Of a DNA stretch of 64,000 bases, positions 1 to 64,000 are shown piece by piece. Within the stretch, counting starts at the first letter, position 1, and each line of letters begins with the position of its first letter. Both the position numbers and the translations under genes were made by a program. The notes below the pieces were generated by a model. It did no database searches. It saw only the letters and a program-made list of their open reading frames with translations, and had not been told where the DNA came from. The stretch is from Proteobacteria bacterium UBA6503 (GTDB lineage Bacteria; Pseudomonadota; Alphaproteobacteria; UBA1280; UBA6503): NCBI GenBank assembly GCA_002436405.1, contig DJLZ01000001.1:58056-122055 (forward strand), read 5' to 3'.

Positions 1-2018
1 CCCACGCCGAACAACAAGGCTGGCCTTGCCCTGTGTTTGATCAAAAAGAACAAACCGACATTAACTACGAAAAACTACTGCGCATTTTGATGGGCGCCTT
101 CCCGAAGGTACGCCCGCTGATTGGTAGCCACAACGCCCGTAGCTTAGCGGTTGCTATTTCACTGCAGCAAGAGTTTGGTCTAGAACAAGCTGACGTTGAG
201 TTTCAGGTGCTAAACGGTATGGCGCCTAACTTCCGTGATTGCCTGCGTGACATGGGCTACCGTGTCCGCCAATACTGCCCAGTGGGTGAGTTTATTCCTG
301 GTATGAGCTACCTTGTGCGCCGCCTGCTAGAAAACACAGCAAACCAGTCGTTTGTTGCGCAAAAAGCTAAGGGTGAAATTGATACCGAGACACTTCTAAA
401 AGCACCCGTCGTGCCTGAAGTTGTGAGCAGCAAAGAAGCCCCGCACTTTATTAATGAGCCTTTGGTTGACTTTTCTGAGCAGCCAAACCGCCTAAAAGCG
501 CGCGAAGCCATTGAAGCCCTACAGCCAAAACTACCCGTTACAGCCACACCTAAGGTAAACGGCAAAACAACCAAAACTAAAGGCGGCTACGAGCACCCTT
601 GCCCATGGCAAGCCTCGCAAATCACCACTAAGGTTGAGTTTGCGACCGCTAAAGACGCTGACGAAGCCGTTAAAGTTGCCAAGGACGCCTTGGCTGACTG
701 GGCAAAACTAGGTTTTGAAAAACGTGCTGACATTCTTGATAAAGCCGCCAGCATTTGCCAAGAGCGCTGGAGCGAGCTTTTTGCCATGCAAGTATTTGAA
801 GCAGGTAAAGACTGGGCCTCAGCGGATGCTGATATTGCCGAAGCTATCGACTTTTTGCGCTTTTACGCACAAGAAGCCCGAGTGCTTGAAGAGCGCTTCC
901 AGCCGGTAAGCGTATGGGGCGAGAAAAACACCCTTATTTACGAACCAAAGGGCGTTGCGACAGTTATCGCACCGTGGAACTTCCCGTTTGCAATTTCAAC
1001 AGGTATGACCGCTGCAAACCTTGTTGCTGGTAACCCTGTTATTTACAAACCAGCCGAGCAAACCTCTGCGATTGGTCAACAGATGTATGACATTCTGATT
1101 GAAGCAGGCGTACCGAAAGAAGTTCTGCACTTCTTGCCGGGTGACGGTGCTGAAGTGGGTGCACGCCTTGTGGCACACCCTGATGTTGCGATGATTACAT
1201 TTACAGGCTCAAAAGAAGTTGGCCTTAAAATTGTGGCGCAAACAGGTAAGCTAGAACAAGGCCAAGACCACCTAAAAAAATGCGTAATTGAAATGGGCGG
1301 TAAAAACGCCACCATCGTTGATTCTGACGCTGACCTTGACGAAGCCGTGCCGGGCACTGTGTTTGCCGCCTTTGGCTTCCAAGGGCAAAAGTGCTCAGCC
1401 ACATCACGCGTTATTGTGGTGGGCAGTGCTTACGATGCCTTTGTAAAACGTTTGGCAGAAGTTGTTGAAGGCCTACGTGTTGGTGGCGCCCACGACCCTA
1501 TGTTTGACGCCAACGCTGTGATTGATAAAGAAGCCTGCGATAAAATCCGTGGCTACATCAAGCAAGGCATGAAAGACGGTAAACTATTGGCACAAGCGCC
1601 AGCTTCTGATGAACTACTCAACAGTGGCTGCTTTGTACCACCAACCGTGTTTACAGACATTAAAGACTCTAGCCCTGTTGTGCAGGATGAAATCTTTGGC
1701 CCAGTCCTTACCGTACACAAAGCCAAAACAATCGAAGAAGCCGTTGAAATGGCCCTTGATTGTGATTACCGCCTAACAGGTGCGGTGTTTAGCCGTAACC
1801 CTGCCACAATTGAATATGTGCAGAAAGCCTTTAAAGTTGGTAACCTATACGTTAACCGTGGCAGCACAGGTGCCCTTGTAGGCCGCCAACCATTTGGTGG
1901 TGGTGCGCTTTCAGGTACAGGCACAAAAGCTGGTGGCCGCGACTACCTACTGCACTTTGTAGAGCCTCGCGTTGTAACTGAAAATACAATGCGCCGCGGC
2001 TTTGCACCAAAAGACTAA
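1..2018 (+). CDS. putA: Bifunctional proline dehydrogenase / P5C dehydrogenase PutA, C-terminal ~670 codons; the 5' end lies left of the window
   Basis: ORF 33..2018 stays open in the same frame back to base 3 (HAEQQGWPCPVFDQK...), so it is cut by the window edge. The first ~100 residues (GSHNARSLA..QVLNGM..YCPVGEFIPGMSYLVRRLLENTANQSF) are the end of a PRODH barrel. The rest is an aldehyde-dehydrogenase fold with EMGGKN and FGFQGQKCSA motifs. Confidence 0.9.
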   Translation, partial: HAEQQGWPCPVFDQKEQTDINYEKLLRILMGAFPKVRPLIGSHNARSLAVAISLQQEFGLEQADVEFQVLNGMAPNFRDCLRDMGYRVRQYCPVGEFIPGMSYLVRRLLENTANQSFVAQKAKGEIDTETLLKAPVVPEVVSSKEAPHFINEPLVDFSEQPNRLKAREAIEALQPKLPVTATPKVNGKTTKTKGGYEHPCPWQASQITTKVEFATAKDADEAVKVAKDALADWAKLGFEKRADILDKAASICQERWSELFAMQVFEAGKDWASADADIAEAIDFLRFYAQEARVLEERFQPVSVWGEKNTLIYEPKGVATVIAPWNFPFAISTGMTAANLVAGNPVIYKPAEQTSAIGQQMYDILIEAGVPKEVLHFLPGDGAEVGARLVAHPDVAMITFTGSKEVGLKIVAQTGKLEQGQDHLKKCVIEMGGKNATIVDSDADLDEAVPGTVFAAFGFQGQKCSATSRVIVVGSAYDAFVKRLAEVVEGLRVGGAHDPMFDANAVIDKEACDKIRGYIKQGMKDGKLLAQAPASDELLNSGCFVPPTVFTDIKDSSPVVQDEIFGPVLTVHKAKTIEEAVEMALDCDYRLTGAVFSRNPATIEYVQKAFKVGNLYVNRGSTGALVGRQPFGGGALSGTGTKAGGRDYLLHFVEPRVVTENTMRRGFAPKD

Positions 2019-2046
2019 TAAAACATAACCAAGAAAGACCAATACC

Positions 2047-2541
2047 ATGACTGAACAAAACTGGGCTGCGCTCGACCCAATGCAAACGATTCAGGCGGCT
2101 GGCTGCCTTTATAAAGACCTTCAAGATGTGATCATCTTTGGTGTTTTTAAAAACGGTAGCGTGGGCACGTTGTTTACAAGCAACTCGTCACCTCTGCACC
2201 TGATGTGGATTTTGAAAGCCATGGATTGGGATAGTGTTCTTGAAAGTGAAGACCCAATGCCACTGATGGAAGATACCGTGAAAGAACTTGGCGATAAACT
2301 TGGCCAAGCTGACCACACCCACCCAGTGGCAATGCAAGCGCTTGAAAACATGAAAGAAGCCGAGCACATCATCATCGCAGGCCTAACACCTGACCATGAG
2401 CTGACAATGGCTACATCGAAAGATGTTAACTTCATGACCACAAGCTTCTGTGTTGATTGGTTCCGCCATCAGCTGCTAACACAAATGTCGCAAGCGGCAC
2501 AAGTGGCCGCACAGCAAGCCCAAGCCGCTGCCCAAAAATAA
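2047..2541 (+). CDS. Hypothetical protein, 164 aa
   Basis: Clean ORF 28 nt after the putA stop. No motif recognised. Two internally similar halves (VIIFGVF..TS..DW and IIIAGLT..TS..DW) and a Gln/Ala-rich tail. Confidence 0.5.
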   Translation: MTEQNWAALDPMQTIQAAGCLYKDLQDVIIFGVFKNGSVGTLFTSNSSPLHLMWILKAMDWDSVLESEDPMPLMEDTVKELGDKLGQADHTHPVAMQALENMKEAEHIIIAGLTPDHELTMATSKDVNFMTTSFCVDWFRHQLLTQMSQAAQVAAQQAQAAAQK

Positions 2542-2553
2542 GCGAGCAAAAGC

Positions 2554-3471
2554 ATGCACATTAAGCCTAAAGCATTAAAACCCAGCGCCACCCTTGGGGT
2601 GGTTAGCCCGGGTGAATGGCTTGATGATGAACGTTTACAAAAAGGCATTGAAAGCCTTAAGGCCATGGGCTTTAAAGTCAAAGCATCACCTGAGCTTATG
2701 AAGCATCACCGTTTTGCTGGCACCGATAAAGACCGTGCCGATGCCCTTAATAAAATGTTTGCTGACCCTACAGTAGACGGCATTATTTGCGCCCGTGGCG
2801 GCACAGGCTCAGTCCGCCTTCTCCCTTACCTTGATCTTGAACTTATTCGCCATAACCCCAAAGTTTTTTGCGGCTATAGCGATGTCACGATGTTGCTCCA
2901 TCATCTGTACAAGCAAACAGGGCTTATGACGTTTCATGGCCCTATGCTGACCACCTTCCAAGACAACAACATCTTTTCAGCCTCGCACTTTAAGGCTGTT
3001 TTGGCGGGGGATACCCCTCACCTAGCCCTTGAAGACAGTGAAGCCCATACCGAAGGCACCGCCGAAGGCGAGCTTATTGGCGGTAACCTCAGCCTTCTGA
3101 TTAGCCTGCTGGGCACTGAAGACGAGTTTGAGACTGACGGTAAGATTTTGTTTATTGAAGAAATTGACGAACCACCCTACGCGGTAGACCGTATGCTGTG
3201 GCACCTAAAGCGTGCAGGAAAGCTGGATGGCATTAAAGGGCTTATCGTGGGTGAAATGCTCGATATTCAAGAAAATCACCCCGATAATCCGTATGGTCAC
3301 CCTCTGACTGAGGTTTTGGCTGAGCTTGTGGCAACAGGCGTGCCTGTTGTGACCAATGCCCCTTGTGGGCATGGCGCTAAGCTTGCCACATTCCCGCTTG
3401 GGGCTGATGTACGTTTAGAAGTTGCGCGTGGGGGTAGTAGTCTCACGTTGTTATCTCCTTCAGTGTCTTAA
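2554..3471 (+). CDS. ldcA: LD-carboxypeptidase (peptidase S66, muramoyltetrapeptide carboxypeptidase-like)
   Basis: S66 hallmarks are present: ICARGGTGS, the nucleophile elbow FCGYSDVT, the acidic EEIDEPPYAVDRML segment and a C-terminal PCGHG histidine. Confidence 0.85.
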   Translation: MHIKPKALKPSATLGVVSPGEWLDDERLQKGIESLKAMGFKVKASPELMKHHRFAGTDKDRADALNKMFADPTVDGIICARGGTGSVRLLPYLDLELIRHNPKVFCGYSDVTMLLHHLYKQTGLMTFHGPMLTTFQDNNIFSASHFKAVLAGDTPHLALEDSEAHTEGTAEGELIGGNLSLLISLLGTEDEFETDGKILFIEEIDEPPYAVDRMLWHLKRAGKLDGIKGLIVGEMLDIQENHPDNPYGHPLTEVLAELVATGVPVVTNAPCGHGAKLATFPLGADVRLEVARGGSSLTLLSPSVS

Positions 3472-3484
3472 GTTATTTCATACT

Positions 3485-4738
3485 TTATTTAAAAGCTTTA
3501 TCGGCAACCTGTGCTTCAAGCACATCGCCAAAGCCGTTAAAGTCGGTACGCATAGTGCGGCCGTAAGCGCCCAATTGACCCACCTCAATCCAGTCACCCG
3601 TTTGCAGGGTATCAGGCAGCATAAAGGGGCCTTTCATGGCGTCTAGGCTGTCGCAGGTTGGGCCATAAAAGCTAAATGCTGTTTTAGTGCCCTTCAGCAC
3701 TTTGCCATCACGCCATACACGCACCGGGAAGCGCCATTCGCAAGCGCTACCAGCATCAAACAAGCTGCCGTAGGTGCCGTCGTTCAGGTAAAGGTTTTGG
3801 CCCTTACGTAGCTCAACACGGGTCAGCACGCTGCCGCTGTTGGCCACAAGGCCACGGCCAGGCTCAGCCCATAGTTTGGCTGTTTGTAGCACGGGGTATT
3901 TTGCGTATTCAGTGGCAATAACATCCATGTATTTACCAAGGTCAGGCGGTGTCATGCCTGGGTAACGGGCGGGGAAGCCGCCACCAACGTCAAGCACATC
4001 CAGCTCAATCTCGGCTTGGCCAACAATATCAGCCGCAATGCCAATAGCACGGGCGTAGGCTTGCGGGTCTTCGCACTGTGAACCCACGTGGAAGCTCACG
4101 CCAATTTCTGGTGCGCTTACGTTGGCAAGTTTTAGCAGGTGCACAGCCTCAGGCGGGTAGGCGCCAAACTTTGCTGAAAGGTCAATTTTAGCATTGCCCT
4201 TTTTCAGGCCTAGACGTACCACAAGGCACAGGTCTAGGGCGTTATCGGTTGCGGCTAGAATTTTCTCTAGCTCTTCAACACAGTCCAGCACGAAGGTACG
4301 CACACCGTAATCAAAGTATGCGGCACGGATGGCCATTGGGCTTTTAACAGGGTGCATAAAGGCCAGCATGGCTTGTGGGCACACGCTACGTACAAGCTTA
4401 ATTTCGTTCAGGCTAGCCACATCAAACGCACGTACACCAAGCTGCCACATTTGGGCAATAACTTGGGCATCAGGGTTTGATTTAACGGCATACATGCTGA
4501 GCCCGCCAAGGCCTTCGTCAAACGCTGATAAAAAGTGCGTCACTGATTGGCGCAGCTCTTGTGGGCGGAACAGATGCACGGGCACTTCAGGCTGAAGCGC
4601 CGCAAGCACTGCGCCTGCGTTTTTGTATGTGTGTTCTGGTGTTACAAACGCCGCAACATGGCCCGAAGCGTTAGGGGCAATGCGTTGCGTATGCTCTACT
4701 TGAGAGATGACTTGCGTCAGGAAAGGGTTTCGTTCCAT
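3485..4738 (-). CDS. PLP-dependent ornithine/lysine decarboxylase (fold-III, eukaryote-type ODC family)
   Basis: YAVKSNPD (PLP lysine), DVGGGFP, and FYGPTCDSLD near the C-terminus. The 417-aa length is typical. An AGGAGGA Shine-Dalgarno lies upstream of the ATG at 4738. Confidence 0.85.
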   Translation of the reverse strand: MERNPFLTQVISQVEHTQRIAPNASGHVAAFVTPEHTYKNAGAVLAALQPEVPVHLFRPQELRQSVTHFLSAFDEGLGGLSMYAVKSNPDAQVIAQMWQLGVRAFDVASLNEIKLVRSVCPQAMLAFMHPVKSPMAIRAAYFDYGVRTFVLDCVEELEKILAATDNALDLCLVVRLGLKKGNAKIDLSAKFGAYPPEAVHLLKLANVSAPEIGVSFHVGSQCEDPQAYARAIGIAADIVGQAEIELDVLDVGGGFPARYPGMTPPDLGKYMDVIATEYAKYPVLQTAKLWAEPGRGLVANSGSVLTRVELRKGQNLYLNDGTYGSLFDAGSACEWRFPVRVWRDGKVLKGTKTAFSFYGPTCDSLDAMKGPFMLPDTLQTGDWIEVGQLGAYGRTMRTDFNGFGDVLEAQVADKAFK

Positions 4739-4925
4739 CGCACGTGCTATCCTCCTATTAAAGTGAGCCTATTCATGACTCAGGTTAATGGGGAGACGTC
4801 CGGTCGTAGCATAACCTGCAAGAGCAGTCTGGAGACGCGGCTGGAAGGGAATTTACTTAAACTCTCTTCTGCCCACCCCGACTATGCACCCAGGGGCCAT
4901 CGGCACGTGCGGAACGTCCATTTGT
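4739..4925 (-). promoter_or_regulatory. Long structured 5' leader of the ornithine decarboxylase gene; candidate speF-type alphaproteobacterial RNA element
   Basis: About 187 nt of non-coding, GC-rich sequence lie between a plausible promoter and the start codon. The palindromic octamer GCACGTGC occurs twice, at 4903..4910 (leader 5' end) and 4740..4747 (between the SD and the ATG), so the two copies can pair over 9 bp. The speF RNA motif is known upstream of ornithine decarboxylase genes in alpha-proteobacteria. I cannot align to its covariance model by eye. Confidence 0.4.
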
Positions 4926-4932
4926 GAAGAAT

Positions 4933-4960
4933 GATATAGACTATTTTTAGCTAGATGCAA
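4933..4960 (-). promoter_or_regulatory. Candidate sigma70-type promoter for the decarboxylase leader
   Basis: On the minus strand the sequence reads TTGCAT (4960..4955), 16 nt, then TATATC (4938..4933). Confidence 0.35.
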
Positions 4961-5089
4961 GCCTATTGAGAGGGCGTATATGCATTTTTTGTGAAAAAAT
5001 AATCACACCCCATATGGGCATTGTTCATGTTTGGCGTTTTTGCGCCATTTTTTAGGTGCCACCGCCGCAAACACCGCTATACTAAAATT

Positions 5090-5557
5090 ATGATTATTAC
5101 ACGCTTCAAACTTAAGTCTGCCCTATTCCACGTTGTGCTGGCCGCTGTGCTGGCATGGCTGATTGAGCAAGCCATGCTCATCGAATACATTTTTGCATGG
5201 TTTTACGCCGTTAACATCGTGACGTTTATCTCGTTTGGGTTAGATAAAGTCTCGGCTAAAAAAGATAAGGGCCGTACGCCTGAAATCACCTACCACATTC
5301 TAGGCCTTACGGGCGGCTTCCCTGCCATTTTTGCAGGCCGCCGTGTGTTCAACCACAAAAAGTCAAAGAAGGGCTTTATTGTGCCTATGTGGATTCTATT
5401 CATCGCGCAAATTCTGATTGCGGGTTGGTACTTCGGGAACCTTGATCAGGTGTACCATAAGTGGGACAAACAGCCTGCGGCTGAGCAATCGCAAAAGCAA
5501 TCCCAGCAAAAATCTGGGCCTAAGCAGACTTCACAAACTAAAAAAGCTGGCTCGTAA
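5090..5557 (+). CDS. DUF1294-family small membrane protein
   Basis: FGLDKVSAKKDKGRTPEITYHILGLTGGFPAIFAGRRVFNHKKSKKGF matches the DUF1294 pattern, and the protein has hydrophobic helices and a Gln/Ser/Lys-rich tail. The track ORF starts at a TTG at 5021. The in-frame ATG at 5090 (MIITRF...) is the more likely start. Confidence 0.7.
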   Translation: MIITRFKLKSALFHVVLAAVLAWLIEQAMLIEYIFAWFYAVNIVTFISFGLDKVSAKKDKGRTPEITYHILGLTGGFPAIFAGRRVFNHKKSKKGFIVPMWILFIAQILIAGWYFGNLDQVYHKWDKQPAAEQSQKQSQQKSGPKQTSQTKKAGS

Positions 5558-5565
5558 GCCAGCTA

Positions 5566-6594
5566 TTATTTTCCAGATAAAAAACTTAATTCCCCGCTTC
5601 TAACTTCGTCCAGTGCCTCCTCACCCGTCTTACCCTTGACCTTAATATTATATTTGTATGGCTCTAGGGCATGAGCAAAAATTTCCCCGAAAATAGTGGG
5701 ATTGTAGTCGTGATAATCTAAAGCACCCTTTCTTGCTACTATCCTTGGTTGACCAGTATTTTTATTAATCTCAGTGCCAAACTCTGGGCGAGAAATCAAA
5801 TGTATATTTGCAGCAGAATAATGAGCATATATTTCTCTCAATTGGATTGCGTTTGAAGGAATAAATGTATGAAGCCTATGCTCCAACATTGAATTACACC
5901 CCCCACAATCATCCAGAACATACACTAATGCCACATCTTTAACTCTAAGCAAAACAGTTCGTCCAGCAAGGCCATCACAATAATCAAGCATATCTGAACT
6001 ATCAAACTTTTCAGTATTCAAGACATTTAAACTTCCAAAAACTCCATGTGACACATGCACACCTACGATCCTTGATCTAGCAACAGCATGAATGTGATGA
6101 AGCTCATGCAAATCATAATGAGAGCCTAGCATTGAATTATTTTCTCGAGCATCAAGTGATGAGGGATTTTTAAAGTCACGTAAATGAACTTTAAGAAAAA
6201 TAAGACATAGCCATGCGCATAAGTGCTGAGCCCCACCGTTATTCACATATTCCTTTACTGCCTTAAACCCTCCAGAAAAAACCTCACTTAGTGGCTTCTC
6301 AAAAACTTCCCCCAACTTAGTATTACAAGGCTGACAGCACGCAATTTTATATGTTGAATATTTAACTGGCTGCTCATTTGGCAAGATAAGCCGTCTATTA
6401 TGAGAGTTGGTGGTCTTAAGAACCCAATTAGGGAAGATATGTTCGTCGTTAAATGAGTTACTTGGTTTCTCACCACAAATAAAGCAATAACCTTTGCGAC
6501 ATATCTCATTAGTAAACTTTTCGTATGATGCAAAAATCAAATTTCCATCAGAATCATACGCAGAGCCATCTTTTGAAAGGGTGGTCAGAAACAT
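5566..6594 (-). CDS. Orphan protein with an N-terminal HNH-type (beta-beta-alpha-metal) nuclease motif, 342 aa
   Basis: CFICGEK-x10-FNDEHIFPNWVL ... CCQPCNTKLG gives the CxxC / (D/E)H / CxxCN arrangement in the first ~95 residues. The remaining ~245 residues are unrecognised. It is markedly AT-rich: a hand-counted 100-nt sample has 38 G+C, against 46 in fumC. Confidence 0.6.
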   Translation of the reverse strand: MFLTTLSKDGSAYDSDGNLIFASYEKFTNEICRKGYCFICGEKPSNSFNDEHIFPNWVLKTTNSHNRRLILPNEQPVKYSTYKIACCQPCNTKLGEVFEKPLSEVFSGGFKAVKEYVNNGGAQHLCAWLCLIFLKVHLRDFKNPSSLDARENNSMLGSHYDLHELHHIHAVARSRIVGVHVSHGVFGSLNVLNTEKFDSSDMLDYCDGLAGRTVLLRVKDVALVYVLDDCGGCNSMLEHRLHTFIPSNAIQLREIYAHYSAANIHLISRPEFGTEINKNTGQPRIVARKGALDYHDYNPTIFGEIFAHALEPYKYNIKVKGKTGEEALDEVRSGELSFLSGK

Positions 6595-6617
6595 GATAAA
6601 TCTATTAAACTTCTATA

Positions 6618-7208
6618 CTAATTCTTGCGTAGAATAATATTCTGCCATGTGGTGTTATGGCCGTCAGAGGCCCAAGTCTCAAGCACTTCAGCCCCAGCCA
6701 GGTTACCAAACAGGTGCTTAACCTCATCTAGTGTAAAGCCATTAAACAGGCGGCCATCAATGCCTGAAATACCAGCGGCGTTTTTGTCCTTCAAGCAGGC
6801 GTACATCACGCCATCAGGCTTAATCCATGACCATAGGCGCTGCACAAGTTCGGGCAGGTCTTTTTCAGGGGTGTGTACTAATGATGCCATTGCCCAAACG
6901 CCGTCAACTGGGCGGTTTGGCGTAAATTCTTCAAAGGTTGAGTTATAAACACGGCAGCCACTGTGCATGCGAGCACGGGTGCACATAGCTTCTGAGCCAT
7001 CAACACCAATAGAGTCAAAACCGTGTTGGCAAAAAATCTTCAAATCGCGGCCCGAGCCACAGCCTACATCAAGAACAGTGCCCCCTTCTGGCAGGCAAGC
7101 CATAAACTTTTCACGCTCGTGGGCAGGGTCAATTGCCAAGGTGCGGTCTGAGTATTCATCAGCGTTTTGGTTGTAAAATTCGCGCGTGGGGGTGTGCATC
7201 GTGAGCAT
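6618..7208 (-). CDS. Class I SAM-dependent methyltransferase (small-molecule type)
   Basis: Motif I VLDVGCGSGRD, motif post-I GVDGSEAM, and 196 aa. No DPPY/NPPY or other DNA-methyltransferase motif. Confidence 0.8.
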   Translation of the reverse strand: MLTMHTPTREFYNQNADEYSDRTLAIDPAHEREKFMACLPEGGTVLDVGCGSGRDLKIFCQHGFDSIGVDGSEAMCTRARMHSGCRVYNSTFEEFTPNRPVDGVWAMASLVHTPEKDLPELVQRLWSWIKPDGVMYACLKDKNAAGISGIDGRLFNGFTLDEVKHLFGNLAGAEVLETWASDGHNTTWQNIILRKN

Positions 7209-7362
7209 GTACCTGTTTTTAATACCTGTATGACTTATGTTAATTCAAACCTTTATGGCATGCTGGCCTTTGGCCTGTCAACAAAGGGGTGGTTTTGAGT
7301 TTTAAAACATATAACCATGCGTTATTATTGCGCCACAGTTTAAACAAAATAGGCCTATTTCT

Positions 7363-8124
7363 ATGACTGCTCAAAACACTCCGCTTGCCATTATTGTAAT
7401 GGCTGCAGGTAAAGGGACTCGCATGAAGTCTGACCTTGCTAAAGTTCTTACCCCACTTTCAGGCACCCCAATGGTGCACCACGTTCTTACCGCCGCTGGC
7501 ACCGACACCAAAAAAGTTGTGATTATTGGCCACCAAGCCGACACTGTGCGCAGCAGCATCGACAGCGCTTTTGACGGTGTAGAATATGCCCTACAAACCG
7601 AGCAGCTTGGCACAGGCCACGCCGTACAACAGGCTGAAAAAGCCCTTAAAGGCTTTGAAGGCAACGCCATTATTTTGAGTGGTGACGTACCGCTTGTAAC
7701 CCCTGACCTTATTAATGCTTTGCTAAAATCACACGGCGAAAATGCCGTGACTGTGGTCAGCACCACTATTGATAACCCAACAGGCCTAGGCCGCATTGTG
7801 CGTGATGACGCAGGTAACTTTTTAAAGATTACCGAACAAAAAGACGCCACAGAAGCCGAGCAAAAAATCACTGAAATTAACACCGGTATTTACATGGTTA
7901 AATTGCCATTGGCGTTTGAGCTTCTAAGCCAAGTACAAAACAACAATGCCAGCGGCGAGTTTTACCTAACCGATATTATTGCCCTTGCCCTTAAGGCAGG
8001 CAAAAACGTTGGCACCTGCCACGTAAACGACGGCATGGCTCTTTTGGGTGTAAACACCCCTGAGCAACTGGCCGTTGCTGAAGGCATTTACAACCAACGA
8101 CAACTCACAGCTAAAGGAGCATAA
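7363..8124 (+). CDS. glmU: UDP-N-acetylglucosamine pyrophosphorylase domain only (GlmU N-terminal domain; no left-handed beta-helix acetyltransferase domain)
   Basis: LAIIVMAAGKGTRMKS and LSGDVPL are the GlmU uridyltransferase signatures. The ORF stops after 253 aa, inside the linker helix (AEGIYNQRQLTAKGA*). glmS starts 3 nt later, so there is no room for the hexapeptide-repeat domain. Confidence 0.8.
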   Translation: MTAQNTPLAIIVMAAGKGTRMKSDLAKVLTPLSGTPMVHHVLTAAGTDTKKVVIIGHQADTVRSSIDSAFDGVEYALQTEQLGTGHAVQQAEKALKGFEGNAIILSGDVPLVTPDLINALLKSHGENAVTVVSTTIDNPTGLGRIVRDDAGNFLKITEQKDATEAEQKITEINTGIYMVKLPLAFELLSQVQNNNASGEFYLTDIIALALKAGKNVGTCHVNDGMALLGVNTPEQLAVAEGIYNQRQLTAKGA

Positions 8125-8126
8125 TT

Positions 8127-9956
8127 ATGTGCGGCATTTTCGGCGTTATTGGCGCTAAAACCCCAGTTCAGGACGTTCTAGAAGGCCTAGGCCGCCTAGA
8201 GTACCGTGGTTATGACTCTGCTGGCGTAGCCACTGTTTCAAACGGTGCCATTGCCATGACCCGCAGCATGGGTAAGCTACAGTCACTGCGAGACAAACTA
8301 AGCACCACCCCGCTGCCAAACAGCTGCCCTATTGCTATTGGTCACACCCGCTGGGCGACCCACGGTGAACCTTCAGAAACCAATGCCCACCCGCACCAAG
8401 GCCCTGACTGTGCCGTTGTGCATAACGGCATTATTGAAAACTACCAGCCGCTAAAAGAAGCGCTAACTTCAGAAGGTTTTGTGTTCCAGTCACAAACCGA
8501 TACCGAAGTTGTGCCAATGCTGATTAGTAAATTTATTAAAGAAGGTAAAGGCAAGCTTGACGCCGTTATTGAAACCCTCAACAAAGTTGAAGGTGCTTTT
8601 GCCCTAGGGATTGTTTTTAACGATGACCCTGACACCCTCTTTGCTGCACGCCGCGGCAGCCCACTGCTGACAGGCCATGGCGATACGCAAAACTACATTG
8701 CGTCAGACGCCATTGCCGTTGCCCCGTTTACCCAAAAGGTAACCTACCTTGAAAATGACGACGTTGCCGTTTTAACCTCAGACAGTGTGAAGTTTTACGA
8801 CAAAACAGGTACTCAGGTTGAACGTGCGCACAAAATTGTAAACACCAGCGCTGAAGCCACAGGTAAAGATGGTTTCCGTCACTTTATGTTGAAGGAAATC
8901 CACCAGCAGCCACAAGTTATGACCACCATTCTGGATCATTACCTTGATGATCAGCACAAAGATATTAACCTGCCTGAAATGCCCTTTAACTTGGCTGATA
9001 TTGAGCAGCTAAACTTTGTAGCGTGTGGCACATCATGCTATGCCGCCATGGTGGCCCGCTACTGGTTTGAAGAACTTGCCCATACACAAGTTAATGTGGA
9101 TGTTGCGTCTGAGTTCCGTTACCGCAACCCACCTCTTAACCTTAAAGGCCTAAGTATTTTCATCTCTCAAAGTGGTGAAACTGCCGATACCCTTGCAGGC
9201 CTAGAGCTTGTTAAAGGTGCAGGTCAACACAGTCTTGGTTTGGTAAACGTACCAACAAGTACGATTGCCCGTGATGCTGACTCTATGCTTGAGCTTTTGG
9301 CTGGCCCTGAAATTGGCGTAGCCTCAACAAAAGCCTTTACCGCACAGCTTATGGTGCTAGCCCTACTTGCCATTAAAATGGCTGAAGCCAAAGGCCACCT
9401 TGACGCCACAAAACGACAAGAGCTTATTAGCCACCTAGTAAAAGTACCTGCACAAATGATGCAAGTGCTTGACCATGCCTCAGAACTTGAAGCCATGGCC
9501 GAAACCATTGCGCCGGCAACTTCAGCCCTATACTTGGGCCGTGGTGCCCTCTTCCCGTTGGCGCTTGAAGGTGCCTTGAAGCTAAAAGAGATTAGCTACA
9601 TCCACGCTGAAGGTGCAGCCAGTGGCGAAATGAAGCACGGCTTGATTGCCCTTGTGGATGATAAAATGCCAATCGTTGCGCTTGCAAACTCAGGCCCACT
9701 TTTGGATAAGACAATTTCAAACGTGCAAGAAGTGATGGCTCGTAAAGGCCGCATGTACCTGATTGCTGATAAAAACGCCGCTGATACTGCTGGCGAAATG
9801 AATGGCGGCACCTTTACCGTGCCTGAAACAAGCCCATTTGTAGCGCCAATGTTGCAGGCTTTGCCAATCCAGCTATTGGCATACCATGTAGCTGTTTTGA
9901 AAGGCACCGACGTTGACCAACCACGTAACCTTGCTAAATCAGTAACGGTTGAATAA
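8127..9956 (+). CDS. glmS: Glutamine--fructose-6-phosphate aminotransferase
   Basis: MCGIFGV N-terminal nucleophile Cys, two SIS domains (SQSGETADT), and a C-terminal NLAKSVTVE. 609 aa. Confidence 0.95.
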   Translation: MCGIFGVIGAKTPVQDVLEGLGRLEYRGYDSAGVATVSNGAIAMTRSMGKLQSLRDKLSTTPLPNSCPIAIGHTRWATHGEPSETNAHPHQGPDCAVVHNGIIENYQPLKEALTSEGFVFQSQTDTEVVPMLISKFIKEGKGKLDAVIETLNKVEGAFALGIVFNDDPDTLFAARRGSPLLTGHGDTQNYIASDAIAVAPFTQKVTYLENDDVAVLTSDSVKFYDKTGTQVERAHKIVNTSAEATGKDGFRHFMLKEIHQQPQVMTTILDHYLDDQHKDINLPEMPFNLADIEQLNFVACGTSCYAAMVARYWFEELAHTQVNVDVASEFRYRNPPLNLKGLSIFISQSGETADTLAGLELVKGAGQHSLGLVNVPTSTIARDADSMLELLAGPEIGVASTKAFTAQLMVLALLAIKMAEAKGHLDATKRQELISHLVKVPAQMMQVLDHASELEAMAETIAPATSALYLGRGALFPLALEGALKLKEISYIHAEGAASGEMKHGLIALVDDKMPIVALANSGPLLDKTISNVQEVMARKGRMYLIADKNAADTAGEMNGGTFTVPETSPFVAPMLQALPIQLLAYHVAVLKGTDVDQPRNLAKSVTVE

Positions 9957-9968
9957 GAGGAACATATA

Positions 9969-10400
9969 ATGCTTACATTCGTACAAGCCGTTGAAACCTG
10001 TCTTGATAAATACACTGATTTTTCAGGCCGCGCCAAACGCAGTGAACTTTGGTGGTTTTTGCTTTTTGAAGTGCTTGTTGGTATTGCCGCAGGTCTGATT
10101 AGTAGCTTTTTTGTGAAGTATGAAATTGGTGGCATGGTTGGCCGCTTGGCTGAATGGCTGCCGGTTTTGGCGCAGCTTGGCCTGATTATCCCTCACTTTG
10201 CAGTGGGTGTACGCCGCTTGCATGATATTGGCCGCACAGGCTGGTGGATGATTTTGGCTCTGATGCCGCCACTGTCGATTATTTTGTTTATCTTCTGGGT
10301 TTTGCAGTCAGAACCACGTGATAATAAGTACGGTCCTTACACTAGCCCGCTAGACCCTAGCGATGCTTCAGATATGAAGGACGTAACCCCTAAAGAATAA
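9969..10400 (+). CDS. DUF805-family inner-membrane protein (YhaH/YhaI-like)
   Basis: FSGRAKRSELWWF and VGVRRLHDIGRTGWW are the DUF805 signature segments. Three to four hydrophobic helices. Confidence 0.8.
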   Translation: MLTFVQAVETCLDKYTDFSGRAKRSELWWFLLFEVLVGIAAGLISSFFVKYEIGGMVGRLAEWLPVLAQLGLIIPHFAVGVRRLHDIGRTGWWMILALMPPLSIILFIFWVLQSEPRDNKYGPYTSPLDPSDASDMKDVTPKE

Positions 10401-10402
10401 GC

Positions 10403-11014
10403 TTATGGCTTCACAACAAGTGTGGCTTTAACTGCTTGCCCTTCAGCTTCAATGTTGAAGGGCATTTTTAATAGTTCAGCAGCGCATGTTACAAACGACA
10501 AACCAAGGCCAAGACCTCGGCTATTTTGCCCCTTTGTAAAGGGCTCGGCGTAATCTTCAGGGAATGGGTTACACGCTTCGTTCGTTAGTTCAAGCACATG
10601 CCCTTTAGTGCTTTTATAAAGCTTAATTTTGGCGGGGTTTTCTGTGTTTGCGTGGGCAGCCACGTTATGCACAAGTTCTTCAATCAGCGCTTTTAGAATG
10701 GTGGGGTCCGTCTCAATACGAATGTTTTCATCAATGGCCAACAGCACACCTTCTGGGCGGTCAGCGGCTACAACTTCAAATACCAATGATGAAGCATCAA
10801 CAGGATGTGTTTCTTCCAACTCTGACTGTGCTTGGCACCACCCTAGTTTTGAGAACAACTTAATAGAGCGTGTAAGGGTATTTACATCGTTATTCAGCAT
10901 GTTACGTAGGGTTTCATCGTCAATCTCTACAAGCTCGGCTACGCTTTGAATGCGGCCTGCCACATTAAGTAAATCATGGGCAAATTGGCGGTAGTTTTTG
11001 GCGGTAAAAGTCAT
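10403..11014 (-). CDS. Small soluble histidine kinase core (DHp + HATPase_c, no sensor domain)
   Basis: H-box FAHDLLNVAGRI, N-box ELVHNVAAHA, and G2 box GLGLGLSF. Only 203 aa with no TM segment. Confidence 0.65.
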   Translation of the reverse strand: MTFTAKNYRQFAHDLLNVAGRIQSVAELVEIDDETLRNMLNNDVNTLTRSIKLFSKLGWCQAQSELEETHPVDASSLVFEVVAADRPEGVLLAIDENIRIETDPTILKALIEELVHNVAAHANTENPAKIKLYKSTKGHVLELTNEACNPFPEDYAEPFTKGQNSRGLGLGLSFVTCAAELLKMPFNIEAEGQAVKATLVVKP

Positions 11015-11109
11015 GAGGATCCTCGTATTGTTATTTTTACTAGTGTACGTGTATTTTTATGTCTTAAACAATTAAAAATATCGGCAGTTCGTGCTACTCT
11101 TTTCGACAA

Positions 11110-12234
11110 ATGGAAAAACTACACATTTGCCTAGTCTGCCCTGATGGAAGAAACTTTAGCCTGATTAAACAAACAGGCACGTTGGCGCTTGCCCTAAACC
11201 AAGCTGGCCTTAAAGTTTCGCTCGTCATTGGCCATGTTGAGACCAGTGCCCTGCAAAACCTGCACCCTGAAATTAGCACAAAGCACTTCTTCCGCGACCA
11301 AGGCATGCTGCCGCAAAAATGGCGCCAGCATATACATATGTTCCGCCAGCTTAGAAAACACCTGCACAAAGACCCAACCATTGATATTGTGCACCTGATG
11401 AGCTGCCGTTGGCCTTACTCGCTTTTGGCGCATATTCCACATCGTTTACAAATGCCAATTATGGCGAATGCCCAGCTTGAGAGTGACATTAACGTTAAAG
11501 CCATCCCCTTTTTAAAGCGCCCATTCCATCAGCGTGCGCTTAAGTGCATTCACCCCCTGATTGTGAACAGCCACCACATGCTTGATGTTGCTAAAAAGAA
11601 TGGCCTTGAGCACGTGGCCCTTATTGCCACTGGCGTACAAACTGACCAATTTAAACCTGTGCTTTCAAAACGCCCAACCCGCCGTGAACTTGGCCTACCT
11701 GAAAAAGCGACCCTTGTGTGCTGCATGGCTGATATTGCCCCAGAAAATGCGCAGCTTGAAGCCCTAGAGCGCTGCTTGCCGCTTTCTGAAGAGCGTCAAC
11801 TACTCTTCATTGGTAACGCCCCTGATAAAGAATACCTTGCCCGTATTGAAAAGCGCCTTGAAGAAAAAGGCTGCCTACCTTACGCGCACTTCCTTGATGC
11901 GGTGATGAACCCTGAAGAGTACCTGAAAGCCTCTGACCTGTTTATTTTGCTAGGTGGTATTGAGCAACGCCACGGTACAATTTTAGAAGCACAAAGTGCG
12001 GGCCTACCTGTTGTTTTGGCGCCAAGCCCAAGTGCTTTAATGCTAAGCAATGGTAACCGTTGCGGTGTTGTGCTTTACCCTAACAACCCGCTTGCTAAGC
12101 AAGCCTTTGATAAACTGATTGCTGATGCCACCTACCGCCAAGGCCGTGCGATTAACACCCGCCCCTATGTGCAGAAAGAATTTGGCTTCAAGAAAATGGT
12201 ACAGTCGTACGTAAAACTTTATACGAGTTTTTAG
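11110..12234 (+). CDS. Glycosyltransferase, GT4 / group-1 family
   Basis: The C-terminal half carries the GT-B EX7E-type region (GTILEAQSAGLPVVLAP). 374 aa. Confidence 0.7.
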   Translation: MEKLHICLVCPDGRNFSLIKQTGTLALALNQAGLKVSLVIGHVETSALQNLHPEISTKHFFRDQGMLPQKWRQHIHMFRQLRKHLHKDPTIDIVHLMSCRWPYSLLAHIPHRLQMPIMANAQLESDINVKAIPFLKRPFHQRALKCIHPLIVNSHHMLDVAKKNGLEHVALIATGVQTDQFKPVLSKRPTRRELGLPEKATLVCCMADIAPENAQLEALERCLPLSEERQLLFIGNAPDKEYLARIEKRLEEKGCLPYAHFLDAVMNPEEYLKASDLFILLGGIEQRHGTILEAQSAGLPVVLAPSPSALMLSNGNRCGVVLYPNNPLAKQAFDKLIADATYRQGRAINTRPYVQKEFGFKKMVQSYVKLYTSF

Positions 12235-12256
12235 AGCATTAAAGCTATTGGATAAC

Positions 12257-12292
12257 AAAAAGCCGCCCATCGAGGCGGCTCTTTAGATTTTT
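12257..12292. terminator. Bidirectional rho-independent terminator between convergent genes
   Basis: Perfect stem AGCCGCC (12261..12267) / GGCGGCT (12274..12280) with a 6-nt loop. An A-run precedes it and a T-rich tract follows. Confidence 0.7.
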
Positions 12293-12312
12293 GGGCAGAC
12301 TATCTGGTTAGG

Positions 12313-12648
12313 CTACTCACCTGGTTTTTCGCTAAACAGTTCACCTTTGTTGTCTTTTTCGGCCCAGCCGTCAGCGTCTTCCATAGGCTCTTTTTGTTCA
12401 GTGATGTTTGGCCATAGAGCAGAAAATTTGGTGTTGATATCAAGCCATTTTTCTTCGCCAGCAAGCAGTTCTTCATCGCTCTTGATAGCTTCAATCGGGC
12501 ACTCAGGCTCGCACACGCCACAATCGATGCATTCGTCCGGGTTAATCACCAGCATGTTTTCACCTTCGTAGAAGCAATCAACAGGGCAAACTTCTACACA
12601 GTCTGTGTATTTACATTTGATGCATTTGTCGGTCACGATGAATGTCAT
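12313..12648 (-). CDS. fdxA: 7Fe ferredoxin ([3Fe-4S][4Fe-4S])
   Basis: [29 protein letters not shown]...[12 protein letters not shown] is the classic FdxA cysteine pattern. Confidence 0.9.
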
Positions 12649-12850
12649 TTTAAAGGCCGTCCTGTTTTTATAAATTTGCTTCTAAAAGTATTTATTAGCA
12701 CATCTTTTTATCCGAAATGGGGTTATTTTGCAACTGAGCTCTGTGCCAAAAAATGCATTTACCATCATGCCCATTAAAATTTGTGCTCTACATGATAAGG
12801 TTGTAGGGGAAATTATTAAGAATATAGGCTTTTTAAAGCAACAATTTAAC

Positions 12851-13693
12851 ATGCGACACCTTGCACGCTACCAATGGCTATTAATGCTACTGTTTGTGGC
12901 AGGTTTTCCTATGTCTTCAAAGGCGATTGCCGCCAGTGAAAAATCAGAGAATGAAAATAAAATCAAAATCACTGCTGAAGATCGCCTAAAAGCGCTAGAA
13001 CGCATCACCTCATTCAACCAAAGCCCTGAAATTAACCGACGTGAAATTTATAAAGGCAACGTGCTGAACAACGTGCCTGATGTTTTAAACACGCCAGCGG
13101 CCAAGGACACGCTTATTGCCCGCATGGAGCCACCCATTTACCAACACAACCCAATCAAAGGGCCTATGGGTGCGCCCGTAACCATTGTTGAGTTTAGCGA
13201 TATTAGCTGCCTTACCTGCGATAGCATGCGTAAGCAACTTGATGAGCTGCTAGAAAAATATCCCACGCACATTCGTTGGGTGCATAAGCATGCTTCAGAT
13301 AACCCATATAAGTCTGAAAATATTGCCATTTTCTATAGCAAGATTGCCAATAAAAACAATATCTTCTGGGAGTTTCGTCGTCAGCTTGAAAAGCTAGAAA
13401 GCTATAACGACGAAGTACTAATCGAAGCTTTAGGCTATGCCGGGATGCCAGTACATAACTCGCGCCGCTTAGTACGCCTGTATGCACGTGATGTGTACCG
13501 TGAAATTGATGCAGACCTTGCCCTGAACCGTAAACTAGGCTTAGGCAAAACCCCTGCCCTACTTGTAAATGGTATTCAGGTTGGTGGAAGTATTCCTTTT
13601 GAATCACTAGAAGACCTTGTACGCTATGAACTTGAGCGTCAAAAAGTGACGGTTCTGACTGAGAATACGGACGAAACAAAGAAAACAAAATAA
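12851..13693 (+). CDS. Periplasmic DsbA-like thiol:disulfide oxidoreductase
   Basis: Thioredoxin-fold CxxC (SCLTCDS) after VTIVEFSD, and a signal-like N-terminus (MRHLARYQWLLMLLFVAGFPMSSKAIA) at the in-frame ATG at 12851. The track ORF begins upstream at 12728. Confidence 0.7.
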   Translation: MRHLARYQWLLMLLFVAGFPMSSKAIAASEKSENENKIKITAEDRLKALERITSFNQSPEINRREIYKGNVLNNVPDVLNTPAAKDTLIARMEPPIYQHNPIKGPMGAPVTIVEFSDISCLTCDSMRKQLDELLEKYPTHIRWVHKHASDNPYKSENIAIFYSKIANKNNIFWEFRRQLEKLESYNDEVLIEALGYAGMPVHNSRRLVRLYARDVYREIDADLALNRKLGLGKTPALLVNGIQVGGSIPFESLEDLVRYELERQKVTVLTENTDETKKTK

Positions 13694-13714
13694 TAATTAA
13701 GGCTTTCTATCCGC

Positions 13715-15898
13715 ATGAGTGCACTGAAAGAGCAAATTAACGTTATTAAGAACTGGACCCGTGAAAACATGGGCCAAATGAAAGATGTTGAACCAACGCC
13801 TGACGTTAAGCTTGATAACCGCCCTACTGACCTTGGCGAAGATGCGACCGACATTGGCCGTAAGATTTTATCTGCCGCAATGGCAGACCGCTGTGCCTAC
13901 GAGCCTACCCAAGACCCTGGCTTTCAGCTGCACCCGGAAACATTATCTGCTGTACTTGAAAACAAGGATGCTAAAAACGAAGAAGGCGAAGCCCTTTATA
14001 ACTTTGAATCCACCCAAGTGCAGTACATGCTAGAAACCCTAGCCCCTTACACTGATGAGCTTAAAAAATTAGGCGAAGTGTATAGCCTAGGTATTGGTGA
14101 AAAACGCCTTACCACCACAATTTATCCACAGGTTGCGCAGTCTCAGTTTGATGCTAAACGTAAGGCCACATTAGGCCTTGATGGGCAGCTACTTTACCGT
14201 AAATTGATGAGCGAGCTTGATACTGCACGTAATACACCTGATAAATACGGTACCAACACGCCGATGGTACAAAAAATCCAGCGTGGTGTGCAGGTATACT
14301 CAGAAGGCCGTGTTTCAGACGCACTCACCATCCTCGAGAACGCCCGCAAAGAAGACCCGCACAACAAGCTGACTTCATATATTTTAAGTAATATCTTTTA
14401 CCACCGTGCGGCCCAAGGGCACCGTAAGTTTTTGCCGCAGGCCCGAGAAGAAGCCAAACGTGCCGCCACACGCATTGATAAAATTGATAGAACAATCACT
14501 GACCGCTTTAGCTACAACTACATTGCCATTGATGGATACTTTGGTCCAGAACGCCAACTTGAGGTGATTCGTAATTTTGGCCAGCTCGTACCACCTGCCG
14601 AACAAGCCTCTGAAGAAGCCCATGCACAATACATCAAAACCATGGTGTATCTATCGCTTACGCCTGCAACCGACTGGACTGAAAAAGACATTGCCATTAT
14701 CGAAGATATGGCACTTGAGTACGTTGGTGGCGGCCTATTGTTTGCCGTATTCTTTGAAAAGAAAGTTCTGCCCCAGCTTTACTCTGATAACAATGACACA
14801 ACCGAACGCTTTAAGCCTCTTGCAAACCTTATTCTACTACTCAAAGGCTTACAACATAACCTAAACGAAGTGCGCAGCGCCATCCGTGAACACTTCACTG
14901 AAAATGTTGAACAACTACCACCAGACTATTGGACCGTCAATCGACGCCTCATGCGTGTAATAGCAACCACATTGCCAGCCCCTGTTCTGGACTTGTACCT
15001 TGCAAACACATCCCTTAGTGGCAATGCCTTTACTGAAACAGAAAACCTTGACCGTGCCCTAGCAGAAAAAGAGCTTGAGATTGGCCCCTTCTGGAACCTT
15101 TGGATAGAGAAAATCAACTTTGCTGCTAAAAGCTATAGCCCCAAAGTTTTGCCCCACGTGATGGCCATTCAAGAGGGTGAAATTTTGCAAAAAGTTGTTC
15201 TGGCGGTTGAGGACCTTAAGCGAGCAGAGTCTCGTATTTTGAACCAGGACAAATGGGATCTTTCGCACCTTTACCAGCCTAAATATAACTACGAGAGCAT
15301 TGCTGAGCTTGGCCTAGGCCATGCCTATACATCAGCCTCATTTGCGCCTAAAAACTCTGTTTTAGCTGCACACTACAAAGCATGGGGTGGTTTGCTTCCG
15401 ACGGGGCTCCTCCCATCTGAAATTATTATGGAACGTGCAAAAGAAGGTGGCTTTGCCAACATTACAGAAGTTATTGCCGCGCTTGATGGCGCCGAAAAAC
15501 TTCTCAAAGAGCCGGAGTACGGCCTGGCGGCTAACCAAGAAAAAGGCTGGCAACTTTACCTAAATAAACAAGATATGGCCGATAAAAACAACGGCGGTAT
15601 GTTTAAAGAGCTTATGTCAGAAGTGATGTGGTTCATCCTGATTATCCCCGCAGCTATTTTGGCCTTTATGTTGGTCGCAAACTCAAGCTCGATGGCCAGT
15701 GGCTCACGCACATTCTCAATTATCTTTATTGGGGCTGTAATTATGGGTTGTGGCTTAGTTATTGTTTATAGATCGTCGCAGATTCAGGCGCGTCGTTCTC
15801 AGCGCCGTGTGGCAGATGATACCCACATGATGGGTAATGGTGATGACCACCATGACGATGATGAGGATGTAAGCCTACAAGACCTTGCCCAAAAATAA
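13715..15898 (+). CDS. Hypothetical 727-aa protein: large soluble N-terminal region, two C-terminal TM helices, His/Asp-rich tail
   Basis: Long clean ORF 21 nt after the DsbA-like gene. The hydrophobic segments VMWFILIIPAAILAFMLV and FSIIFIGAVIMGCGLVIVY are followed by GNGDDHHDDDEDV. No family recognised. Confidence 0.55.
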   Translation: MSALKEQINVIKNWTRENMGQMKDVEPTPDVKLDNRPTDLGEDATDIGRKILSAAMADRCAYEPTQDPGFQLHPETLSAVLENKDAKNEEGEALYNFESTQVQYMLETLAPYTDELKKLGEVYSLGIGEKRLTTTIYPQVAQSQFDAKRKATLGLDGQLLYRKLMSELDTARNTPDKYGTNTPMVQKIQRGVQVYSEGRVSDALTILENARKEDPHNKLTSYILSNIFYHRAAQGHRKFLPQAREEAKRAATRIDKIDRTITDRFSYNYIAIDGYFGPERQLEVIRNFGQLVPPAEQASEEAHAQYIKTMVYLSLTPATDWTEKDIAIIEDMALEYVGGGLLFAVFFEKKVLPQLYSDNNDTTERFKPLANLILLLKGLQHNLNEVRSAIREHFTENVEQLPPDYWTVNRRLMRVIATTLPAPVLDLYLANTSLSGNAFTETENLDRALAEKELEIGPFWNLWIEKINFAAKSYSPKVLPHVMAIQEGEILQKVVLAVEDLKRAESRILNQDKWDLSHLYQPKYNYESIAELGLGHAYTSASFAPKNSVLAAHYKAWGGLLPTGLLPSEIIMERAKEGGFANITEVIAALDGAEKLLKEPEYGLAANQEKGWQLYLNKQDMADKNNGGMFKELMSEVMWFILIIPAAILAFMLVANSSSMASGSRTFSIIFIGAVIMGCGLVIVYRSSQIQARRSQRRVADDTHMMGNGDDHHDDDEDVSLQDLAQK

Positions 15899-15899
15899 C

Positions 15900-16547
15900 C
15901 TACTGTTTGTGAGGCATAGGTGCAGGCCAAAAACCATTTTCATAGGCAAAAATAGCGACCTGCGTCCGATTATTCACCCCTAATTTACGCAAAAGCGTCT
16001 TCATATGTACTTTTGCGGTTTCTTCAGCCATATCAAGGGCAAGCGCAAGCTCTTTATTACTAGCACCTGTTGCAAGGTGGGCTAAAATCTCTCGTTCACG
16101 GGGGGTAAAATGATGCTTATGCCCTTTAAAAGAGGGTTGCGGCAATGGTTCAGCTGCACTCAACACCTGGCGCATACCTAGTAGCGTTTGTTCAATCGGC
16201 ATGGTCTTTGTAAAATAGCCCCATGCACCGGCTTCATAGGCCTGCTGGCACACCAAAGCATTATTATGTTTTGTAAGGCACACCGTTTTAACTTTAGGCC
16301 ATTTTGTTTGCACCATGGCTAAAAACTCTAACCCCTCATAGCGCTGCTGAAGGGTAATATCCATCACCAGCAAGTGTGGCTCATGTTGGGTCAAGTAGGC
16401 CAATGCTGCGGGGATTGACGTTACAGCTTCGGCAAGCATCCCCTCTTTTTGAATAAGCAGGCTTTTAAAGCTTTCACCAAAGGTGGCATGATCATCAACA
16501 ATTAGAACTGTGCTTCGAGAACCCATGGGGCCTTCCCTTCTAGCCAT
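15900..16547 (-). CDS. NarL/LuxR-family two-component response regulator
   Basis: Receiver domain (VLIVDDH..., DITL, K in LTKH) plus a LuxR HTH (TPREREILAHLATGASNKELALALDMAEETAKVHMKTLLRKLGV). Confidence 0.85.
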   Translation of the reverse strand: MARREGPMGSRSTVLIVDDHATFGESFKSLLIQKEGMLAEAVTSIPAALAYLTQHEPHLLVMDITLQQRYEGLEFLAMVQTKWPKVKTVCLTKHNNALVCQQAYEAGAWGYFTKTMPIEQTLLGMRQVLSAAEPLPQPSFKGHKHHFTPREREILAHLATGASNKELALALDMAEETAKVHMKTLLRKLGVNNRTQVAIFAYENGFWPAPMPHKQ

Positions 16548-16557
16548 TGGTTAAATT

Positions 16558-16716
16558 TTAGACGTCAGTGGGCAACTGCATTTGCCACTCAATGGTTTGT
16601 TTTGCTTTATTTTGGGCCACGGTTATGTGGCCATCCCATTGCTTAAGGCGCTGCCTTATTAAGGACAACCCAAACCGATGCGATGCCTTTTGCTGTTGAC
16701 GGGCAGCTAGCGGCAT
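16558..16716 (-). pseudogene. C-terminal remnant (~52 codons) of the cognate histidine kinase
   Basis: The minus-strand translation is MPLAARQQQKASHRFGLSLIRQRLKQWDGHITVAQNKAKQTIEWQMQLPTDV*. It ends 10 nt before the regulator ATG, as in a kinase-regulator operon. xxGLSLIRQRL..GHITV....T.....LP has the shape of an HATPase_c G2 box plus C-terminus. The frame is closed by a TAA at 16753..16755 and the next gene ends at 16773, so the rest of the kinase is absent. Confidence 0.5.
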
Positions 16717-16772
16717 AGGGCTTGCACCCCTAAAAACAAATGCTCGCGAGGGTTAATCTTGTATTGGCTGTC

Positions 16773-18359
16773 TTAGGCTTTTTTCTGAGCCTTAAGGTGA
16801 TCTGCCAAACGAAGCGAAAGCGCCAAAATTGTGAGCGTTGGGTTAGCCCAACCTGATGTTGTGAAGACTGAGCTGCCAACAACATAAAGGTTTTTAACGC
16901 CGTGCACTTGGCAGTCAGCGTTTACCACGCTCTTTTTAGGATCTTTACCCATGCGGGTCGTACCCATGTGGTGGAAGCCACCTTTGTCATGGTTACTAAT
17001 CAGTGGGTCATGCTGCCACTCAAGTGATTTATCATCAAACCATTCGGCCAGAACTGACTTACCGTAGCCACGGTCTTTCAGGCCGCAATCAAAGGCTTCA
17101 AGAAGCACTTTTGCTGACTCTTTATCAAGGTCAGAGAACTTCCAGTCTAGCTTGATTTTTGGTACGCCTAGGGCGTCTTTATCTTGGCTTAGCACTACGC
17201 GACTATCAGGGTTTGGCGCTTGTTCGGCACGAATTACCGAGTAAATACCATCTGCACCAAATTTGCCTTTACCCGACATTTGCTGCGGCAAAACATGTGA
17301 TTGTGCAAAACGTGAAGCACGCTTCACGATTGACCATAGCTTACGGCCAAAGCGTGTTGGCGCCATTTTATGGCGAAGGCGGTTATAAATGCGGCTGTAG
17401 AACACCTGGTTACGACCCTCATGGCGTGAAGGACGGAGTGAGAATGAGGTGTTTAGGATTTTCTTATCCTTTTGCAGGCCATCAGCCGGACGGAACAGCA
17501 TACCGTAACGGATGCCGTCGTGGTGGCTGTACACCTTAAACAGGTCGCTAAACTTATCGTGGTCAGCAGGTACAATAAGGCCGCCACGTGCATGTGGGTG
17601 CTCCATAAAGTAACGGCCCACTTGGTCATGCTCGTTACCGATGTTTGAAGCAAGTAGAATACGCGGGTTCTCAAGACCGCCCGTCGCTAGGATCACCTTT
17701 TTAGGTGTAATCGTTTCGCGCTTGCCGCCCGCTGTTGAAATTTCAATCGTTTCAATGGCCGACTTTGCTTTATTCATTTTAAGCTCAGTCACGTTGGCAT
17801 GTAGCACAATGCGGATGTTTGTATCGTCAGCCAAGTCGCTGCACTTACGCAAGGTAAAGCGGTCAAACTGGTCATCAAATTGCCAGTAGGCAACATCAAC
17901 ATATTTAGGGTCTACTGGGTTTGGCTTGGCTTCAGGGTGGCCATTGTTTGGCACTTCTGGAAGCTCAAGCATGCTACGGGCTTGGGTGTAGTAGTCATTA
18001 AGGTCAGCTTTTTTGATTGGCCAACCACTGTGTGGCACCCAGCTGCGTTCTTCAAAGTCAATATCATCAAGCTCAGCACAACGGCCACCCCAAATAGCAG
18101 TGGTCCCGCCAAAGAAGCGTAGGCGCGCGTCTTCTAGGTTGTAGTAGTCATAGCCAATGTTTTTACCTTGGGCCATGGCTTGTGTTTTCTTTTCGTAGTC
18201 TGAGCCACCACTTTCTAGCAGCAGTACTTCAAGGCCGCTATCTTTAAGGCCACGCGCAAGCGAAATGCCTGCAGCACCTGCCCCTACGATGCAAACATCA
18301 GGGTTTTTCCAGCCGTTAAGTGAGTGTTTTTCGAAGTCTCGTAGCATTTGATTCGTCAA
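16773..18359 (-). CDS. GMC-family FAD-dependent oxidoreductase
   Basis: N-terminal VCIVGAGAAGISLA dinucleotide fold, ATGGLENPRIL, and the C-terminal active-site region GGFHHMGTTRMG. Confidence 0.85.
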   Translation of the reverse strand: MTNQMLRDFEKHSLNGWKNPDVCIVGAGAAGISLARGLKDSGLEVLLLESGGSDYEKKTQAMAQGKNIGYDYYNLEDARLRFFGGTTAIWGGRCAELDDIDFEERSWVPHSGWPIKKADLNDYYTQARSMLELPEVPNNGHPEAKPNPVDPKYVDVAYWQFDDQFDRFTLRKCSDLADDTNIRIVLHANVTELKMNKAKSAIETIEISTAGGKRETITPKKVILATGGLENPRILLASNIGNEHDQVGRYFMEHPHARGGLIVPADHDKFSDLFKVYSHHDGIRYGMLFRPADGLQKDKKILNTSFSLRPSRHEGRNQVFYSRIYNRLRHKMAPTRFGRKLWSIVKRASRFAQSHVLPQQMSGKGKFGADGIYSVIRAEQAPNPDSRVVLSQDKDALGVPKIKLDWKFSDLDKESAKVLLEAFDCGLKDRGYGKSVLAEWFDDKSLEWQHDPLISNHDKGGFHHMGTTRMGKDPKKSVVNADCQVHGVKNLYVVGSSVFTTSGWANPTLTILALSLRLADHLKAQKKA

Positions 18360-18428
18360 AATTTGTTATATGTTGTGTTTCGCCTTCGGCCAAACTAAGG
18401 GAAAAGTTGCACTTTGCCTACTAAAAAA

Positions 18429-20441
18429 CTACTTATTTTGGCAATCAGGCCCCCAAAGGCCAGCCATTTTCAGGAAACTGTAGTGCTGATCTGTAAGTAC
18501 TGGGCATTTCCCCTCTTCAATGCTTGCTATTTCCCAAATATTTTCAGGGGCATTTTGCAACATTTTACCTGTAGTCTCAGACGTATAAAAGGCATACCAA
18601 GCATAGGGGTAATCATTATGTTTATTCAAAGCGGCATTGGGCGCAAAAGAGACTTTAAACCCTGCCGCATTCGCCGTTGAAACCAAGGCATTATGATGAT
18701 CAAAATAAAGACTTGGCACAATCGTCAGAATAACACCATCATGGTTTAAGCTTTTAGCATAATGCTGGAAAGCCTCTTTTGTTACAAGATGGGTTGGCAA
18801 TGTAAGGCCACTATGAGCCGTGTTAACAATCACATCATATTTAGGGCTCTCTTTCGCCGGAAAAGCAATGCGTCCATCACCGTAAACTACCTGACCTTCG
18901 CGGGCACAAACCCTCTGGAAGGTAAAGAGATTATTATCACTCGCAAGCTCAGCAACTTGAGGGTTAATCTCATAAAAATCTACAGTTTGTGTTGGCACTG
19001 TATAACATGCTGTGTTGCCCGGGCCCATACCGATTACTGCAACACTACCATCCCAATAACGGGGGGCACCAATCATGTATTGTAAGTACATTGCTGTGCG
19101 GGGAACCATACGACGCATATCTTGAAACTCGTGGGCGGTGCCATTATTGTAATAAACATGAAGCGGCCCCTCTTGCATAACTTTTAAGACACCGTAATAA
19201 CTGCGCCACTGGGCTAACGTATTGGGGATATTAAAAGCCTGCACCCAAAGCCCACACACAACCAGAACAAAGCCTACACTTAGCGTTTTAGGCATCCATT
19301 CTTTTTGAAACATAGGCCAGACAGCACCCATAAGGAGCAGAATGAAAAAAACCGGGTATTCATAAATATCATTCAAAATAACAGGCAAAATTTGCGCATT
19401 AAGCAGCCCTGCAATCATACCTGCAAAAGCAATGTAAACGTAAAACAACGCCGTATGTTTTTGCTCAGGGCGCTGCTGGTATAAACGCCCATGGCCGTAG
19501 CAACACGCCGCAAAAAAGGCGATTAAGTGCACGCCAAAAACAGACCACCCCTTTGCTCCATGCAGGAGTGCCGCGGCCGAGATCGCCAGTCCAACCGTAA
19601 TAGCAAGAACTTGCAACATACGTGGGCGCAGAATGCCAGAGAATGCCACAACATAGCTCAGCAAAAATAGCCCTAACGGCACCACCCAAATAAGTGGCAG
19701 ATTAGCAATTTCATTACTTAAATACTGTGTGTACGCGTGTAAAAGAGAGGTGGTTAAAAATGGCCAAACAAGCCAACCCCACCCATCTTTGTGCTGCACC
19801 CCCTCGTAAGGCTTTACGGATTGACGGGGCGTTACAAAATACACATAAGTCACGAGCCCCAAGAAGGTAAAGACACCCAACTTCCACATGGTTAGCAGCT
19901 GCGCCTGCTCAAACGCTGGCAATAAAAATAGCGGTGTAATTACCAAAGCGGCAAAACTACCTGCATTGCTAAAACTATAAAGTACGTAACGGTTTTTAGC
20001 AGTGCTATTTGCCAACTGTTGCTGAATAAATGGCGTTGCAATCGTTAAAAGAAGCACAGGTAACAAAATATGGTAGAGCTGACCAACAAGGGGGAGCAAG
20101 CCGATAGGCTCAGACGGGAAAGCAACGGGGATTGGCATCACTAACTGCACAGCCGTACCAATTAAAAGTACGCCAAAAATCAGTTTACTGTGCTTCGTGA
20201 ACTGACATAAAAATACCAAGCTATACCCTACAAACAACAGCGCTTGAAACGTAAACAGAAGCGTATTCCAAACTGTTGCAACGCCTCCAAATGCCATCAC
20301 CATTTGGCGCCCCCATAGGGGTTGAATCAAAAATAGTAAAAATGCCGCCAAGCCAACAGCAATAAAGCCCGCAAAAATTCTCACAAGACTAGGCATAGAT
20401 GCCACGTTATTGTGTCTATTTTGCAATTGTGCCTTTTTCAT
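18429..20441 (-). CDS. Polytopic membrane protein fused to a spermidine-synthase-like (class I methyltransferase fold) domain
   Basis: About 400 residues of repeated hydrophobic helices, followed by VAVIGMGPGNTACY, DFYEINPQV and YDVIVNTAHSG, which resemble aminopropyltransferase motifs. Confidence 0.65.
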   Translation of the reverse strand: MKKAQLQNRHNNVASMPSLVRIFAGFIAVGLAAFLLFLIQPLWGRQMVMAFGGVATVWNTLLFTFQALLFVGYSLVFLCQFTKHSKLIFGVLLIGTAVQLVMPIPVAFPSEPIGLLPLVGQLYHILLPVLLLTIATPFIQQQLANSTAKNRYVLYSFSNAGSFAALVITPLFLLPAFEQAQLLTMWKLGVFTFLGLVTYVYFVTPRQSVKPYEGVQHKDGWGWLVWPFLTTSLLHAYTQYLSNEIANLPLIWVVPLGLFLLSYVVAFSGILRPRMLQVLAITVGLAISAAALLHGAKGWSVFGVHLIAFFAACCYGHGRLYQQRPEQKHTALFYVYIAFAGMIAGLLNAQILPVILNDIYEYPVFFILLLMGAVWPMFQKEWMPKTLSVGFVLVVCGLWVQAFNIPNTLAQWRSYYGVLKVMQEGPLHVYYNNGTAHEFQDMRRMVPRTAMYLQYMIGAPRYWDGSVAVIGMGPGNTACYTVPTQTVDFYEINPQVAELASDNNLFTFQRVCAREGQVVYGDGRIAFPAKESPKYDVIVNTAHSGLTLPTHLVTKEAFQHYAKSLNHDGVILTIVPSLYFDHHNALVSTANAAGFKVSFAPNAALNKHNDYPYAWYAFYTSETTGKMLQNAPENIWEIASIEEGKCPVLTDQHYSFLKMAGLWGPDCQNK

Positions 20442-20498
20442 TATAAAAACCTGTTTATTTTCAATGGGTTATAACATCATACAACCGGGATAGCAGCT

Positions 20499-20526
20499 TT
20501 CTCAAAAGCCTCGTTGAGTATATAAT
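20499..20526 (+). promoter_or_regulatory. Candidate sigma70-type promoter for the usher-like gene
   Basis: TTCTCA (20499..20504), 16 nt, then TATAAT (20521..20526), about 37 nt upstream of the ORF start. Confidence 0.35.
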
Positions 20527-20562
20527 ATATGAGTTGCATAAAAATAAGAAAATGTAGAAAAA

Positions 20563-23500
20563 GTGAATAAGCTCAAAACCATATGTATTGATATGTGTTC
20601 TAAGCCCCTGCCCCTGTGGCGGGTTTTTGTGCTTGCAGCAGCTTTATTTACACCTGTTCTTGCCCATGCAGCAGAAGAGTCGTGGTTGCAGCGCCTCGTT
20701 TCATTTGATACAGCAAGCGCCGCCCCCGTTAATATGGCGAACAGCTATGAGCTTAGGCAAGTTAACTTTGAAACAACCTGCCTTGTAGACGGTGAAAAGT
20801 TCCGCCCCCTATTCAACCCATACATCAACAAACCTATTGATGATGCAACCGTATTGCGCTTGATGCGCCAAATTCGTTCATCGCTTGCAAAACAAGGTTT
20901 CCGTAATGTGCAGATGGGTTACCCAACATCAAAACGCCTAAATGGTGCTATTACCATTTCGATTGCGGCTGATGTGCCAAGCGCCATGCTAGCGGATGCT
21001 AAAGAGCAATGCTCAGGCAGCCCTATTCGCGTCGCAAATGCCGGTAATACAACAAACATTAGCCAAGTGCTTTTAGGCGGTATGGTTGCAGTGGACCCCT
21101 TGCCATTTGTTGCTGAAGCCCAACAAATGCGCGGTAAAAAGTTTAACTCTGTTGAGGTGATTCGCCTTATGCAGAAAATTCGTACGGCATACCGCAATGC
21201 TAAACAGCCCCTACCCTACATTTCTTTTGACCGTGAACTGGCCCATGAAGGTACTTTGCAGCTTACCGTCGTTGAGAAAAAGCGTAAGAATATTGAGCCC
21301 GAGTACGTTAGCCCGGAAGATATTCCAGTCCGTGTAGCTAAACCTGCGGCTGCACCTGCCGCAAACCCACCACAAGCCATTACGCAGGCAAAGCGGGCTC
21401 CTCAAGGCACACCAATAGCACAACCAACAGTCAAACCAGCGGTAAAGCCGACAACACCGCCAGCCAAGCCTACCAGCGAAGGCATTGAAGATAAGGGCGT
21501 GCGCGTAGCGCAGCCCAAGCCCCCAACTAAAACAATTGTGCCTGTACAACAAACCGATGAAGATAAAAAACCAAAAACACCGGATACCACTGGCCCAGCT
21601 TTTGTTTTAGCCCCGACTGCAAAACCTTCGGCTGATGCCCCAGTCGTTGTAGAACCACAAGTTCCTGCTGATTTTGACCTCTCAAAAACAGAAGACGAAT
21701 TGATTGCTGAGCAAGAGGTTACAGAAGCTGAAACCCCTGAAAATGTTGACCTTATTTTAGTCGACGATCAGGCCACAGCCTTCCTCGACGGAGAGACACC
21801 TGTTGACCTTGAATTTACTGAACGTACAGAAAACGAGCTTTTAATTCTGGAAACATTCATTGAAGGCGAACCACGCGATGAGGCGCTTCTTGCATACTCA
21901 ACCACTGATACAAAGAAGCTACTGATTTCACTGACAAGCTTTGTAAACGCACTAGGGGTGCCCATTAATGTAAACCCAGAAAGTGGCCGAGCTGAAGGCT
22001 GGTATATCACGGAAGATAACCAATTTTTACTTAACTACCCCTTTGAGCATGCTGTGATGGGGCAAAAACGCTATCAGCTTAAAGAAGGTAGCGCTGAACT
22101 ACATTTTGACGATATTTATGTTTCAGCCTCAGCACTTGAAGGTCTATTTAACGTCAATCTTGAGCTCAACTTCTCGGCTTTGCAGCTTTTCATTACCCCA
22201 AAAGAGACACTACCTTATCAAGCTAAGAATGAGCGTTACGTCAAATGGAATCAGCTGCAAAAAGCGCGCGACATGGTGAAAAACCGCCCGCAAGCCCCAC
22301 GCCAAGATATTGAGTACCAGATGGCCGCCAAACCCACTGTACGTATTGACACAAGAACGGGTGTAAACAAGCGTGATGGCTCTAGCCATGAACTTACACA
22401 AAACATTAGTGCCATTACCCAAGGCGACCTTTTTGGTTTTTCACATCAAACTGTAACCTCACTCCTAAAACAAGCAGGGGAAGATTATGAGATCGATAGC
22501 TTTGAAGTTTTGTTCAGAAAACAAGATGATAAAAACGATCTATTTGGCCCTTTGAATGCAAGCATGGTGCAGTGGGGTGATATTACACTAACACCTACGC
22601 CACTCATTGAAGGAACACGTAAGGGGCGTGGTATTGAGGTTTCTAACCAGCCTATTAGTTATGTTCGTGACCCGAACAACCTAACAATTGAAGGGTTTGC
22701 GCCACCTAACTGGGATGTTGAGGTTTTTCAGGATGAACGGCTGGTTGACTTTATTACAATCGACAGCAGCGGACGATATGAATTTACGGCCGTCCCTTTG
22801 CGCTCGGGTTTAAACATTTTCCGTATTGTAGAACACGGACCAAACGGTGAACTCCGCGAGACAACTCGTCGCTACTTCCTTGGGACTGGACAAGTTAAAG
22901 AAGGTGAGTTTTTGTATTCACTAGCAGCCCTAGAAGGCACAAAACCTCTTATTGAAATTGGCAACAATGCTGACCGCCAAGACTTAGGCTCGGCCTTCAA
23001 GTTAAACTCTTCGTATGGTTTAACACCTGAGCTTACGCTTACATCTGGCCTATACAATGGTGCCATTAACACCCTTGATACAACAGCTGCTACAGTTGGT
23101 TTGCGCGCGTCAGTATGGGAATCATTCCTACAGCTAGATACTATGGCTGAAGAAAACGGTGGGCGTATTTACAGTGCCTCTGCGCGCCGAAACTTTACGC
23201 GTACATTCCAGTTACTTGTAGGTGGTGAAACCAGCTCGGGCTTTAGCGGTACCGTCCGCCCAGATAAAAGTAGCTACTATGCACGTATTGATAATAGCAT
23301 TCAACTTGGTGAACTACACCCGATTGGTTTTTCTGTTGGTTACCGCCGCGAATTTTTCAATGATGGTCAATCGCCTGTAACACGCTGGCAGAACCGTTTA
23401 AACACATTCTTCAACCGATTTAATGTGTCAAACGAGCTTGAGCTAGAGCAGCGTGAAAATACACCAGACCTACTACAAGGTGATTTCTTAGTACGTAAAA

Positions 23501-24411
23501 ATGCTTTTGGAGGATATTGGCGCGGTCAGGTGAGTTACCGGAACCAAGAAAAGCAGTTTGATTTTGAAAGCATTAACCTACGTGGTCAGTTCCAGCTTGC
23601 CCCTACCGTCACCTATATTGGTGAAATTAACCGTACCTTGTTAAATGAAAAAGAAACCCGCCTTAATAATCGACTAACATGGGAATGGGATGCCCTACGC
23701 CTTGGGTTAGAAACCGAAATTAATAACTCTGGTGAGTACCGCCTAGGATTTAACGTAGGTACAACATTTGTACCAAATGAAATGGGTTACACCCCCATGG
23801 CTAGCCGCACAGCCTCAAGCGAAGGCAATGTATTGGTACGTGTATTCTTGGATGAAAACGAAGATAAAATTTACCAAGAAGGTGAAGAAGTTCTACCCGG
23901 CGTAACAATCCGAAACCGAAGCCGTGGCGGTACTGCCATCACAACAGATAATGGCGTCGCTGCACTGGGACGCATGGCGGTATTCCAACCAAACCAGATG
24001 CTTGTAGACTCAACAACGCTACCAGATTTTTACATGCAACCTGCCGATGCTCTAGTCAGCGTGATTGCACGCCCAGGTATTATTGGTACTGTTGATATGC
24101 CTATTTACCTACTAGGTGAAATTGCAGGTACGATTACACTTAACCAAGGCGGGGAAACTACAATTCTTGAAGGTGCACCTGTCACAATTTATGACGAAGC
24201 AGGCAAGCGTCTAAGTAGCCTCAAGTCAGAATATGATGGTTTTTACGTCTTCCCATCACTGCGTATGGGTAATTACAAGCTCGTTATCCCAGCGCAATAC
24301 CTTGAACGCTATGGCATTGAGGAACCTATCGAGGTTGCCGTTAACCTACAAGCTGAAGAGAACATCATGGACATGGTGGACATTGAAATTAACGCTGTTG
24401 CCAGTAACTAG
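20563..24411 (+). CDS. Very large outer-membrane usher-like protein (1282 aa) with an atypical N-terminal extension
   Basis: Signal-like LPLWRVFVLAAALFTPVLAHA. The mid-region NWDVEVFQDERLVDFITIDSSGRYEFTAVPLRSGLNIFRIVEHGPNGELRETTRRYF mirrors the FimD/PapC plug-proximal motif (V.V..NG......V..G.F.I......G...L.V.V.E.dG). A long Tyr/Gly/Asn-rich stretch with beta-strand character follows. The C-terminal prealbumin-like segments are GNVLVRVFLDEN and DGFYVFPSLRMGNYKLVIP. The start could be the GTG at 20563 or the ATG at 20593. Confidence 0.6.
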   Translation: MNKLKTICIDMCSKPLPLWRVFVLAAALFTPVLAHAAEESWLQRLVSFDTASAAPVNMANSYELRQVNFETTCLVDGEKFRPLFNPYINKPIDDATVLRLMRQIRSSLAKQGFRNVQMGYPTSKRLNGAITISIAADVPSAMLADAKEQCSGSPIRVANAGNTTNISQVLLGGMVAVDPLPFVAEAQQMRGKKFNSVEVIRLMQKIRTAYRNAKQPLPYISFDRELAHEGTLQLTVVEKKRKNIEPEYVSPEDIPVRVAKPAAAPAANPPQAITQAKRAPQGTPIAQPTVKPAVKPTTPPAKPTSEGIEDKGVRVAQPKPPTKTIVPVQQTDEDKKPKTPDTTGPAFVLAPTAKPSADAPVVVEPQVPADFDLSKTEDELIAEQEVTEAETPENVDLILVDDQATAFLDGETPVDLEFTERTENELLILETFIEGEPRDEALLAYSTTDTKKLLISLTSFVNALGVPINVNPESGRAEGWYITEDNQFLLNYPFEHAVMGQKRYQLKEGSAELHFDDIYVSASALEGLFNVNLELNFSALQLFITPKETLPYQAKNERYVKWNQLQKARDMVKNRPQAPRQDIEYQMAAKPTVRIDTRTGVNKRDGSSHELTQNISAITQGDLFGFSHQTVTSLLKQAGEDYEIDSFEVLFRKQDDKNDLFGPLNASMVQWGDITLTPTPLIEGTRKGRGIEVSNQPISYVRDPNNLTIEGFAPPNWDVEVFQDERLVDFITIDSSGRYEFTAVPLRSGLNIFRIVEHGPNGELRETTRRYFLGTGQVKEGEFLYSLAALEGTKPLIEIGNNADRQDLGSAFKLNSSYGLTPELTLTSGLYNGAINTLDTTAATVGLRASVWESFLQLDTMAEENGGRIYSASARRNFTRTFQLLVGGETSSGFSGTVRPDKSSYYARIDNSIQLGELHPIGFSVGYRREFFNDGQSPVTRWQNRLNTFFNRFNVSNELELEQRENTPDLLQGDFLVRKNAFGGYWRGQVSYRNQEKQFDFESINLRGQFQLAPTVTYIGEINRTLLNEKETRLNNRLTWEWDALRLGLETEINNSGEYRLGFNVGTTFVPNEMGYTPMASRTASSEGNVLVRVFLDENEDKIYQEGEEVLPGVTIRNRSRGGTAITTDNGVAALGRMAVFQPNQMLVDSTTLPDFYMQPADALVSVIARPGIIGTVDMPIYLLGEIAGTITLNQGGETTILEGAPVTIYDEAGKRLSSLKSEYDGFYVFPSLRMGNYKLVIPAQYLERYGIEEPIEVAVNLQAEENIMDMVDIEINAVASN

Positions 24412-24603
24412 ACTAGTAACTAAGCGAGTAACTAGAGACAGAGCCTTTCATTAAACCTTCACAGGTTCATAGGGCCATTCCACACAGACAATGAGCATGC
24501 ACGCAGCACGCCGCACTAAGACTACAACCCCTCACCCTTCAAGACTTCATTAAGGGCTCATATAGCCCCTCTTCAGTACAAACACCAATAAGTACTTAGG
24601 ACA

Positions 24604-24636
24604 TAAAAAAAGGCCCCAGACGTACATCTGAGACCT
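24604..24636 (-). terminator. Strand-specific rho-independent terminator ending the fibre-subunit/chaperone operon
   Basis: On the minus-strand RNA, AGGUCUCAGA / UCUGGGGCCU form a 10-bp stem (two G-U wobbles) with a 6-nt loop, followed by U7. On the plus strand the same positions are C-A mismatches. Confidence 0.7.
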
Positions 24637-24652
24637 TTAAAATTAGGAGAAA

Positions 24653-25462
24653 TTATAGAGTAATTTTCTCTTCTGTAATCACTTCAGCTCCAGGCTCTGG
24701 GCTTACGTAGAGACGAAGAACAAAAGTCCCTTTAGCTGTAATCTCAGGCAGTAGCGGCACTGTACGTTCAATGCGGTCAACCTCGCGGTAGATACGCACC
24801 CACATCGGTGATGATGCAACTTCTTCACCTGCTGGTGTTTCTTTAAAAATACGAAGGAAGCCATTTGCTTCAGCATTACCGCCGCGCTTAAATTCAACAG
24901 TCATCCCCTTCGGTTCTGCTTGGGGTGTCACTGTACCGAATGAAAGATCTGATTCAACAGTACCGGCCTGCACAATAACAGGGATAGCCACCCCGTAACG
25001 GGCACCAACTTCAAAGCTGAAAGTACGGTCTTCGTCTGTATTTTGTTCAACAGGCTCTTCAACTTGTTGTTCACGGAAAAGCATATGAGTATGATAGTCA
25101 CCATCTGCAAGGTCGCGCGGACGACGCACCATTACACGTACTGTTTGGCGTTCGCCAGGCTCAAGCTCAACAGAGCGTGGCACATAGCGCAACATACGCT
25201 TAGCTGAATATTCAAATGTATCAACACGTTTCGTAGCTCCAGCTTCAGTCATAACACTATCAATCAGTGTAATTTCGTAGCGGCGCTTATAGTCAGATTG
25301 GTTGGCAACTGTTACTTCTGTTGTGCGGTCGCCAGAGGCAATCACAGCACGGTGGGGCGAAATAAATAGCAGACTGCTAGCTGATGCATTGTAAGCCAAG
25401 CCTCCACCAACAACTACACATACGGTTAGAACTTTGAACAAGTTAGATAATTTCATATTCAT
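24653..25462 (-). CDS. PapD-like periplasmic fibre chaperone
   Basis: Signal peptide, then LLFISPHRAVIASGDRTTEVTVANQSD..YEITL and VELEPGERQTVRVMVRRP. This is the typical pili-assembly-chaperone N-domain pattern (isP.r......evtv.N.s......L.PG..q.vRv). Confidence 0.7.
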   Translation of the reverse strand: MNMKLSNLFKVLTVCVVVGGGLAYNASASSLLFISPHRAVIASGDRTTEVTVANQSDYKRRYEITLIDSVMTEAGATKRVDTFEYSAKRMLRYVPRSVELEPGERQTVRVMVRRPRDLADGDYHTHMLFREQQVEEPVEQNTDEDRTFSFEVGARYGVAIPVIVQAGTVESDLSFGTVTPQAEPKGMTVEFKRGGNAEANGFLRIFKETPAGEEVASSPMWVRIYREVDRIERTVPLLPEITAKGTFVLRLYVSPEPGAEVITEEKITL

Positions 25463-25542
25463 TCGCTTTTATTATTAATATATTCTTACACACATATGGA
25501 ACAAGCCATAAAATCAAATATTTTCGAAGTTTAGCACTAGTT

Positions 25543-26091
25543 TTATTGATAAACCACATCAAAAAGCATTGAGGTGCCACCCGGGTTATCGGTTGCATAA
25601 TACCCTGGTCCAATTGGGATACCACCAGTACCATCAATGCGTGTACCAATTAAGACTGTGTTATAAACACCGAAAAACAGAGTAATTGAAAGAACCGTAT
25701 TACCAATACCGTTGCACGTTGCACCTGTACCAAAGGGCCCAGTGCCAAATACGCTTGAAACCTCAACCTCTGAAATGAGTAGTGCCGAGCCTGCGCTGTT
25801 TGTCATGACGGCTGTTGGATTACACGAAATATCAACTCGGTTAAAAAAGCCACCGCCAATTTGAAAACGCCCTGGAACACCAACACCTGTACCAGAATAC
25901 CCGGGGCCATAAGCAATTGCGCCATTGGCACCCATATCGATATTACCATTTGCACCCGCAACATAATCAATAGTTCCATAAGCGCTATCTACAACATTAG
26001 AAAAGCTAATCATACCACCAGCAGCAGCAAATTGGGCGCTCATCACGCCGCAAATAGCCGATAATACCAGTAGTTTAATTTGCTTCTTCAT
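25543..26091 (-). CDS. Secreted fibre subunit-like protein (DUF4402-like), 182 aa
   Basis: Signal peptide MKKQIKLLVLSAICGVMSAQFAAA, Gly-rich, and a Cys pair (DISCNPT ... GATCNGIG). The C-terminal tail MLFDVVYQ resembles the FimA tail FKVQYQ. Confidence 0.6.
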   Translation of the reverse strand: MKKQIKLLVLSAICGVMSAQFAAAGGMISFSNVVDSAYGTIDYVAGANGNIDMGANGAIAYGPGYSGTGVGVPGRFQIGGGFFNRVDISCNPTAVMTNSAGSALLISEVEVSSVFGTGPFGTGATCNGIGNTVLSITLFFGVYNTVLIGTRIDGTGGIPIGPGYYATDNPGGTSMLFDVVYQ

Positions 26092-26162
26092 TCTCTTACC
26101 TTACGGGAGTCTTCTCCTCATTACAAACGTTGAAATGAACACTTAGTTCCGCAGTGAGTACC

Positions 26163-26813
26163 TTAAATATAATTAATCTCAAAAGATACTGGCTGCCCAT
26201 CTGGGTTTGAGGTTGTGTAGCGGGCGGCCGCAAGTTTATTGCTTACTTGTACGCGGGCGCCAATAAACAAGGTGTTGTCATCAGACTGAGAGGTAATAAC
26301 ATGGCTAATTGCTGGGGCCGCATCACCTGCACACTGAACACCTTCACCATAATCGCCAGTATTTTGTGTACCTGCAGCAACCTCAACATCGGAAATCGGC
26401 ATTTTTTGAAAACCGCTTGATAAAGCACCTTCCTTAGAACAGCTAACCTGCACAATTTCACCTTCTACACCTTTAATAACAACTGAGGCACCTGATACTT
26501 TAGCCAAAAGCTCTCGGCTCTTGAGGTCAGTCACATTTTGATTTGTACCGATACCCAAATCACCTTTTGGCAGACGACGCAGTTGGAACATCACATGAAA
26601 AAGTTCAAATGTTGAAGCCGCAATAAAATTAACATAGGCCTCAATGTAAATTGAACTTGTTCCCTTAGAGCGGAGGTTGGTTGCACTGTAAGACGAAAAT
26701 GGGAAAAACGCGACCACTGCCGATGCAAGAATTAAAACAGGGGCAAGGTATCGTTTAACACGAAGACTATGCCCCTGGTTTAATGCTGATGACTCTGTCG
26801 CAAATTTTTTCAA
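26163..26813 (-). CDS. Fibre subunit-like protein (DUF4402-like), 216 aa, with a long atypical N-terminus
   Basis: A hydrophobic segment LAPVLILASAVVAFFPF follows a 23-residue polar start. It has a Cys pair (VSCSKEG ... GVQCAGDA) and the C-terminal tail VSFEINYI. Confidence 0.55.
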   Translation of the reverse strand: MKKFATESSALNQGHSLRVKRYLAPVLILASAVVAFFPFSSYSATNLRSKGTSSIYIEAYVNFIAASTFELFHVMFQLRRLPKGDLGIGTNQNVTDLKSRELLAKVSGASVVIKGVEGEIVQVSCSKEGALSSGFQKMPISDVEVAAGTQNTGDYGEGVQCAGDAAPAISHVITSQSDDNTLFIGARVQVSNKLAAARYTTSNPDGQPVSFEINYI

Positions 26814-26897
26814 TTTACATCTACCTGCAAAAGTTAAAAGTTATAGTTATTAAAGTTTAAGTCTTACCCTCTACTTATATAAATTCTTTTGCCAGTG

Positions 26898-26938
26898 GAG
26901 TGCTACCAACTTAAAGGGGGATCTAAGCGGTAGCACTC
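26898..26938 (-). promoter_or_regulatory. Intercistronic stem-loop just downstream of the first (major) subunit gene
   Basis: Perfect 10-bp stem GAGTGCTACC (26898..26907) / GGTAGCACTC (26929..26938) with a 21-nt loop. It lies 34 nt after the stop of the 199-aa gene and has no U-run. Confidence 0.4.
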
Positions 26939-26971
26939 TTAGCGGAGACTGGCTAAAGATTTACATCTTTC

Positions 26972-27571
26972 TTACTGGTACTGTACATCCAGTTGGATTG
27001 GGTCACCACCAGCAAGGGTTGTGCTATGAGGGGCGTTAGCAAAAGCTGCTGCTGTTGCACCGTCAATTGTGCCACCCATAAGGATAGTGTTGTTTGTTGC
27101 CAAGTCTAGCACTGGGCTAAGAGCTGCAACACCTAGGCCAGCACAAGCTGTACCTGCACCACCTGCTACACCTGTTTCCATTACGATTTCAACTGCGTTA
27201 ACATCAATTGATGAACCAGCACCATCGGTTAGGGTACCTGAGGCTTCACAAAAGATATCTAGAGTAGCGCCATCTGTACCTGTAGTAATATCAACGTTAC
27301 CTTCAGTACCTGTACCGTTTCCTGAGAAGTTACCTGCGTACACAATGTTAGCGTCAGTACCTAGTACGGCAGTATCACCACCTGCAGGAGCTGCTGCTAC
27401 TTCAATTGTGTTAAATTCCATGTCTGTGTTTTTAACAAGTGTTAGCGCTGCCAAGAAGTTGGCGTTAGCGTCAACCTGAACTGTTGCTGCGTATGCTGCT
27501 GTAGCACCGCCTGCGATTAATGCTGTTACTGCTAGTGCACTCGTGTATTTTTTCATCGTTAGTTTCATCAT
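26972..27571 (-). CDS. Probable major fibre subunit (DUF4402-like), 199 aa
   Basis: It is the first gene of the operon, with a GGAG 7 nt before the ATG. It has the signal peptide ALAVTALIAGGATAAYA/ATV, is Gly/Thr/Ala-rich, carries a Cys pair (DIFCEASG ... GTACAGLG), and ends in the tail IQLDVQYQ. Confidence 0.65.
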   Translation of the reverse strand: MMKLTMKKYTSALAVTALIAGGATAAYAATVQVDANANFLAALTLVKNTDMEFNTIEVAAAPAGGDTAVLGTDANIVYAGNFSGNGTGTEGNVDITTGTDGATLDIFCEASGTLTDGAGSSIDVNAVEIVMETGVAGGAGTACAGLGVAALSPVLDLATNNTILMGGTIDGATAAAFANAPHSTTLAGGDPIQLDVQYQ

Positions 27572-27723
27572 TAGCTTCTCCGTTATAAATATTTACTTAG
27601 TCATATCCGTGAACCATTTAGTTATACGCTGGTCACATATTATTTTGGGGCATGCCTCAAGTAGAAATACCAATATTACTGACATTTTTTGATACATTCA
27701 AATTTTTGACCTGACGAATTACT

Positions 27724-27738
27724 GTATCATTATGATAC
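27724..27738. promoter_or_regulatory. Perfect 7-1-7 palindrome GTATCAT-T-ATGATAC in the fibre-operon / argS intergenic region
   Basis: Read directly from the sequence. A second short palindrome, TGTATACA, lies at 27748..27755, and both are preceded by ACTGTAT. Confidence 0.35.
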
Positions 27739-27932
27739 GCTAAAGACTGTATACAATCTGTGAATATGTAAAATCAAGGGCCACCGTGGGTTGTAAAAGG
27801 TGTTTCATTTTAAAACAGGCGTAAATCCTAGCTCTTTATTTCAATGAGGATAGTGTTATTTTTGTCAGTTAAAAAAAACTGACACGCCTGAATCTGTTGA
27901 TTTTTTGCTGTCAGAAGGCTAATCTTTCGCCC

Positions 27933-29714
27933 ATGAAAAACCTTACAGCACACCTAAACACCACCCTATCAGAAGCCTTCGCTAACGCTGGGCTTGAAAC
28001 TACACACGCAGCTGTGGTGCCATCTGGCCGCCCTGAGCTTGCTGACTATCAGTGCAACGGCGCCCTTGCCCTTGCTAAGCCAATGGGTAAAAACCCTCGC
28101 GAACTTGCTGAAACTATTCTTGCTGAATTGAAAAAGGCCGATACTGAAGGCGCGATGTTTGCCGAGCTTTCAATCGCTGGCCCAGGTTTTATTAACATTA
28201 AACTCTCAGACGCTTTCCTTGCGAGCCACGCCCACGGGTTGCTTACCAGCCCAACGCTTGGTTTCCCTCGCACAGAAAAGCCTGACACAATTATCCTTGA
28301 TTACGCTGGCCCTAACATGGGTAAGCCGATGCACGTAGGCCACCTACGCCCAACCATTATCGGTGAAAGCCTTAAACGCATGCTGAACTTTGCCGGCCAC
28401 AACGCCCAAGGCGACGTGCACTTTGGTGACTGGGGCATGCCTATGGGTATGATTATCGCTGAACTCGAGCATGACCACCCGGAATGGCCTTTCTTTGAAG
28501 AAGGTAAAACCGAAGGCTTCCCAACTGAAAGCCCTATTGATATTGACGAGATTGGCGCTATCTACCGTAAAGCAGCAGCCCGCGGTAAAGAAGACGAAGA
28601 CGTACGCCGCAAGGCCCGCCTCACAGCAGCTGCCCTACAAGAAGAGCACCCAGGCTACATTGCACTTTGGAAGCTTTTGCGTGGTGTTTCGTTTGAATCA
28701 GCAAAGAAGAACTTTTTACGCCTAAACGCTACGTTTGAACTGTGGCTTGGCGAAAGTGACGTACGCCAAATGCTTGCGCCTATGATTGATGAGCTAAAGG
28801 ATAAGAAGATTGCCGAGCTTGACGACGGTGCTATTATCATCCGCTTTGATGAAGAAAAGAAAATGCCCCCTGCCCTGATTGAAAAATCAGACGGTGGCTA
28901 CACCTACGCCACAACTGACCTTGCGACCATTAAACTTCGTACTGAAGACTATGGAACAAACCGTATTATTTACATTGTTGACCGCCGCCAAAGTTTGCAC
29001 TTCCAGCAGGTATTTGAAAGTGCGCGCATGGCTGACTATGCCAACTACGAACTTACGCACGCTGCCATTGGTACCATTAACGGCCCCGACGGCACGCCAC
29101 TTAAAAGCCGTGAAGGCGCACCACCAAAACTTGATGACCTGCTAAATGCAGCCATTGATAAAGCCCGTGAAAAACTGCCTGAAGTTGGCAGCGAAAAGGC
29201 GGAAGGCTTTACCCAAGAGGACCTTGACCAACTTGCCACCGAAATTGGCGTTGCGACCATTAAGTTCCAAGACTTGCACAACAACCGCAACACTGAGTAC
29301 ATCTTTGATCTTGAGCAGTTCTCTCGTTTTGAAGGTAAAACAGGCCCATACCTGCAGTACAGCGTGGCCCGTATTAACTCAATTTTTGAAAAAGCAGGCC
29401 TAGATGTTGCCAATAAAGGTGCGCCTATTAAAGTAACCCATGCTTCTGAGCGTAATCTTATTTTGAGCATCGCTAACTTTACCGATGCCCTAAACCGCTC
29501 AATCGAACGTTACGAGCCTAGTGCCCTTTGTGAGCAGGTTTACACCGTTGCGCAAAAATTCTCAGCGTTTTACAACGACTGCCCAATCTTGAGCACGGAA
29601 GATGAAGCCGTTAAAGCTTCACGCCTGACCCTTGCAGCCCTCACCCGAGCACACCAACTTGTGTGCCTTGACCTCCTCGGAATTGCTGCACCGCACAAAA
29701 TGCTTACACGCTAA
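27933..29714 (+). CDS. argS: Arginine--tRNA ligase
   Basis: The class I HIGH-type motif PNMGKPMHVGHLR, the anticodon-binding C-terminus and ~590 aa. The ATG at 27933 (MKNLTAHLN) is preferred over the upstream TTG at 27897. Confidence 0.95.
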   Translation: MKNLTAHLNTTLSEAFANAGLETTHAAVVPSGRPELADYQCNGALALAKPMGKNPRELAETILAELKKADTEGAMFAELSIAGPGFINIKLSDAFLASHAHGLLTSPTLGFPRTEKPDTIILDYAGPNMGKPMHVGHLRPTIIGESLKRMLNFAGHNAQGDVHFGDWGMPMGMIIAELEHDHPEWPFFEEGKTEGFPTESPIDIDEIGAIYRKAAARGKEDEDVRRKARLTAAALQEEHPGYIALWKLLRGVSFESAKKNFLRLNATFELWLGESDVRQMLAPMIDELKDKKIAELDDGAIIIRFDEEKKMPPALIEKSDGGYTYATTDLATIKLRTEDYGTNRIIYIVDRRQSLHFQQVFESARMADYANYELTHAAIGTINGPDGTPLKSREGAPPKLDDLLNAAIDKAREKLPEVGSEKAEGFTQEDLDQLATEIGVATIKFQDLHNNRNTEYIFDLEQFSRFEGKTGPYLQYSVARINSIFEKAGLDVANKGAPIKVTHASERNLILSIANFTDALNRSIERYEPSALCEQVYTVAQKFSAFYNDCPILSTEDEAVKASRLTLAALTRAHQLVCLDLLGIAAPHKMLTR

Positions 29715-29762
29715 GGGTGCGCTACAGCCTAGGATTGGCGCTGATTATAGACTATAGAACTT

Positions 29763-29792
29763 GCGGGGGCAGCCATTGCCCCCGCTTTTTTT
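29763..29792 (+). terminator. Rho-independent terminator after argS
   Basis: GCGGGGGC / GCCCCCGC stem with a 7-nt loop, followed by T7. Confidence 0.8.
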
Positions 29793-29859
29793 ACGAGAAT
29801 TTTACTTAATCTATTGCGTTTTCATATATAATGCCGCCAAAAGAAAATATAGGTAAGCC

Positions 29860-32800
29860 ATGACATCTGCAGACCGCATCACACAGCCCGTGACTCTAAA
29901 CGACAAATACACCCTTGAAGAAGGCCGCATCTTTGTATCAGGCTCGCAAGCCTTGGTGCGCTTGCCCATCTTACAAAAAGAAGCTGATACAGCCCGTGGG
30001 CTGAATACATCGGGCTTTATTAGTGGTTACCGTGGTTCACCACTTGCCGGGCTTGACAAACAGCTTTGGTCTGCCAAAAAGCACCTTGAAAGCCACGACA
30101 TTAAATTTACCCCTGGCATTAACGAAGACCTAGGCGCGACAGCCGTTTGGGGGAGCCAGCAAACACACCTATTCCCCGATGCGAAGTTTGACGGTACTTT
30201 TGCCCTTTGGTACGGCAAGGGCCCTGGTGTTGACCGTTCAATGGACGCTATTAAACACGCAAACGCTGCAGGCACATCAGCCAACGGCGGCGTACTAGCC
30301 TTGCTTGGTGACGACCACGACTGCGTATCATCAACCCTTGGCCACCAGTCAGAACACGATATGATTTCAGCCATGGTGCCAGTCTTATACCCGGCCACCG
30401 TGCAAGAATACCTAGATTATGGCCTTATTGGCTTTGGCATGAGCCGCTATGCAGGTTGTTGGGTTGGCCTAAAGTGCGCAACCGAAATTGTTGAAAGTTC
30501 AGCCAGTGTTGAGGTTTCACCCACTCGTATTCAGCTTAAAGAACCTAAAAAAGATAGCCGCCCAGAAGGTGGCCTGCACATTCGCATGCCGGACCCACCA
30601 CTTGAGCAAGAACAACGCCTTGAAGCGAAAGTGGCTGCAGCCGTGGCTTACGCTAAAGCCAACGGCGTTGATAAGTTTATTACCAACCCTAAAAAAGCCA
30701 CCCTTGGTATTATTACCAGCGGTAAATCATACAAGGACGTTATGCAGTCACTTGATGATCTGGGCTTATCAGTTAAAGACGCTGAAAAACTTGGCATTCG
30801 TATTTACAAAGTAGGCCTTGTTTGGCCACTCGAAAACGAAGGCGTACTTGAGTTTGCTAAAGGTCTAAAAGAAATCCTCGTAGTTGAAGAAAAGCGCGAG
30901 ATGATTGAACATCAGCTTAAAACGCTGCTTTACGGCCAAAAAGACCAGCCGCGCCTTGTTGGTAAGCACGACGATAAAGGCGAAGTTTTATTACCATTTG
31001 CAGGCGGCCACACCCCCGCCCTTGTGGCGCTGGCAATGGCCAAACGTATTGCTGCAACCTGCGGTAAAAACGCCACCACTAAAGCCGTGGCCGAGCGTGC
31101 TAAATACATTCAAGCCCTACAAGACCAAGCTGAAAAATTTGCCGATACCGTAACACGCCTGCCGTACTACTGTGCAGGGTGCCCGCACAACACCTCAACC
31201 AAAGTCCCTGACGGCAGCCGTGCGGTTGCAGGTATTGGTTGCCACTACATGGTGCAATGGATGAACCGTAGCTCAAACATCATCACCCACATGGGCGGTG
31301 AAGGTGTGAACTGGGTGGGTCATGCGCCATTTACCAATGAAAAACACGTTTTTGCCAACCTAGGCGACGGCACCTACTACCACTCAGGTAGCCTAGCGGT
31401 GCGCCAATCGGTGGCAGCAGGTGTAAACATTACCTACAAAATTCTTTATAACGATGCCGTTGCTATGACGGGCGGCCAACCTGTTGAAGGCCCTATGAGC
31501 GTCGCTCGTATTACGCAGCAAATGGCAGCTGAAGGCGTGAAGAAACTTTACTTGGTAAGCGACGAGCCTGAAAAACACGTGGGCGATAAACAAATTGCCA
31601 CAGGGACGCTAATTCGCCATCGCCGTGAATTGGATGACATTCAGCGCGAACTGCGTGAAACCCCAGGCACAACGGTTATTATTTACGACCAAACATGTGC
31701 CGCTGAAAAACGCCGCCGCCGTAAACGTGGCACGTTCCCTGACCCTGCCAAGCGAGCCTTTATTAACGAACTTGTGTGCGAAGGCTGTGGCGATTGTTCG
31801 GTGAAATCAAACTGCGTGGCTGTTGAGCCGCTAGAAACCGAGTTTGGCCGTAAACGTAAAATCAACCAATCAAGCTGCAACAAAGACTACTCATGTGTCG
31901 AAGGTTTTTGCCCTAGCTTTGTGACCGTCCATGGCGGTGACTTGCGTAAGCTTGAACAACAAAAAACAGGCGACGATACCTTTGCAGGCCTACCAGACCC
32001 TAAACTTCCAAGACTAGATAAGCCCTACAACATGCTTATTACAGGTATTGGCGGCACAGGCGTTATTACCATTGGCGCTGTGCTTGGTATGGCAGCACAC
32101 ATTGAAGGTAAAGGCGTAACCGTACTGGACCAAACCGGTCTCGCGCAGAAAAACGGTTCGGTGATGAGCCACCTACGTATTGCCAAAACCCCTGACGACC
32201 TACACGCCGTGCGTATTGCCACCGGTAATACTGACCTTTTGCTTGGGTGCGATGTTGTGGTTTCAGCAGGTAAAGTTGCGCTAAGCCGCTACTCAGAAAA
32301 AACAACGGCTATTGTAAACAGCCACCTTACCCCAACAGCGGCCTTTACTTTGGACCCTGACACCAAGTTCCACGAGAGTGAGCAAATGCTCAAAATCAAG
32401 AACACCGTGGGTAAAAACGAGGCTGACTTTATTGAAGCTACCGCCCTTGCCACTGACCTTATGGGCGATGCCATTGCCACCAACATGTTTATGATGGGCT
32501 ACGCATGGCAAAAAGGGCTTATTCCGCTAAGTTTTGCGGCCATTGAAGAAGCTGTAAAACTAAACGGCGTTGCCGTGCAAGATAACCTTAAAGCCTTTGC
32601 ATGGGGCCGCCTTGGTGCACACAACCCTGCTAAGGTAAAGGACGTGCTTAAAGCCCGTAAACAGCCAGAGGCCCTTTCGGATACGGTTGAAGAGATTATT
32701 CAAAAACGTGTGGCGTACCTAACTGATTACCAAAACGCTAAATACGCCGAGAAATACCAAAAGCTGGTTGCCAAAGCCCAAAAGGCCGAGGCCAAACTTG

Positions 32801-33405
32801 GTAAAGATACTGAGCTAACTGAAGCTGTGGCCCGCTATGCCTTTAAACTTATGGCCTATAAGGACGAGTATGAAGTTGCCCGCCTATATACCTCAGGCGA
32901 GTTTAAGCAAAAGCTTAAACAAACCTTTGCTGGTAACTACAAGCTGAAGTTCCATATGGCGCCGCCTCTGCTGGCCCGTAAAAACAGCAAAGGCCACCTT
33001 GTAAAGCAAGAGTTTGGCGGCTGGGTTTACCCTGCTTTTAAAGTACTTGCTAAGCTAAAAGGCCTGCGTGGTACTGCGTTTGATATTTTTGGCTACACGG
33101 CCGAGCGTAAAACCGAGCGCCAACTGATTAAAGACTACAAGCACATGGTGAAACACCTTGTTAAAAACCTAGATGCTGAAAACCATCATCTAGCCGTAGC
33201 GCTTGCCCGCATCCCTGAAGAAATCCGCGGGTTTGGCCACGTGAAGGAAAACCACCTTGCTAAAGCTAAAGTTAAAGAAGCCCAAATCTTGGCCGCCTTT
33301 AACGACCCAACCCAACGTACTAACCTTGAGCTTATGCCAACCATTGGCCATAGCCTTGGCAGCGACGACACTGCTGCCACCAAGGTTAAAATTGTGATGA
33401 GCTAA
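29860..33405 (+). CDS. Indolepyruvate:ferredoxin oxidoreductase family protein (fused alpha/beta, 1181 aa)
   Basis: TPP-binding NLGDGTYYHSGS, ferredoxin-like cysteine clusters (YYCAGCPHN, CEGCGDCSVKSNC, CVEGFCPSF), and the characteristic ~1180-aa length. Confidence 0.9.
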   Translation: MTSADRITQPVTLNDKYTLEEGRIFVSGSQALVRLPILQKEADTARGLNTSGFISGYRGSPLAGLDKQLWSAKKHLESHDIKFTPGINEDLGATAVWGSQQTHLFPDAKFDGTFALWYGKGPGVDRSMDAIKHANAAGTSANGGVLALLGDDHDCVSSTLGHQSEHDMISAMVPVLYPATVQEYLDYGLIGFGMSRYAGCWVGLKCATEIVESSASVEVSPTRIQLKEPKKDSRPEGGLHIRMPDPPLEQEQRLEAKVAAAVAYAKANGVDKFITNPKKATLGIITSGKSYKDVMQSLDDLGLSVKDAEKLGIRIYKVGLVWPLENEGVLEFAKGLKEILVVEEKREMIEHQLKTLLYGQKDQPRLVGKHDDKGEVLLPFAGGHTPALVALAMAKRIAATCGKNATTKAVAERAKYIQALQDQAEKFADTVTRLPYYCAGCPHNTSTKVPDGSRAVAGIGCHYMVQWMNRSSNIITHMGGEGVNWVGHAPFTNEKHVFANLGDGTYYHSGSLAVRQSVAAGVNITYKILYNDAVAMTGGQPVEGPMSVARITQQMAAEGVKKLYLVSDEPEKHVGDKQIATGTLIRHRRELDDIQRELRETPGTTVIIYDQTCAAEKRRRRKRGTFPDPAKRAFINELVCEGCGDCSVKSNCVAVEPLETEFGRKRKINQSSCNKDYSCVEGFCPSFVTVHGGDLRKLEQQKTGDDTFAGLPDPKLPRLDKPYNMLITGIGGTGVITIGAVLGMAAHIEGKGVTVLDQTGLAQKNGSVMSHLRIAKTPDDLHAVRIATGNTDLLLGCDVVVSAGKVALSRYSEKTTAIVNSHLTPTAAFTLDPDTKFHESEQMLKIKNTVGKNEADFIEATALATDLMGDAIATNMFMMGYAWQKGLIPLSFAAIEEAVKLNGVAVQDNLKAFAWGRLGAHNPAKVKDVLKARKQPEALSDTVEEIIQKRVAYLTDYQNAKYAEKYQKLVAKAQKAEAKLGKDTELTEAVARYAFKLMAYKDEYEVARLYTSGEFKQKLKQTFAGNYKLKFHMAPPLLARKNSKGHLVKQEFGGWVYPAFKVLAKLKGLRGTAFDIFGYTAERKTERQLIKDYKHMVKHLVKNLDAENHHLAVALARIPEEIRGFGHVKENHLAKAKVKEAQILAAFNDPTQRTNLELMPTIGHSLGSDDTAATKVKIVMS

Positions 33406-33418
33406 GGAGACTTACCCC

Positions 33419-34567
33419 ATGGACATGCTACTCAACGAAGAACACTTAATGGTGCGCGAGTCTATCCGCCGTTTTGCGGAAGAAGAAATTAAACCTCTTG
33501 CGCAAGAGCTTGACGCTAAGGAAGAATTTTCAGTAGAGCTTACCAAAAAAATGGGCGAGATGGGCCTTTTCGGCATGACCATTGACCCTGCATACGGCGG
33601 CCACGGGATGGATACCCTTTCCTACGTCGTCGCTATGGAAGAAGTAAGCCGTATTGATGGCTCACAAGCTGCAACCATTACGGCGCATAACTCAATTGGT
33701 ATTGGCCCTATTTACCTTTTTGGGACTGAAGAGCAAAAGCAAAAATACCTACCTAAAATGTGCACGGGCGAAATGCTTTGGGGCTTTGGCCTGACCGAGC
33801 CTAACGCAGGCTCAGACAGCCGTGCAACCGAAACAGTCGCTAAAAAAACCAACGAAGGTTGGGAAATTAACGGCTCGAAGATTTTTATTACCAACGTGGC
33901 GAACGAACTTTCAGGCGGTTTAACTGTACAAGCCAAAACAGGTACGAACGAAGACGGTAGCCCTGAGCTGACCTGCTTTATTGTTGAAGCGGGCACCCCT
34001 GGCCTAACTGTAAAACCAATGCACGGCAAACTTATGTGGCGTGCGTCTGATACAGCTGAAGTTTACCTTGATAGCGTTAAAGTGACCGACGATGCCATGA
34101 TTGGCAAACAAGGCGACGGCAGCAAGCAAATGCTGACTGCTCTTGATTACGGCCGCCTTGGCATTGCTGCCATGGGCCTAGGCCACGCTCAAGGCGCTTA
34201 CGAACTTGCCCTTGCCTACGCACAGGAGCGTAAACAGTTTGGTAAACCACTTTCAAAACACCAAGCCATTGCCTTTAAACTGGCTGATATGGCTACCGAA
34301 ATTGATTTGGCCCGTACCTACCTTTACAACGTTGCAAAACTACGTGACAGCGGGGCTAAATACAGCAAACAAGCTGCTATGGCTAAACTTTACTGCACCG
34401 AAATGGCTGGCCGTGTAACTGATGCTGCCATTCAGATCCATGGCGGTTACGGGCTTATGCGTGAATACGACGTAGAACGACTATGGCGTGACCAACGTAT
34501 TTTGCAAATTGGCGAAGGCACAAGCGAAGTACAACGCATTGTAATTTCTCGTAATATTGGATGTTAA
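33419..34567 (+). CDS. Acyl-CoA dehydrogenase
   Basis: GLTEPNAGSD, and the C-terminal IQIHGGYGLMREYDVERLWRDQRILQIGEGTSEVQ signature. Confidence 0.9.
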   Translation: MDMLLNEEHLMVRESIRRFAEEEIKPLAQELDAKEEFSVELTKKMGEMGLFGMTIDPAYGGHGMDTLSYVVAMEEVSRIDGSQAATITAHNSIGIGPIYLFGTEEQKQKYLPKMCTGEMLWGFGLTEPNAGSDSRATETVAKKTNEGWEINGSKIFITNVANELSGGLTVQAKTGTNEDGSPELTCFIVEAGTPGLTVKPMHGKLMWRASDTAEVYLDSVKVTDDAMIGKQGDGSKQMLTALDYGRLGIAAMGLGHAQGAYELALAYAQERKQFGKPLSKHQAIAFKLADMATEIDLARTYLYNVAKLRDSGAKYSKQAAMAKLYCTEMAGRVTDAAIQIHGGYGLMREYDVERLWRDQRILQIGEGTSEVQRIVISRNIGC

Positions 34568-34578
34568 AAGGTTTGTAT

Positions 34579-34881
34579 ATGTTTAAAACTCTATTGGCGA
34601 TGGCCCTCTTAATCTTTAGTTTTGCTCCATTAGCGCTGCCAATGGCCGAAGCGCATGCCATGAATGTTAAGTGTAACGACCCTCAAACCGAGCGCGGCAA
34701 AGTGCGCACCATGCGTGAAACAAAGCGCTACCAAAGAGGTGAGCTTGTTGAACGTACAAAAACTGGCAATGTTGAAAACCCAGGCCGTATGATTATCTCT
34801 CCCGAAAAAGTGGACCGAGACGAAAGCTACGAGCCTAAACCAATTAAAGAAGGGTCAAACCTACATGAATGCGTTAACTAA
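34579..34881 (+). CDS. Small secreted hypothetical protein
   Basis: Signal peptide MFKTLLAMALLIFSFAPLALPMAEAHA at the in-frame ATG at 34579. No family recognised. Confidence 0.45.
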   Translation: MFKTLLAMALLIFSFAPLALPMAEAHAMNVKCNDPQTERGKVRTMRETKRYQRGELVERTKTGNVENPGRMIISPEKVDRDESYEPKPIKEGSNLHECVN

Positions 34882-35269
34882 ACTTTCAGCCACAGCGCTC
34901 CTTATAGCAGTGCCAGTTATGGCTCAAGCTGCGACCCCAACCGAGATGATTACCTGTAAGGCTGACCAAGACCAAGCCGAAAATAACATTAAGCTTGAGC
35001 GTATTTCGCCTGAGATGATCCGTGCAACGGGCACACTTACAGCCCCTAGCCCTGCTTATAAAGTGGCCATGCATACCCGCAGCGGTGACCTTGTGCTTGA
35101 ATTTATAGAACCTAACCAAATGGCCCCGATGATGATTAGCGCCATTAAGCTTGACCAAACCATGACCGTCCCGCCCCTCAACACCCCAATTGGCATTAAG
35201 GTTGAGAAAGACTTTAACTGGGGCCCGACTGTTTTTGTGTGCGAGCCTGTAATGCGCCCAGACTATTAA
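34865..35269 (+). CDS. Small secreted hypothetical protein
   Basis: Signal peptide MNALTKLSATALLIAVPVMAQA. It overlaps the preceding ORF by 17 nt. No family recognised. Confidence 0.5.
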   Translation: MNALTKLSATALLIAVPVMAQAATPTEMITCKADQDQAENNIKLERISPEMIRATGTLTAPSPAYKVAMHTRSGDLVLEFIEPNQMAPMMISAIKLDQTMTVPPLNTPIGIKVEKDFNWGPTVFVCEPVMRPDY

Positions 35270-35302
35270 GATATCAAAGCCCTTCAACGCACCTCACATG
35301 CA

Positions 35303-35330
35303 AAAAGCCCCCGAAAAATTGGGGGCTTTT
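35303..35330. terminator. Bidirectional rho-independent terminator
   Basis: AAAAGCCCCC / GGGGGCTTTT perfect 10-bp stem with an 8-nt loop, between convergent genes. Confidence 0.75.
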
Positions 35331-35342
35331 ACTTTTTCAATA

Positions 35343-35825
35343 CTACGACTTTTTAATTTTCACGCCGGCGCCTAATACACGGCGGATAACCTCACGTGGG
35401 CGGATTTTGCGTTCAGTCGTCACCATAATCCCCTTCACGTGGGCTTTAGCCGCAACCTTCCCTTTGACTAAAAAGGTTTGGCTAATATAGAAGTATTTTT
35501 CGTCAAAACTTTCAATTTCAGTGCGCAAGGTAACCTTTTGGCCAAAGTTTAATGGGCGCAAAAACCTAATGTGCACGCCGCCAATAATACCCTGCCAGCC
35601 GTCGCCCCCAAAAATAGCCTTTAAAAGCCCGTAACGGCCTAGCATGTAGTAACGGCCAAGGTCCATCCACGAATGGTAGCGTGCGTTATTCATATGGCGA
35701 TTTAGGTCCATATCCGTCGGAAGAACATGAAAGGTAATATCATGATGGCGTGACACCAGCGGTGAACGCCAGTTTGCCCACAAGATTTTGAGAGTTACCA
35801 ATATAAGTCTGAAATATAAAATCAT
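35343..35825 (-). CDS. Hotdog-fold acyl-CoA thioesterase family protein
   Basis: VLPTDMDLNRHMNNARYHSWMDLGR is the 4HBT/YbgC-like catalytic-region pattern. 160 aa. Confidence 0.7.
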   Translation of the reverse strand: MILYFRLILVTLKILWANWRSPLVSRHHDITFHVLPTDMDLNRHMNNARYHSWMDLGRYYMLGRYGLLKAIFGGDGWQGIIGGVHIRFLRPLNFGQKVTLRTEIESFDEKYFYISQTFLVKGKVAAKAHVKGIMVTTERKIRPREVIRRVLGAGVKIKKS

Positions 35826-36001
35826 GATGTTCTTCTATTTATTCTTCTTGGCCAGAATACCAGATAAATAAGCCCTATAAACATATAGAAAGCTTAATAT
35901 TCCTAAATTTATTTATACTTAGCATCTTGACTTATGACCCAACATCTATTAAAAACAGCGTCTAACACAGATTTTTAAAAGTTTTTAACAAGGGTAGACC
36001 C

Positions 36002-36175
36002 ATGGCAAAACGTACAAACAGCCAATACATCAAGCTAGTTTCAACAGCTGACACAGGCTACTACTACACAACTAAAAAGAACCCAAAGACTGCGACTGAA
36101 AAGATCGAGCTTAAAAAGTACGACCCAGTTGTACGTAAGCACGTGACATTCAAAGAAGCTAAGCTTAAGTCATAG
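36002..36175 (+). CDS. rpmG: 50S ribosomal protein L33 (below the 60-aa cutoff of the ORF track)
   Basis: The translation is [57 protein letters not shown]. It aligns along its whole length with E. coli L33 (..IKLVSSAGTGHFYTTTKN....[24 protein letters not shown]). Confidence 0.9.
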
Positions 36176-36225
36176 TTCTTCTTCGCCGAGCTTTATTCGG
36201 CTAGTTCTTTTTAAGTAAAGAATTT

Positions 36226-36260
36226 AAAAGCCCCCTAGGTAAATACCACCGGGGGCTTTT
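36226..36260. terminator. Bidirectional terminator between rpmG and xthA
   Basis: AAAAGCCCCC (36226..36235) / GGGGGCTTTT (36251..36260) with a 15-nt loop, followed by a T-run. Confidence 0.7.
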
Positions 36261-36284
36261 TGTTGTTGCTAGAGGTGACTGTTC

Positions 36285-37058
36285 TTATTTCAGAACAAGC
36301 GTCACCGGAATATGATCCGAAGGCTTTTCCTTTTTACGCTCATCACGGTCAAGCACCACATCCGTCACATCATCCATCAGCGGTTTTGACACCAAGTGGT
36401 GGTCAATACGCATGCCACGGTCACGGCGGAATGACGCCCCCCGGTAATCCCACCAGGTAAAGGCTTGTTCGTCAGGCTTCAGGGCACGGAAGGCATCGGT
36501 AAAGCCCCAGTCCTTTAAATTTTCAAACCACTCTTGCTCACTTGGGTGGAAGCAGCACACGCCGCGCATTTCTTCGGGGTCGTGTACGTCAATATCGTCA
36601 GGGGCAACGTTATAGTCACCACAAATCACTACTTTTTCGTCTGGCTTATGGTGGGCGGTCATAAAGTCTTTAAGGGCTTTATACCACTGCTCTTTAAATA
36701 CAAATGATTCGCTTTCGGGGGTCTTCCCGTTTGGTACGTATACGTTGTAAACACGCACACCATTAAGGGTGCAGCCAATAATACGCTTTTGTTCATCCAA
36801 AACAGGGATACCCGTTTCAAGCATCACGTCGGTAATTTCCTCACGGGAAATTAGCGCCACACCGTTATAGGTACGTTGACCATTGATGTGTACATTCCAG
36901 CCAGCGTCAACAAATAGCTCCATCGGGAACTCGTGGTTTTGCACTTTTGTTTCTTGTAGGCACAGGAGTGTGGGCTCGTTTTCTTCAAGCCAGTCAAGCA
37001 CATGGTCTAGGCGGGCACGGATTGAGTTTACGTTCCAAGAGGTAATGGTGGTGGGCAT
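36285..37058 (-). CDS. xthA: Exodeoxyribonuclease III
   Basis: SWNVNSIRARL, LCLQETK, and SDHIPV at the C-terminus. 257 aa. Confidence 0.92.
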   Translation of the reverse strand: MPTTITSWNVNSIRARLDHVLDWLEENEPTLLCLQETKVQNHEFPMELFVDAGWNVHINGQRTYNGVALISREEITDVMLETGIPVLDEQKRIIGCTLNGVRVYNVYVPNGKTPESESFVFKEQWYKALKDFMTAHHKPDEKVVICGDYNVAPDDIDVHDPEEMRGVCCFHPSEQEWFENLKDWGFTDAFRALKPDEQAFTWWDYRGASFRRDRGMRIDHHLVSKPLMDDVTDVVLDRDERKKEKPSDHIPVTLVLK

Positions 37059-37107
37059 AATGATTTAGTATCTTCTTATTTATTCAAAATTTGGGTATCA
37101 TCATAAC

Positions 37108-37401
37108 ATGTTAGAAAAAATAAAAACCATTCTTACCGAAAATTTCAACCCGACTCACCTAGAAGTCGAAGACGATAGCTACCGCCACCGTAACCATGCG
37201 GGTGCCAAAGAGCATGGCGGTGGTCATTATAACGTTATCGTGGTTAGCCATAAGTTTGAGGGGTTAAACAGCCTTAAGCGCCATCGCCTTGTGAATGCCG
37301 CATTAAAAGGTGACTTTGAAAGCAATGCCATTCATGCACTCGCTATTAAAGCCCACACCCCTGACGAATGGTCACAACATAATAAGCCCCTTGAAGGGTA
37401 A
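37108..37401 (+). CDS. BolA-family protein
   Basis: HLEVEDDSYRHRNHAG...HYNVIVVSHKFEGLNSLKRHRLVN matches the BolA/YrbA pattern. Confidence 0.85.
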   Translation: MLEKIKTILTENFNPTHLEVEDDSYRHRNHAGAKEHGGGHYNVIVVSHKFEGLNSLKRHRLVNAALKGDFESNAIHALAIKAHTPDEWSQHNKPLEG

Positions 37402-37410
37402 TACAAATAA

Positions 37411-38772
37411 GTGAGCCCTATGAGCAATAAGCCAGATGTACTAATTATCGATGATGATGCGGCCCTTGCAGAAATGCTGGCCCTGAACCTCGATGACCTT
37501 GGCTACTCGACCGAGCTTGCCCATACTGGTGCCGAAGCCCGTGCGTTTTTAACAGGCTCAACCCCTCGCCTTATTTTACTAGATCAACACCTGCCTGATA
37601 CACATGGCATTAAACTGCTGCAGTGGATTATCACTGAAAAACCAGAGACACCCGCTGTTATGGTAACAGGCTTCCACGACATGAGCCTTGCCATTTCAGC
37701 GATGAAAGCCGGTGCGTTTGATTACCTGCATAAGCCCATTAATATGGAAAAGCTTGAGGAAATCCTGAAGCAAACCCTTTCAAAAAGCAGCCAAAAGATT
37801 GCCGTTAACGTTGCCCCAGAACAGGAAAATGATACCCCTGAGATTGTGGGCAACAGCCAAAGTATGCTTGATGTGGCTAAAAAAATTGCCATTGCTGCCC
37901 AAAACAAAGCCAACGTTTTGGTGCAAGGTGCATCAGGTACAGGTAAAGAACTTGTGGCCCGTGCTATCCATAAACACAGCGGTCTTGATGGCCCCTTTGT
38001 TGCCGTAAACTGTGCCTCAATTGTTGAAACATTGCTTGAAAGTGAACTTTTCGGCCACGAAAAAGGTGCCTTTACGGGTGCCGACCAAACTAAACAGGGC
38101 CGCTTTGAAGTTGCTGAAGACGGGACGCTTTTCCTGGATGAAATTGGTGAAATGTCAGCCCACCTACAAGCAAAACTGCTTCGTGTTTTGCAAGAGCAAA
38201 CCTTTGAGCGTGTAGGCAGCAACCAAACCCGCAAAACCAATGCCCGCATTATTGCCGCCACTCACCGCGACCTGAAGAAAATGGTGGCCGAAGGTAAGTT
38301 CCGTGAAGATTTGTTTTACCGCTTAGATGTGATTGATATTAAAGTGCCGGCCCTAAAAGACCGCATGGAAGACTTCCCAGCGCTAGCAAGTAACCTGCTG
38401 ATGCGCATCAACAAGACCCTTGGCCGCGATATTAAAGGCCTAACCAGCACCGCAATGGACGCGCTAAAGGGACATAACTGGGATGGTAACGTGCGTGAGC
38501 TTGAAAACGTGCTAACCAGAGCTGCCGCCCACAGCCAAAACCTATATATTGACTACGCTGACGTTGCAAAACACCTTACAGCATCAAAAGAGGCGCCTGC
38601 CTCTACACCAACATCACCAGTAAGTGTGTTGCGTTCAATGGAAGATGTTGAGAAAGAGCATATCCTTGCTGTTCTTGATGCCCATGAAGGCAACAAAGCC
38701 CAAGCATGTAAAACCCTTGGTATCTCGCGCCCTGCCCTTGACCGCCGCTTGAAGAAGTGGAAAATCTCATAA
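37411..38772 (+). CDS. Sigma54-dependent response regulator (NtrC/AtoC class)
   Basis: Receiver domain (VLIIDDD, LLDQHLPD), an AAA+ domain with GASGTGKE and the diagnostic GAFTGA loop (EKGAFTGAD), and a C-terminal Fis-type HTH (KAQACKTLGISRPALDRRLKK). Confidence 0.9.
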   Translation: MSPMSNKPDVLIIDDDAALAEMLALNLDDLGYSTELAHTGAEARAFLTGSTPRLILLDQHLPDTHGIKLLQWIITEKPETPAVMVTGFHDMSLAISAMKAGAFDYLHKPINMEKLEEILKQTLSKSSQKIAVNVAPEQENDTPEIVGNSQSMLDVAKKIAIAAQNKANVLVQGASGTGKELVARAIHKHSGLDGPFVAVNCASIVETLLESELFGHEKGAFTGADQTKQGRFEVAEDGTLFLDEIGEMSAHLQAKLLRVLQEQTFERVGSNQTRKTNARIIAATHRDLKKMVAEGKFREDLFYRLDVIDIKVPALKDRMEDFPALASNLLMRINKTLGRDIKGLTSTAMDALKGHNWDGNVRELENVLTRAAAHSQNLYIDYADVAKHLTASKEAPASTPTSPVSVLRSMEDVEKEHILAVLDAHEGNKAQACKTLGISRPALDRRLKKWKIS

Positions 38773-38910
38773 CCACCCTTCTCTGCCTTTAATGTGGCAA
38801 TTCTTGATGAGAAAATTCCTTTATGCAGTGATAAGCAAACGCCGTGTATAAACAATACACAAGTGCAGCGCATCGCAAATAAAGGGATTTAATCGCAAGA
38901 ATTGACCATT

Positions 38911-38938
38911 AAAAAAAAGGGCTGCAAACCTGCAGCCC
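38911..38938 (-). terminator. Hairpin with the polarity of a minus-strand terminator, facing a gene-free region
   Basis: GGGCTGCA / TGCAGCCC 8-bp stem with a 4-nt loop. It is preceded on the plus strand by A8 (U8 after the hairpin on the minus strand) and followed by only TT on the plus strand. Confidence 0.45.
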
Positions 38939-39244
38939 TTAAAGTGTGTGTGTCGGGTACTTGCCAAAACATGTAAAGCAAGGAATCTGCTTTTATAGTT
39001 GCAAGCGGTGTGCCAAATATCACAAAAATAAAATATCGTTATATATCAATACCTTGAATAACACCCACTCCTTCAATAAAACGTTACGTTGCACGAAACA
39101 TTGCAACGTTTTGAAGCAACTCGTAACGAAACGTTACATATCTGCCACCGTTCGCAAGGGGTTTAGCGGGCTGTATGCCGTTTTGCTTTGCATAGCCTTT
39201 GGGCGTTCTTTAGAATAACTGAATAGTAACAATTTACTGAATGC

Positions 39245-39661
39245 ATGATGATTTACAAATTTAAGCTGATATTTAGCCACCCTATGGCGCTTGCACAAAC
39301 GCCACCGTTGGCGCGGCTGCAAATGGCGGCTTTTCATGCAGGTATTGGTTTAGCGTTCTTGCTTGACCCATATAAGGTCATCTTCGCCTGTATTTTGGCA
39401 CTAATTTTGCTACTTATCGTAAAAGCAAGAAAATCGCCCTATTTAAACGAGCAGATTGACTTTGTTCAACAGCGCATTGTTTTAGCGCTGGGTACAATTG
39501 GTATTTTTTTGATGCTTCATGCAGATGGTGGCCTGCCCCCGATTGTATGGATGATGCTTTCAAAGGTGGCACTCGTGATTTGCTTTTACGATGCATACCT
39601 TGCTTTTAACGGGGTACGAGGGTTATTTTACCTAAACCTTAAAAAACTGCGGTTTAAATAA
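39245..39661 (+). CDS. Hypothetical small membrane protein
   Basis: Three to four hydrophobic helices. No family recognised. Confidence 0.45.
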   Translation: MMIYKFKLIFSHPMALAQTPPLARLQMAAFHAGIGLAFLLDPYKVIFACILALILLLIVKARKSPYLNEQIDFVQQRIVLALGTIGIFLMLHADGGLPPIVWMMLSKVALVICFYDAYLAFNGVRGLFYLNLKKLRFK

Positions 39662-39684
39662 TAAAAATAAGGCTAAAAGCCAAT

Positions 39685-41859
39685 ATGCCAGCACGACTAA
39701 AAAACTTATTATGGCTTCTTTTGTTGCTCGCAAGCACGGTGCTTGCGCTTGGCTGGCTTGCCGAAAGCCTGATTACGCTTGATCAGCAAAACACCCGTAA
39801 CTGGCAGCTTGAGCTTCAACAAGCCAACAATGAAAAATCAGCTGAGATTACCCAATGGCTTGCCGCACAAACCACTATTGCTAAAGACATTGGCCAAGAT
39901 ATTCGCATTACCAACCTTCTTGAACGTGTTGAGACCATGGGCAACCTTGATGGGCAGCTTATCCCTGACCAAGCTGCTGCCGAAGCCCTTTACGACCTTG
40001 CCCGTGATAAATACGGCCTTAACAATACCTATCTGTTTAAAATGGATGGCAACATGGTCCTAAAGCAGGACAATGCCCGTGACCTACCGCTTAAAATCCG
40101 TGAAACTTTAGCTACAGCCTACCAAACGGGGCTTGATCGCTACTTGTTTGTTTCGTTCTTCAATAACCAAAAATGGTTCTTCTCGTCTGCACGTCTGCAA
40201 AAAGATGGCCGCTCAATTGGTTACATCATGTACATGGCTGAGGTTGATAACGCCATGTCTCCCCTACAAACCGAAGGCTTCCGCTGGCGCTTTGTTGATT
40301 TTTACCTTGCCCGCCGCAGCGGCGATGATGGCGTGTTTCTGATTGACCTTTCATCAGGCCAATCAAGCCTGTTCAAGCTTGCACAGCTTGATCTACCACT
40401 CTTTAAAGGCGTGGCAAATGAATTTGGCACCTTCCGCTTCCCTGATGGTCGCAACTACATGACCCTTGTTACAAGTATTCCTGGTCACCCATTTTGGCAA
40501 AATATGAATGCCATCCCGATTGATGTGGCCGAGCAAGAAGTTCGTAAAGCACGCATGTACTACATTGGCGGCGCCTTAGCGTTTATGATTTTTATCCTGA
40601 TGTTAGGTTCAGGCCTATTCCGCCGTGTATTGAACCCGCAGCGCCCGTTGCTGCCAGCGGCTATCACACGTGTATTAGGTATTAAAGACAAACTGCCTAA
40701 AGGCCAGTTCAACCGCCTGAACATGGGTGCGGCCACCGCACGAAGTACAGGTAGTGGTGATGCAAGCATTGAAGATGAAGACGGTGATAAAAACACCCGT
40801 GAACGCCACGATGTAGGCGCACTAGGCTCAACACCGCATAGTATTTTTGGCCGCATTAAGAGTGCCTTTACTGGCAAAGGCCGTGAACTTTCTGAAGAAG
40901 AAAAAGAACGCATTAAAGCAGATAACGCTAAACCTGACCTACGCTCAAAACCAAAGCCTGAGGTTATCAAGCAAGAAGACACGCCGCTTGAAGCGCCAAA
41001 AACACTAGCGCAAGAAAACGCTGAAAAGCGTGAAGCTGAAGAAGAAGCCAAGAAGCCAGCGCCAGAGCCTGAAAAAACACAGGAAGAAATTTTGGCCGAG
41101 CGCGAAGCCGCCCGTGAAAAAGAGCAAATTAAGCAAATTCACCGCTGCTTAGAGAACGAGCGTTACCGCCTATTCTTCCAACCTATCCTTGATACTTCAA
41201 GCAAAGACAAGGTGATGTTTGAAACCCTGCTACGTTTGGTAAACGACGATGGTGAGCTGATGCAACCGGGGCAATTCATTCCCCTTGCGATTAAGCATAA
41301 GTTTATCGACCAAGTGGATGACATGGTGATTGTAGCCTCGCTGCGCCGCCATATGGAGATTTTGTCTCAAGGTAAGCAGACCATGCTAAGCATTAACCTT
41401 TCGTATGGTGCCTTCCGTAGTATGACCTTCCGTGATACCTATCAAGAAGGCCTGCAAAGTGGCAAAATCCGCCCTGACCTATTGAACTTTGAGCTAAGCT
41501 CAAAAGAGATTATTGAAGACGATGCCGCTATGCGCTTTGTGCGTGATATGCAGGCTTCTGGCTGTAAATTCTCAGTAGATTATTTCGGTAACGTTGCCTC
41601 TGTAAACGCCGCGAAAAAGCTGAAGTTTGACTACATGAAAATTAACTGCCTACGCTTTGAAGGCCTAGGCGAAGGCGACCCTAAAGCGGTGGAAGAATTC
41701 CGTGAGGTTATCCTTGCTGGTCATAAGCTGAAGCTGCCAATGATTGCTGAAAAAGTTGAAAACAAAGCCGTTATGTGGCTATGTGAAAAACTAAATGTGC
41801 CTTATGTTCAAGGCTTCTACCTAGCCGAGCCTTCACCGAAGCTTGCTCTTGGCTGGTAA
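39685..41859 (+). CDS. Membrane-bound EAL-domain protein with a periplasmic sensor-like region and a Lys/Glu-rich linker (no GGDEF domain)
   Basis: An N-terminal TM helix, ~270 periplasmic residues and a second TM helix (YYIGGALAFMIFILMLGSGLF). A charged linker follows, then the EAL domain motifs YRLFFQPI, FETLLRL, SINLS, VDYFGN, DYMKIN, AEKVEN and QGFY. Confidence 0.8.
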   Translation: MPARLKNLLWLLLLLASTVLALGWLAESLITLDQQNTRNWQLELQQANNEKSAEITQWLAAQTTIAKDIGQDIRITNLLERVETMGNLDGQLIPDQAAAEALYDLARDKYGLNNTYLFKMDGNMVLKQDNARDLPLKIRETLATAYQTGLDRYLFVSFFNNQKWFFSSARLQKDGRSIGYIMYMAEVDNAMSPLQTEGFRWRFVDFYLARRSGDDGVFLIDLSSGQSSLFKLAQLDLPLFKGVANEFGTFRFPDGRNYMTLVTSIPGHPFWQNMNAIPIDVAEQEVRKARMYYIGGALAFMIFILMLGSGLFRRVLNPQRPLLPAAITRVLGIKDKLPKGQFNRLNMGAATARSTGSGDASIEDEDGDKNTRERHDVGALGSTPHSIFGRIKSAFTGKGRELSEEEKERIKADNAKPDLRSKPKPEVIKQEDTPLEAPKTLAQENAEKREAEEEAKKPAPEPEKTQEEILAEREAAREKEQIKQIHRCLENERYRLFFQPILDTSSKDKVMFETLLRLVNDDGELMQPGQFIPLAIKHKFIDQVDDMVIVASLRRHMEILSQGKQTMLSINLSYGAFRSMTFRDTYQEGLQSGKIRPDLLNFELSSKEIIEDDAAMRFVRDMQASGCKFSVDYFGNVASVNAAKKLKFDYMKINCLRFEGLGEGDPKAVEEFREVILAGHKLKLPMIAEKVENKAVMWLCEKLNVPYVQGFYLAEPSPKLALGW

Positions 41860-41880
41860 TTTACTTAAAGGACTATACTC

Positions 41881-42252
41881 ATGAATATTATTCTATCTGC
41901 ACTTTGCATGGTGTCGGGCCTCAGCATGGTTTTTGCCAGCATTGCCCTTATTAACGGTCAGCTTCTGCCTAGCATCCTTGGTGGTTTTTACGAGGCTGTG
42001 CCCTCGCCTATGCTACGCACACTTGTGGGCTGCTTCACCCTTATTTTGGCCGCAAACTACGTGATTGCTAAAGGCTACATGTTTGGCGGCCAAGCCTACG
42101 GCGGCCCGCTTTACGTTGTAAGCGTTATTGGCTGCATGATTACCATGGCCCTACTGGTTGATAACCTGAGCTGGAACTGGCACCTAACTGGTGGTGTGAT
42201 GGTCTTCTGTCTTGGCGCCCTTTGGGTTGTACACGGCCTTAGCCAAGGCTAA
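41881..42252 (+). CDS. Hypothetical small membrane protein
   Basis: Four hydrophobic segments. It is tightly packed after the EAL gene. Confidence 0.5.
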   Translation: MNIILSALCMVSGLSMVFASIALINGQLLPSILGGFYEAVPSPMLRTLVGCFTLILAANYVIAKGYMFGGQAYGGPLYVVSVIGCMITMALLVDNLSWNWHLTGGVMVFCLGALWVVHGLSQG

Positions 42253-42254
42253 AT

Positions 42255-42689
42255 ATGACTCAATTCCTTACTTTCCTAAAAAGTCGGCATCCCCTAGAGC
42301 TATTCTTCGTAATTTGTGAGGCCTATTTAATTGGTGGCGGAATGCTGTTTATAGCATATGGGTTCTTTGTTGGAATAAAAGCCATTCTATTCCAACTCTA
42401 TTTGATTGCCCCCCTACCTATATACTGCTCATTAGTAATAATGAAATATGGCTGGGCTAGACCTGCAAAATGGCCAATCTGGAAATGGTCGTTAATACCT
42501 TCAGCGATGCTATATTTATGGATACTTTATATGTGTATTTTTCATGGCGATAATTATTTCGGAGAAAGCCTTTTGTCAAAGGTTGTCCTTGCCGCTTTTA
42601 CCTGGCTCCTAGCATGCCCTTTCATCTTTATTTTTCAAATTCGTCTTGGTAAAAGAATCAATAAGAATGGGACTTTTGAGAAGCTCTAG
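42255..42689 (+). CDS. Hypothetical membrane protein, AT-rich gene
   Basis: Four hydrophobic helices. A hand-counted 100-nt sample has 38 G+C. It starts 2 nt after the previous stop. Confidence 0.5.
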   Translation: MTQFLTFLKSRHPLELFFVICEAYLIGGGMLFIAYGFFVGIKAILFQLYLIAPLPIYCSLVIMKYGWARPAKWPIWKWSLIPSAMLYLWILYMCIFHGDNYFGESLLSKVVLAAFTWLLACPFIFIFQIRLGKRINKNGTFEKL

Positions 42690-42815
42690 ATTTTACGCCG
42701 AATTTTGGGGTAGATTTTTTACTTTTCAGCGCAATGAAGCAGCGACGTGTATGAGTAATACACGAGCAATGAATAAGGTTGAAAAGTGAAAATGCTGCCC
42801 AAAAGGCAAGTAGAA

Positions 42816-43517
42816 TTAATCGAAGCGCCAAAGCTGGGCATTATGCGAAAGCTTCTCTTCCATCGCCTTATAGTGGCGGCAGAAGGTTGCCACCCGATTC
42901 CAAAAATCGCGCGAGTGATCCATATGTTTGAGGTGGGCAAGCTCGTGCACAATCACATAGTCTTGCACATCTTTTGGCGCCATCAGCAAACGCACTGATA
43001 GGCGCACCATACGCTTTTTAGCTTGGCAGCTGCCCCAGCGCTGTTTGGCGTTGGTAATTTCAAGGTTCGGCACTTTCTCTTCCATGGCATTGGCTAGGCG
43101 CGCAAGGCGTGGCTTAAAGTCGTGCAGGGCTTGGTCTTTGTACCACTGCATAAGGTTGTGGCGGGCACGGGTTGCATTGGTAGGGTCTGTCTGGAACAAA
43201 ATAAGCTCGCCGTCGGCAACTTCAACGCTAATGCGGCTGCTTTCTTTCACAACTAAGGTGTGCGGTACGCCGTTGATGTAAAACACGTCACCGTCAAGCC
43301 ATGTGCGCTTTGGCAGTTGTGGGCGTGTTTCACGCTCTTTCTGCTTCTGTTTAATCCACTCAAGGCGCTCGTGTAGAAAAGTCTCGATAAAGCCAATGCT
43401 TACCCGTTTTGGGGCACGTACTTCAAGGGTGCCATCAGGCAGCACCATAATAGCCACGCTGCGGCGGCGTGACGTACGACGAAGAATATAATCGGGTAGG
43501 TTTTTCTTTTTGGCCAT
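42816..43517 (-). CDS. YgjP-like M48/DUF45 zinc metallopeptidase
   Basis: The HELAHLKHMDHSRDFW (HExxH) motif sits near the C-terminus. MAKKKNLPDYILRRTSRRRSVAIMVLPDGTLEVRAP is the typical DUF45 start. The track ORF runs on to 43919, but only because the frame stays open across rnpB. Confidence 0.8.
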   Translation of the reverse strand: MAKKKNLPDYILRRTSRRRSVAIMVLPDGTLEVRAPKRVSIGFIETFLHERLEWIKQKQKERETRPQLPKRTWLDGDVFYINGVPHTLVVKESSRISVEVADGELILFQTDPTNATRARHNLMQWYKDQALHDFKPRLARLANAMEEKVPNLEITNAKQRWGSCQAKKRMVRLSVRLLMAPKDVQDYVIVHELAHLKHMDHSRDFWNRVATFCRHYKAMEEKLSHNAQLWRFD

Positions 43518-43594
43518 GGCGGCATAATAAACCATGCAATTACATTGCGCAGCAGAAACTTGTGGGGGCATGCGTTTTATGCTAAACCCACAGT

Positions 43595-43942
43595 GCAGTT
43601 TGCCTAGGTTATCGCACGCCCAGCGTGAGGAAAGTCCGGGCACCACAAAGGAGGATGCCGGATAACGTCCGGCGGGGAGCATGAGCTCCTTAGGGAAAGT
43701 GGCGCAGAAAATATACCGCCTGTATTTAGATATAGGTAAGGGTGAAATGGTGGAGTAAGAGCCCACCGCCTCGCTGGCAACAGCCGAGGGCAGGCTAAAC
43801 CCCATCCGGTGCAAGACCAAATAGGAACCCCGCTTAACCGTACCTTGCGGAAGGGGTTCGGGTAGGTCGCTAGAGGTAGCGAGTAATCGCCACCCCAGAT
43901 GAATGATAATCCACGACAAAACCCGGCTTATCGGGCAAACTG
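43595..43942 (+). ncRNA. rnpB: RNase P RNA, bacterial type A
   Basis: The universal P4 strands GAGGAAAGTCCGGGC (5') and ACAAAACCCGGCTTATCG (3') are present, as is GGTAAGGGTGAAATGGTGGAGTAAGAGCCCACC. The P1 helix GCAGTTTGCC (43595..43604) / GGCAAACTGC (43933..43942) defines the ends. Confidence 0.9.
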
Positions 43943-43944
43943 CA

Positions 43945-43977
43945 TAAAAAAGCCCCCATGCACTTGGGGGCTTTTTT
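43945..43977. terminator. Terminator after rnpB, shared with the convergent MaoC gene
   Basis: GCCCCCA / TGGGGGC stem with a 6-nt loop. An A6 run precedes it and a T6 run follows. Confidence 0.75.
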
Positions 43978-43990
43978 ATATCTATCTAGG

Positions 43991-44464
43991 TTACATCTTA
44001 TCCCGTACTTTTTGCGGGATGGGCTTTGCAATAGCGCTACCAGTCAACACTTTATTGCCTTCGGCGTCTTCGCACCATGTGTCAAAGTGCACGTCGTTCT
44101 TTTCAACGTCTACTTTGGTCACTTGCATAATGGCTTTGTAGGGGCGGTTTAGATATACGGGCGCTAAAAACTTAACATCTTGGCCTAGCCAAATGGTGCC
44201 AAGGCCTGGGTAGTCCATCCCCAAAATACCTGAGAACTTGGCTACCGAAATCATGCCGTGGGCAATTTGATCTTTAAAGATAGTGGTCTTGGCATATTCA
44301 GGGTCATGGTGGGCGGGGTTCCAGTCGCCTGAAATTTCAGAGAACTTCACAACATCCTCGTACGTCACCTCATAGTCACGGACGAATTTATCACCGACTT
44401 TAAGCTCGTTAATGGTTTTACACGCACGCGGTTTTTCTAGTGCGTTTACAGGTGTTGTACTCAT
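43991..44464 (-). CDS. MaoC-like (R)-specific enoyl-CoA hydratase
   Basis: The hydratase-2 motif FSEISGDWNPAHHD. Hotdog-fold size of 157 aa. Confidence 0.85.
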   Translation of the reverse strand: MSTTPVNALEKPRACKTINELKVGDKFVRDYEVTYEDVVKFSEISGDWNPAHHDPEYAKTTIFKDQIAHGMISVAKFSGILGMDYPGLGTIWLGQDVKFLAPVYLNRPYKAIMQVTKVDVEKNDVHFDTWCEDAEGNKVLTGSAIAKPIPQKVRDKM

Positions 44465-44582
44465 GCCCTACCCCTTTGTTCTATTTGCTCTTTAGCATTA
44501 TTCTAACCGCATTTGGATACTATACCCAAACTATTCCATGCTATAATTTGGACGCTTAAAGATAATAGAAGGAGTTCCCCCA

Positions 44583-45773
44583 ATGAGCACCCAAAACAAT
44601 AACGACATTGTAATCCTATCAGCCGCACGCACTCCAATGGGTAGCATGCAGGGGGAGCTTTCAGCACTTGCAGGCCACGAGCTTGGCGCCCACGCCATTA
44701 AAGCCGCAGTTGAAAAAGCTGGTATTGATGGTGCTAAAATTGAAGATGTTCTGATGGGGTGTGTTCTGCCTGCTGGTCAAGGCCAAGCCCCTGCCCGTCA
44801 GGCTGCTCTTGGTGCAGGCCTACCAAAGCACGTAACCTGTACAACTGTTAACAAAGTTTGTGGCTCAGGTATGCGTACTGTGATGATGGCCCATGACCAA
44901 CTCAAACTAGGCAACATGCAATTTGCCATTGCTGGCGGCATGGAAAGCATGACCAATGCCCCTTACCTGCTTAAGAACGGCCGTAGTGGTTACCGTTTTG
45001 GCCACAGCACTGTTTATGACCACATGACACTTGATGGCCTTGAAGATGCCTACGCCCATAAAGCTATGGGTGAGTTTGGAGAGATGTGTGCCGACAAATA
45101 CCAGTTTACCCGTGAAGCGCAGGACGAATTTGCACTGGCTTCAATCAACCGTGCAAAAACAGCCACCGAAGGCGGCGCTTTTGAAGCTGAAATCACCCCT
45201 ATTACCATTGCAGGTCGCAAGGGCGATACTGTTGTAAGCAACGACGAAGGCCCACGCCGTGCAATGCCCGATAAAATCCCGAACCTACGCCCTGCGTTTA
45301 CCAAAGACGGTACAATTACGGCAGCAAACGCCAGCTCAATTTCAGACGGGGCATCAGCCATTGTACTTGCCCGTGCTGAAGCCGCAGAAGCTGAAGGCCT
45401 GAAGCCGCTAGCTAAAATCGTAGGCCACGCAAGCTTTGCCCAATCGCCTGAGTGGTTTACTACCGCCCCCGTTGGCGCTATGGAGAAACTTTTAAAACAA
45501 ACAGGCTGGACCATTGACGATGTTGACCTGTTTGAAATTAACGAAGCCTTTGCCGTTGTGACCATGGCCGCGATGAAAGAACTTGCCATCCCCCATGAAA
45601 AAGTAAACGTGCACGGCGGTGCATGTGCCCTTGGCCACCCAATTGGTGCCTCAGGCACACGTATTATCACCACCCTTGTGCATGCGCTACGTACCCATGG
45701 CAAAAAACGTGGTATCGCAGCCCTATGTATTGGCGGCGGCGAAGCAACAGCAATCGCAGTAGAGGTAATGTAA
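44583..45773 (+). CDS. Acetyl-CoA C-acetyltransferase (thiolase II)
   Basis: The active-site Cys in VNKVCGSGMR, NVHGGACALGHPIGASG, and the C-terminal CIGGGEA. Confidence 0.93.
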   Translation: MSTQNNNDIVILSAARTPMGSMQGELSALAGHELGAHAIKAAVEKAGIDGAKIEDVLMGCVLPAGQGQAPARQAALGAGLPKHVTCTTVNKVCGSGMRTVMMAHDQLKLGNMQFAIAGGMESMTNAPYLLKNGRSGYRFGHSTVYDHMTLDGLEDAYAHKAMGEFGEMCADKYQFTREAQDEFALASINRAKTATEGGAFEAEITPITIAGRKGDTVVSNDEGPRRAMPDKIPNLRPAFTKDGTITAANASSISDGASAIVLARAEAAEAEGLKPLAKIVGHASFAQSPEWFTTAPVGAMEKLLKQTGWTIDDVDLFEINEAFAVVTMAAMKELAIPHEKVNVHGGACALGHPIGASGTRIITTLVHALRTHGKKRGIAALCIGGGEATAIAVEVM

Positions 45774-45774
45774 A

Positions 45775-46899
45775 ATGTATCTTCAAGAGCACCACACCCT
45801 AATTTCAGACATGACACGTAAATTTGCAGAGGAACGTTTGCTTCCGACAGCCGCCGAGCGTGATAAAACCCACGAGTTCCCTCGTGCAGAGCTAGAAGAA
45901 ATGGCCGAACTTGGCATGCTAGGCCTTATTGTGCCAGCAGCCTACGACGGTGCGGACCTTGACTACCTTGCCCAAGTGCTTTCGATTGAAGAAATTGCAG
46001 CAGGTTGTGGTGGTACCTCGACTATTGTGTGTATTCAAGCGATGGTGGAATCAATCCTCCTAAACTGCGCGAACGAGCAACAAAAAGATAAATACCTAAA
46101 ACCCCTCGCCCGTGGTGAGAAGATTGGCGTATTTGCGCTGACTGAACCTGAAGCAGGCTCAGACGCTGCGGCCCTTAAAACCACTGCGAAAAAAGACGGT
46201 GATTTTTACGTATTGAATGGTTCAAAGCAGTTCATCACCAGTGGTAAAAACGGCGACACGGCCATTGTGTTTGCTGTGACCGATGCCGAAAAGGGTAAAA
46301 AAGGCATTTCAGCCTTTATTGTTGAAGTAGGCTGCGAAGGGTACGAAGTTTCAGCCCTAGAGCATAAAATGGGCCAGCGCTGTTCGGAAGTGGCACAACT
46401 TAGCTTTAACAACATGAAAGTACCTGCTGAAAACTTGCTTGGTGAAGAAGGCGAAGGCTACAAAATTGCCCTATCTAACCTAGAGGGTGGTCGTCTTTCA
46501 ATCGCGGCACAGTCGCTCGGTATGGGGCGTGCTGCCCTTGATGCGGCTATTGCTTACGCAAAAGATCGTCAAACCTTTGGTAAGCCTATTATTGAACACC
46601 AAACCGTTGCCTTTAAACTGGCTGAAATGGCCACGAAACTAGACGCTGCACGCCTGATGACCCACCGTGCCGCCATCATGCGCCAAAACGGTGAAAAATG
46701 CCTTAAAGAAGCCTGCATGGCAAAGCTTATGGCCTCAGAAGTTGCGGAAGAAATTTGTAACGAAGCCATTCAAATTCACGGCGGTTACGGCTACACCGAG
46801 GACTTCCCGGTTGAGCGTTTGTACCGCGACGTACGTGTGTGCAAAATTTATGAAGGCACGTCAGATATTCAAAAACTGATTATTGCCCGTAACTTGTAG
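45775..46899 (+). CDS. Acyl-CoA dehydrogenase (short/branched-chain type)
   Basis: ALTEPEAGSD, and IQIHGGYGYTEDFPVERLYRDVRVCKIYEGTSDIQ. It starts 1 nt after the thiolase stop. Confidence 0.9.
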   Translation: MYLQEHHTLISDMTRKFAEERLLPTAAERDKTHEFPRAELEEMAELGMLGLIVPAAYDGADLDYLAQVLSIEEIAAGCGGTSTIVCIQAMVESILLNCANEQQKDKYLKPLARGEKIGVFALTEPEAGSDAAALKTTAKKDGDFYVLNGSKQFITSGKNGDTAIVFAVTDAEKGKKGISAFIVEVGCEGYEVSALEHKMGQRCSEVAQLSFNNMKVPAENLLGEEGEGYKIALSNLEGGRLSIAAQSLGMGRAALDAAIAYAKDRQTFGKPIIEHQTVAFKLAEMATKLDAARLMTHRAAIMRQNGEKCLKEACMAKLMASEVAEEICNEAIQIHGGYGYTEDFPVERLYRDVRVCKIYEGTSDIQKLIIARNL

Positions 46900-46933
46900 C
46901 CGCCCGTAAATTACAAAGACTTGGAGAGACCTT

Positions 46934-47584
46934 ATGAAATCGTTCAAAATTTGCGGTATCCAAACCCTTGAAGAAGCCCAAATGGCCATTGAGGCAGGCG
47001 CAACAACATTGGGGTTTTTGGTAGGCCTTACCCATAAGGCGGAAGATAAAATCAGCGCTAAAAAAGCCGCCGCTATTATTGCCCAACTGCCCAAAACCAT
47101 CGATACCGTAATGGTAACGCACCTTCTTGATGCCACTGAAATTGCCACCATTGCGGCCCAACTGGGTGTAACGGTGATTCAGATCCATGATGATTTGGAC
47201 GATGCTGGCATTAAAGCCCTCAAAGCGGCCTTGCCAAAAGTTAAGCTTATTAAAGCCGTGCATGTTATGGGTGAAGATGCCGTTGACCGTGCCAAACACC
47301 TAGATGCCATGCCCGAGCTTGATGCCCTGCTGCTAGATAGCCGTACCCAAGACCGTTTGGGTGGCACAGGCCTTACCCACGACTGGAACATCAGTAAAGC
47401 CATTGTAGACGCTTGCAATAAGCCTGTTTGGCTTGCCGGTGGCCTTGGCCCCCATAACGTTGCTGAGGCTGTTCAAAAAGTGCGCCCAGCAGGTGTTGAT
47501 GTAAACTCAGGCGTTGAAGATGCCACAGGCGCAAAAGACCCCGTAAAAGTGCGTGGTTTTGTTGAAGGTGCCCGCAACGCTTAA
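46934..47584 (+). CDS. trpF: Phosphoribosylanthranilate isomerase
   Basis: MKSFKICGI...GATTLGF at the N-terminus, a TIM-barrel PRAI pattern (LLLDS, LAGGL, GVDVNSGVE), and 216 aa. Confidence 0.8.
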   Translation: MKSFKICGIQTLEEAQMAIEAGATTLGFLVGLTHKAEDKISAKKAAAIIAQLPKTIDTVMVTHLLDATEIATIAAQLGVTVIQIHDDLDDAGIKALKAALPKVKLIKAVHVMGEDAVDRAKHLDAMPELDALLLDSRTQDRLGGTGLTHDWNISKAIVDACNKPVWLAGGLGPHNVAEAVQKVRPAGVDVNSGVEDATGAKDPVKVRGFVEGARNA

Positions 47585-47685
47585 GCCCCTAATTTAAAAA
47601 CCAAGAGAACCCTCAAAAGAATCCCCGCTGAGAAGCTTGAAAATTTGACAATTAGCCCCATAATGCCTTAGGTATATTGTTCTAC

Positions 47686-47736
47686 ATTTATCTTCTCTTT
47701 TTCTTTTCTCTCTTCTAGCTAACAAGGAGCATTCCA
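47686..47736 (+). promoter_or_regulatory. Pyrimidine-rich 5' leader, copy 1 of 3 (in front of ptrB)
   Basis: ATTTATCTTCTCTTTTTCTTTTCTCTCTTCTAGCTAACAAGGAGCATTCCA then ATG. It shares ATTT(T)ATCTTC, TTTTTCTTT and CTAACA-N1-2-GGAG with the copy at 62529..62590. Confidence 0.55.
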
Positions 47737-49827
47737 ATGCCCATCAAAAAGAACGTAACGCCGCCCACAGCGACGAAAGTTCAGAAGAACATTACCCAGC
47801 ACGGCAAGACCCGGCGTGATGATTACGCTTGGTTGAAGGACGTGAACTGGCAAGCTGTTCTGAAGGACCCTTCGAAGCTCGACGCTGCAATTCGTGCGCA
47901 TCTCGATGCGGAAAATGCTTACACCAATGCCGTAACGGCGCCGCTCGCTCAGCTTCAGGAAGAACTCTTCCAGGAGATGAAGGGCCGCCTTGCGGACGAT
48001 GACAGTTCGGCACCTATGCGTGACGGCCCTTACCTGTATTACCGCAGGGAAGAAGCCGGCAAGCAGTACCCGATTTACTGCCGCAAGGCGGATGAATCGG
48101 CAGACGAAGAAGTCTACTTCGATGTGAACGTTGCGGCCGATGGCCTCGACTTTTACAAGAACGCAGCGCTTGCGGTCAGCCCTGACCACACAATGCTTGC
48201 AATCGTCGAAGATACCAACGGCAGCGAGATCTACACCCTGCGTGTGATCAACATTGCCACGGGCAAGCAAGTTGGCCAGTCGGTCAGCGGGCTTGGCGGC
48301 AGCCTCGTCTGGGCGAACGACAACAAGACCCTGTTCTACACCATCGTGGATGACAACCACCGTCCGTGCGCCGTAAAGCGCCACGTGCTGGGCACTGACC
48401 CCTCAACGGATAAGGAAGTCTACCGCGAGAAGGACGCAGGGTACTTCATGTCGCTCGGCAAGTCGTCGGATGACTCGTACATCTTCTTGCGTATCGGGAG
48501 CCATACCACCACCGAGTGGCGGTTCATGAAGGCGAACAAGCCCACGGGCACGTTCGATGTCTTCGCCGAGCGTATCGATGACGAGGAATACGACCTCGAC
48601 TTCGCCGACGGAACCTTCTACATCGTCACCAACAAGGATGGCGCTGTGGATAGCAAAATCTGCACCTGCCCGGAAGCGACGCCTGGTCGAGCCAATATGG
48701 TCGACTTGGTGCCCTACCAGCAAGGCACGCTCATCGAGGGGATTCACCTCGTCGATGGCTACCTGCTGCGTCAGGAAATGCATGATGCGCTGCCGCGTAT
48801 CATCATTCGCAACCTCAAGACTGGCGAAGAAAAGGCCATTTCCTTCCCGGAAGAAGCCTTCAACCTTTCGCTGGTTGGCAGTTACGAGTACAACACGAGC
48901 GTGGTGCGCTTCGTGTATAACTCGCCGTCTACGCCGGCTCAGACCTATGACTACGATGTCGCTACCGACAGCCGTACCATGGTCAAGCAGCAGGAAGTGC
49001 CCAGTGGGCATAACCCGGCCGATTATGTGGTCCGTCGCCTTACGGCAACGAGCCATGACGGTGCACAGGTTCCGATTACCGTTCTGCATCACAAAGACAC
49101 GCCTATAGATGGTTCTGCGCCGATGTGGTTGTACGGCTACGGCTCGTACGGTCACGCTATTCCGGCGTCGTTCTCGACGATTCGCCTTGCCATGGTCAAC
49201 CGTGGGTTCGTGTTTGCTGTCGCTCACATCCGTGGCGGCACCGAGCGTGGCCAACAGTGGTACCTGGACGCAAAGAAGGATAAGAAGGTTAACACCTTCC
49301 ATGACTTCATTGCGGCGGCTGATCATCTGATCGACCAGAACTACACGACGGCCGGCAATATCTACGCTGAAGGGCGTAGTGCTGGTGGTCTGTTGATGGG
49401 TGCTGTGACCAACATGCGGCCTGAGCTGTGGAAGATGGTACACCTTGGTGTGCCGTTCGTGGACGTGCTGAACACCATCAGTGACGACACGCTTCCGCTG
49501 ACGCCGCCGGAGTGGCCGGAATGGGGTAACCCCATCACCGACGCTGCGGCTTACGATGATATCGAGGCTTACTGCCCGTATCACAACCTCGAGGCAAAGG
49601 CGTATCCGCATACGCTGATTACCTCGTCGTTGACGGACTACCGCGTCACCTACTGGGAGCCTGCCAAGTACGCGGCCAAAATGCGTGAAGTCAACACGGC
49701 TGATACGCTGACCATCATGAAGATGGAAATGGCCACGGGTCATGGCGGTGCCTCTGGGCGTTTCGATAGTCTGCGTGAAAGCGCATTCGAAATTGCTCTG
49801 GTACTTGCCATCTTTAACAAGGCATAA
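47737..49827 (+). CDS. ptrB: Oligopeptidase B (S9A prolyl-oligopeptidase family), compositionally foreign
   Basis: RRDDYAWLKD..NW at the N-terminus, a beta-propeller region, then the catalytic GRSAGGLL serine elbow and a C-terminal ATGHGG histidine. A hand-counted 100-nt sample (48301..48400) has 61 G+C. AAG, CTC/CTG, GCG and TCG codons are used where neighbouring genes use AAA, CTT and GCC. Confidence 0.9.
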   Translation: MPIKKNVTPPTATKVQKNITQHGKTRRDDYAWLKDVNWQAVLKDPSKLDAAIRAHLDAENAYTNAVTAPLAQLQEELFQEMKGRLADDDSSAPMRDGPYLYYRREEAGKQYPIYCRKADESADEEVYFDVNVAADGLDFYKNAALAVSPDHTMLAIVEDTNGSEIYTLRVINIATGKQVGQSVSGLGGSLVWANDNKTLFYTIVDDNHRPCAVKRHVLGTDPSTDKEVYREKDAGYFMSLGKSSDDSYIFLRIGSHTTTEWRFMKANKPTGTFDVFAERIDDEEYDLDFADGTFYIVTNKDGAVDSKICTCPEATPGRANMVDLVPYQQGTLIEGIHLVDGYLLRQEMHDALPRIIIRNLKTGEEKAISFPEEAFNLSLVGSYEYNTSVVRFVYNSPSTPAQTYDYDVATDSRTMVKQQEVPSGHNPADYVVRRLTATSHDGAQVPITVLHHKDTPIDGSAPMWLYGYGSYGHAIPASFSTIRLAMVNRGFVFAVAHIRGGTERGQQWYLDAKKDKKVNTFHDFIAAADHLIDQNYTTAGNIYAEGRSAGGLLMGAVTNMRPELWKMVHLGVPFVDVLNTISDDTLPLTPPEWPEWGNPITDAAAYDDIEAYCPYHNLEAKAYPHTLITSSLTDYRVTYWEPAKYAAKMREVNTADTLTIMKMEMATGHGGASGRFDSLRESAFEIALVLAIFNKA

Positions 49828-49964
49828 GGCATTGTAATTCATTGCCCGAGCATCGCTCTACGGCAATGAACTGGCGTTCCGCCAGACCTGTCGGCAACCT
49901 TTGACCTTCGGTCACGGGATGCCGTCCTACCCGCTTTCGGCGGGCAGTGCCCTTATAACGACTA

Positions 49965-49997
49965 AGCCCCCCACCTTTTTGGTGGGGGGCTTTTTTT
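49965..49997. terminator. Bidirectional terminator shared by ptrB and mntP
   Basis: AGCCCCCCACC / GGTGGGGGGCT 11-bp stem with a TTTTT loop, followed by T7. Confidence 0.8.
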
Positions 49998-50025
49998 ATC
50001 GCAGTCTATCTGGAAGATTAGTGAC

Positions 50026-50583
50026 TTACAAAATACCTGTATGGGTCAGCAGAATACCTGTACCGATAGCAATCAGGGTTAGTCCGCCTAAAAACTCAGC
50101 GTATTTGCCAGCCTTAAGGCCTAGGTAGTGGCCTGTCATAACGCCAAGGCTGCTCATAAGGCAGGTAGCACCACCAATTGCGAGTGCTGAAAGCCAAATA
50201 TTCACATCCAAAAATGCAAGGGTAACACCCACTGCCATGGCATCAATGCTGGTACCAATAGCAATCAGTACAAGGCGCCATAGGCTCATGTCTGTGCTGC
50301 GTTCTTCAGGCTCGCCAAAACTTTCAAGCAGCATATGAACACCGACGGCACCTAGAATAAAAAAGGCAATCCAATGGTCAACCGAAGCTACAAATCCACT
50401 GGCAAGTAAGCCAAGGCACCAGCCAATAATTGGGGTAATCGCTTCAACCGTTCCAAAAATAAGGCCCACACGTAAGGCTTGGGTTGGTTTTGGCTTTGGC
50501 ATTTTGACGCCTTTGGCAATTGACGCAGCAAACGCATCAGCTGACATACTAAAGGCCATTGCAATGGTAGGGGCAAGTAACAT
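50026..50583 (-). CDS. mntP: Manganese efflux pump MntP
   Basis: Two DUF204 repeats carrying SMSADAFAASIAKG and GTSIDAMAVGV. Six hydrophobic helices in 185 aa. Confidence 0.85.
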   Translation of the reverse strand: MLLAPTIAMAFSMSADAFAASIAKGVKMPKPKPTQALRVGLIFGTVEAITPIIGWCLGLLASGFVASVDHWIAFFILGAVGVHMLLESFGEPEERSTDMSLWRLVLIAIGTSIDAMAVGVTLAFLDVNIWLSALAIGGATCLMSSLGVMTGHYLGLKAGKYAEFLGGLTLIAIGTGILLTHTGIL

Positions 50584-50713
50584 TAGGCATCCTTTGTGTA
50601 AGGGGTTTGATAAGCGTGACTATACAATAAATGCTAAAGAATCGATACAGTTACTTGAACTTTAGCCATGCGCCCCTATACTTTTTATATAACTAATTGA
50701 TTGGGCAAGCATT

Positions 50714-51691
50714 TTGGGCATTTTTGATATTTTCAAAGGGAAACATAAAGACGATGTTTACCACTCAGGCTCACGCGAGGCACAGCGCCATTGGGCGCAG
50801 TATCAAAAATTTCAGGATGCGCAAAACCGTGTATTAGGCGAGCCTGCAGGCATGATGCCACATGCGCAAAACATTAATGCTGATGCCGGTTTAAAATACA
50901 CCCAAAAGAATATTAAAGACCCCAAAACAGGTGATAGAGACCCTAACGGCACATATAAAACACGGGGGTTTAATCAGCTTGCGAATTCAATCCGCGCGGG
51001 CGAAGCCGCTTCATTAGCGCAAGAAAACCCCAAAGCGGCAGATAACTTAATCGATAACCTTGCAGACATGCGCCGACGCCTGACCAATGACTTTACCCGT
51101 GAAAACTACATGGCACGCAGCCATGCCATCCGTGCTGAGTTTGAAGCACGCCTGCCAAAAGCACAGGCTGCCACTGCATTTGATAAATATGTTGAAATCA
51201 TGCAAGACCCTGAAGTCTCTAAAAGGCTGGCTTCAAGTGAAGCTGTGAGAAAAGGTTCAGAGGCATACCAATACGGCCTCAGCACCATAGCAGCCGCTAA
51301 AAAGCTTGAAGATTCAACAGCCCGCCATAAGGAAACTGGTAATCAACTTCTTGAAGAAGAGCTAGGCCTCAAACCTGGCGCGCTAAAGGGTAGTATTTTA
51401 GGTGATTCTAGCGTCATGATTGAAAGCAGCCAATACTTCAAGAAAGACTATGACCGTGACATTGCACCATTTCGCGATGGCAACCGTGATAGTGCTGATT
51501 TTGCCAGCGGCTCGCACCTGATGATGGTTGAAACCACACTCGATATTGTTGAGGGCGCAGAGGAAGTCCCCACCAAACATTCAGACAAAACGCTGAACGA
51601 ATACTTCACCGCCCGCCAACAAGAAATGGCGCGGCCTGAGGCTTCATCACATACGTTAGACCCGACTAGAGATATCCAGCCCGAACGCTAA
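50714..51691 (+). CDS. Hypothetical soluble protein, 325 aa
   Basis: Long ORF with host-like composition. It has a TTG start, no signal peptide and no recognised motif. Confidence 0.45.
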   Translation: MGIFDIFKGKHKDDVYHSGSREAQRHWAQYQKFQDAQNRVLGEPAGMMPHAQNINADAGLKYTQKNIKDPKTGDRDPNGTYKTRGFNQLANSIRAGEAASLAQENPKAADNLIDNLADMRRRLTNDFTRENYMARSHAIRAEFEARLPKAQAATAFDKYVEIMQDPEVSKRLASSEAVRKGSEAYQYGLSTIAAAKKLEDSTARHKETGNQLLEEELGLKPGALKGSILGDSSVMIESSQYFKKDYDRDIAPFRDGNRDSADFASGSHLMMVETTLDIVEGAEEVPTKHSDKTLNEYFTARQQEMARPEASSHTLDPTRDIQPER

Positions 51692-51713
51692 GACATATTT
51701 CACTGGTTTGAAC

Positions 51714-52037
51714 TTAGTAAATCTTGAGAGATTTGATCTGATTATTCTCAAATCCAAATTTGTAGTCCAAAACAAGAGGGCTGCCATCAAAATTGCCTGA
51801 AACTTCGGCCTTAGCGTGTACTAACCCCTTTTCATTCTCCACTGAAAGCAGCTTGTGTCGACAGTTGTATTTTTCTAGAGCATCCTCATACCAAGCTCTA
51901 ATTTGTTCGTGGCCTTTATGTGTTTGGCGCTCATCAGAAACTTCTGCATCTTCTGCAAAAAAAGCAATATACGCCTCCATGTCGCGCGCATTTGATGCTG
52001 CAAAAAATTGGGTCAGAACTTGTTGTGCATTTTTCAT
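51714..52037 (-). CDS. SnoaL/NTF2-like small protein
   Basis: FFAASNARDMEAYIAFFAEDAEVSDE has the SnoaL-like N-terminal pattern. It is 107 aa and divergent from an HxlR regulator, which is a common pairing. Confidence 0.65.
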   Translation of the reverse strand: MKNAQQVLTQFFAASNARDMEAYIAFFAEDAEVSDERQTHKGHEQIRAWYEDALEKYNCRHKLLSVENEKGLVHAKAEVSGNFDGSPLVLDYKFGFENNQIKSLKIY

Positions 52038-52117
52038 ATAAAGCCTCTCTTTCTATTGTCTTATAAAAAAGATAAAATCTATCTAACAAAACAACAAGTA
52101 CGCACAAAAAAGTAAGC

Positions 52118-52474
52118 ATGAAAAAACATCAAAAAACTGGTGGAAACCACGACAAATATACACCAGAAACAGCTGCGCTGGGTGTGAATGAGGCCCTTAA
52201 GACACTAGAAGGCCGCTGGAAACTGTTTATTCTATTCCAATTATTTGGGCACGGCATATGCCGCTTTTCAGAATTAGAGCGCGGCATACCTGGCATTACA
52301 CAAAAAATGCTAACCCAACAGCTACGGCAATTAGAAGAAGATGGGCTTGTTTCAAGAAAGTCATACCCTGTTGTGCCCCCTAAAGTTGAATATAGGCTTA
52401 CAAGATGGGGGGAAGAACTGTGCCCTGCTTTAGATGAACTCTTAACATGGGCGGATAAGAAGCCCAGCAAATAA
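52118..52474 (+). CDS. HxlR-family winged-helix transcriptional regulator
   Basis: RWKLFILFQL..RFSELERGIPGITQKMLTQQLRQLEEDGLVSRKSYPVVPPKVEYRLT is the canonical HxlR pattern. Confidence 0.88.
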   Translation: MKKHQKTGGNHDKYTPETAALGVNEALKTLEGRWKLFILFQLFGHGICRFSELERGIPGITQKMLTQQLRQLEEDGLVSRKSYPVVPPKVEYRLTRWGEELCPALDELLTWADKKPSK

Positions 52475-52476
52475 TT

Positions 52477-52496
52477 AAAGCCCCCGCAGGGGCTTT
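52477..52496. terminator. Short hairpin between hxlR and the tRNA gene
   Basis: AAAGCCCC / GGGGCTTT stem with a CGCA loop. Confidence 0.55.
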
Positions 52497-52500
52497 AAAA

Positions 52501-52576
52501 TGGTAGGCGTGGAGGGACTTGAACCCCCGACCAAGGCATTATGAGTGCCCTGCTCTAACCACTGAGCTACACGCCC
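52501..52576 (-). tRNA. tRNA with a CAT anticodon (Met by anticodon; overall closest by eye to the lysidine-modified tRNA-Ile2 type), CCA encoded
   Basis: The reverse complement is GGGCGTG TA GCTC AGTGGTTA GAGC A GGGCA CTCATAA TGCCT TGGTC GGGGG TTCAAGT CCCTC CACGCCT A CCA, which folds as a full cloverleaf. The D-arm, anticodon loop and T-arm closely resemble E. coli ileX. Confidence 0.9.
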
Positions 52577-52777
52577 GCATTTAATGCATTATCGCCCAAG
52601 CAATGCTGAAGCTCAATGCGAAATTGAAAATATCAACTTTCTAACCAAATAACCACACCCGTGTGCAAAAAAATGCCATATAGCGGGGTTTTAGCGCTTG
52701 TTTGTTGTAGTTTTCTTCCTAAGTGTTTATTGCTATAGTGTTATAGATATAAAAAAGACAAACAGGGCACATCATAT

Positions 52778-53467
52778 ATGTTCAGTATTTCACGTGTTAA
52801 CCGCCACTTTGTAACAGGTGCGGCTATTGTTTTTGCCCTAGGTTTTGTTCTGGTCTTCATGAACCCAAGCCATGACGTACCCCCTACCCCAATGCCCGAT
52901 AGCCACGTAACGTGGGAAACCGCCCTTAAAGCGGGCGAAAAAGCGCCTGACTTTACCCTGCGTGACCAAGATGGCAACCCTTTTACCCTTTCCCTTGCCC
53001 TGATGGATGGCCCCGTTGTGATGACATTCTTCCGTGGCAACTGGTGCCCTATTTGCGCCGCGCAACTTAAAAAACTTGATATGGACCTTGAGCACTACAA
53101 CCGCCTAGGCGCCCAAGTTGTTGCCATTTCGGCTCAGCTCCCTGAAGACACTGCCGAAACCCACGAGCGTTTTGGTATTCGCATGCCTGTTTTAAGTGAT
53201 ACAGGCATGGCCGTTACAAAGCTTTACGGTGTTGAATGGACAATGCCTGAAGATGTTCGTGAAAAGACAGATGCTTACGTACAAGACGCCACAGACCGCA
53301 CCCTTGCCGAAATTAACGGCGATGCGGGACTAACCTTGCCAGTGCCTGCAACATACGTTATTGCAGAAGACGGCACCATTGCCTATGCATACGCTGACGA
53401 AAACTACCGCGAGCGTGCAAACAGCCTTGTGTTACAACAAGCGCTACAGGCCCTTGAAGACAAATAA
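52778..53467 (+). CDS. AhpC/TSA-family thioredoxin-fold protein (peroxiredoxin-like), membrane-anchored or secreted
   Basis: FFRGNWCPICAAQLKKL redox motif, and the N-terminal hydrophobic segment AAIVFALGFVLVF. Confidence 0.8.
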   Translation: MFSISRVNRHFVTGAAIVFALGFVLVFMNPSHDVPPTPMPDSHVTWETALKAGEKAPDFTLRDQDGNPFTLSLALMDGPVVMTFFRGNWCPICAAQLKKLDMDLEHYNRLGAQVVAISAQLPEDTAETHERFGIRMPVLSDTGMAVTKLYGVEWTMPEDVREKTDAYVQDATDRTLAEINGDAGLTLPVPATYVIAEDGTIAYAYADENYRERANSLVLQQALQALEDK

Positions 53468-53495
53468 TTAAACAACCTAACCGAAGGATCAAACC

Positions 53496-54920
53496 ATGCC
53501 GACAGAAATGCGCAAAGAATCAGATACTATGGGGATTATTGAAGTCCCAGCTGACAAATACTGGGGTGCGCAAACCCAACGTTCGATTGAGAACTTCAAG
53601 ATTAGTGGCGAACGCATGCCAACTGCACTTATTCGCTCTTTCGGTTACCTTAAAAAATCAGCAGCTACAGTAAACGCTGACCTTGGCCTATTGCCACGTG
53701 AAATTGCTGATACCATCGCCACCGTATGTGACGAAATTATTGCCGGTAAGCTTGATGACCACTTTCCGCTGGTTGTATGGCAAACAGGTAGTGGTACCCA
53801 AACCAACATGAACGTGAACGAAGTAATTGCCAACCGCGCGATTGAACTTATGGGCGGCGTTGTCGGCTCGAAAGACCCCGTGCACCCGAACGACCACGTG
53901 AACATGTGTCAGTCATCAAACGACACCTTCCCAACAGCAATGTACATTGCTGCACTAGATGCCATGGTACAAAACGTGATTCCAGCGCTGAACAAGCTAT
54001 ACGAAGGCTTTGATACCAAAAGCAATGCCTTTAAACACATTATTAAAGTGGGCCGTACCCACCTGCAAGACGCTGTGCCATTAACACTTGGCCAAGAATT
54101 TTCAGGCTACAGCAGCCAAATTCAGCACTGCATTAAGCGCCTTGAACAAACAACTAAAGACCTTGCCGAGCTTGCCATTGGTGGTACAGCTGTAGGTACA
54201 GGACTCAACGCCCACCCTGAGTTTGGTGAGCGTGTATCGGCTGAAATTTCACGCCTAACCGAAATGAAATTCACCTCTGCCCCGAACAAGTTTGAAGCCC
54301 TAGCCGCACACGACGCTATTGTGCACGGTAGTGGCGCCCTTAAAACAACAGCTGCGGCATTGATGAAAATTGCAAACGATATTCGTTTGCTAGGTTCAGG
54401 CCCACGTTGTGGTATTGGCGAATTGAACTTGCCACAAAACGAGCCTGGTAGCTCGATTATGCCGGGTAAAGTAAACCCAACACAGTGTGAAGCCATGACC
54501 ATGGCCTGCGCCCAAGTTATGGGTAACGATGTAACAATCGGTATTTCAGGGTCAAACGGTCACTTTGAGCTTAACGTCTTTAAGCCAGTGATGATTAATG
54601 CCTTCTTGCAGTCATGCCGCTTGATTGCAGACTCAGCCATTAGCTTCCACGACAACTGCCTAACAGGTATCGAGCCTAACCGTGAGCAAATTGCCCACAA
54701 CCTTAAAAACTCGTTGATGTTGGTAACAGCCCTAAGCCCGCACATTGGCTACGATAAAGCCGCTTCAGTTGCGAAGAAAGCTTACGCTGATGACCTTACC
54801 CTTAAAGGTGCAGCACTTGAGCTTGGCTACCTAGACGAAGAAACATTCGAGCGTATTATGCGCCCTGAAAAAATGATTGAGCCTGACATTCAAACAGGCA
54901 ACAAAAAGAAAGTAGGCTAA
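53496..54920 (+). CDS. fumC: Class II fumarate hydratase
   Basis: The [16 protein letters not shown] signature and the [14 protein letters not shown] region. 474 aa. Confidence 0.95.
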
Positions 54921-54925
54921 GACTC

Positions 54926-63662: not shown

Positions 63663-63727
63663 AGTCAACTCCATGATTTGAGCAAAGGAAAAAGAGAAAG
63701 AGGAAAACAGTTAGAAAGAGAATAAGT
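63663..63727 (-). promoter_or_regulatory. Pyrimidine-rich 5' leader, copy 3 of 3 (in front of the AAA+ gene)
   Basis: The minus strand reads CACTTATTCTCTTTCTAACTGTTTTCCTCTTTCTCTTTTTCCTTTGCTCAAATCATGGAGTTGACT then ATG. Confidence 0.5.
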
Positions 63728-63744
63728 GTGGGTTAAATAAGAGA

Positions 63745-63766
63745 GGGCGGGATTTTCATCCCGCCC
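63745..63766 (-). terminator. Hairpin upstream of the AAA+ leader, probable terminator of the gene entering from the right window edge
   Basis: GGGCGGGA / TCCCGCCC 8-bp stem with a 6-nt loop, followed on the minus strand by the T-rich CTCTCTTATTT. Confidence 0.45.
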
Positions 63767-64000
63767 CCAATAAGTTTAGCGCCGAGGCCGCAACTAAACC
63801 CGAAAAGTTAAAATTTAAGTTAACCGCCAGGGGCATTAACAAACCGCTAGGAAATAAGTTTCTTCAAAGCACAAGGCTAAGTGTCCGCTTATAACTTTGC
63901 AGCGCATCAATGGTACCCTTTTGAGCCTCACCCCATCCATCAAGGTTGGGAACGTCGCAGTTAACTGCCTGATGCCTCCCGCCGCTGCTTTTTGGCAGCT

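What the first reader, a model, noticed from the sequence alone, without database searches (positions are those of the whole stretch)
20563..27571. Non-canonical chaperone-usher-like fibre locus built on three DUF4402-like, FimA-tailed subunits
Seen:
- A minus-strand operon (27571 to 24653) encodes three secreted Gly/Thr/Ala-rich proteins of 199, 216 and 182 aa and a 269-aa protein with the PapD-like chaperone pattern. It ends at a strand-specific terminator (24604..24636).
- A 1282-aa outer-membrane protein with usher-like core motifs is encoded convergently, not in the operon.
- All three subunits end in hydrophobic-x-hydrophobic-x-Y-x (LDVQYQ, FEINYI, FDVVYQ), the same tail as E. coli FimA (FKVQYQ). 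Each has one conserved Cys pair.

Established: chaperone-usher assembly works by donor-strand complementation.

Inference:
- From memory the subunits belong to the uncharacterised DUF4402 family, not to classical fimbrial or SCPU/Csu pilins.
- I know of no experimentally characterised fibre of this type.
- The gene order, usher size and usher N-terminus all depart from the alpha/beta/gamma/kappa/pi/sigma usher clades.
Basis: partly seen in the sequence, partly recalled or inferred. Interest (0 to 1): 0.75.

Follow-up and report, generated by a model that had tools for sequence, protein, structure and literature searches.

The report
Hidden chaperone-usher pilus with POTRA-fused usher
This locus most likely encodes a very divergent chaperone-usher pilus: three pilin-like subunits, a PapD-like chaperone, and an outer-membrane usher that sequence databases miss, which here carries two extra POTRA domains and belongs to a large, unstudied family.

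Summary
All five ORFs, the C-terminal subunit motif, the Cys pairs and the minus-strand terminator are present at or near the stated coordinates.

- **Usher:** the C-terminal 863 aa of the 1282-aa protein model confidently (pLDDT 88.6). The model shows an N-terminal domain, a 24-strand barrel with a plug between strands 6 and 7, and two C-terminal domains. The top 18 PDB matches are all FimD or PapC (E down to 1.5e-29). Pfam Usher/PapC models do not detect it.
- **Subunit:** the subunit 1 model (pLDDT 87.3) matches only chaperone-usher pilins at the top (FimA, CfaB, CS17), with weak E-values (0.025-0.14).
- **Chaperone:** the 269-aa protein belongs to a family in which 30 of 40 members weakly hit PapD_N.
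- **Co-occurrence:** the genes co-occur in 23 of 32 reference-genome loci, and in cultured Polaromonas and Sphingopyxis.
- **Family size:** 6,680 clusters at 50% identity, annotated only as "carboxypeptidase regulatory-like" or hypothetical.
- **Specific to this clade:** the usher gene is inverted and fused to two POTRA_2 domains through a Pro-rich linker.
- **Subunit 3:** it lacks the N-terminal donor strand and evolves fast, so it is probably the tip.

Donor-strand exchange and an actual fibre were not shown. I rate it a new variant of a known kind.

The parts
26972..27571 (-). Subunit 1 (199 aa): putative major pilin. It has a signal peptide, an N-terminal extension of about 15 residues with alternating small or hydrophobic residues (ATVQVDANANFLAAL), a DUF4402-like Ig domain, a Cys108-Cys143 pair and the C-terminal strand LDVQYQ.
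   Evidence: ORF. DUF4402 E = 0.0033, below the cutoff. AF2 model pLDDT 87.3, with residues 25-43 unstructured and strands from residue 44. The top 14 Foldseek hits are all CU pilins, including FimA, CfaB and CS17. dN/dS 0.13.
26814..26971 (-). Intercistronic RNA hairpin immediately after the subunit 1 gene. Likely a transcript-stabilising or attenuating element that raises major-subunit output.
   Evidence: MFE -45 kcal/mol, z = -4.13, 0 of 200 shuffles as stable. The relative L001 has a hairpin at the same place with changes on both arms of the stem.
26163..26813 (-). Subunit 2 (216 aa by longest ORF; the orthologue is called at 206 aa): pilin-like paralogue with an N-terminal extension. Ends FEINYI. 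Cys125-Cys161.
   Evidence: ORF. Matches the subunit HMM at 8e-57. Aligned with the other subunits. dN/dS 0.09.
25543..26091 (-). Subunit 3 (182 aa): pilin-like paralogue that lacks the N-terminal extension, so the mature protein starts almost at the A strand. Ends FDVVYQ. Cys90-Cys126. Putative tip (first-incorporated) subunit.
   Evidence: The alignment shows the missing extension. The same two-class pattern recurs across loci, always in the gene next to the chaperone. Its orthologue in L001 hits DUF4402. It evolves fast: 50% identity and dN/dS 0.38, against 0.06-0.13 for the other genes.
24653..25462 (-). Periplasmic PapD-like chaperone (269 aa) with a signal peptide. The conserved Arg37 in SPHRAVI aligns with FimC Arg8.
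   Evidence: PapD_N E = 0.033 in the window protein. 71 homologues, several with precomputed PF00345 and NCBI names such as 'fimbria/pilus periplasmic chaperone'. 30 of 40 family members hit PapD_N, best 1.9e-6. hhalign to FimC residues 32-112.
24609..24638 (-). Intrinsic terminator ending the minus-strand four-gene operon.
   Evidence: 13-bp stem, 4-nt loop, then TTTTTATG.
20563..21330 (+). Usher N-terminal addition: signal peptide plus two tandem ShlB-type POTRA domains (about residues 64-133 and 165-238).
   Evidence: POTRA_2 E = 2.5e-9, 37.3 bits against a cutoff of 24, two stretches. Each half scores about 24 bits on its own. The same fusion occurs in P0076, P0142, L007 and L008.
21331..21819 (+). 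Pro/Ala/Thr/Lys-rich low-complexity linker (about 150 aa) between the POTRA pair and the usher module.
   Evidence: 17% Pro and 14% Ala. Poorly conserved and variable in length among relatives.
21820..24411 (+). Usher module (863 aa): N-terminal domain, 24-strand beta-barrel with a 6-strand plug between strands 6 and 7, a PapC_C-like CTD1, and a CarboxypepD_reg/SdrD_B-like CTD2.
   Evidence: AF2 pLDDT 88.6, pTM 0.73, with the secondary-structure layout. The top 18 Foldseek PDB hits are all FimD or PapC, E from 1.5e-29 to 4e-15. hhalign places module residues 704-761 on FimD 735-791. CarboxypepD_reg/SdrD_B domain at the C-terminus. dN/dS 0.09.

Best explanation
The locus encodes a highly divergent chaperone-usher (CU) pilus system.

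**Proposed mechanism.**
1. The three DUF4402-like subunits are exported by Sec.
2. In the periplasm, the 269-aa PapD-like chaperone captures each one. It supplies the beta-strand that the subunit's Ig-like fold lacks, next to the C-terminal strand with the pattern hydrophobic-x-hydrophobic-x-Tyr-x.
3. Chaperone-subunit complexes dock on the 1282-aa outer-membrane protein. Its C-terminal 863 residues form an usher: a 24-strand barrel, a plug, an N-terminal domain and two C-terminal domains.
4. At the usher, the N-terminal extension of the incoming subunit replaces the chaperone strand (donor-strand exchange), and the fibre grows out through the barrel.
5. Subunit 3 has no N-terminal extension, so it can only accept a strand. 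It should enter first and form the distal tip, possibly acting as an adhesin. Subunit 1 is the major repeating subunit: it is the first gene and is followed by a conserved hairpin. Subunit 2 is an adaptor or minor subunit.
6. The two POTRA domains and the Pro-rich tether are a clade-specific periplasmic add-on. It most likely anchors or positions the usher. Less likely, it helps capture subunits.

**Shown:** the folds of the usher module and of subunit 1, remote PapD_N membership of the chaperone family, gene co-occurrence, purifying selection, and the presence or absence of the N-terminal extension.

**Inferred:** donor-strand complementation and exchange, subunit order in the fibre, the role of the POTRA pair, and the existence of a fibre at all.
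For: **Usher.**
- AF2 model pLDDT 88.6 with the usher domain order.
- The top 18 Foldseek PDB hits are exclusively FimD or PapC, E from 1.5e-29 to 4e-15, over about 900 aligned columns.
- Weak PF00577 hit in the closest representative, P0076: E = 2.3e-4, barrel positions 316-526.
- A PapC_C-like segment aligns to FimD 735-791 at the equivalent position.

**Subunits.**
- Subunit 1 model pLDDT 87.3. The mature N-terminal ~15 residues are unstructured, and the protein ends right after its last strand.
- 14 of the top 14 Foldseek hits are CU pilins, probability up to 0.99, TM-score up to 0.53.
- 64 of 67 related subunits keep the alternating hydrophobic C-terminal strand.
- 11 of 18 hit DUF4402.

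**Chaperone.**
- 30 of 40 family members hit PapD_N.
- NCBI names some members 'fimbria/pilus periplasmic chaperone'.
- The conserved Arg aligns to FimC Arg8.

**Context.**
- Chaperone, subunit(s) and usher lie within 8 kb in 23 of 32 GTDB loci, mostly in the order subunit-subunit-chaperone-usher.
- The same locus occurs on plasmids of cultured Polaromonas sp. JS666 and Sphingopyxis indica.
- The distant relative P0004 (23% identity) lies in a co-directional operon with two DUF4402 genes and a chaperone-sized gene.

**Selection.** dN/dS is 0.06-0.13 for four genes, and 0.38 for the subunit that lacks the extension.

**Operon features.** Terminator and a conserved hairpin after subunit 1.
Against: - No Pfam Usher, PapC_N, PapC_C, PapD_C, Fimbrial or SCPU hit reaches threshold in any window protein, or in 50 usher-family members.
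- Profile searches of the PDB by sequence find no usher, chaperone or pilin.
- hhalign probabilities against FimD, FimC and FimA are only 1-4%.
- Foldseek E-values for the subunit are weak (0.025-0.3).
- The chaperone fold was not modelled.
- The chaperone-subunit interaction could not be modelled.
- The usher gene is not in the same transcription unit as the other four genes.
- 7 of 32 loci show no usher within the flank.
- No expression or microscopy data exist.
Confidence: 0.8

Rival explanations
1. The same machinery builds a thin, flexible polyadhesin or an amorphous capsule-like surface layer, as the FGL-chaperone systems Caf1 and Saf do. It still works through chaperone, usher and donor-strand exchange, but it does not make a pilus rod with a defined tip.
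For: The subunits are single-domain. The window has no two-domain adhesin. The Foldseek matches are generic to CU pilins. The chaperone has a long insert between its two domains.
Against: Two conserved subunit classes, with and without the N-terminal extension, in a fixed gene position across loci argue for an ordered fibre with a distinct first subunit. Some relatives encode double-length (366-381 aa) DUF4402 proteins that could be two-domain tips.
Confidence: 0.12
2. The 1282-aa protein is a POTRA-bearing Omp85/TpsB-type transporter (two-partner secretion), or another non-usher outer-membrane protein. It exports the small proteins as soluble or surface-attached monomers without polymerisation.
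For: Two POTRA_2 (ShlB-type) domains lie at the N-terminus, above Pfam's cutoff. The gene is transcribed separately and convergently. Public annotation says only 'carboxypeptidase regulatory-like'.
Against: The barrel module matches ushers only. No Omp85, FhaC or ShlB structure appears among the top 50 hits, and the topology is 24 strands with an internal plug rather than 16 strands. Most family members have no POTRA at all, and some carry AMIN or Cu_amine_oxidN1 at that position instead. There are no Pfam ShlB or Bac_surface_Ag hits. There is no TpsA-like substrate with a TPS domain in the locus.
Confidence: 0.04
3. The adjacency of the convergent large gene to the four-gene operon is coincidental or a relic, and the genes do not act together in this organism.
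For: Opposite strand and separate promoter and terminator signals. 7 of 32 chaperone loci lack a detectable usher nearby.
Against: The same convergent pairing is kept in L001, L002, L007 and L008 at 84% down to about 40-50% identity. The three gene types co-occur in 23 of 32 loci and in distant Beta- and Alphaproteobacteria. All genes are intact and under purifying selection.
Confidence: 0.04

Closest known systems
Classical chaperone-usher pili (type 1 Fim: FimA/FimC/FimD; P pili: PapA/PapD/PapC)
   Same: - The usher has the same domain order and topology: NTD, 24-strand barrel with a plug between strands 6 and 7, CTD1 and CTD2. FimD and PapC are the best structural matches.
- The pilin fold is closest to FimA, CfaB and CS17.
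- The C-terminal strand ends ...VQYQ, as in FimA.
- The chaperone Arg aligns with FimC Arg8.
- In most relatives the gene order is subunit(s), chaperone, usher.
- There is a hairpin after the first subunit gene.
   Different: - Identity is 11-14% and below every Pfam threshold for Usher, PapC_N/C, PapD_C and Fimbrial.
- CTD2 is a CarboxypepD_reg/SdrD_B-type domain.
- A long helix follows the NTD.
- The subunits are DUF4402-type, with a Cys pair about 35 residues apart.
- In this window the usher is inverted and carries two POTRA domains plus a Pro-rich tether.
- The hosts are uncultured Alphaproteobacteria and Micavibrio-like MAGs.
Archaic (sigma-clade) chaperone-usher pili: Csu of Acinetobacter baumannii, CupE of Pseudomonas aeruginosa (SCPU-domain pilins)
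   Same: A widespread environmental CU system with small, Cys-containing, single-domain pilins and several minor subunits. The N-terminal donor motif with alternating residues resembles that of Csu-type pilins; this comparison rests on my own knowledge of CsuA/B and was not tested here.
   Different: There is no SCPU (PF05229) hit in any of 18 subunits. As far as I know, sigma ushers do belong to Pfam Usher, whereas this family does not reach the cutoff. No Csu or CupE chain appears in the top 50 Foldseek hits for the subunit, while FimA and CfaB do.
Two-partner secretion transporters (TpsB: FhaC, ShlB)
   Same: ShlB-type POTRA domains at the periplasmic N-terminus of an outer-membrane barrel protein.
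   Different: The barrel is an usher, not a 16-strand Omp85 barrel. The POTRA pair is separated from the barrel module by a linker of about 150 residues and by a complete usher NTD. The locus has no TpsA substrate.

Membership tests
Chaperone-usher pathway (functional/structural class) | Outer-membrane usher: 24-strand barrel with an internal plug, a periplasmic NTD and C-terminal domains | tested here: met
   AF2 model pLDDT 88.6. The secondary-structure string gives 6 + 18 barrel strands, with a 6-strand insert after strand 6. The top 18 Foldseek hits are all FimD or PapC, E down to 1.5e-29.
Chaperone-usher pathway (functional/structural class) | Periplasmic two-domain PapD-like chaperone with a conserved cleft Arg | tested here: inconclusive
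   The window protein hits PapD_N at E = 0.033, below the cutoff. 30 of 40 family members hit PapD_N, best 1.9e-6. The nearly invariant Arg37 aligns to FimC Arg8.
Chaperone-usher pathway (functional/structural class) | Pilin subunits with an Ig-like fold that lacks the final strand, a C-terminal F strand with a penultimate aromatic residue, and an N-terminal donor extension | tested here: inconclusive
   The fold matches CU pilins: 14 of the top 14 hits, probability up to 0.99, but E only 0.025-0.14. The protein ends at its last strand, and the mature N-terminus is unstructured. The C-terminal motif is present in 64 of 67 subunits. The groove itself was not inspected because no coordinates were available.
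Chaperone-usher pathway (functional/structural class) | Donor-strand complementation by the chaperone and donor-strand exchange between subunits | not testable with these tools
No multimer modelling is available.
Chaperone-usher pathway (functional/structural class) | Genes for subunit(s), chaperone and usher are clustered and co-inherited | tested here: met
   23 of 32 GTDB loci have all three. Also L001, L002 and L004-L007, and plasmids of cultured Polaromonas and Sphingopyxis.
Pfam Usher (PF00577) / PapC_N / PapC_C, i.e. the alpha-sigma usher clades as defined by sequence | Score at or above the curated gathering cutoff | tested here: not met
   No hit at E <= 1 in the window protein. No hit at E <= 0.1 in 50 family members. 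One sub-threshold hit in P0076, 20.6 bits against a cutoff of 27.1.
Pfam DUF4402 (PF14352) | Score at or above the curated gathering cutoff (25.2 bits) | tested here: inconclusive
   Window subunit 1 scores 18.5 bits (E = 0.0033), and subunits 2 and 3 have no hit. However, 11 of 18 aligned orthologues and paralogues hit, best E = 7.4e-28, including the orthologue of subunit 3 in L001. The window proteins are remote members of the same superfamily.
Pfam Fimbrial (PF00419) and SCPU (PF05229) pilins | Any significant profile match | tested here: not met
   No hits at E <= 0.1 in 18 subunits or at E <= 1 in the window subunits.
TpsB / Omp85 transporters | POTRA domain(s) followed directly by a 16-strand Omp85-type barrel (Pfam ShlB/Bac_surface_Ag) | tested here: not met
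   The POTRA_2 domains are present. The barrel is usher-type, and there is no ShlB or Bac_surface_Ag hit.

The most novel reading that the evidence does not exclude
The POTRA-usher fusion could be a true mechanistic hybrid. On this reading, the tethered ShlB-type POTRA pair does more than anchor the usher. It would capture incoming subunits, or chaperone-subunit complexes, by beta-augmentation and feed them to the usher N-terminal domain. That would link the Omp85/TpsB way of handling substrates to the chaperone-usher pathway.

More broadly, the DUF4402/CarboxypepD_reg-usher systems would form a seventh major clade of chaperone-usher machines. The clade is unrecognised, has at least 6,680 clusters at 50% identity, and may have its own fibre architecture.
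Probability: 0.15. Interest if true: 0.8.

Novelty: new variant of a known kind. Interest (0 to 1): 0.62.

Why it matters
Chaperone-usher pili are the best-understood bacterial adhesins and are drug and vaccine targets. Their catalogue rests on the Pfam Usher family and the alpha-to-sigma clades.

- **A missed clade.** This work shows a large set of usher homologues that sequence models miss and that databases label "carboxypeptidase regulatory-like" or "hypothetical". The set has 6,680 clusters at 50% identity, of which 2,216 score E <= 1e-30. These ushers are consistently paired with a PapD-like chaperone and DUF4402 proteins.
- **A likely function for DUF4402.** It is probably a pilin. This extends the chaperone-usher pathway into uncultured marine and freshwater Alphaproteobacteria, including Micavibrio-like predators, where adhesion to prey or particles matters.
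- **A variable periplasmic module.** In this clade the usher N-terminus carries POTRA, AMIN or Cu_amine_oxidN1 domains. I found no published description of this for ushers.
- **Testable now.** Cultured carriers exist, such as Polaromonas sp. JS666, Sphingopyxis and Novosphingobium.

Tried and rejected
- **Word-limited homologue search.** Searching with the 1282-aa protein gave only 4 hits and wrongly suggested rarity. The exhaustive profile search corrected this.
- **Sequence-only searches of the PDB.** Searches with single proteins and with family profiles found no usher, chaperone or pilin. The only hit was the SdrD-B-like C-terminal domain.
- **hhalign against single E. coli sequences.** FimD, FimC and FimA gave positionally sensible alignments but very low probabilities of 1-4%. 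I use these only as supporting detail.
- **Literature.** Searches for DUF4402, PF14352, POTRA with usher, Micavibrio with usher, and 'carboxypeptidase regulatory-like' with usher found nothing on this system. The CryoSeek TLP-1 fibrils (PMC11494351) are donor-strand fibres from a Flavobacteriales protein. I did not compare them with this family, so no link can be stated either way.
- **Signal-peptide predictor.** My crude predictor was unreliable. The call on the presence or absence of the N-terminal extension rests on the alignment position of the DMxFG motif and on inspection instead.
- **TpsB reading.** I rejected the TpsB reading of the POTRA protein on fold grounds.

Full report
**1. Observation.**

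- three small minus-strand genes at 27571-26972 (199 aa), 26813-26163 (216 aa) and 26091-25543 (182 aa);
- a 269-aa gene at 25462-24653;
- a convergent plus-strand gene at 20563-24411 (1282 aa).

Database copies of the large protein start ten codons later, at the ATG at 20593 (MCSKPL...), giving 1272 aa. All five proteins begin with signal-peptide-like sequences.

The subunits end in LDVQYQ, FEINYI and FDVVYQ, and each has one Cys pair about 35 residues apart. E. coli K-12 FimA, fetched for comparison, ends in FKVQYQ. A minus-strand intrinsic terminator (13-bp stem, T-run) lies at 24638-24609.

'Gly/Thr/Ala-rich' is true of subunit 1 (45%) and subunit 3 (35%, with 18% Gly), but not of subunit 2 (24%).

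**2. What sequence profiles say.**

Pfam gives only sub-threshold hints:
- subunit 1 hits DUF4402 at E = 0.0033;
- subunits 2 and 3 hit nothing;
- the 269-aa protein hits PapD_N at E = 0.033, among several Ig-like families;
- the large protein has no Usher, PapC_N or PapC_C hit.

Instead, the large protein has a significant ShlB-type POTRA_2 match at the N-terminus (37.3 bits against a cutoff of 24). This resolves into two tandem domains at about residues 64-133 and 165-238. It also has a CarboxypepD_reg/SdrD_B-like domain at the extreme C-terminus.

NCBIfam has nothing for the five proteins. Sequence searches of the PDB, with single proteins or family profiles, find no usher, chaperone or pilin.

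**3. The large protein is an usher by fold.**

Alignment with relatives shows a conserved C-terminal module of about 860 residues. A 23%-identical, 899-aa protein that has no POTRA region (P0004) shares this module. In the window protein it is preceded by the POTRA pair and a linker of about 150 residues rich in Pro, Ala, Thr and Lys.

An exhaustive profile search with this module found 6,680 cluster representatives at 50% identity (E <= 1e-3), of which 2,216 score E <= 1e-30. Most are 850-1000 aa long. The first, word-limited search had found only four.

A 50-sequence alignment gave a confident AlphaFold2 model (mean pLDDT 88.6, pTM 0.73). Its secondary-structure layout, in order, is:
- an N-terminal beta-domain;
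- a long helix;
- six barrel strands;
- a six-strand beta-sandwich insert;
- eighteen more barrel strands;
- two C-terminal beta-domains.

That is a 24-strand barrel with a plug between strands 6 and 7, flanked by an NTD, CTD1 and CTD2. Foldseek against the PDB returned FimD and PapC ushers as all 18 top hits, with E from 1.5e-29 to 4e-15 and alignments of about 900 columns at 11-14% identity.

Two weak sequence links agree with the fold:
- the closest representative, P0076, has a sub-threshold PF00577 hit (E = 2.3e-4) over barrel positions 316-526;
- hhalign places module residues 704-761 on FimD 735-791, the PapC_C-type domain, at the equivalent position.

None of the 50 family members reaches Pfam's Usher threshold. 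Public records call these proteins 'hypothetical' or 'carboxypeptidase regulatory-like domain-containing'.

**4. The subunits are pilin-like.**

Eighteen subunit genes from the window and related loci align to one another. Eleven of them hit DUF4402, with a best E of 7.4e-28. The window's proteins are therefore remote members of that superfamily.

A model of subunit 1 built from a 21-sequence alignment is confident (pLDDT 87.3, and at least 93 from residue 40 onward). The signal peptide and the following ~15 mature residues are unstructured. The beta-sandwich starts at residue 44, and the chain ends directly after its last strand.

Foldseek's top 14 PDB hits are all chaperone-usher pilins: CfaB, FimA in several states, CS17 and FimG. 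Probabilities reach 0.99 and TM-scores 0.53, but E-values are modest at 0.025-0.14. No Csu or CupE (archaic) pilin is in the top 50.

Across 67 non-redundant related subunits, 64 have hydrophobic residues at positions -2, -4 and -6, and 50 have an aromatic penultimate residue.

**5. Two subunit classes.**

Subunits 1 and 2, and their counterparts elsewhere, carry a 14-16-residue N-terminal extension before the conserved DMxFG A-strand motif. The extension alternates small or hydrophobic residues, for example ATVQVDANANF and TDIDVDATMTA.

Subunit 3, and in other loci the gene directly upstream of the chaperone, starts almost at that motif. The motif sits 13-17 residues closer to the start codon in this class, for example at residue 35 against 50 in the window, and at 33 against 48 in L027.

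In chaperone-usher systems, established knowledge is that a subunit without a donor strand can only be the first one incorporated, which puts it at the distal tip. In line with an exposed tip role, subunit 3 is only 50% identical to its orthologue in L001 (dN/dS 0.38). The other four genes are 75-91% identical, with dN/dS of 0.06-0.13. Tip placement is an inference.

**6. The chaperone.**

The 269-aa protein has 71 detectable relatives. Several carry precomputed PF00345 hits, and NCBI names some 'fimbria/pilus periplasmic chaperone' or 'molecular chaperone'. Thirty of 40 aligned members hit PapD_N at E <= 0.01.

Arg37, in the motif SPHRAVI, is nearly invariant. It aligns with Arg8 of FimC in GATRVIY, the residue that anchors the subunit C-terminus in classical chaperones. 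The nearly invariant stretch G-D-Y-H-x-H-L-L-F-x-E is a candidate donor (G1) strand; this is an inference.

**7. Co-occurrence.**

The 84%-identical relative keeps the whole arrangement, including the neighbouring argS gene (L001, L002). The 23%-identical relative P0004 sits in a co-directional operon: DUF4402, unknown, DUF4402, a 283-aa chaperone-sized protein, then the usher.

A scan of one genome per species found 32 loci through the chaperone. Almost all are in uncultured Alphaproteobacteria, Micavibrio-like and related MAGs, and the closest is 51% identical. HMM scans show chaperone, subunit(s) and usher within 8 kb in 23 of the 32 loci, usually in the order subunit-subunit-chaperone-usher.

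The inverted, POTRA-bearing usher is confined to the window's clade (L001, L002, L007, L008). L005 and L010 have the usher gene placed divergently upstream.

Cultured Polaromonas sp. JS666 and Sphingopyxis indica carry the canonical locus on plasmids. RefSeq annotates it as DUF4402 / fimbria-pilus periplasmic chaperone / carboxypeptidase-like regulatory domain protein.

**8. Other operon features.**

The 158-nt gap after the subunit 1 gene folds into a strong hairpin (-45 kcal/mol, z = -4.1). L001 has a hairpin at the same position whose stem differs on both arms. By analogy with classical pilus operons, this fits subunit 1 being the abundant major subunit; that analogy rests on my own knowledge.

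Other long members of the usher family carry AMIN or Cu_amine_oxidN1 domains where the window protein has POTRA. This suggests a variable periplasmic anchoring or positioning module rather than a core catalytic part. This too is an inference.

**9. Verdict.**

The best explanation, at a confidence of about 0.8, is a very divergent chaperone-usher pilus system. Its usher and pilin relationships are visible by fold, the chaperone's by weak family-level profile hits, and none of them through the standard sequence models.

It works like a chaperone-usher system. It is not a member of Pfam Usher, Fimbrial or SCPU as those families are currently defined.

Not shown here: donor-strand complementation and exchange, the actual fibre, subunit order in the fibre, and the role of the POTRA pair.

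I found no publication on DUF4402 systems in the searchable library. That library omits many subscription journals, so absence there is not proof.

I rate it a new variant of a known kind. Two things are notable: the size of the overlooked clade, and the POTRA-usher fusion.

Noticed in passing
window 26814-26971 (-): Strong intercistronic RNA hairpin right after the first subunit gene (-45 kcal/mol, z = -4.1). The 84%-identity relative L001 (9600-9880) has a hairpin at the same place with a different stem sequence, consistent with compensatory change.
   Followed up: partly
window 18429-20441 (-): A 670-aa protein resembling a fused MFS/spermidine synthase (NF037959, E = 7e-12) lies just upstream of the usher gene, transcribed divergently from it. 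It stays next to the usher in L001 and L003. This may be synteny by descent rather than a functional link.
   Followed up: partly
L014 8892-10037; L017 2538-3674 and 3819-4940; L018 1368-2498; L023 6855-7955: Double-length (366-381 aa) proteins matching the DUF4402-like subunit HMM sit next to the chaperone in some loci. They could be two-domain tip adhesins (FimH/PapG-like). L014, L017 and L018 show no usher within the fetched flank.
   Followed up: no
L006 6925-12665 and 14064-18827; L033 680-4856 and 6379-11860; L036 53-4119 and 6577-11540: Some genomes carry two complete or near-complete subunit-chaperone-usher sets side by side, which suggests tandem duplication and diversification of the system.
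   Followed up: no
L005 6914-8221 (-); L006 12648-14069 (-): An apolipoprotein N-acyltransferase gene (LNT_N / CN_hydrolase) is embedded in or directly adjacent to the pilus locus in two unrelated MAGs. In L010 the gap of about 1.5 kb between subunit genes at the equivalent position may hold the same gene; I did not check.
   Followed up: no
L041 (Polaromonas sp. JS666 plasmid 2, NC_007950.1 62154-74664): The canonical DUF4402 / chaperone / 'carboxypeptidase-like' usher locus is flanked on both sides by IS6-family transposase genes on a conjugative plasmid. This suggests the system can move as a composite-transposon-like unit.
   Followed up: no
P0136, P0213, P0148, P0110 (usher-family representatives): Long members of the usher family carry different N-terminal modules in place of POTRA: AMIN (a peptidoglycan-binding type) or Cu_amine_oxidN1. 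The periplasmic N-terminal add-on is therefore a variable cassette.
   Followed up: partly
window 47737-49842: A local GC spike (0.57 against about 0.46-0.50 elsewhere) coincides with long overlapping ORFs on both strands: 696 aa (+) and 479 aa (-). I did not examine it.
   Followed up: no
window 43596-43946 (+) and 52504-52576 (-): A bacterial class A RNase P RNA (296.6 bits) and one tRNA gene. These are ordinary chromosomal features and confirm a bacterial chromosomal context.
   Followed up: yes
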